A DNA stretch of 30,927 nt from a virus (taxonomy: Duplodnaviria; Caudoviricetes). The stretch spans positions 1 through 30,927 of IMG/VR virus record IMGVR_UViG_3300027798_000153. One strand, 5' to 3'. Made by a program: the position numbers and the translations under genes. The stretch's first letter is position 1. Every line of letters starts with the position of its first letter. Shown piece by piece: positions 1 through 30,927 of the stretch. Below the pieces are notes generated by a model. That model worked only from the letters and a program-made list of their open reading frames with translations, made no database searches and was not told the DNA's origin.

Positions 1-4
1 ATTC

Positions 5-135
5 TTGACACGCAGGCCAAAATTATGGTATAATTTTGGCGCAGCAAAATGTAATACTTTTGTTTCCAAAAAATTCTGCAAACAAAAGTATACATTTTCA
101 GGCACAAAAAAGCCCCTACAAAATGCAGGGGCTTT
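5..135 (+). repeat. Promoter-hairpin element copy 1 (putative sRNA locus / operator array)
   Basis: TTGACA(5-10)-18 bp-TATAAT(29-34), extended -10 TG. The -10 lies inside palindrome CCAAAATTAT-GGT-ATAATTTTGG, followed by GGCGC. Hairpin 46-98 has arms AAAATGTAATACTTTTGTTT / AAACAAAAGTATACATTTT, then terminator 106-135. Confidence 0.85.
106..135 (-). terminator. Intrinsic terminator after A2-like gene (possibly bidirectional)
   Basis: AAAAAAGCCCCTACAAAATGCAGGGGCTTT: GC stem with a T6 tract on the minus strand and T3 on the plus strand. Confidence 0.75.
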
Positions 136-149
136 GTAAGCCTTTCGGC

Positions 150-482
150 TTAGATTGGCTTGGAATTTGCCAAGGCTTCAAAAATTGCACGAAGTGCATT
201 TTTATTGGCTTTTGTAAGCGATTCAATATCATTTTCGGGCATTTTCAAAATTGCCCCGATTGCATCGGCGTGGGCGTCTTTTTTGACCACGGCTTCGCCA
301 GTTTTGGTTTTGTATTCTTTTGCCTTATAGACTTTTTCACGCGACAATTTTGCAACCACAGAGCGCACAGTTTTGCCCATGCTCTCGGCGATTGTTTCCA
401 CAGTCACGCCCGATTGATAATCGGCAACCATTTTTGCAGTTTGCTCGGGAGTGTAATTAACAGATTTGCTAGTCATTTTCAT
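150..482 (-). CDS. T5 A2-like pre-early DNA-binding protein, paralog 1
   Basis: N-terminal NYTPEQT..MVADY, HTH-like TIAESMGKTVRSVVAKLSREKVY and C-terminal ESLTKA resemble T5 A2 as recalled. AAGGA RBS; start may be the ATG at 476. About 69% identical to 4676..4999. Confidence 0.75.
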   Translation of the reverse strand: MKMTSKSVNYTPEQTAKMVADYQSGVTVETIAESMGKTVRSVVAKLSREKVYKAKEYKTKTGEAVVKKDAHADAIGAILKMPENDIESLTKANKNALRAIFEALANSKPI

Positions 483-498
483 TTTCCTTTAAAATTAA

Positions 499-526
499 AT
501 TATACCACAGATTTTCAGATTTTCAA
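499..526 (-). promoter_or_regulatory. sigma70 promoter of A2-like paralog 1
   Basis: Minus strand TTGAAA-16 bp-TATAAT with extended -10 (TGG-TATAAT), upstream of the AAGGA RBS. Confidence 0.65.
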
Positions 527-534
527 GAGATTTT

Positions 535-750
535 TTAAAAAAAGTTGTTGTAAATTCCCAACAAATTTGCAATAAAAAAAGTGCCGTTCAAAACGCCAAG
601 GGCTTTATCACGTTTTACAAAAGCCACGCAAAGCCAAGCCAAAGAACCAAAAGTAAACAAAACATAGCCGATTTGAAACATTTTGGTTGCAACAGCAAAT
701 GAACCCAAAATACTTGCAACAGTACCGAACCAAGAAACAAAAGTAATCAT
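535..750 (-). CDS. Small 3-TM membrane protein (PnuC/SemiSWEET-like size and topology)
   Basis: 71 aa with three hydrophobic segments. Start overlaps the stop of the upstream SprT-like gene (ATGA). Confidence 0.65.
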   Translation of the reverse strand: MITFVSWFGTVASILGSFAVATKMFQIGYVLFTFGSLAWLCVAFVKRDKALGVLNGTFFIANLLGIYNNFF

Positions 751-1127
751 TTTCTAGAAATCTCCATTGTGTGATAAAAATCTGGTTTAAGCCCATATTT
801 TACCATAATTTCACGCCATTTTTGACCATGCCCACAAATTAATTCAGAATCTCCGAATAGGTCAAAATCGGCTTGATGAATAATCTCATGCGGCAGAATT
901 TGTGAAACCATTTGTTTGCAGTAATTATCGGAATGTAAGAAAAATTTATAACCAATTTTGACAATTCTGTCGTCTTGGTGACACATTCCAGCGGTACGCC
1001 ACAAACGCCCGCACAATTTAATTGTGGGCGGGTTAAAATTGCATAATTTAGGATAAATTTCGCAAAGCGAATCCCAAATAATTGCAGTCTCAGCAATTAG
1101 CAGTTTTTCGAGTGTTTTTCTTTCCAT
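747..1127 (-). CDS. SprT-like zinc metalloprotease
   Basis: RLWRTAG..., ILPHEIIH (HExxH) and GHGQKWR are SprT-family motifs. Start reassigned to ATG 1127, 6 nt after TATAAT (1134-1139). Confidence 0.8.
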   Translation of the reverse strand: MERKTLEKLLIAETAIIWDSLCEIYPKLCNFNPPTIKLCGRLWRTAGMCHQDDRIVKIGYKFFLHSDNYCKQMVSQILPHEIIHQADFDLFGDSELICGHGQKWREIMVKYGLKPDFYHTMEISRK

Positions 1128-1194
1128 GCGTAAATTATACAACAAAAAAGCCCAAAAATAATAACCCTACAAAAAATAAGTTAATTTATTTTGC

Positions 1195-1324
1195 TTGACA
1201 CGCACCCCAAAATTATGGTATAATTTTGGCGCCGCAAAATGTAATACTTTTGTTTCCAATTTTTTCTGGAAACAAAAGTATTCATTTTATTTTTGGCAAA
1301 ATAAAAAGCCCCGAAGGGCTTTTT
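1195..1324 (+). repeat. Promoter-hairpin element copy 2
   Basis: TTGACA(1195-1200)-18-TATAAT(1219-1224); first ~65 nt nearly identical to copy 1. Hairpin 1236-1288, terminator 1303-1324. Confidence 0.85.
1303..1324. terminator. Bidirectional intrinsic terminator
   Basis: AAAAAGCCC-CGAA-GGGCTTTTT, with a T5 tract on both strands. Confidence 0.85.
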
Positions 1325-1331
1325 AAAAATG

Positions 1332-1589
1332 TTAACTTTTGTTTCTTGTGGGTTTAATTTTGTAAAACAAAATAACTAAAAGAAAAATCAGATTAGCAGT
1401 ATAATTGAAAACCAAAGGCCACAAAAGTGTTGGCAAAACGTAAACAAAAGTAAACACCTCACCAAAAAACCACATTCCCAAAAATCCCCATGTTAAGCCG
1501 TCAGAATTTTTTGTGCGGTAACTTTCCACGGCTTGAGGCAACCCGCAAAACGCAAAAAGAACAGAACCAAGCCAGCCGATAATTTCCAT
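1332..1589 (-). CDS. PQ-loop / SemiSWEET-like membrane protein
   Basis: IIGWLGSVLFAFCGLPQAVESYRTKNSDGLT is the classic PQ-loop pattern; three TM helices; GGGG RBS. Confidence 0.8.
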   Translation of the reverse strand: MEIIGWLGSVLFAFCGLPQAVESYRTKNSDGLTWGFLGMWFFGEVFTFVYVLPTLLWPLVFNYTANLIFLLVILFYKIKPTRNKS

Positions 1590-1624
1590 TTTTAACCCCT
1601 ATAAATTTCGTCTACTGTAAGTGT

Positions 1625-1633
1625 ATTATACCA
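1625..1633 (-). promoter_or_regulatory. Extended -10 promoter of PQ-loop gene
   Basis: Minus strand TGG-TATAAT about 35 nt upstream of the ATG. Confidence 0.55.
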
Positions 1634-1721
1634 CGATTCAAAAGAAAATTCATCGTTTAATTTTTTATCGTTGTATAAATGCAACAGCAAGGCAAAACAC
1701 CACAAAATTCTCATGTTATTA

Positions 1722-1745
1722 AATGTAACCCTTTCGGGTTACATT
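1722..1745 (-). terminator. Hairpin / probable terminator after exonuclease gene
   Basis: Minus strand AATGTAACCC-GAAA-GGGTTACATT, a perfect 10-bp stem with GNRA loop, 6 nt after the stop. Confidence 0.65.
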
Positions 1746-1751
1746 CCTAGT

Positions 1752-2450
1752 TTACTTGGCTTGAAAGTGGTCACGGGTTTGAAATTCGCGCCAGTTGTAA
1801 GGTGTAACCTTTTGTTTCCAATCGCGTTTTTTGATAATCTCGCGTAAAATCGGCAATTCAAAATCGCGCGCATCTTCGAGTGCGGTATGCGGTTCATCTT
1901 TAAAATCGCCAGTAATAAAACCGCAAACAATCTCGGCGTTTGTTTTGAAAGTCATATTGCCAAATTCAGTCGGGGCATTGAACGCATGATTTTCTAGGCA
2001 AAATTGTTTGAATTTTTTAGTATTGCAAACATTACCAACAGCCGCTTGCCACAAACAAAAGTTCTCAGAAAAGCCGTCTAAGTTAATACCTGTGTTTGCG
2101 CATTTTGATTTGTCAAAAGCCAAATTGTAAGCGGTCAAAATTGGGTTATACTTGCCGATGGCTTGATTAATCCAGTTATTGATTGCAGAAACAGAAGCTA
2201 ACATTCTAGAACCAGAATTAAGCATTTCGTTGTATTTTGTGCGTTTGTCTTTTGCATATTGCAACGACCACAAACCTTTTGCATTTTTATCATAAAATAA
2301 TTCGTGCGCGTCAAATTGGTCTTTTACCAAAACCGCGCATTGATTGTAAATTTTGCCTTCGCGGTCACAAATTACAATCGCAAAATCGGCCACAGTGTCG
2401 GCAATAGTGGTTTCAGTGTCAAGAATCGCAAAGAATTGTTTTTTAGCCAT
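1752..2450 (-). CDS. DEDDh (DnaQ-like) 3'-5' exonuclease
   Basis: ExoI ILDTETT, ExoII AYNLAFD, ExoIII HTALEDA. GGA RBS; TATAAT at 2513-2518 on the minus strand. Confidence 0.85.
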   Translation of the reverse strand: MAKKQFFAILDTETTIADTVADFAIVICDREGKIYNQCAVLVKDQFDAHELFYDKNAKGLWSLQYAKDKRTKYNEMLNSGSRMLASVSAINNWINQAIGKYNPILTAYNLAFDKSKCANTGINLDGFSENFCLWQAAVGNVCNTKKFKQFCLENHAFNAPTEFGNMTFKTNAEIVCGFITGDFKDEPHTALEDARDFELPILREIIKKRDWKQKVTPYNWREFQTRDHFQAK

Positions 2451-2606
2451 TTTGTTTCCAATTACCGATACAGTCGGAATTCGCTGATTGATTCTCTTGA
2501 ACCAATGAAAAGATTATACAACAAAAACCCGAAAAAATCCGTTTTCACCTAAAATAATTTAAATAATTTATTTTGTTGTATTTTGGCGAAATTAGGGTTT
2601 ACCCTA

Positions 2607-2716
2607 TTGACTCCCGCGCAATTTTACTAGTAAAATTGGCGCCTTTGGAAACAAAAGTATTCATTTTAAAAATGTTACCTTTTGTTTCCAAAAAGAAAAG
2701 CCCCTTTCGGGGCTTG
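2607..2716 (+). repeat. Promoter-hairpin element copy 3
   Basis: TTGACT(2607-2612)-18-TAAAAT(2631-2636) inside perfect palindrome CAATTTTACTAGTAAAATTG, then GGCGC. Hairpin 2644-2692 has its arms in swapped order versus copies 1 and 2. Terminator 2690-2716. Confidence 0.8.
2690..2716 (-). terminator. Intrinsic terminator after dmp-like gene
   Basis: Minus strand AAGCCCC-GAAA-GGGGCTT followed by TTCTTTTT. Confidence 0.8.
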
Positions 2717-2718
2717 GA

Positions 2719-3195
2719 TTAGTGGCCTTGAACGCTTGGCACATACACGCCGCGAATATTAAACCTATCACAAACGGCTTTTAGATAGCTAATATTATCT
2801 TCGTAAAAAACAAATTCAGCATTTTTGAAAGTTACCAAATTAAAGAATTTTGTCAAGCCATTAATTTTTAGCGTTTTGCCTGAAATATCCGAACCCTTGG
2901 GGCGTGAGATAAAATAATCGGGCATACCCAAAATATTTTCTACAAATTGCCAATCTGGGTCATTCATCACGCGAGCCGTGGCAATAATAACATAACAATT
3001 TTCGTCTGCTAAGTCTTGGCGGTATTGTTCAAACATTGGTAACAAACCATCATCCATCGCGCGGTATTCATTTTCGCGCCAGTGGTCTAAGTCGATTCGC
3101 GTACCATTTTCATCCGTGATTGTGCGGTAGCGGTGAGAAGAATCAACGATTGTGCCATCCATGTCATAAATTGCAACGCGTGAGATTTTAGCCAT
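2719..3195 (-). CDS. dmp: HAD-family deoxynucleoside 5'-monophosphatase (T5 Dmp-like)
   Basis: ISRVAIYDMDGTIVDSSHR (HAD motif I, close to the T5 Dmp N-terminus as recalled), ATAR (II), K (III), YEDN (IV). Start reassigned to ATG 3195 with GAGGG RBS, 1 nt after the stop of the micro-ORF. Confidence 0.75.
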   Translation of the reverse strand: MAKISRVAIYDMDGTIVDSSHRYRTITDENGTRIDLDHWRENEYRAMDDGLLPMFEQYRQDLADENCYVIIATARVMNDPDWQFVENILGMPDYFISRPKGSDISGKTLKINGLTKFFNLVTFKNAEFVFYEDNISYLKAVCDRFNIRGVYVPSVQGH

Positions 3196-3196
3196 T

Positions 3197-3325
3197 TTAT
3201 TTGCCCTCAGAAAAGAATTGTTCAATAGCCGAATTATACTCCACAATGGTAGCAAAAGCAAGCCCGTGGCGGTCACAAAATCTGTGAAATCGGTTTAATT
3301 GGGTTTTAGTGTATTTTGTTTTCAT
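3197..3325 (-). CDS. 42-aa hypothetical protein (not in ORF track), probably leaderless
   Basis: MKTKYTKTQLNRFHRFCDRHGLAFATIVEYNSAIEQFFSEGK*. ATG is 6 nt after TATAAT (3332-3337); stop abuts the dmp start. Confidence 0.7.
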   Translation of the reverse strand: MKTKYTKTQLNRFHRFCDRHGLAFATIVEYNSAIEQFFSEGK

Positions 3326-3415
3326 GTGTAGATTATAGCAACAAAAACGGCAAAAAACCATTTTCATCATTGAAAAAATTAATCGGGGCGATAGCGAAAA
3401 TAAATCGCAAAACCC

Positions 3416-3504
3416 TTGACAAGTCCCAAAATTATATGGTATAATTTTGGCGCCCCAAAATGAGAAACAAAAGTTCTCATTTTGGTTTTGGAAACAAAAG
3501 TATT
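3416..3504 (+). repeat. Promoter-hairpin element copy 4
   Basis: TTGACA(3416-3421)-18-TATAAT(3440-3445) inside CCAAAATTATA-TGG-TATAATTTTGG, then GGCGC. Hairpin CCAAAATGAGAA-ACAAAAG-TTCTCATTTTGG (3455-3485); second motif copy at 3492. Confidence 0.85.
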
Positions 3505-3697
3505 AAAAAGGCAAATTGTCTTCTAAAACCCTTTCCCAATCATTTGCAGTAATTAGCATTAAAAATGCTAAAAAATAAACAGTTATGAAAACAAAAGGTA
3601 ACATTAGAAAAGTCCACAAAATAAGAATTGGGTTTCTCAATTTCATGCTTTTGTAATACCAATTACCGCCTTTTATTTCAAAATTTCCGATTTTCAT
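3503..3697 (-). CDS. Small membrane protein
   Basis: 64 aa with one long hydrophobic segment; ATGA overlap with the upstream gene. Confidence 0.65.
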   Translation of the reverse strand: MKIGNFEIKGGNWYYKSMKLRNPILILWTFLMLPFVFITVYFLAFLMLITANDWERVLEDNLPF

Positions 3698-4035
3698 TTC
3701 AGCCCCTTAGCTAAGACAATAATATCTTCTTCGTTTAGTGTCACTGGGTCGCCGTGTTGCGCTAACAAAAGCAATTTTTTAGCGTGGTCTAAGTCGCCCC
3801 AAGCGTATTGTGAGCGCCAGCCCCAGCAATCGGAATTATCTAGCGCCTTAATCGCTTGCTCGCGTGTTGGCCAATAAAACCCGCGCCAGCCTAGCGAACG
3901 TCTCGCCATTTTGTAAGCAATAGCGGCTTCATCCCATTTTTCACGATGTGCCATAATTTTAGCAATTACGGCTTTGCACGCCGCTATAACCTTTGCCGAA
4001 TCCATTACGATAGTTGCCATTTTAAACCCAATCAA
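3694..4035 (-). CDS. Hypothetical protein
   Basis: 113 aa, 4-nt overlaps with both neighbours; alternative start ATG at 4020. Confidence 0.7.
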   Translation of the reverse strand: MIGFKMATIVMDSAKVIAACKAVIAKIMAHREKWDEAAIAYKMARRSLGWRGFYWPTREQAIKALDNSDCWGWRSQYAWGDLDHAKKLLLLAQHGDPVTLNEEDIIVLAKGLK

Positions 4036-4382
4036 AAAGAAACAATATCAACATTATAGCACGTTTTGAAATAGTTTCGCCAAGCGGTAAAACCAGAATC
4101 AGTATCATGCCCCAAATCTCGCTCAGTCTCTAATTGCCAAGCGTGGACGTATTCATGCGCTAATGTGGTAAACAAATCCTCATCTGTCTTAACCTCAGAA
4201 GTCGCAATGCGAATTCTATGCGAGAATTTTTTAGCAGAGATTTTATAACCCTCATACATACCCATGCACGAATCACCATCAAAGCGCAAAACCTTAGTTT
4301 TTGATAAATTAATTCGTGATTTTAATTTGAATTCATCTTGCAAGATTAATTCAAAGAGTCGCATTGTATCCGATTTTATCAT
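4032..4382 (-). CDS. SprT-like / HExxH zinc metalloprotease, second copy
   Basis: TLAHEYVHAWQ...GHD..F..WR. Start reassigned to ATG 4382, just after the stop of the micro-ORF. Confidence 0.75.
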   Translation of the reverse strand: MIKSDTMRLFELILQDEFKLKSRINLSKTKVLRFDGDSCMGMYEGYKISAKKFSHRIRIATSEVKTDEDLFTTLAHEYVHAWQLETERDLGHDTDSGFTAWRNYFKTCYNVDIVSF

Positions 4383-4384
4383 TC

Positions 4385-4522
4385 TCAAAGTCCAATCTGT
4401 GAGCAAAGCCAGTCGTCAAATTCTGTATCAGTCCAAACCCATGCAGGGCATGAATTCATTATAGCATCATAGTATGCGCCCGACATACCCCAAATCGCAT
4501 AAATTCTGTCTTGTTTGTTCAT
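4385..4522 (-). CDS. 45-aa Trp/acidic hypothetical protein (not in ORF track), probably leaderless
   Basis: MNKQDRIYAIWGMSGAYYDAIMNSCPAWVWTDTEFDDWLCSQIGL*. TTGAAC-18-TATAAT(4529-4534), then 6 nt, then ATG. Confidence 0.7.
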   Translation of the reverse strand: MNKQDRIYAIWGMSGAYYDAIMNSCPAWVWTDTEFDDWLCSQIGL

Positions 4523-4592
4523 GTGATTATTATACATCAAAAAAGCAAAAAAGTTCAAGTGTGTAAAAATACAACATTAGGGGAAATACCTA

Positions 4593-4677
4593 TTGACAAT
4601 CCCCAATTTTATGTGATAAAATTGGCGCCTCCAACCGCAAACAAAAGTATTCGTTTGCGGTTGGAAACAAAAGTATT
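4593..4677 (+). repeat. Promoter-hairpin element copy 5
   Basis: TTGACA(4593-4598)-18-TAAAAT(4617-4622) inside CCAATTTTAT-GTG-ATAAAATTGG, then GGCGC. Hairpin TCCAACCGCAAAC-AAAAGTATTC-GTTTGCGGTTGGA (4630-4665); second motif at 4665. Confidence 0.85.
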
Positions 4678-4999
4678 AAACTTTTTCGGCCTTGATAAAA
4701 TCGGCAATCTTTGCCAATGCTACCTTGTTGGCCTTAGTGAGCGATTCTGTATCCGCCTCAGTCAAGCCCAAAGCCTCGCCGATAAAATCAGCGTGTGCAT
4801 CTTTTTTAATCACAGCCTCACCCGTCTTAGTGGTGTAAGTCTTAGCGACATAAACCTTTTCGCGTGAAAGTTTCGCAACAACAGAGCGAACAGATTTACC
4901 CAAAGCCTCAGCGATGGATTCAACAGTTGCGCCCTGAGCATAATCAGCAACCATTTTAGCGGTCATCTCTGGGGTGTAGTTTACAGTTTTTGCAGTCAT
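4676..4999 (-). CDS. T5 A2-like pre-early DNA-binding protein, paralog 2
   Basis: Same motifs as 150..482; strong AGGAG RBS. Confidence 0.75.
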   Translation of the reverse strand: MTAKTVNYTPEMTAKMVADYAQGATVESIAEALGKSVRSVVAKLSREKVYVAKTYTTKTGEAVIKKDAHADFIGEALGLTEADTESLTKANKVALAKIADFIKAEKV

Positions 5000-5047
5000 T
5001 TTATTTTCTCCTGAAAGGTCAAGGTTAAGGTTTCATCACGAACACAA

Positions 5048-5076
5048 AGTATAGCACAAAAGGCAGAGCGATACAA
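5048..5076 (-). promoter_or_regulatory. sigma70 promoter of A2-like paralog 2
   Basis: Minus strand TTGTAT-17-TATACT with extended -10 TG. Confidence 0.7.
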
Positions 5077-5109
5077 GCCGCAAAACCGATAGCATCTATA
5101 AATTCTTTT

Positions 5110-5283
5110 TTAGTCATATATCACATCCAAAATTTGATTGTTCATTATAACATAATAAACAACAGTAGAGAAGCCCACGTCACACATAAATGTATTGTCA
5201 CGGGTACGCTTGATATTACGAGCGTCTGCTTGGTTTGCAAGGATTAGCTCGCTTGCCTTAGTGAAGTCTTGTTTCGTTTCCAT
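5110..5283 (-). CDS. 57-aa hypothetical protein (not in ORF track), probably leaderless
   Basis: METKQDFTKASELILANQADARNIKRTRDNTFMCDVGFSTVVYYVIMNNQILDVIYD*. TTGGCA-16-TATACT(5290-5295), then 6 nt, then ATG. Confidence 0.7.
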   Translation of the reverse strand: METKQDFTKASELILANQADARNIKRTRDNTFMCDVGFSTVVYYVIMNNQILDVIYD

Positions 5284-5590
5284 GTGATTAGTATATCACA
5301 AAATTAGACCTTGCCAAGTCTTTTTACAATTATTTTCTAGGTGTTTACCCTAAGTAGTAGAAGGTTTACATATGTAGTACCTTTGTTTGCAGAACATATT
5401 AGAAACAAAAGTATTAGACAGGGCGGTTATCAGACACGCTTTTTCACACACGCCTATGGACCCACCCACATGCGGCCTATGAGGTATTTTTTCAAAACAC
5501 AATAAGGTGCGCATGAAATCCGCGCCCAGCGCTTGACCCTAAATCGCCCCAACTACCCCAAGCGTCCCAACCTGCACAAAAATTTTCAAC

Positions 5591-5619
5591 TTGCCCACCT
5601 ACCCCCAACCTGATATAAT
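5591..5619 (+). promoter_or_regulatory. Promoter of terminase operon
   Basis: TTGCCC-17-TATAAT with extended -10 (TGA-TATAAT); AAGGA RBS follows. Confidence 0.7.
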
Positions 5620-5639
5620 AGTCGAAAAGGAATCTACCT

Positions 5640-6113
5640 ATGACACAAAACCTACCTGCCGAAACGGTCAGAATTGCCCCCGAGGCCCTGGAAGTAGCTA
5701 ATTGCTATCTTCAACTAAATGATCCCCGAGCCGTGGCCTCCGAATTGGACTTGGATGTTGAAACCGTAACGGAGTACCTAAAACGCCGTGAAGTCAAGGC
5801 TTATATTGATAGTGTATTTTTTGATTCGGGCTACAACAACCGATTCTTGATGCGACGTGCCATGGACGCACTTATCAAACAGAAATTTGCCGAGCTTGAA
5901 GAAGCTCAAGCCGGATCGCAAAAAGATATATCAGAACTCTTAGCACTATCGCATAAAATGAGCATGGACTTACTGGACAAAGAAATCCAATTGGAGAAAA
6001 TTCGTTCGGGAACTGGCCCTCAAAAGCAAGTAAACGTTCAGATCAACGAAGGCTTAGACGGATCGAAATATTCGCAACTTGTACAGCGATTGATTACTGG
6101 TGAAGGGGTCTAA
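5640..6113 (+). CDS. terS: Terminase small subunit (T5-like)
   Basis: IAPEALEV..YL, an HTH-like segment and KAYIDSVFFDSGY.NR resemble T5 TerS; TAATG coupling to terL. Confidence 0.8.
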   Translation: MTQNLPAETVRIAPEALEVANCYLQLNDPRAVASELDLDVETVTEYLKRREVKAYIDSVFFDSGYNNRFLMRRAMDALIKQKFAELEEAQAGSQKDISELLALSHKMSMDLLDKEIQLEKIRSGTGPQKQVNVQINEGLDGSKYSQLVQRLITGEGV

Positions 6114-7399
6114 TGTTAACTATTAGCCGACCTGACGTCGAGTGCGATGTTATTACCGAATTTGCGCCACAGTCACGTTTTATTAAACTGCCGATTACCA
6201 ACTACTTAAAGCTCCTAGACATTTATGATTCGATTAATCGTCCACAGGTTGCCTTAATTAACGCAGTCAATGACCCCAAGTACCGTTTTATATGTGCCGC
6301 GCTTGCGCGCCGATTAGGTAAAACGTACATTGCAAATATTATTGGCCAATTAGTGACCCTAGTTCCAGGCTCCAATGTATTGATCATGTCGCCAAACTAT
6401 AACTTATCTGGTATTTCGTTTGAGCTACAACGTAAACTAATCAAGCACTTTGACTTAGAAGTTGCCCGTGATAACTTAAAAGACAAAATCATTGAACTTG
6501 AAAATGGTTCGACTATTCGCATGGGTTCGCTTTCAACAGTTGACTCTTGCGTTGGACGCAGCTATGACCTAATTATATTTGACGAAGCTGCCCTTGGTTC
6601 GGATGGTGAAGCTGCATTTAACGTTGCGCTACGTCCTACCCTAGACAAGCCCAATTCCAAAGCTATCTTTATTTCAACGCCACGTGGTCGTAATAATTGG
6701 TTTAGTCAATTTTGGAACCGTGGATTTAATCCAGACTTTCCAGAGTGGGTCTCACTACAAGCTGACTATTCGGAAAACACTCGCATGGCTGAGTCCGATG
6801 TTGCTGAAGCCCGTCGTTCTATGTCAAAGGCTGAATTTGAGCAAGAATATCTTGCCTCATTTACGGTGTTTGAGGGTCAGATCTATGCACTGTCCGAAGC
6901 ATCCATTGAGCAAATGCCGTTTGATACCAAAGGTGAAGCCATTGCTGGCTGTGACCCTGGCTATCGCGACGCTACCGCGTTTGTGGTAATAGTATATGAT
7001 TTTAATAGCGATTGTTTTTGGATTGTTGACGAGTACTTGGAAGCTGAGAAAACCACTGCCGAACACGCAGAAAAGTTTCAAGAGCTTTGTGCAAAGTGGG
7101 GCGTTGAAGTAATTTTCATCGACTCGGCTGCTGCACAATTTGCAGGTGACCTTGCCTACCAGTACGATTTGTCAACTACTAAAGCCAAAAAAGACGTACT
7201 ACCCGGAATTGCCTATGTGCAAACTTTGGTGGCACAGGGTAGGTTGAAGATTGCTCCGCATTGTACAAATGTCATGGCAATGTTTGACCAATATCGCTGG
7301 GATACTCGTGAAAACTTGCAAAAGGAACGCCCACTGCACGATGAGTATTCGCACATGGCTGACGCTGTTAGATACGCACTATATACTTATACTGTCTAG
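6113..7399 (+). CDS. terL: Terminase large subunit
   Basis: Walker A ARRLGKT, Walker B IIFDEAA, motif C ISTP, nuclease GCDPG and HMADAVRYA. Confidence 0.95.
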   Translation: MLTISRPDVECDVITEFAPQSRFIKLPITNYLKLLDIYDSINRPQVALINAVNDPKYRFICAALARRLGKTYIANIIGQLVTLVPGSNVLIMSPNYNLSGISFELQRKLIKHFDLEVARDNLKDKIIELENGSTIRMGSLSTVDSCVGRSYDLIIFDEAALGSDGEAAFNVALRPTLDKPNSKAIFISTPRGRNNWFSQFWNRGFNPDFPEWVSLQADYSENTRMAESDVAEARRSMSKAEFEQEYLASFTVFEGQIYALSEASIEQMPFDTKGEAIAGCDPGYRDATAFVVIVYDFNSDCFWIVDEYLEAEKTTAEHAEKFQELCAKWGVEVIFIDSAAAQFAGDLAYQYDLSTTKAKKDVLPGIAYVQTLVAQGRLKIAPHCTNVMAMFDQYRWDTRENLQKERPLHDEYSHMADAVRYALYTYTV

Positions 7400-7416
7400 G
7401 TAGTAAAAATATTACC

Positions 7417-7445
7417 TTGACATTTTTCTGCCTATAGAGTATAAT
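7417..7445 (+). promoter_or_regulatory. Consensus sigma70 promoter upstream of dps and head genes
   Basis: TTGACA-17-TATAAT exact consensus. Confidence 0.85.
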
Positions 7446-7499
7446 ACTAGTTATTGCACCAAGCATGCTTAGAAAAAGTTTTGGGCATAAAGGAATAAG

Positions 7500-7940
7500 A
7501 TGACACAAGAACAATATAACAATTTACTACAAAAGGCTTTTGCGTCAGAATATGCTTTCTACCTAAAAGCGCAGAACTTTCACTGGAACGTTGAAGGTTA
7601 CTTATTTCCGCAGTATCACGAATTTTTTGGCCACATCTACGAAGAAGTTAGTGGTTCGATTGATACGTTTGCCGAACAACTAAGAGCCGCACGAGTTTAT
7701 GCTCCTGCTGCTTTTACACTTCTAGAAGAACTATCGGATGTACGCGGTCAGACCGGTACAGTTGATGGTATGCAAATGACACAAGAACTATTGCTAGACA
7801 GCGATATGTTGGCAGAAATGTTTAAAACCGCATTTTTAGCTGCTGAAGAAATGGGTGACTACGGTCTATCGAACTTCTTTGCAGATCGTCAAGATGCACA
7901 CCGTAAACACTCTTGGATGTTGCGCTCAACATTAAAGTAA
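7500..7940 (+). CDS. dps: Dps-family ferritin-like protein
   Basis: KAQNFHWNVEG..F..YHEFF...YEE.....D.FAEQLR ferroxidase signature and C-terminal KHSWMLRS; AAGGA RBS. Confidence 0.92.
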   Translation: MTQEQYNNLLQKAFASEYAFYLKAQNFHWNVEGYLFPQYHEFFGHIYEEVSGSIDTFAEQLRAARVYAPAAFTLLEELSDVRGQTGTVDGMQMTQELLLDSDMLAEMFKTAFLAAEEMGDYGLSNFFADRQDAHRKHSWMLRSTLK

Positions 7941-8372
7941 ATGGCTAAAAACACAAACAAACGGATACCAGTAAAATGGGTACGTGATCGAGCTAAAGCA
8001 GCTTATGAAAAGCAAGACCACTGCTGTATCTGTGATACACAAGCAGATCTTGAACTACATCACCTACACTCCGTTACCATACTGTTGGAAAGATGGGCCG
8101 AACAAAAAGGCTATGACATTTCTACCGATGATGGTATTCTAGCTGTAAGAGACGAGTTTATTGCAGAGCATCACGACGAGCTGTATGTGCAGGTTTACAC
8201 CCTTTGTAATCCTCACCACGTTGCGCTTCATGGTGTTTATGGTAAAGCTCCAAAACCTGGTTCAGAACCGAAACAGGCTCGATGGATCGAGATACAGCGT
8301 GAAAAACATTTAAACGGTGGCCGTGCCATACCCAAAACCAGTTCAGGCAGTTTTTTCTCAGAATTTATCTAA
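7941..8372 (+). CDS. HNH endonuclease (position of the T5 nicking/packaging endonuclease)
   Basis: CxxC..LELHH...TLCNPHH..LH..YG; lies between terL and portal as in T5. Confidence 0.85.
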   Translation: MAKNTNKRIPVKWVRDRAKAAYEKQDHCCICDTQADLELHHLHSVTILLERWAEQKGYDISTDDGILAVRDEFIAEHHDELYVQVYTLCNPHHVALHGVYGKAPKPGSEPKQARWIEIQREKHLNGGRAIPKTSSGSFFSEFI

Positions 8373-8381
8373 AGGGAAATT

Positions 8382-9566
8382 ATGAACTGGATTACAAAAA
8401 GTACTAGTTGGGTTCGCGAAAAGCTTAACCCAGCTCAGGTAAGAATTGCACAAGAAAACGGTAGTCGCATAGGTACTACCGCTAAAATCGGATATCAAAC
8501 CGCTTTTCAAAAGCTTGAGTCCGTAAATCGTTCGGTCAACATGCTAGTGTCCGCGTGCGCTAGCCTAGACTACGATGTAAAAGATAAATTAAATGAAGGC
8601 ATTGTTAGCGGTATTCGCCAAAAACAACTAATCAATTTACTAAACTTTAGACCTAACCCATACCAAAGTGCACAAGAGTTTCGCATGGCGATATTCCAAG
8701 ACTTGGTACTAGAAGGTAACGTATTCATACACTTTGACGGTGTATTTATGTACCACCTTCCAGCAATTAACGTACAAATAATGCCAGATACTAAAACGTA
8801 TATTGCTGGCTATTTATACCAAGGTTTAACAGAGTTTAAAGAGTCGGAAATATTCCACTTTAAAGATATTAATTCTAAGTCCATCTACCGTGGTAGTTCA
8901 AGACTTGAATCAGCAGACCAGTCGATTAATCTACTGTATGCAATGAAAGAATTCCAAGACCAGTTCTTTGATAACGGTGCCGTGTTCGGTCTAGTACTAA
9001 CTAGCGACAACACACTTTCACAAGTTGCCAAAGAAAAGACTATTCAGTACTGGTTACAAAGATATAGTGCTAAAGCAGGTGGTAAGCGCCCAGTTATCTT
9101 AGATAGCGGACTTAAGCCACACTCTATATCAAATACGAATTTCAAGGACATGGACTTCGATCAGTCGATGAGTACCCATGCCGAGACTATTATGCAAGCA
9201 ATCGGCGTACCTCCTATCTTATTGCAGGGCGGTAACAATGCTAACATTAGTCCAAACCTAAGATTATTTTACTTAGAAACGGTAATGCCTATTGTTCGAC
9301 GTTTTACGTCAGCACTAGAAAGATATTACGGTTATGACATTGAAGCAATCACAAGCTCAGTTTCCGCACTACAACCAGAATTAAAAGATATTGCTGCATA
9401 CCACTCAACACTAGTTAATGCAGGAATTATTACTGCTAACGAAGCACGACAAGAATTACGTTATCCTGTTATCACAGGCCATGACGATTTAAGAATACCT
9501 GCAAATATTGCAGGTTCAGCTGCTAACCCAGCTCAGGGAGGACGTCCCGCCTCCACTAATGAATAA
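8382..9566 (+). CDS. Portal protein (HK97/T5-like)
   Basis: LLNFRPNPYQSA.EF, LEGN.F, IFHFK, FFDNGA, GVPPILL, GIITANEAR..L motifs. Confidence 0.95.
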   Translation: MNWITKSTSWVREKLNPAQVRIAQENGSRIGTTAKIGYQTAFQKLESVNRSVNMLVSACASLDYDVKDKLNEGIVSGIRQKQLINLLNFRPNPYQSAQEFRMAIFQDLVLEGNVFIHFDGVFMYHLPAINVQIMPDTKTYIAGYLYQGLTEFKESEIFHFKDINSKSIYRGSSRLESADQSINLLYAMKEFQDQFFDNGAVFGLVLTSDNTLSQVAKEKTIQYWLQRYSAKAGGKRPVILDSGLKPHSISNTNFKDMDFDQSMSTHAETIMQAIGVPPILLQGGNNANISPNLRLFYLETVMPIVRRFTSALERYYGYDIEAITSSVSALQPELKDIAAYHSTLVNAGIITANEARQELRYPVITGHDDLRIPANIAGSAANPAQGGRPASTNE

Positions 9567-9577
9567 CAAGGGGTAAT

Positions 9578-11530
9578 ATGGTAGATAAAAATAAAGTACT
9601 TACGCTAACAAGTACATTCACAAAAAGTGGCGATCTACCTACCAAAGGCGACATTATTGATTCTATCATGATCGAAGGTTACGCAAGTACCAACGATGTT
9701 GATAGGCAAGGCGATATTGTACCGACCAGTGTTTGGGAAGCGGGTATGAAGAATTACTTGAAAAATCCAGTAATTCTTGCCTATCACGAACATTGCGAGC
9801 CAATCGGTAGGATGGTAGAACACAAGATTGACGAAAAGGGATTATGGATTAAAGCCAGAATCTCTGCGGCAGCGGAAGATGTGTTCAGTTTAGTAAAAGA
9901 CGGCGTATTAACTGCGTTTAGTATTGGATTCCGCATCGTAGATGCTGAATATAATGCTGCAGCAGAGCTGTTTGTAGTGAAAGAACTGGAATTGCACGAA
10001 ATATCTGTTGTGTCAGTACCAGCGAATCAAAATACAATTTTCAGTCTTTCTAAAGCATTTAATACTGCTGAAGAATTTAAATCTTTCAAAATGCAATTTG
10101 CACCCAAAAGCGAGTCAGCTAAAGGGCTAGAATCCTCTACGGAAGCAAAAAGCGATATTAATAAGGAATGGAACATCATGGATCCAAAAGAACTAGAACA
10201 AATGTTGGCAAAAGCCGCTTCTACAGCTGCTGAGCAAACCGCAAAGGCACTAGCTGAACAGCAAGCCAAATCCGCAGCTGAAGAAGCCGCAAAACAAAAA
10301 CAACAAGCTGAATTTGACGAAAAAGTCAAAGCAGCGGTTATCACATCAGGTCAATCTGGTGCTGAGAAACTAATGGCAGAAGTTGAAAAACGTCTAGCCG
10401 ATGCTAACGAATCTACTAAGTCAGTTATCGCTGGTTTAGAAACTGCTCTAAAAGAAAAAGCAGCTGAAATCGAAGCAATCACAAAGTCAAAAATGAGCTT
10501 TGCTGACGGCAAAAATGCTGGTGGCATGCAATATGGCGACAAAGAAAAGGCTGTTCTATTAGCTAAAATGGCTGGTAAGAGCTTAGAGTCTACAGCTTTT
10601 GGCCGCGATATGGTTCAAAAGTTTGGTGCTCACGTTCCAAGCGCTACATGGGAATTAGAAGTTTCTTTAAATCTAGAATCTGAAGTTCGCCGTCGCTTAG
10701 TTGTTGCTCCATTGCTACGCAACATCACAATGCAAACTAACGTTATGACTATCCCTGTTAACCCAGAAGCTGGTGTTGCAACATGGGTAACTAACGCACA
10801 GTTCGGTACAGCTCCAGCTGCTTTAGGCGCTGCAGGTGCTTCAGCCGGTGCTACTCAAACTCACCAACTAAAAGAAATCACGTTAAACGCATATAAGATT
10901 GCTACTAACGAATACACAGCTTACGAAGAAGAAGAAGATAGCTTGATCGCTATTATGCCTATCATTCGTGACGCTATGGTTCGCCGTGTTGCTCGTGGTG
11001 TTGACCGTGCATTCCTACGTGGTTCTGGATCTGGTGCTGACCCTGTTAAAGGTTTGGTCGGTGCAGACGTATCAAGCGCTGTTACACTAGATATTAGCGA
11101 TAACGCACTTGCTACAGTTGCTACACTACGCAAAATGCGTCAAGACCTAGGTGTTTGGGGCTTAGACCCAGCAGAAGTTGTATTCGTTGTTTCTCAAGAC
11201 GTGTACTACAACCTATTAGACGACCCTGTCTTCCAAACAATGAACCAAGTCGGTACACAAGCTACATTGCTAACTGGCCAAATTGGTCAAATTGGTAATA
11301 GCCCAGTTATCGTTTCTGGTGAATTCGAAGACAGAGCTGCTGGCGCTGCTGGTGCTATCGCACTTGCTCCTGCTAACTTCTTAGTTGGTAACCAACGCGG
11401 TCTACGCATTGATACACAAGAACTAGTTGAAACTCAACGCCGTGTAATGGTAGCTAGCCTACGTACCGGTATGACCCAAGTTACAAATAACTACGGTCCA
11501 GGCGTTTCTGCACTACGTTACATTGCTTAA
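9578..11530 (+). CDS. Prohead protease fused in frame to major capsid protein (HK97 fold)
   Basis: N-terminal IEGYAST...DRQGD, LAYHEH..PIG, AFSIGF, EISVVSVPAN (S78 protease); then a coiled-coil delta domain; then the capsid domain. Internal AAGGA and in-frame ATG at 10178. Confidence 0.92.
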   Translation: MVDKNKVLTLTSTFTKSGDLPTKGDIIDSIMIEGYASTNDVDRQGDIVPTSVWEAGMKNYLKNPVILAYHEHCEPIGRMVEHKIDEKGLWIKARISAAAEDVFSLVKDGVLTAFSIGFRIVDAEYNAAAELFVVKELELHEISVVSVPANQNTIFSLSKAFNTAEEFKSFKMQFAPKSESAKGLESSTEAKSDINKEWNIMDPKELEQMLAKAASTAAEQTAKALAEQQAKSAAEEAAKQKQQAEFDEKVKAAVITSGQSGAEKLMAEVEKRLADANESTKSVIAGLETALKEKAAEIEAITKSKMSFADGKNAGGMQYGDKEKAVLLAKMAGKSLESTAFGRDMVQKFGAHVPSATWELEVSLNLESEVRRRLVVAPLLRNITMQTNVMTIPVNPEAGVATWVTNAQFGTAPAALGAAGASAGATQTHQLKEITLNAYKIATNEYTAYEEEEDSLIAIMPIIRDAMVRRVARGVDRAFLRGSGSGADPVKGLVGADVSSAVTLDISDNALATVATLRKMRQDLGVWGLDPAEVVFVVSQDVYYNLLDDPVFQTMNQVGTQATLLTGQIGQIGNSPVIVSGEFEDRAAGAAGAIALAPANFLVGNQRGLRIDTQELVETQRRVMVASLRTGMTQVTNNYGPGVSALRYIA

Positions 11531-11544
11531 TTTTAAGTAATATT

Positions 11545-11570
11545 GACAGGGCTTTCGAGCCCTGTCTTTT
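11545..11570 (+). terminator. Intrinsic terminator after capsid gene
   Basis: GACAGGGC-TTTCGA-GCCCTGTC-TTTT. Confidence 0.8.
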
Positions 11571-11613
11571 AAATAGATTCGCTGAGTCTATTTAAAAGAC
11601 AAGAGAGGTAAAC

Positions 11614-12183
11614 ATGGGATTAAATCTTACAACAAAAGCAGACTATAAGGCCTATGCTGGAATTAAGAGTACTAATGAAGATGCTGTAATTGATTTCATT
11701 ATTCCAAAAGTTTCCGAGCTAGTAAAAAACTACTGCAATAGATCGTTTGTAGACTATTGGGTAGACCCAAAAACAGAAATTTTCAATGGCGGCGTTAAGA
11801 AATTTATCTTAGCAGAGTCGCCTGTAGCTACGATCGTTAATGTACAAGGTAGTACAGACTACGGACAAACCTGGACAAATTTAACTCAGTATCAAGACTG
11901 GGTTCAAGAAGATGATACAGTGTTGTCTTTAGACTCCACAGGATATTTTCCTAAGTTGATCAGAGGCTACAAGGTAGTTTATACAGCTGGATATGATGAC
12001 GTACCTGGTGACCTAGAGGCAGCCGTACTAGATCTAGTATCTTACTACCGCAGACATGATAGCGCTATTCACAGCGCAAAATCTCCTGGCAGCAATACAA
12101 TGCAGGTAGAGTACCTTACTAGTACTAACCTACCTGCACACATTCGCCGTATACTAGACTTATATAGAGCGGATTATACCTAA
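11614..12183 (+). CDS. Head completion / head-tail adaptor (T5 p144-like position)
   Basis: VKNYCNRSF, V.YTAGY..VP.DL..A.LDLV.YY, LP.HI.RILD.YR; GAGG RBS; synteny. Confidence 0.8.
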   Translation: MGLNLTTKADYKAYAGIKSTNEDAVIDFIIPKVSELVKNYCNRSFVDYWVDPKTEIFNGGVKKFILAESPVATIVNVQGSTDYGQTWTNLTQYQDWVQEDDTVLSLDSTGYFPKLIRGYKVVYTAGYDDVPGDLEAAVLDLVSYYRRHDSAIHSAKSPGSNTMQVEYLTSTNLPAHIRRILDLYRADYT

Positions 12184-13541
12184 TGGCTAAAGTAGGCTTA
12201 AAAGATAAACTAAAGGCTAAAGCGCCCGAACTTTTTGAAGCCTTATACAAGGATTACCGCCCCGAGCTAGACGCTAGGATTACGGTTCTTGATTTAAGCT
12301 ACGAGGCTTTAAAAGTTAACGTGTACAGAGGCAACTCTGTATCCCAAAGAGATTTACTCGTATTCAACAAAGTATACGCAAACCTACAAACAGTAGTTAG
12401 AGAAGCCCTAGGTAAACGTACCTACAGCAGTTTAAGCGACCCTAAGTTGCAAAACTACTTCTCGGCCAGTAACCCACAGCCTTACCCAGTTTTAATAGAC
12501 TCCGGTAGTAGCTTCTTTGTAGTTGGAAAAAATTTCGACGCTATTCGTAACTTTGTTACCAAGAATATATCCAAAGACCCAAGACTTAAGTCTTCGCGTT
12601 TTGGAGAGACTACTAGATACCAAGACGTACTTAATAAAGCTGGTATACCTAGTGGAGACGTTAAAAAGACTGTACGTTCTAAAGTAGACATTGGACACAT
12701 ACCCAGTTCAGGCAGTGAAAACTTAACCTCACCACTTGAAGAAAAGCTACAAGCCGTACTTCAAGTATCAATGTCCAACGGAAATCAGCGATTAGCTAAA
12801 ATAGCACAACAGTCTATTCAAGAGCTATATGATATCCAAGGCAGTATATCTTATGATTTCAAGAACACTACCCCAGAGGCTATTAGCACTGCGCGAGATG
12901 TTCTAGGTACTGGATACGTAGTAGTAACACTACACACTGAAAAAAAGAATAACACGTTTAGTAGTCGTGAACTAGAGATTTTTAATAAATTGACAGCCCA
13001 AATGGCTTTGTCAATTAACCTAACGGATGTGCCTGGGTCTAATACTATTCTTGAGGACATTCGGGACGGTATTATTGGTACTCTTAAGAATGGCAAGGCC
13101 AAACTTAAAAAGCATAAAACCAATAACGCAAAAGTTACACAAAAGAAAACACGTAGAGTAAATACTAAAGCAGCGGGACTTTCCAAAGCCCCAGAACTTG
13201 CTCCAGAAGCATTGGTTAATTTAACCAGTCTACAGATATTACTGAATACGTACCTACAAGACGTCATTAGTGCAAACATGGGTGACGGCAGTGCTAGAAA
13301 TGTATTAAACTACAGAACAGGCAGATTTGCTGGCAGCGCAGAAGTATTAAGACTATCACAGTCCAGAGACGGTATGATAACCGCCTTCTATACTTACATG
13401 AAAAATCCGTACGCAACTTTTAGTGACGGCGGTCGTCATCAGATTCCAAAGTCAAGAGACCCTAAACTACTAATAGGTGCATCGATTCGTGAAATTGCTG
13501 CTGAACACGTAACAAATAGATTAAGGGCAGTAGTAGTATGA
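12183..13541 (+). CDS. Tail completion / neck protein (T5 p143-like C-terminus, extended N-terminus)
   Basis: C-terminal LNYRTGRFA...Y.YM.NPY.TF...RDP..LI..SIREIA; synteny; coupled at both ends. Confidence 0.65.
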   Translation: MAKVGLKDKLKAKAPELFEALYKDYRPELDARITVLDLSYEALKVNVYRGNSVSQRDLLVFNKVYANLQTVVREALGKRTYSSLSDPKLQNYFSASNPQPYPVLIDSGSSFFVVGKNFDAIRNFVTKNISKDPRLKSSRFGETTRYQDVLNKAGIPSGDVKKTVRSKVDIGHIPSSGSENLTSPLEEKLQAVLQVSMSNGNQRLAKIAQQSIQELYDIQGSISYDFKNTTPEAISTARDVLGTGYVVVTLHTEKKNNTFSSRELEIFNKLTAQMALSINLTDVPGSNTILEDIRDGIIGTLKNGKAKLKKHKTNNAKVTQKKTRRVNTKAAGLSKAPELAPEALVNLTSLQILLNTYLQDVISANMGDGSARNVLNYRTGRFAGSAEVLRLSQSRDGMITAFYTYMKNPYATFSDGGRHQIPKSRDPKLLIGASIREIAAEHVTNRLRAVVV

Positions 13542-13975
13542 GTCGTAGAACATCAATAGTTACCGCATTAACAACAAAACTTAACACAATTAACGGGCAA
13601 GCACCTTATAGTACTAATCTATTTAGTAATGCATACCCTAAGCTGAAATTTTGGGATGAAGTAAACGACTTCCCAAGTGTTTACGCAACACCAGGCATGG
13701 AGCAAAGAGAATATCACCCAGGCGGTTTTGCTTGGGGTTACTTGGGTATCTCCGTTAAAGTATACTGTAAAGGTGATGATAGTCAAGAACAACTTGAACT
13801 ACTATTACAAGACATAGAAACTTGCATAGACGCGAACCGTAAGTTGGTGTACGATAGTACCAACAACTTTGAGACAACGGAAATCTTGATTCAAAGTATT
13901 ACTACCGATGAGGGTTTATTGTATCCTTATGCAATCGGTGAAATTAATTTACAAGTCCGATATCAGGTCATGTAA
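13538..13975 (+). CDS. Tail terminator (T5 p142-like)
   Basis: MSRRTSI, KFWDEVNDFP, ITTDEGLL.PY.IGE; directly upstream of the tail tube gene. Confidence 0.8.
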   Translation: MSRRTSIVTALTTKLNTINGQAPYSTNLFSNAYPKLKFWDEVNDFPSVYATPGMEQREYHPGGFAWGYLGISVKVYCKGDDSQEQLELLLQDIETCIDANRKLVYDSTNNFETTEILIQSITTDEGLLYPYAIGEINLQVRYQVM

Positions 13976-14050
13976 ACAATCATGCTAAAGTACTAATAAC
14001 AGATAAATGTCTAGTTTATGTACTAAAGCATTAACTAAAAAGGAAATGAA

Positions 14051-15277
14051 ATGGCATTTAATTTAATTCGTAACGCCAGAGTATTCTTTACCACAAAGGT
14101 TGACGCTTTTGGAGTAGTTCAAACAGGTGCCGGAGCCGGTCCTGATATGGCTACTACCGATACATTCGAGCTTCAGGTATTGGATGGTTTAAGTTTTACC
14201 CAAAATACAACAACAGAAACAATTACGCTAAATGAAGCGGGTGGAACACCTAACCGTGGTCAACGTAACTTCAACACTGCGTTAGAGCCTGTTGACTTCT
14301 CATTTAGTACTTATATTCGTCCTCGTGATGCTCAAAGTGCTGAAGGTACTCACCAAGTTACAGCAGAAGAAAGACACTTGTGGAACGCTATGTTCGGTCA
14401 AGTTGCCTTAAGCGGAGATTACAACTCTACTGGTACTACTGCATGGAATGACAGTATTTCAAACACTAGCGAAACTACTTATGCCGTAGCTACACTAGCA
14501 CAATCTAATAAGAACCAACTATTGCCTTTCGGTCTAATCATCTGTTTGGATGACGCCACATTTGTTATCGACAACTGTGTTATGGACTCTGCAACAATGG
14601 ATTTCGGCTTAGACACAATCGCTATGATTCAATGGGCTGGTAAAGCCAGTGCTATTCGCCAATTCGGTAAGACTACATTGTCTGACAACGTAGGTCTAAA
14701 GAAGACTGTTGCTACATCTCCTAGCGATAGCATCTTTATCGGTGAAGCTACACTAAAAGATACAAAAGCTGCTTACCTAGCTAACAAACTAAGTACAGTT
14801 ACTTTATACAAGGACATTAATGGTTCTACAGTTGGTCCTTACGATATCGCCCTAACAGGTGGTTCTGTAACAATCAGCAACAACGTAACCTATTTAACTC
14901 CTTCAAACCTAGGTGTTGTAAATACTCCAATTACATACTTTACAGGTACTCGCTCTGTTACTGGTTCTGTAAATGCTTATTTACGTACAGGTAACCTAAG
15001 CGCAACGGCTCTATACAATGCTCTAATTACAGCAAGTATCAGCGACGTTAACCCAGCTTACAACTTGAAGATGAGTATCGGCGGCACAGCAAGTGCTCGT
15101 ACTCGTGTTGACTTAGTAATGCCAGCGGTTGTGTTACAAATTCCTACAATTGCTACTGAACAAGTTATTTCGACTACAATCGGATTTACTGCTCAAGGCT
15201 CAAGTGCTGGCGCGTTCGATATCGGTTCAAACAACGAAGTCGAAGTTCGCTACTTTGTAGCAGATACAAACTATTAA
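14051..15277 (+). CDS. Major tail tube protein (T5 pb6-like)
   Basis: LIRNARVF, LDGLSF.Q, LNEAG..P.RG...FN.AL.P..FSFSTYI.P; strong RBS and biased codon use. Confidence 0.88.
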   Translation: MAFNLIRNARVFFTTKVDAFGVVQTGAGAGPDMATTDTFELQVLDGLSFTQNTTTETITLNEAGGTPNRGQRNFNTALEPVDFSFSTYIRPRDAQSAEGTHQVTAEERHLWNAMFGQVALSGDYNSTGTTAWNDSISNTSETTYAVATLAQSNKNQLLPFGLIICLDDATFVIDNCVMDSATMDFGLDTIAMIQWAGKASAIRQFGKTTLSDNVGLKKTVATSPSDSIFIGEATLKDTKAAYLANKLSTVTLYKDINGSTVGPYDIALTGGSVTISNNVTYLTPSNLGVVNTPITYFTGTRSVTGSVNAYLRTGNLSATALYNALITASISDVNPAYNLKMSIGGTASARTRVDLVMPAVVLQIPTIATEQVISTTIGFTAQGSSAGAFDIGSNNEVEVRYFVADTNY

Positions 15278-15296
15278 TTAATAGTTATTAGTTTAT

Positions 15297-15328
15297 AGAT
15301 ACCGGCTTGATCACCGGTATCTCTTTTT
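15297..15328 (+). terminator. Intrinsic terminator after tail tube gene
   Basis: AGATACCGG-CTTGATCA-CCGGTATCT-CTTTTT. Confidence 0.75.
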
Positions 15329-15361
15329 AACCATCCATATAAATATATAACAAGGGCAATA

Positions 15362-15778
15362 ATGTCTCAACTTTCTTTAAAATCAATGCTCGTACCTAGT
15401 AAAACCAATGTGGTTGAATATCCAGGTATGCCAGGCTTCGAAATTACTATTAGTTTCCTAAGCCGTGAAATTTTACAATCAATTCGTAAAAAGTCAACTA
15501 AGACTACATTTAAGAATCGCCAACCTGTTGAAGAACTCAACGATGAATTGTTTTTGGACTTGTACGTTCAGAACTCTATCAAAGGCTGGAAAGGTCTTAA
15601 AATGTCTTACCTTGAACAATTGGCTCCTGTTGAAGTAGTCGCCGGTCAAGAAGACACCGAATTAGAGTTTACACAAGACAATGCTCTTGCATTAATGAAA
15701 GCTTCTACCAGCTTTGACAGTTTTATCAGTGAACAGGTCACAGACTTGGGAAACTTTTCGACGAGCAAACAGAGCTAA
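15362..15778 (+). CDS. Tail assembly chaperone (lambda G-like)
   Basis: Lies between tail tube and tape measure; IKGWKGL motif; ends ...DLGNF at a slippery site. Confidence 0.85.
   Translation: MSQLSLKSMLVPSKTNVVEYPGMPGFEITISFLSREILQSIRKKSTKTTFKNRQPVEELNDELFLDLYVQNSIKGWKGLKMSYLEQLAPVEVVAGQEDTELEFTQDNALALMKASTSFDSFISEQVTDLGNFSTSKQS
15748..15754 (+). other. -1 programmed ribosomal frameshift site G GGA AAC
   Basis: X XXY YYZ heptamer in the correct phase; the -1 frame is open for 25 codons up to the ATG at 15823. Confidence 0.85.
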
Positions 15779-16149
15779 TATTTAGTTCTCTGGAAAACTA
15801 CTTTCAAAATACTGACGTTAGTATGACTAAGGCTCAGTATTTTGAGATGTGTGAAGCGCTAGGTACTGAGCCCGTTGACTCAGAAATACCTATAGAAATG
15901 GATGACTTTCCTATTGAAATTCAGCAGGTATTTAATATCTATTTCTTAATGAGCGACATATGGGATGGAATGAGTGGTACTTATCAAGGCAAGAACACTA
16001 CAATAGTTTTTGAACTATTGAATGTCTATGATATTCCACACGAAGATAGACTAATATACTTGACATTTATACGTGCTATGGATAATATCCGTAAGCGACT
16101 AATAAATGAAAAAGTAAAGCAAGCTAACGATAAAAAGCCCTCGGCCTAA
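15748..16149 (+). CDS. Tail assembly chaperone C-terminal part (lambda T-like; fusion 15362..16149)
   Basis: Open -1 frame containing track ORF 15823..16149 (YFEMCE.LG.EP...WDGMSG.Y.GK); no clear RBS before ATG 15823. Confidence 0.8.
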   Translation, partial: GKLFDEQTELIFSSLENYFQNTDVSMTKAQYFEMCEALGTEPVDSEIPIEMDDFPIEIQQVFNIYFLMSDIWDGMSGTYQGKNTTIVFELLNVYDIPHEDRLIYLTFIRAMDNIRKRLINEKVKQANDKKPSA

Positions 16150-16166
16150 CGGTTGGGGGCTTTTTT
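16133..16166 (+). terminator. Intrinsic terminator
   Basis: AAAAAGCCCTCGGCC-TAAC-GGTTGGGGGCTTTTTT. Confidence 0.8.
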
Positions 16167-16186
16167 ATTGCTTGAAATTTTTTGGT

Positions 16187-16215
16187 TTGACATTAGCCAG
16201 CGCCCATGATATAAT
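16187..16215 (+). promoter_or_regulatory. Consensus sigma70 promoter of tape measure operon
   Basis: TTGACA-17-TATAAT with TG extension; very similar to the promoter at 28163. Confidence 0.85.
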
Positions 16216-16279
16216 GAGGGACATCTATAAATATTTGCTACAGCTTTCGTACTGTAGAGATATAATGCTGGGAGAGTTC

Positions 16280-19200
16280 ATGAGTAATGACAAAATAAAA
16301 GTCGGTATTGAAGTAAGTTCTAATGGTTCTTTACCAAAAACCGAGAAAGAAGCCGCAGCTGTTAATAAGCAGTTAGAAGCATTAGCCAAGAATGCTGAAC
16401 GTGCTAATAAAACGTTAGCTGCCGGAGGTACAAATGGTTCCCGTGTAGCAGCAGCAAAAGCTAAACCCTCTGGTTCGCAATTAATGAGCGACTCAGAGTA
16501 TAATTCCGCTCGCGGCACTGCCGGAGTAACTGGAGCATCTGCTCGTGACTTTGCAAACCAATCACAGGGCTTGGGTGGATTAGTTCGCCTATACGCTACC
16601 TATGCGGCTAACTTGTTCGCCGTTAGCGCAGCATTCCGTGCATTAAGTGATGCTATGGATACAACTAATATGGTCAAAGGATTAGACCAATTAGGTGCAG
16701 CTACAGGTAGAAACCTAGGTGGCTTAAGTAAGCGCCTAGTAGATTTAACAGATGGAGCAGTCAGTTTTCAAGAAAGTATGAAAGCTGTTGCCCAAAGCTC
16801 TAGTGCAGGTATGAGCTCAGCAAATATTGAGCGCATGGCAGTAGTAGCTAAAAATGCAAGTATGGCGCTTGGCGTAGCTATGCCTGATGCACTAAGTCGC
16901 CTAAGTCGTGGTATTACTAAATTAGAGCCAGAATTATTGGACGAACTTGGTATTATGACTAAGATTGGTCCAGCGGTAGACACCTATTCTTTACAGGTAG
17001 GTAAAGCCACAAGCCAATTAACTGACTTTGAAAGACGCCAAGCTTTTGCTAATGCTGTTCTAAAAGAGGGCGAAGAAAAGTTTGGTAAGCTAGGTGATCT
17101 GGCCTCTAATCCATACGATAAGCTACTTTCTTCACTAAAGAACCTATCACAACAAATACTAGAAAGTATAAACTCGGTCGTAGGTCCGTTTGTAAACTTG
17201 CTATCTAGTAGCCCGACTGCACTTGCTGCAGCAATCGGCTTATTGGGTATTGCCTTAGTAAAAAGAGCCCTACCAGCTATTGGTGAATTTAAGGCTGGTT
17301 TAGCGGATGCTGCTGACAAAGCAACCGCTCTGGCAGTACAAAAGACAAAAGATGCTGAAGAAGCAAAGATTAAGTTAAAACAATTTAATCTACAACGTTT
17401 AGAATCTATTGCCGATAAAGAATTAGACGCAGTAGTTCAAGCCGAAGCAAAGATGAATGCACTACGCGAAAAAGGTGTACGTACATCTACGTCTGGCTAT
17501 AAGTTAATGCAAAAGGATTTTACTGATTTTACAGAAGCTAACGTAAAAGAAGTTGACAATTTAATTACTAAAACTATTATGTCTTCTAAGCGCTATGAAG
17601 CGCAAGCTACAAAATTAGAAAAAGAAGGCGGAGATTCTGGAAAAATAGCTGCTCTAAGAGAGCAAGCCAAAGTACAGATGGATATTGTAACATCTACCAG
17701 AGCATCTATTGCTGCAGAGAAAGCACTAGAAAAAGCAGCATCTGATACTAGTAAAGCTACTCTAACACAAAAGCTAACAATTGACGCTGCTAATGCGGCC
17801 GTATCTGAGTCCACTAAGCGCACCATCATATCTAATGCAGCATATAATGCTAGTCTAATAGGTACTACGGGAGCTTGGTCATTGCTAAAAGAGGAAATTT
17901 CTAAGGCAGGGCTAACAATGGGCAAGTTTGAACTTGCTGCATTAAAAGCAAGAGGTGCATTAGCTATTCTTGGTGGCGTGCTTAGTACCGTTGGTGCTGC
18001 ATTAGGCTCTTTAATGAATTGGATTGGTTTGGCTGCCGGAGTATTCGGCCTACTAGATGCTTTATTAAGTAAAAATAATAAAGAGATGGAAGCGTTTAGA
18101 AAGGCTATAGATGCCGGTAATGGTGCTATAGAAAATATGTCCCGTACAGTAGCCTACCTAAATAAACAAGGTGGGTTTGCTTCAGGTACTATACAAGGAA
18201 TTAACTCTCTGTCAACAGCGTTTGTAGAAATAGCTGCAACAGCCGAAAATACTGTAGAAGCAACTACAAAGGCCTTAGATAAGTTAAAAGGGTACAGTTG
18301 GGACAGTATTACAAATAGAGTTAAAAAGATATGGGGTGGAGACGTTGTTAGCAAAGGTGCTAAACAATTTGGTGAGCAAATTGAAGAAGCCATGGCAGCA
18401 CTCAATAAGACACCTCTTGCCGGAGAAGCCAGTAAGCAACTAAAAACCATTTTAAAGGTAAGTAGTTTAGATGCTGCAACTGTTGAAGCGGCTTTTGCGT
18501 CTTTGGATAATGTAACAAAATCTTCTGCCGTAAAGATATTAAAAGACTTAAATATTGAGCTAGGTAATACAGCTTCAAGATTATTATCGTTTAAAACTAG
18601 CTCAGATAGTGCCTATAAATCATACCAAGAGTTTATAGTTTCTACTGCAACCACTTCGCCACTATTTAAATTTGGTGCAGGTATTGAGATAATGGCTAGA
18701 GATATGTCAGTAGCTGTTGCTGGTGGTGCTGATGAAATTAATGCCGCATTTGACGAATTGGCAAAAAATCCACAAAAAGTTGCTTTATTTGGCAAAGACT
18801 TTGCTAATCAATTTGTAGGTATACGCGAAGAGTTTGAAACTGTATCAGCCGCATCCAAATCAATAGCGGACGAGCAGAATAGGGTTACTGCCGAGATCGA
18901 AAAACAAAAAGCATTTTTAGTAGACTGGCCAGAAGATGCTATAGCATCAGAAGCAAAAGAAGCAAGAGCGGAGCTAGTAAAGTTAAATGACTTAAAGAAG
19001 TCGTTAGACGATAAGCAGTCCAAGCTAGATACAAGTGTAATAGATAGAGCAAGAAATCTATTTATTAAAGGTATGGGAGATGCTTTTGACGAGGGAGCTA
19101 AACACATAGCACGAGCTCTGGGAGATGCACAGGATAAGGCAGCTTTAGCGCTAGCTAAGGCACAGCTTGGAAGGTTATCAGGAGTTAATTTAGCAGAACA

Positions 19201-22200
19201 AACAGCTAAACTAAATCAAAGAGACTATGATCTACAAATACAAGCTATCGATGGCAACATCAAATTAATCCTATCTCAAGAGCAACTAAAGGCTGCTATC
19301 GATGAGTCCAATGCAATAGCACTGGACGAAAAAATGGGTAAGTCCGGCACACCTAAAGAAAAGCAAAATGCAGCAGATAATTTAGCCGCAACAAAAGCTT
19401 TTAAAGAGGTATTAGATAAAGGACTATCTTTAGACAAGAAAAGCTTAACTGCTGTAGCAAAACAAAATGGCTTATCTGATACTGCAGGCGCAATGTTGCA
19501 ATCTAAGGCTATTGGTGTAAGACAGGCAACTGCTGGGCAAGAAATGGCTAAAGTAGGGGCTCAAGGCCAAGCAGCTGCACAAGCTGAAACTGACAGACTA
19601 AACATAATTACTGCACGCTATCAAGAAGTAGCAAAAATAAGTGGATTAGAGTCTGCCATTTTACAAGCAGAGTTAGGTAGTTTAAATACTTTAACTAGCA
19701 TTGCTGGCGTAACTACTGCAATAGGTGTTAACCAGCAGAGCACTCTAGAACTACAACTACTACAAAAGAAACAAGCTTTAGAAATACTAGAGATTGAAAA
19801 TAGAAGAATTCGCGCATCTGGTAATCCTATAGAGATCGCAAAGCTAGAAAAAGAAGAAGAGCTTGTACGTAATCGTCAAAAGCTTGAACTCGATAATCAA
19901 GGTGCCATAACTCGTCAAAAGTATTTACAGCTAGAAATTGAAGAAATCGGTAAGCGATACGACCTAATTAAATCAACTCAAGATCTACAGCGTACACAAA
20001 GTGCGGCCAGACTGGATATCTTAAGTCACGAAGTAAATACCTATGGTACACTATATGACATGGCCGGTGAATACGTAGCAATACAGCAAAATAGTGTAGA
20101 AAAGCAACGTGCACTAGCCGAAACTACAGTATCTATGCAACAAGCTCAGGACACTTTAAATAAGTCCAGAGAAGAAGCTGAAGCCCGCATTACTGCATTA
20201 AAAGAGAGCGACCCAGCACTAACCGGAGCAACTTTAGCAAGCATTGAGAAAATTAATCAAGGTCTTGCATATCAAGAAACTATTACAAATAACACTATTT
20301 CTGGATTAGAAGCTCAATATGCCGCAAGAGTAAAAATTGCAGACATAACAAAAGAAGCGGCTCTACAACAAGCAAAGTGGAATACGCAACTTGCTGATGC
20401 CACTAGTTTTGCCTCTAGCTTAAAAGAAGTATTTGGTGAAGTTGGTGATAAACTAGGTAATGTTGCAACTACATTTACTGAAGTTGCAATCGCAAGCGAG
20501 AAACGCGCAAAAGCAGAAGAACTAGCGCAAAAAGCTCTTGATAAGGCAAGCCCACAAGAGCGTGCAAGTGCAGAAAAAGCACTTGGTGCTGTAAGATCCG
20601 CAAATGCCAAAGCTGAAATTAATGATAGTATCAAAGGTTTAAACGCTACTAAGAAATTATTTAATGAAAAAACTGCAGCTTACAAAGTCTTAGACAAGAT
20701 GGAAAAAGCCATGCACATGTACAAGATGGCCATGTGGGTAAAAGAAGCTGCAATGGAAGTTTGGGCAATGGGCGTGTCTATTCACGCATCTATTACTAAA
20801 TCTATGGCTAAGTCAGCAGAAGCTGGCGTAGACGGTGTTGCTGCAGTTGTAAAAGCTATTGCAAGCGTACCGTTTCCTCTTAACCTTGCCGCAGGTGCAG
20901 CAACAGCCGCAGTTGTAGCAGGATTACTAAGTCAATTAGGTATTGGTTTTGGTGGAGGAGGTGGTTCAAGCGCAGGTTTTGCAATGAACAGCGAACAGCG
21001 CCAAGAAACTCAAGGAACTGGAACAACTTACGACTCTAACGGTAACAAAGTTGAAACTGGTGGTGGAGTGTTTGGTGATAGCGAGGCTAAAGTTGATAAC
21101 ATTAATAAGTCATTAGAAATTATTAAGAATAACTCTATTGACGGACTAGATTATGATAACAAGTTATTAAAATCATTCCAACGAGTTGCTAATGCTCTAA
21201 CAGGTACTGCTCAAGCATTATACGCAATTCCTGGCCTTCGCCAAGGCGGCACAAAGTTCGGTACTCTAGCAGGAACAATATCAGAAAAAGGCGACTTATC
21301 AAGTATGTTGTCCGATATACCCCTAGTTGGGGGTATACTAGGTGGCTTGGCTGGTGGTATATTTGGTGGCGGTACTAGTATGAGTGCTTCTATTGAAAGT
21401 GCAGGATTAGAATTACGTGGTAGCTTAACGGGATTAATTGATAATACTGTAGGCGGTGTTAAACAATACAAAGACGTACTAAGACAGTTCCACGAGGACG
21501 GTGGTTGGTTTGGTAGCGATAGTGATTGGACTACAAGAACCAGAGAGTATGACATTATAAACGGTGCCATAGCTACTTCAATCAAAGAGATATTTACTAA
21601 CGCTAAAGACCTATTTACAGAAGTAGGTGGTATAGCCGGAATTACAGAAGCAAAAGTAAGCTCTGTATTTGACTCAATAAGTTTTGGTGCAGAAGGCGAC
21701 ATAGACTTAAAAGGGTTAAAAGCAGATGAAATTACTGCTGCGTTAAATGCTGTAATTGGTAGCAAACTAGACGATGCTGCAAGAATACTGTTTGCAAGCT
21801 TTAAGGATTACCAAAAATCAGGCGAAGAGTATTTAACTACTGTCGTTAGAGTTGTCGATGCTAACACTAAAATTCAACAAATACTTACTAATATAGGTAT
21901 AACTAGTATAGTTACTGGTTTATTCGATATAACAGAAGGTATGGTTAAGGCAGCAGGCAGCTTAGAAGATTTTGTAAGTCAGTATGAGTTTTTTAGTAGT
22001 AACTTTTTAAGTGAGTCTGAACGTTTAGTACCTGTACAAAATGCTGTTAATAAGGAATTAACAAGACTAAAAATTAGTACTGATATTAGTCGCGAAGGGT
22101 TTGTTGCCTTGGTCAGAGGTTTAAATACTACCACTGAAAGCGGTGCAGAAACTTATCAAGCTTTAATGAAACTTGCTCCTGGCATAGACCAAGTGTTTAA

Positions 22201-23191
22201 AGCCGAAGAAAAGATTGCAGACCAACGAGCTGGACTACAAAATAAACTACTAGAACTAGAGGGCAATACTGTTAAGTTGCGCCAAAAAGAACTAGATGCG
22301 CTAGATGCAAGCAACCAAGCACTACAAAAGCAAATTTGGGCGTTACAAGAGCAACAAACAGCCGCTAAAAATCTTAAAACTAACTTAGAGAATGTTACAA
22401 AAACAATTAAATCGCAGATTCAAAGTTTAAGTGACTATAAAAATGCTCTAATGAGTGGTGATAAGAGTACAATGACTACAAGTCAGTTGTATGCCGCTGC
22501 AAAATCTGATATTAATAACCTACTATCAACAATTAACTCAAAGCCGCTGACTAAAGAAGAAGAAGACGTCCGTAATCTTGCCATCGGCAAATTATCTGGT
22601 CAAACTGATAAATTCTTAACACTAAGCCGAGAATTATTTGCAAGTGGTTCACAGTATACTGCAGACTTTAATACCGTTCTAGGTTACGTCGGTACTACCA
22701 GCGGACTACTAGAAACACAACAGACTGATGCTGAAAAGCAACTAACACAGTTGGTAGATTCAAACAAGTATCTACAAAATATTGAAGCCTCAAGTCAGTC
22801 AACTGCTAATTTAATGTCAGCGTATTTAGCCGCTAACTCTGCTCTAGCTGCAACAGGATACACTCCTCCAGGCTTTGCGGTTGGTACTAATTATGTTCCA
22901 AACGATATGGTTGCTAAAATTCATCGTGGCGAACGTATTATTCCAATGGCTGATAACTTTAAACTAATGACCAGACTAACTGATACTGATAATTATACTC
23001 GCGATATGTGTATTCAGATTCGTGAGCTAAATCAGAAGATTGATAGTCTGGAACGTACAGTTGCTGATGGTGCTGTAATGAACGCTCAAGCTACTGAACG
23101 TAACACTGAGCAAATTGCACAAGCAGTTAATGATGGGTCTGATAAAACTGTTCAAGTAACCCGTATTCAGAATAAGGCTACTATTAAATGA
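16280..23191 (+). CDS. Tail tape measure protein (~2303 aa)
   Basis: Ala/Lys/Glu-rich helical giant ORF after the chaperones; KLEPELLDELGI; C-terminal FAVGTNYVP..M.A.IH.GE.I.P. Start reassigned to ATG 16280 (GGAG RBS, downstream of the promoter). Confidence 0.92.
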   Translation: MSNDKIKVGIEVSSNGSLPKTEKEAAAVNKQLEALAKNAERANKTLAAGGTNGSRVAAAKAKPSGSQLMSDSEYNSARGTAGVTGASARDFANQSQGLGGLVRLYATYAANLFAVSAAFRALSDAMDTTNMVKGLDQLGAATGRNLGGLSKRLVDLTDGAVSFQESMKAVAQSSSAGMSSANIERMAVVAKNASMALGVAMPDALSRLSRGITKLEPELLDELGIMTKIGPAVDTYSLQVGKATSQLTDFERRQAFANAVLKEGEEKFGKLGDLASNPYDKLLSSLKNLSQQILESINSVVGPFVNLLSSSPTALAAAIGLLGIALVKRALPAIGEFKAGLADAADKATALAVQKTKDAEEAKIKLKQFNLQRLESIADKELDAVVQAEAKMNALREKGVRTSTSGYKLMQKDFTDFTEANVKEVDNLITKTIMSSKRYEAQATKLEKEGGDSGKIAALREQAKVQMDIVTSTRASIAAEKALEKAASDTSKATLTQKLTIDAANAAVSESTKRTIISNAAYNASLIGTTGAWSLLKEEISKAGLTMGKFELAALKARGALAILGGVLSTVGAALGSLMNWIGLAAGVFGLLDALLSKNNKEMEAFRKAIDAGNGAIENMSRTVAYLNKQGGFASGTIQGINSLSTAFVEIAATAENTVEATTKALDKLKGYSWDSITNRVKKIWGGDVVSKGAKQFGEQIEEAMAALNKTPLAGEASKQLKTILKVSSLDAATVEAAFASLDNVTKSSAVKILKDLNIELGNTASRLLSFKTSSDSAYKSYQEFIVSTATTSPLFKFGAGIEIMARDMSVAVAGGADEINAAFDELAKNPQKVALFGKDFANQFVGIREEFETVSAASKSIADEQNRVTAEIEKQKAFLVDWPEDAIASEAKEARAELVKLNDLKKSLDDKQSKLDTSVIDRARNLFIKGMGDAFDEGAKHIARALGDAQDKAALALAKAQLGRLSGVNLAEQTAKLNQRDYDLQIQAIDGNIKLILSQEQLKAAIDESNAIALDEKMGKSGTPKEKQNAADNLAATKAFKEVLDKGLSLDKKSLTAVAKQNGLSDTAGAMLQSKAIGVRQATAGQEMAKVGAQGQAAAQAETDRLNIITARYQEVAKISGLESAILQAELGSLNTLTSIAGVTTAIGVNQQSTLELQLLQKKQALEILEIENRRIRASGNPIEIAKLEKEEELVRNRQKLELDNQGAITRQKYLQLEIEEIGKRYDLIKSTQDLQRTQSAARLDILSHEVNTYGTLYDMAGEYVAIQQNSVEKQRALAETTVSMQQAQDTLNKSREEAEARITALKESDPALTGATLASIEKINQGLAYQETITNNTISGLEAQYAARVKIADITKEAALQQAKWNTQLADATSFASSLKEVFGEVGDKLGNVATTFTEVAIASEKRAKAEELAQKALDKASPQERASAEKALGAVRSANAKAEINDSIKGLNATKKLFNEKTAAYKVLDKMEKAMHMYKMAMWVKEAAMEVWAMGVSIHASITKSMAKSAEAGVDGVAAVVKAIASVPFPLNLAAGAATAAVVAGLLSQLGIGFGGGGGSSAGFAMNSEQRQETQGTGTTYDSNGNKVETGGGVFGDSEAKVDNINKSLEIIKNNSIDGLDYDNKLLKSFQRVANALTGTAQALYAIPGLRQGGTKFGTLAGTISEKGDLSSMLSDIPLVGGILGGLAGGIFGGGTSMSASIESAGLELRGSLTGLIDNTVGGVKQYKDVLRQFHEDGGWFGSDSDWTTRTREYDIINGAIATSIKEIFTNAKDLFTEVGGIAGITEAKVSSVFDSISFGAEGDIDLKGLKADEITAALNAVIGSKLDDAARILFASFKDYQKSGEEYLTTVVRVVDANTKIQQILTNIGITSIVTGLFDITEGMVKAAGSLEDFVSQYEFFSSNFLSESERLVPVQNAVNKELTRLKISTDISREGFVALVRGLNTTTESGAETYQALMKLAPGIDQVFKAEEKIADQRAGLQNKLLELEGNTVKLRQKELDALDASNQALQKQIWALQEQQTAAKNLKTNLENVTKTIKSQIQSLSDYKNALMSGDKSTMTTSQLYAAAKSDINNLLSTINSKPLTKEEEDVRNLAIGKLSGQTDKFLTLSRELFASGSQYTADFNTVLGYVGTTSGLLETQQTDAEKQLTQLVDSNKYLQNIEASSQSTANLMSAYLAANSALAATGYTPPGFAVGTNYVPNDMVAKIHRGERIIPMADNFKLMTRLTDTDNYTRDMCIQIRELNQKIDSLERTVADGAVMNAQATERNTEQIAQAVNDGSDKTVQVTRIQNKATIK

Positions 23192-24666
23192 AAACAGTAA
23201 CAGAAATGGTGACCTGGCTTAATACGCCAGGTCATATTAAATGCATTTTAGCAGATATTACCGAAGTCGGAAACTCACCAGTTTCCGACTTCTTTCTGTC
23301 TAATATGGCCTACTATGGCAACAATCAAAGTTATAATGCCTCCATAATCGGCGGCTTAAGCTTTGGCGAATCTCTAAATACTGGTGGCCAAGCTTCTCTT
23401 AGTTTTGGTAGCTTAGATTTTGTAAATACCGCAGGTATTCACGATGAGTACCTGCAATATGTGTGGAGTAAGCGCCCTATTAAAGTTTACTTAGGCGACC
23501 CTAGCTGGCCTAAAGATGATTTTGTACTAATCTTTGATGGTTTGGTACAAGACATAACAGCCCCTACTGAGAATAGTTTAAGTTTTACACTATTTGATAA
23601 GTTACAGCGACTAAATGACCCTATAAGCGAGCGTACTTTAGCAGACACCGCATATTCTCAAAATACGTTTAGTACTATATTACCACAACTTTTTGGTGAA
23701 GCGTTTAACCTTCAACCGCTATTAGTGGACAATGGCAGTACCGCAGGTCTTGGCCAAGTTTATATGGTTCACGACGGTGAGGTTAATGGATTAATTGAAG
23801 TACGTGATAATGGGGTACCAATTAATGTAACCGCTTCTAATAGTACCGGTACATTTACACTTCTTACTAAACCTTTTGGAACTATAACTTGTAGTGCCCA
23901 AGGAAAAACTCCTTATACCAATACAGTACCAGGAATTATAAAACAACTAGTAACTGGATACGGAACTGTTGAAAATCGATTCACAGACTCAGAAGTTAGT
24001 TTTGATGATTTCACTAATACTAGCCCTGTTGGATTTTACTGTAACGAGAGAACAAATATATTAGATGCGTGTAACCAGCTTGCAAAAAGCTTAAACGCTA
24101 ATTTAATATGTCCGTCAATTGTAGTAACTGATGGGGTTGTAAGCAACAGTAAATTACGCTTGGTAGAAATTAAACAACCAACAGGAACGCCAAAATATTA
24201 TTTAGACGATAATAACATGGTTATTAACTCACTTAGTATTACACAAATGTTCCCAGTAAAGCCTAGTGTTAAGCTCGGTTATTGTAAGAATTATACAGTA
24301 CAAGCAAATGTCTCTGGCGGGTTAAATCCTGCCAGTAAGTTTGACGAACAGTGGCTATATGTTGACCAAGTTAATTCTACTAAAAAGAGCTTATATCGTG
24401 ATAGTGGTAGCGTAACGGAAGAAGAAACCCTTCTAATTACTACTTCTGGAGCAGAAGCAGAAGCTTCAAAAAGACTTACACTATGGCAAGACCAAAGATA
24501 TATTGTAAGTGCAGACTATTTACCACACCTAATGTTTGTTCAGCTAGGTGATACAGTACAAATATCCTCTGCAAGATTCGGCCTATCTAGTGGTAAATTA
24601 GGCTTAGTATATTCAGTTACAAGAAATTGGACTACTGGATTAGTAAACATAGGAGTATTAGTATAA
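23188..24666 (+). CDS. Tail tip / baseplate hub-like protein
   Basis: ATGA-coupled to TMP; P..FGE.FN..P.LVD...Y.VHDG...EVRDNG.P and C-terminal LGDTV motifs typical of siphophage tail tip proteins. Confidence 0.65.
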   Translation: MKTVTEMVTWLNTPGHIKCILADITEVGNSPVSDFFLSNMAYYGNNQSYNASIIGGLSFGESLNTGGQASLSFGSLDFVNTAGIHDEYLQYVWSKRPIKVYLGDPSWPKDDFVLIFDGLVQDITAPTENSLSFTLFDKLQRLNDPISERTLADTAYSQNTFSTILPQLFGEAFNLQPLLVDNGSTAGLGQVYMVHDGEVNGLIEVRDNGVPINVTASNSTGTFTLLTKPFGTITCSAQGKTPYTNTVPGIIKQLVTGYGTVENRFTDSEVSFDDFTNTSPVGFYCNERTNILDACNQLAKSLNANLICPSIVVTDGVVSNSKLRLVEIKQPTGTPKYYLDDNNMVINSLSITQMFPVKPSVKLGYCKNYTVQANVSGGLNPASKFDEQWLYVDQVNSTKKSLYRDSGSVTEEETLLITTSGAEAEASKRLTLWQDQRYIVSADYLPHLMFVQLGDTVQISSARFGLSSGKLGLVYSVTRNWTTGLVNIGVLV

Positions 24667-24667
24667 T

Positions 24668-27295
24668 ATGAATACACCAATTAATTCCAGAGACCTTACG
24701 CTACAAAGTACAGAGCCGAGAGTACTTCAAATTAGTGCTAACTACCTTGTACTAAGCGCTTCAAGTCTACAGTTCAAGTATGGTACTGATAACCTACCTC
24801 AACCAGCGCAAGTAACTGTAACTGCAAGTTTGGTAGGGAAACTAGAAGGCACTGTAGTATTTAGTACTTCTGGGTTTACAGAAGCACCCACAGTAGACCC
24901 GCTAGACCCTAACAAGCTAATAATAGACCCTTCTAAGTTTATTAATGACTTTGCTACAATTAACGCTAGCGTTAATTGGCAAGGATCTAATTACGCAGCT
25001 ACACCAGTCACACTTACTAGAATACTAAATCAGTTGGTTGCAAAAGTACAGCAACCACTGGACTTAGTACCTACATATAACGACGGCACAGGGTATACAT
25101 TACCTACTGCAAATAATTATGTAGAACTATATAATGGTGTAGTAAAAATTACTGAAGGTATTACATACGGCCCCGCAAATCAAACTGCTAATGGATTAAC
25201 TGTCAGTGTAGATAATACTACAGGTAAGATAACTGTAACAGATGCTGGCCCCAATACTTGGACCAGCGACACCCATAATTTTACCTTAACAGCTACCAGA
25301 AACAATATAGTTTATAATACAACGTATACAATTACTAAAGCTAAAGCAGGTGCTGGTGGTATTCAAAATAAAGAGCTAGCGCTATATATTTGGAGCGTAG
25401 GTATTCCTGCCTTGCCAAGCGGCACTAGCGTATATACTTGGACTACTGATACTCATGTTTATAATGGAACAGACCAGTGGAAAGTAATACCTATAGCCAA
25501 CCCAGGTAATGTGGGTATTGGGCTTTGGAAAGTAACAAAAGGCGTTACTGCTGAAGCAAGCATAGTTACTACACAAATATCAGCAACTTGGACTAATGCT
25601 ACTGTAAGACAAATAACCACTGAAGCTAACGAAGTAATAAAAACCAAAACAGTAACTGCATATCTCATCGCCGCAAGCATACCAGGTATTTCAGGAACTA
25701 GCACATTAACTTGGGATACAGGTGAGTATTCTACTCCAGGCAGTTGGTCTCTTACTGCACCGGCTAGAATAGCTGGCTACACGCTATATTCCGCTGAAGT
25801 ACTTGTACAAGCAGCAGTATCTGAGTTAACAAGTACTATTGATTGGACACAAGCTACTATAGTACCAATTAGTTATTATGGTACCGACGGTGCATCAGCA
25901 CGTCGAGCATACGTATTAGCAACAACAGCCCCAGGTCCTGCTACCATGTCTATTACTATAGGAGATGGGTTACCTATAGCAGGAAGCTGGTTTACTGGCA
26001 AAACCTGGAACTTTTCAGCACCTACTGTAATAGCCGAAGGCGAAACCCTATATCAAAGTGATGGTGTTTATGTCAGTGGTGGAAACACTACTTGGGGTTA
26101 CCCTTATGTAAGTAGCTTAAAAGTTGGTAATTTACAAGCAATTAGTGCTAACACAGGTAATTTAAGTGTTACTGGATCAATTAAAGGCGGAGCAGCAAGT
26201 AACTTAACTACTGGTGCTGGCTTTTATGTAGATAACAACGGATACTTACGCGTGGGTAATCCTGCGGGAGCTCAACTAAAGTATGACTCAAACGGACTAA
26301 GTATTACTAATGCCGCAGGACAAAGCGTATTTACTGTAGTAAGTAATGCAGAAGCTGCTGCTGCCGCTAGTGCCGCCAGCGCTGCTACAGCTGCTTCAAC
26401 AGCAACAAATGCCGCTAGTTCTGCTGCTACGGCCGTAGTAACTGCAGGTAGTTGTACTTGGTTAGGTGACAATTCTATCGAGGTAATTACAGGCACACAG
26501 TTAAAACGTGTAGCCCATGCCTCGTTCCCGAATAGTACCTGGAACTCGCACAAGTATTCTTTAGAAAGTTATACTAACGGAGCTTACATAACTTTCATAC
26601 CAGTTAGCACAAGCTACTGGATGATGGTAGGTTTAGATAGTAACCCTACCCAAAGTAGTAGCTATGATACTATTGACCATTCGTGGTATTGTGTTGGAGA
26701 CGGTACTTTAACAATCTACGAAAACGGTACTAACATTAATATAGGCCCACAAACTTATAGTATTAATACTGTGTTAAATATAACTTACGATGGTAGGTAT
26801 GTAAAGTATTATAAAGACGGTACTCTAATGAGAACTGTTGACAAAGGTACCGGCATTAAGTTCTATGCTGATAGTAGTTTTCATACTGTTGGCGCTGAAA
26901 TTCGAGGCGTAAGATTTGGCCCAGTAGGTACTATTGGGGCTGATGGTGCTCCGGGTACTAGTGGTACCAGAGGTAGTATTACCAGATACCTTAGTGGCTA
27001 TACTAGTTGGAGTGACGCCGCAGCTAATAATTATTTTAACAATAATTATGGTGGAAAAGTTCCAAACGATACTATGACCCAGTACGGCAGTAACTTTAGT
27101 CAAACAAGATTCTGGGACGGTAGCTCCTGGGTAGTTGTAACAGTAGCCATTGATGGTAACTTATTAGTTTCAGGTACAGTGACCGCAGATAAATTAGTCG
27201 CAAACGCAGTAATAGTCGGAACTCAGATTAGAAATCAAAACGCTACCTTTGTTATGGACTTCGGCAATAACCCATACATTAGCATCTCAGTTTAA
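24668..27295 (+). CDS. Tail fibre / host-specificity protein
   Basis: 875 aa, Thr/Gly/Trp-rich beta repeats; LKVGNLQAISANTGNL; Ala-rich linker; lectin-like beta-sandwich; C-terminal IDGNLLV.GTVTADKL. Confidence 0.75.
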   Translation: MNTPINSRDLTLQSTEPRVLQISANYLVLSASSLQFKYGTDNLPQPAQVTVTASLVGKLEGTVVFSTSGFTEAPTVDPLDPNKLIIDPSKFINDFATINASVNWQGSNYAATPVTLTRILNQLVAKVQQPLDLVPTYNDGTGYTLPTANNYVELYNGVVKITEGITYGPANQTANGLTVSVDNTTGKITVTDAGPNTWTSDTHNFTLTATRNNIVYNTTYTITKAKAGAGGIQNKELALYIWSVGIPALPSGTSVYTWTTDTHVYNGTDQWKVIPIANPGNVGIGLWKVTKGVTAEASIVTTQISATWTNATVRQITTEANEVIKTKTVTAYLIAASIPGISGTSTLTWDTGEYSTPGSWSLTAPARIAGYTLYSAEVLVQAAVSELTSTIDWTQATIVPISYYGTDGASARRAYVLATTAPGPATMSITIGDGLPIAGSWFTGKTWNFSAPTVIAEGETLYQSDGVYVSGGNTTWGYPYVSSLKVGNLQAISANTGNLSVTGSIKGGAASNLTTGAGFYVDNNGYLRVGNPAGAQLKYDSNGLSITNAAGQSVFTVVSNAEAAAAASAASAATAASTATNAASSAATAVVTAGSCTWLGDNSIEVITGTQLKRVAHASFPNSTWNSHKYSLESYTNGAYITFIPVSTSYWMMVGLDSNPTQSSSYDTIDHSWYCVGDGTLTIYENGTNINIGPQTYSINTVLNITYDGRYVKYYKDGTLMRTVDKGTGIKFYADSSFHTVGAEIRGVRFGPVGTIGADGAPGTSGTRGSITRYLSGYTSWSDAAANNYFNNNYGGKVPNDTMTQYGSNFSQTRFWDGSSWVVVTVAIDGNLLVSGTVTADKLVANAVIVGTQIRNQNATFVMDFGNNPYISISV

Positions 27296-27303
27296 GGAAT
27301 AGC

Positions 27304-28125
27304 ATGGCAAACCTACGTGTAATTTATAATAATTTAGCAGATACGGCAACTATTACCGCCAGTACTACTGCTGCAGGTTTTAGTGTTAGTAGCCTTAAAA
27401 ACACTCAAAAGACCAGCGTTCACCGTAGCACTTTAGCTACGGTGACGTATACCCTAAATTGGAGTACGCCGCAGCCCATTAACTGTGTTGCGCTACCAGC
27501 CACAAACTTGCAGGGTGGTGATACTATAAAAGTAGCGCTATATACAGAAAATTCTGACGTAATTCCTCTTTATGAAACAGCAGACCTACAGGCTTGTGCC
27601 GGACGTACTACTACACTATACAACAAGTCTTCATTACCTAGTTATGTGGACTTTGGTTTTGGTGGTGCTACAAAAACCAGTGTATGGTTATCTAATACTT
27701 ATCAAGTAAAAAAGGCAACCATTACACTTACAAGCTCAACAGTTTCGGCCATTGATTGCGCCCGAATTATATGCGGCACTTACTGGCAAAGTTCGCGCCA
27801 AGTTAATCGCGGTATTCAGCTAGGTTACGAAGACTTAAGCGAAATCACTACAACACGTAGTGGTAACACTTATGAGGACAGAAAACCAATTACAGAAACT
27901 ATGCAGTTTGACCTTGAATATCTCTCTGATACTGATCGTCAACAATTGCAAAAATTGATGCGTAGCTGGGGCTCTAGCGGTTTAATATATTATTGCGTAT
28001 TTCCTGATAACGCCAATCCTGAAGTTACGCAAAGCTATAGTATATATGGTCGCAGTAACACTAACAGTTTACAATACCAGTTCCATAGTTACTATAATAC
28101 CAATCTTGATATAAAGGGTTGGTAA
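27304..28125 (+). CDS. Tail structural protein (possibly distal-tail-like)
   Basis: AAGGA RBS; MANLR.IY.N.AD.A.. beta-rich protein; last gene of the tail operon. Confidence 0.6.
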   Translation: MANLRVIYNNLADTATITASTTAAGFSVSSLKNTQKTSVHRSTLATVTYTLNWSTPQPINCVALPATNLQGGDTIKVALYTENSDVIPLYETADLQACAGRTTTLYNKSSLPSYVDFGFGGATKTSVWLSNTYQVKKATITLTSSTVSAIDCARIICGTYWQSSRQVNRGIQLGYEDLSEITTTRSGNTYEDRKPITETMQFDLEYLSDTDRQQLQKLMRSWGSSGLIYYCVFPDNANPEVTQSYSIYGRSNTNSLQYQFHSYYNTNLDIKGW

Positions 28126-28128
28126 TCC

Positions 28129-28159
28129 AAAATACCAGCCTTAGGGCTGGTATTTTTTT
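28129..28159 (+). terminator. Intrinsic terminator
   Basis: AAAATACCAGCC-TTAG-GGCTGGTATTTTTTT. Confidence 0.88.
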
Positions 28160-28162
28160 ATG

Positions 28163-28191
28163 TTGACATTAGCCTGCCCTTGTGATATAAT
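28163..28191 (+). promoter_or_regulatory. Consensus sigma70 promoter
   Basis: TTGACA-17-TATAAT with TG extension. Confidence 0.85.
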
Positions 28192-28317
28192 AATACAAAA
28201 TGTCCGCAGGTGTTTAAATTTTTTCTTGACAAGCAGAAAGCTAGTTACAAACACTATAATATATTTAAACTAGCTTAGTTTCGCGTAACTAACCGCTAGA
28301 AGTGAGGAGATCATCTA

Positions 28318-28665
28318 ATGCCAGAAATAACCGCGGAAACCTTAGTTCAAATGTTGGGTACAATTGCGTTGGCTATTGTTGCAGTAATGCTTGGTGTTCA
28401 AAAAATGCTAAAACATTGGCAAACTACAGATGCAGAGAATTCTATAATTAAAATTATGCATACTGAGTTAGAGCGTATGAGCCAACAGAATACGTCTTTA
28501 AGCGTTGAATTAGGTAGACTACATAATGAAGTAATCGCACTAAATAAACAGTTGCAGAAACTATCCGTAGAAAACCAAAGATTACAGACAGAAGTTATTG
28601 CTCTTACTCATGAAGTAAGTAGCTTTAAAACAATGAGAGAAGGAGGCCCGAATGGCCAGATCTAG
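28318..28665 (+). CDS. Single-TM coiled-coil protein (holin-like candidate)
   Basis: N-terminal hydrophobic helix followed by Leu heptad repeats; GAGGAG RBS. Confidence 0.6.
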   Translation: MPEITAETLVQMLGTIALAIVAVMLGVQKMLKHWQTTDAENSIIKIMHTELERMSQQNTSLSVELGRLHNEVIALNKQLQKLSVENQRLQTEVIALTHEVSSFKTMREGGPNGQI

Positions 28666-29494
28666 ATTAGTAGACCCGATTAATGACTTAGTTTCTGACG
28701 GCGGGTCAGTTTTATTCAGCTTTGTAAAAGGCGAGCAGCTAGAATTCCCAATCACATTAGGTTTTTTAGAAAGCACTATTGGCGCTCAACCAGCCAGTTT
28801 TACAGGTTCAATCGTTAGTGGCGTATTAACTGTGACAAGCATTGTTTCTGGAACAATTATACCAGGACAAATATTAACAGGTGCAGGAATATCAGCTAAT
28901 ACATACATTAGTGGGTACATTGGTGGTAACGGCGGGCTAGGTACTTATGCAGTAACAATATTTACGCCAGGCACTACACCGGCTGCATCTCCTAACGTAG
29001 CTTCTACAGGTATTACCTCAGTAATTAATAGTTATATATACGAAGCAAGCGTTGTAGAAGCTAATAATACGGTTGATCAGTCTAGTGAGCCTACTTCAAT
29101 TAAAGCTAATGGCGTTACAACATTACTTGCCATTAGAGTACCAATTAATAGAGGTACTTGGGTTTCTGGTACTAGTTATAGTGTAGAAGACGTAGTATTA
29201 TATAATGGAATTTACTATAAACAAAACAGTGGTTACCAAGGTACTATCAGCACAGTTACTCCAAGTACTGACGTAGCAAGATGGGCTGTAACAGAAGTAA
29301 ACAGAGTTTACGTACAATTTCCTAAAACTCTTGGCAGTACTTGGGCACAGCAAGGCACAGTATCCTCTCCAGTATATGGATTTTTTGAACTACGTGTAAC
29401 TGAAAGCGCAAACATAGTTTACCCTAAAACGTGGAAACCTGTTAGAGGTTTAGTAGAGATACTATATAGCCCTACATTTAGCTCTGAAGACTAA
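28652..29494 (+). CDS. Virion structural protein with carbohydrate-binding-like motif
   Basis: GGAGG RBS; FTGSI.SGVLTVT insert; RGTW.SGT.Y...DVV.YNG..Y (CBM5/12-like pattern). Confidence 0.6.
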   Translation: MARSRLVDPINDLVSDGGSVLFSFVKGEQLEFPITLGFLESTIGAQPASFTGSIVSGVLTVTSIVSGTIIPGQILTGAGISANTYISGYIGGNGGLGTYAVTIFTPGTTPAASPNVASTGITSVINSYIYEASVVEANNTVDQSSEPTSIKANGVTTLLAIRVPINRGTWVSGTSYSVEDVVLYNGIYYKQNSGYQGTISTVTPSTDVARWAVTEVNRVYVQFPKTLGSTWAQQGTVSSPVYGFFELRVTESANIVYPKTWKPVRGLVEILYSPTFSSED

Positions 29495-29502
29495 GGAACA
29501 TT

Positions 29503-30927
29503 ATGGCAACTACTAAAAATATATACGTAGCTAGTAGTGGTCTAAGAGCAACGGTAGCTACCCCCGTAATTAATGCCAGCTATCAGAATAGCGGAATATC
29601 CACTAGCACAACTCAATATGGTGTGCAAATCAGTCAGTCACCTGATATAGAAATAAATGTTCAAGGGGCTGGAATTGGCGGTGGGCATGTGCCGGATAGA
29701 AGTACAGTTATTGGTGATAATATTGTATACACAATATTATTTACAAACCCTCAAATTAATATAACTGGCCATACTACAAATATAGGTGATAGCTACCACG
29801 CCTTTTCTATAGGTAAAGGATTCTCGGAAACAAAAACTATTTCTGAAGACTTCTCAAAGAGTTTGAGCAGCTATAAGCTAGATACTGCAGGTATTTTTGA
29901 GGATTTTGCCAAAGCATATGGCAAGCCATTAATAGATACATTTATACGCACTGACACTACTAGCCTAGGCATTAACAAAAATATTATTAGCCCAGTAGGT
30001 AGTACTGATAATACAAAAGTATCAGTAGAAAAATTATTCTTAGAATCAAAGCAGATAACAGAAAGAGTTGTATTAGTAGCAAACTTTAGAAGAGAGTTTC
30101 TTGATTTTGTAGCTGTTACTGATGACTTCTATGGCACAGCTAATTTGGACGACGACCAAACTGCAAGATTTACAAAAGTCGTTGTAGACTATACGACGAC
30201 TCTAGATACTAATACTATTAGTAGTAATTTAGTAAAAATTGAGGAACTTACTACCTCTGATACTAAGTACCTACAAGCAACAAAAGAATTTGCAGATGCA
30301 ATATCTAAATCAGATAGGTTTAGCGCAGCCTTTGACAAATCAGTAGTTGATTTAAGTAGCGGTATAGATTTATTTAGTGTAACTGTTAGTAAGCCTCTTG
30401 AAGAAACTACTAGCAACACAGACGAGCTTAGCACTTTTGCAACAAAAGTTTTTGTAGAAACCAATACAGCAGTAGATACTAGTAGCTTAACTGCTACAAA
30501 ACCATTTACTAGCGGAGTTAGCTTCTTTAATAGAAGTATAATGTCTTATGTTTGGAACGCACATAGAACCCCTATGGAGCAGCCAAGGACCTCAGACACA
30601 TTATCAGCTAGCCCTAGTATTGTAAGAGCTGATTTAGTAGGCTCCCTAGATATTATATCGTTATTATTACTTCGATTATATATATTTGTAGATCATACTA
30701 ACTATAGTGATACAGTAACTACACAAGTAAACTACAACAGAATATTTGATGACTACGTAGATACTACTGATGACTTCTTTGGAATAGCTAATTTAGATGA
30801 TGATCAAAGTTCTTACTTTAACAAAGCTATACCTAATCATGCCCTATTTGCAGATTTAACTAGCTTTGATAGCAGTATCTTTAGATCAGATCAGTATAAC
30901 GCTAACGATACTAAATACTTAGAGGCT
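29503..30927 (+). CDS. Long Ser/Thr/Asp-rich repeat protein, probable fibre; truncated by window end (not in ORF track)
   Basis: AAGGA RBS, then ATG 29503 (MATTKNIYVA...); 475 codons without a stop; 18-aa periodicity. Confidence 0.85.
   Translation, partial: MATTKNIYVASSGLRATVATPVINASYQNSGISTSTTQYGVQISQSPDIEINVQGAGIGGGHVPDRSTVIGDNIVYTILFTNPQINITGHTTNIGDSYHAFSIGKGFSETKTISEDFSKSLSSYKLDTAGIFEDFAKAYGKPLIDTFIRTDTTSLGINKNIISPVGSTDNTKVSVEKLFLESKQITERVVLVANFRREFLDFVAVTDDFYGTANLDDDQTARFTKVVVDYTTTLDTNTISSNLVKIEELTTSDTKYLQATKEFADAISKSDRFSAAFDKSVVDLSSGIDLFSVTVSKPLEETTSNTDELSTFATKVFVETNTAVDTSSLTATKPFTSGVSFFNRSIMSYVWNAHRTPMEQPRTSDTLSASPSIVRADLVGSLDIISLLLLRLYIFVDHTNYSDTVTTQVNYNRIFDDYVDTTDDFFGIANLDDDQSSYFNKAIPNHALFADLTSFDSSIFRSDQYNANDTKYLEA

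Follow-up and report, generated by a model that had tools for sequence, protein, structure and literature searches.

The five repeated promoter units of the window (the whole stretch of 30,927 nucleotides analysed, from an uncultured T5-like phage of fresh water) are read as DNA cassettes and not as small-RNA genes: with slightly more belief than doubt, each is taken to be a likely nicked, operator-gated docking site for RNA polymerase at a cassette boundary, which would act as a roadblock and a swivel and later as an antisense damper. Docking of RNA polymerase or of a repressor on the DNA, the idea that the initial annotation had listed last, is the one that gains support.

Backward promoters between minus-strand cassettes

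The pattern TTGAC(A/T)-N18-TA(T/A)AAT occurs at 5, 1195, 2607, 3416 and 4593, always on the plus strand and directly followed by (TT)TGGCGC, as had been described for the five units. Shuffled sequence gives a mean of 0.10 matches where the window has eight; the three outside the units are spaced by 17 bp and belong to the late region. All genes around the units are on the minus strand, which bears out the antisense orientation claimed for them, and the minus-strand promoters said to stand back-to-back with copies 2-5 were traced to -10 hexamers at all four places. In all five units the -10 region is palindromic and closes on the G before GCGC.

Features of the window, by position and strand:
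5-34, plus: backward promoter of unit 1 (TTGACA, 18 bp, TGn-TATAAT), -10 region palindromic
38-42, plus: G^GCGC of unit 1, with the likely T5-type nick between 38 and 39
51-94: box pair of unit 1 (51-68 reverse, 77-94 forward), 26 bp apart
107-135, minus: terminator-like hairpin with U-tract, closing the A2-like gene (sequence and fold)
150-482, minus: A2-like DNA-binding protein (PHROGs 323/1725), the paralogue faced by unit 1
535-1127, minus: leaderless cassette, DUF6552-like membrane protein and SprT-like protein; -10 at 1134-1139
1195-1224, plus: backward promoter of unit 2; likely nick 1228/1229
1241-1284: box pair of unit 2 (1241-1258 reverse, 1267-1284 forward), 26 bp apart
1303-1324: terminator-like hairpin with A- and T-tracts, both directions (sequence and fold)
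1332-2450, minus: cassette, PQ-loop protein and 232-aa protein (phrog_20187); -10 at 2513-2518
2594: AGGGTTTACCCT word, closely upstream of the unit 3 promoter
2607-2636, plus: backward promoter of unit 3 (TTGACT, TAAAAT); likely nick 2638/2639
2646-2690: forward box of unit 3 (2646-2663) and a degenerate reverse box (about 2672-2690)
2698-2715, minus: intrinsic terminator-like site serving minus-strand genes
2719-3325, minus: cassette, HAD phosphatase (phrog_415) and short leaderless ORF; -10 at 3332-3337
3416-3445, plus: backward promoter of unit 4; likely nick 3449/3450
3462-3506, plus: box pair of unit 4, both forward, 27 bp apart, the second overlapping the stop codon of ORF 3503-3697
3503-4522, minus: cassette, four ORFs including a second SprT-like protein; -10 at 4529-4534
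4593-4622, plus: backward promoter of unit 5; likely nick 4624/4625
4636-4679, plus: box pair of unit 5, both forward, 26 bp apart, the second overlapping the stop codon of the A2-like gene
4676-4999, minus: A2-like DNA-binding protein, the paralogue faced by unit 5
5374-5417: sixth box pair, 26 bp apart, with neither backward promoter nor GGCGC, about 270 bp before terS
5640-6113, plus: T5-like terminase small subunit (terS), marking the strand nicked in T5
7941-8372, plus: T5.153 homologue (37% identity), candidate nickase

The same architecture recurs in relatives, in agreement with the selection and conservation that had been proposed: 420 distinct units were collected from IMG/VR relatives and the window with a search pattern that itself required GGCGC, within a widespread clade estimated at about 560 stored IMG/VR stretches. 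The spacer measures 18 bp in 377 of the 420 units, at least six pairs close on the G before GCGC in 308 of them, and GCGC starts 2-5 nt past the -10 element (T-run of 0-3). Promoter matches lie on the plus strand in 214 of 218 cases, and none of 150 multi-unit loci carries units on both strands; back-to-back promoters were found at 58 of 254 units by a scan that is too strict. The gene content between units varies among relatives. A nucleotide search and a search with the A2-like protein gave no match in cultured phages, while the A2-like family profile matches T5 A2 (E 1.7e-6, among 5 sequences); A1 was not found in this clade. Synteny with T5 is the basis of the label "pre-early". A comparison of Dps relatives was uninformative as to the host, and sequence depth showed no twofold step that would mark a terminal repeat.

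The GGCGC word as a putative nick site

The invariant word of the units, G^GCGC on the terS strand, is present in 5/5 window units and fits the T5 nick rule R/GCGC; the initial annotation had recorded the word and missed both this fit and the contig starts described below. The major T5 nicks are R/GCGCRGG on the T5 minus strand, which is also the terS-coding strand (AY543070 annotation; PMC3517423, in the accessible part of the text). The full consensus occurs in 0/5 window units, with a purine after GCGC in unit 1 only, and in the family the following base is C in 176, A in 149, G in 39 and T in 6 of 370 cases.

Among distinct contigs, 11 of 146 left ends start exactly at GCGC, and on the other strand the word opens 0 of 120 right ends (7/62 against 0/63 in the first set); such ends of assembled sequence are an indirect sign of nicking. 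Within the unit-bearing block such starts number 10 of 89 where 0.2 are expected, and they include one from a relative (L524) whose unit type has no -10 palindrome; the contig of the window itself begins differently. In positions 1-5700 the plus strand carries GGCGC solely at the five units and the minus strand carries it 12 times, and in late regions the counts are 85 and 167 (order-3 observed/expected 0.46 vs 1.21), with 32 and 74 distinct GGCGC[AG] contexts, a strand bias that is not unique to this word, which ranks 117th of 1022 5-mers (GGGGC[AG], 20 vs 39). Moreover, the T5.153 homologue, which may correspond to one of the late-region nicking genes of T5 (sciA/sciB), is matched with an E value of 1e-30, and 2 of the 15 homologues listed bear the label "putative nicking endonuclease". 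The GGCGC of each unit thus likely carries a T5-type single-strand nick, and the contig ends suggest that virion nicks may be mapped in this way in uncultured phages.

The units and T5 share R^GCGC sites, nicked in T5 and putatively so in the units, that are confined to the terS-coding strand, and both genomes have T5.153 or its homologue beside the portal gene. At the first-step nick of T5 the order is ^GCGC, a palindrome right after the cut and an adjoining Fur-like box, the same order as in the relatives L028 and L034. In contrast, the first-step DNA of T5, about 10 kb long, contains a single nick of this kind, which no consensus promoter overlies and which, by the AY543070 annotation and the part of PMC3517423 that is available, lies inside the injection stop signal, whereas this family has 5-9 sites per block, each within a promoter start region and with a relaxed tail. 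In this family the nick word stands inside promoters beside exchangeable operators, many times per genome; a literature search found no description of this promoter-nick-box system. The role of the site-specific T5 nicks is stated as unknown in the accessible text of PMC3517423, as is the switching of T5 transcription classes (PMC7472727). The reading favoured here would link the nicks of T5-like phages, so far without explanation, with gene control and not with small RNAs; against it stands the viability of nick-less T5 mutants (PMC3517423, in the portion available).

Box pairs and their exchange for host sites

The sequence that had been presented as an RNA motif forms a quasi-palindromic box, TG[AC]AAAC-N4-GTATT[AC]A, whose positions and arm order (swapped in copy 3) are as originally described. 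Adjacent boxes lie 26 bp apart in 93 of 149 pairs and 25-27 bp apart in 118, in the orientations -+, ++, +- and =+; in units 1-5 the spacing is 26, 26, about 27, 27 and 26 bp. Pairs with no promoter, like that at 5374/5400, occur in the relatives L002, L045, L067 and L071, single boxes lie within window genes (732, 903, 1406, 1803, 2050, 2083), and the strict box counts 309 occurrences upstream of terS and 0 downstream. The palindromes reach 3-4 bp past the box cores and boxes are more alike within a unit than between units (7.97 vs 6.88 of 10), both of which also fit hairpin selection.

In relatives the box is replaced by Fur boxes, parS, direct repeats and other sites, and the Fur, parS and direct-repeat replacements keep the distance of the box from the -10 element; across six motif classes the centre of the first site has a median of 20-23 nt past it. 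Because the 26-bp spacing holds in all orientations, promoter-less copies exist and unrelated sites take its place, the motif likely behaves as a double-stranded DNA site and probably binds protein; the sequences in this slot are not homologous across the family. Specifically, 377 units contain 35 parS, 24 Fur-like and 22 SBS-like words (shuffle means 0), while DnaA boxes are not enriched (4 vs a shuffle mean of 6.8). The Fur word is identical to the Fur box of Xanthomonas and gave 25 against 0 for the control in the chromosome test, and parS clusters were found in 5/5 genomes of the order to which the genome with the betaproteobacterial probe site belongs. The corresponding region of cultured relatives has LexA boxes (5/6 regions), Fur-like boxes (T5, My1) and parS (phi3). 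The IscR and SlmA words match the printed consensus; other slot words resemble HexR, PhoB, LysR, Zur and sigma-54 sites. All seven of these assignments are resemblances only, with chromosome tests negative or weak, and HexR-, IscR- and SBS-like words showed no enrichment in 51 genomes.

As a host regulon, the window box showed no enrichment over reversed-pattern controls in 401, 151, 121, 61 and 41 sampled genomes, and the contexts of 30 and 33 fetched hits held no common target gene. Since no regulon-like enrichment appeared in these genomes, the box-binding protein may be phage-coded. The A2-like proteins are disfavoured as the binder, their predicted recognition helix being nearly invariant in the box-free relatives L034 and L026.

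Proposed mechanism and competing explanations

In the proposed mechanism, each cassette between gene blocks would present a consensus host-type promoter directed against the genes, then the likely nick word, then the box pair. During packaging the phage nickase would cut G^GCGC on the terS strand, perhaps aided in recognition by the fold-back hairpins that flank the nick as DNA features, and after injection the nick would lie on the non-template strand within the region opened by RNA polymerase. Host polymerase would dock at the nicked backward promoter and a dimeric protein would occupy the boxes, whose centres fall some 20-23 bp beyond the -10 element, the classic repressor position, so that backward RNA output would be small, the polymerase-box complex would cap each cassette as a roadblock and the nick would allow the still capsid-tethered DNA to rotate. 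With the nicks sealed and more copies present than box-binding protein, transcription from the backward promoters would run into the cassettes, in competition with the back-to-back gene promoters, and damp the earliest genes; such antisense damping is possible. A more specific version is considered less likely than not: a nick-programmed promoter switch, in which a break written by packaging into the melting region of operator-gated backward promoters makes virion and replicated DNA behave differently. If true, it would set the timing of the earliest genes in the absence of A1, let interchangeable operators sense host regulators such as Fur and provide a function for the T5 nicks.

It is unlikely that the units are instead collision terminators, whose backward promoters fire a short RNA into the hairpin so that converging polymerases stop at cassette ends, GGCGC being only a discriminator and the contig starts assembly or transcript-start effects. 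Head-on collision together with a nascent stem-loop brings about bidirectional termination (10.1101/2022.10.23.513370, in the part available), which favours this explanation. So does the inverted repeat near the start of 228 of 235 family-core units, with 158 of 328 repeats beginning 0-4 nt after GGCGC. The claim that every unit faces a gene 3' end or terminator holds for the gene ends; units 4 and 5 lack an intrinsic terminator and run up against stop codons, as collision terminators might, but units 1-3 already have terminators, those at units 1 and 3 facing minus-strand genes. Moreover, GCGC at its distance from the -10 element is too close for a usual transcription start site, and the box spacing, the exact Fur and parS sites and the promoter-less pairs are left unexplained.

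Less credible still is an array of landing sites on which polymerase, Fur, ParB and other factors bind the first-entering DNA as a ratchet, a shield or a means of titration after replication, with promoter output and nicks secondary. The exact parS and Fur sites, those of the cultured relatives and the excess of boxes that pre-early genes show over their synonymous shuffles (37 vs 10.8 +/- 2.7) speak for it, but late genes show an excess at the same threshold (16 vs 5.1, homologues not being independent), a ratchet requires neither a fixed -10 distance nor a single strand, a single incoming genome titrates little and the window's box found no host match. The DnaA-box Repeat Regions 2/3 of T5 are likewise non-coding first-injected DNA dense in palindromes, with regularly spaced sites for host proteins (52 bp in T5), although the units are dispersed between genes and not enriched in DnaA boxes; the available portion of that preprint makes no mention of promoters, Fur, parS, LexA or nicks (Davison, 10.1101/866236).

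The initial annotation's own proposal, abundant 60-100 nt RNAs that display AAACAAAAGUA and sponge a host RNA-binding or defence protein, appears very unlikely, although the units may still give rise to RNA. The promoters are consensus-like and the hairpins strong on the plus strand (fold z of -6.7, -8.9, -6.0, -4.1 and -6.6 for units 1-5), but about as strong on the minus strand (-6.2, -8.2, -5.6, -4.0 and -8.0). Motif and fold were said to be kept; box spacing and GGCGC are, whereas the five units have three different folds. Box arms co-vary within units and inverted pairs favour G.T over A.C by 26:9, but direct pairs, unable to pair, mirror this (34:12) and the 328 repeats give 36:35, so the ratio was dropped as RNA evidence; the controls gave 23:7 for terminators and 20:20 for rRNA, the latter failing. 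A preference for minus-strand folding (57/86) was dropped because shuffles show the same bias, leaving the strand and wobble tests neutral. Stems enclose the motif in units 1-3, its orientation varies and unrelated words take its place; a crude scan found a plus-strand terminator in 14/254 units only, with a clear U-tract, by sequence, at unit 2 alone among the five. The Rfam comparison that had been called for gave 0 matches at gathering score and 12 weak ones, none to CRISPR-repeat or antitoxin families. Like the units, Racr RNAs and pseudo-ToxI are short structured sequences driven by a promoter and found in an accessory region of phages, but the units are not tandem and keep their motif neither single-stranded nor oriented. 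RNA runs X14 and X20 yielded only unstranded contigs of relatives, in which gaps over units are uninformative.

Only a slight chance is given to recombination joints that mainly swap gene cassettes, boxes and hairpins being by-products of duplication and palindrome-perfecting mutation: inter-unit gene content differs and unit-to-unit joints occur in the contigs of related strains (for example 3415-4593 and 2644-1237), but these joints are short-sided and may stem from repeats, and orientation, spacer, exact host sites and strand-specific contig starts go unexplained. The PeSL elements of T4-type phages share with the units a repeated intergenic sigma-70 promoter and stem-loop between variable small genes and, possibly, cassette exchange; in the available text on PeSL (PMC2839356; PMC4122927) each promoter serves the gene that follows it and closes with a Shine-Dalgarno sequence and start codon, whereas the units have promoters that face gene 3' ends, carry the hairpin after the promoter and add operator-like boxes and the nick word.

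Gene content and the backward units

The window comes from a T5-like phage, with the following plus-strand genes:

5640, plus strand: terS, by profile and similarity matches
plus strand: TerL, Dps, the T5.153 homologue (a candidate nickase, 7941..8372), portal and a fused protease-capsid gene, by protein matches

TerS is ~40% identical to that of Demerecviridae of Vibrio and Serratia, and the best sequencing-run match to the window is a freshwater metagenome. The Dps/ferritin-like gene (7500-7940) sits between terL and the T5.153 homologue, an insertion that fits the iron theme given by the Fur boxes in relatives, while prohead protease and major capsid protein form a single 650-aa ORF (9578-11530), in contrast to the separate proteins of T5. 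All recognisable genes upstream of terS lie on the minus strand, among them two A2-like proteins (150..482 and 4676..4999), whose profile of 22 family members matches T5 A2 (E 1.7e-6, five test sequences). Judged by synteny with T5 and phi3, this would be the first-injected block. Contig depths hold no terminal-repeat step, and T5 A1 has no tblastn match across 81 terS loci, although partial Dmp-like matches (35-41% over ~87 aa) occur in the blocks of four relatives (L033, L042, L050, L061). The minus-strand genes at 1127, 3325, 4522 and 5283 look leaderless, starting 6 nt after the -10 hexamer.

Within this block, the five plus-strand units described by the initial annotation (promoters at 5, 1195, 2607, 3416 and 4593, with an 18-bp spacer, (TT)TGGCGC and a hairpin) stand, and the hairpins fold with z between -4 and -9 whichever strand is taken; that description had overlooked the palindromic -10 region, single boxes inside window genes and one further feature:

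5374/5400: sixth box pair, without a promoter

An AGGG-N4-CCCT word lies between back-to-back promoters at 2594 and 4578, and is also enriched in some genomes of the sampled bacterial order (G467, 12:0; G539, 10:1; G506, 8:0).

Conservation in relatives, proposed as a check, was borne out by 420 distinct units pooled from IMG/VR relatives and the window. Among 80 terS relatives, 214 of 218 promoter matches are on the plus strand, and a pattern scan of 14 of the 64 IMG/VR parts added 237 loci (~560 stretches estimated). None of 150 multi-unit loci mixes strands, and the spacer measures 18 bp in 377/420 units. The -10 palindrome averages 9.1 pairs in 166 units vs 4.2 in 192 other promoters; in 308/420 units it has at least 6 perfect pairs closing on the G before GCGC, with at most 1 bp of further extension in 257 of these. 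Among cultured relatives, none of six regions of the terminal-repeat type (from T5, phi3, Ceto, Slocum, My1 and PR1) contains the unit promoter.

A DNA box and its substitutes

The motif following GGCGC, previously read as a possible signature of a small-RNA family, is a DNA box with the profile TG[AC]AAAC-N4-GTATT[AC]A, and the units probably represent a DNA cassette rather than an sRNA gene. Strict matches number 309 upstream of terS (321 kb) vs 0 downstream (455 kb), and adjacent boxes are spaced by 26 bp in 93/149 pairs and by 25-27 bp in 118/149, inverted and direct pairs alike. The box occurs in 150 of 377 units (shuffle mean 1.5) and its label requires two changes on the terS tree (44 loci). 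In L034, L026, L020 and L028, Fur-like boxes and a word that we take to be parS occupy its slot instead. Across the 377 units, parS is found in 35, Fur-like sites in 24, SBS-like words in 22, the TGT-N-ACA type in 40 and IscR-like words in 23, and 125 units lack any main motif; words for DnaA, LexA, CRP and FNR show no enrichment. In six motif classes, the centre of the first site lies at a median of 20-23 nt past the -10, and parS, as first recognised motif, lies at least 39 nt from GGCGC. Direct repeats fill the slot in 3/370 units, with a pho-box-like repeat added by L020.

The Fur word of the units is the Xanthomonas Fur box as printed, and in five genomes belonging to the same order as a betaproteobacterial genome positive for the probe it occurs 25 times, vs 0 for the control. 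The parS word is present in 5/5 of the sampled-order genomes, with five copies within 24-33 kb of the contig start of G539. The window's own box is not enriched in any of five genome samples, nor are HexR-, IscR- and SBS-like words in 51 genomes. The A2-like proteins are unlikely to bind the box, since phages that lack it have almost the same helix in these proteins.

Two parS-type sites lie between pre-early genes of the cultured Vibrio phage phi3 (L082:4822 and 6935), and the first-injected repeat regions of 5/6 cultured Demerecviridae examined contain a consensus-type box, presumably of LexA:

L081:6213 and 9411 (T5): LexA boxes
L082:526: LexA box
L083:593: LexA box
L452:6447: LexA box
L454:9486: LexA box

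LexA is not mentioned in the Davison preprint (10.1101/866236).

The RNA tests are neutral. G.T and A.C mismatches stand at 29:35 in one set and 36:35 in another, and at 26:9 in inverted box pairs and 34:12 in direct pairs, which cannot pair; as controls of the method, terminator-like hairpins gave 23:7 and rRNA 20:20. Boxes are more alike within than between units (inverted 7.97 vs 6.88, direct 6.81 vs 6.19) and palindromes reach 3-4 bp beyond the box cores, both of which could come from template switching or from selection for a hairpin, be it in DNA or in RNA. The Rfam search suggested for the units returned no match. A crude scan of 254 units found terminators on the plus strand in 14 and on the minus strand in 37. 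Racr, pseudo-ToxI and the lac-operator geometry serve as background for comparison. Expression data consist of unstranded contigs, one of which (run X14, from a relative) stops at window 494 with a poly-A loose end, close to the start predicted for the minus promoter 499-526.

GGCGC as a putative nick

A nick at the invariant G^GCGC word is probable. In T5, the major nicks lie on the minus strand, the same strand that codes for terS, and have the consensus R/GCGCRGG (AY543070; PMC3517423); none of the five window units has the RGG tail. At the T5 first-step nick, the order of ^GCGC, palindrome and Fur-like box is that of L028 and L034. On the plus strand of window 1-5700, GGCGC occurs solely at the five units. 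Among 62 terS contigs with a left end at least 400 bp upstream of terS, 7 left ends start exactly at GCGC (0.14 expected), with 0/63 right ends, contig ends being an indirect measure of the nick. With two further locus sets, 11/146 distinct left ends start at GCGC and 3 more one base earlier; in the unit-bearing block the count is 10/89 (Poisson P 3e-14, uniform null), and right ends show no other-strand GCGC start (0/120). A contig break caused by the repeat would be expected to retain the shared promoter. GCGC begins 2-5 nt past the -10, too close for a usual transcription start site. In late regions, GGCGC is found 85 times on the plus strand vs 167 on the minus (obs/exp 0.46 vs 1.21), with 32 vs 74 distinct GGCGC[AG] contexts, a skew that other words share equally.

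A possible role at cassette ends

Anatomy, strand, spacing, exchangeable sites and contig starts of the units are direct observations, and the units look like a version of the nick and injection-stop module of T5 that has been multiplied and fused to promoters. They may be nicked at packaging, and the polymerase would then dock over the nick, with an occupant at the repressor position. As long as the DNA stays tethered, the docked complex might act as roadblock and swivel at the end of every cassette; later, with nicks sealed and the occupant titrated, backward firing would damp the cassettes. Taken whole, this scheme is slightly favoured. That the units are instead collision terminators is improbable. 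A pure landing array for host factors is still less probable, and sponging by sRNAs is quite unlikely. PeSL-like joints are the least credible reading. No description of such units was found in the literature covered, although relevant repeats could appear in subscription journals (e.g. the T5 paper Wang 2005) or in supplements on bioRxiv.

To the left of the window start, a long stretch with few genes (L001:561-2420) carries one more unit and a third A2-like gene, along with three CACTGGCGC repeats and recurring CTGACCCTAAA words. It is a candidate counterpart of the injection stop, with its nick words in a cluster.
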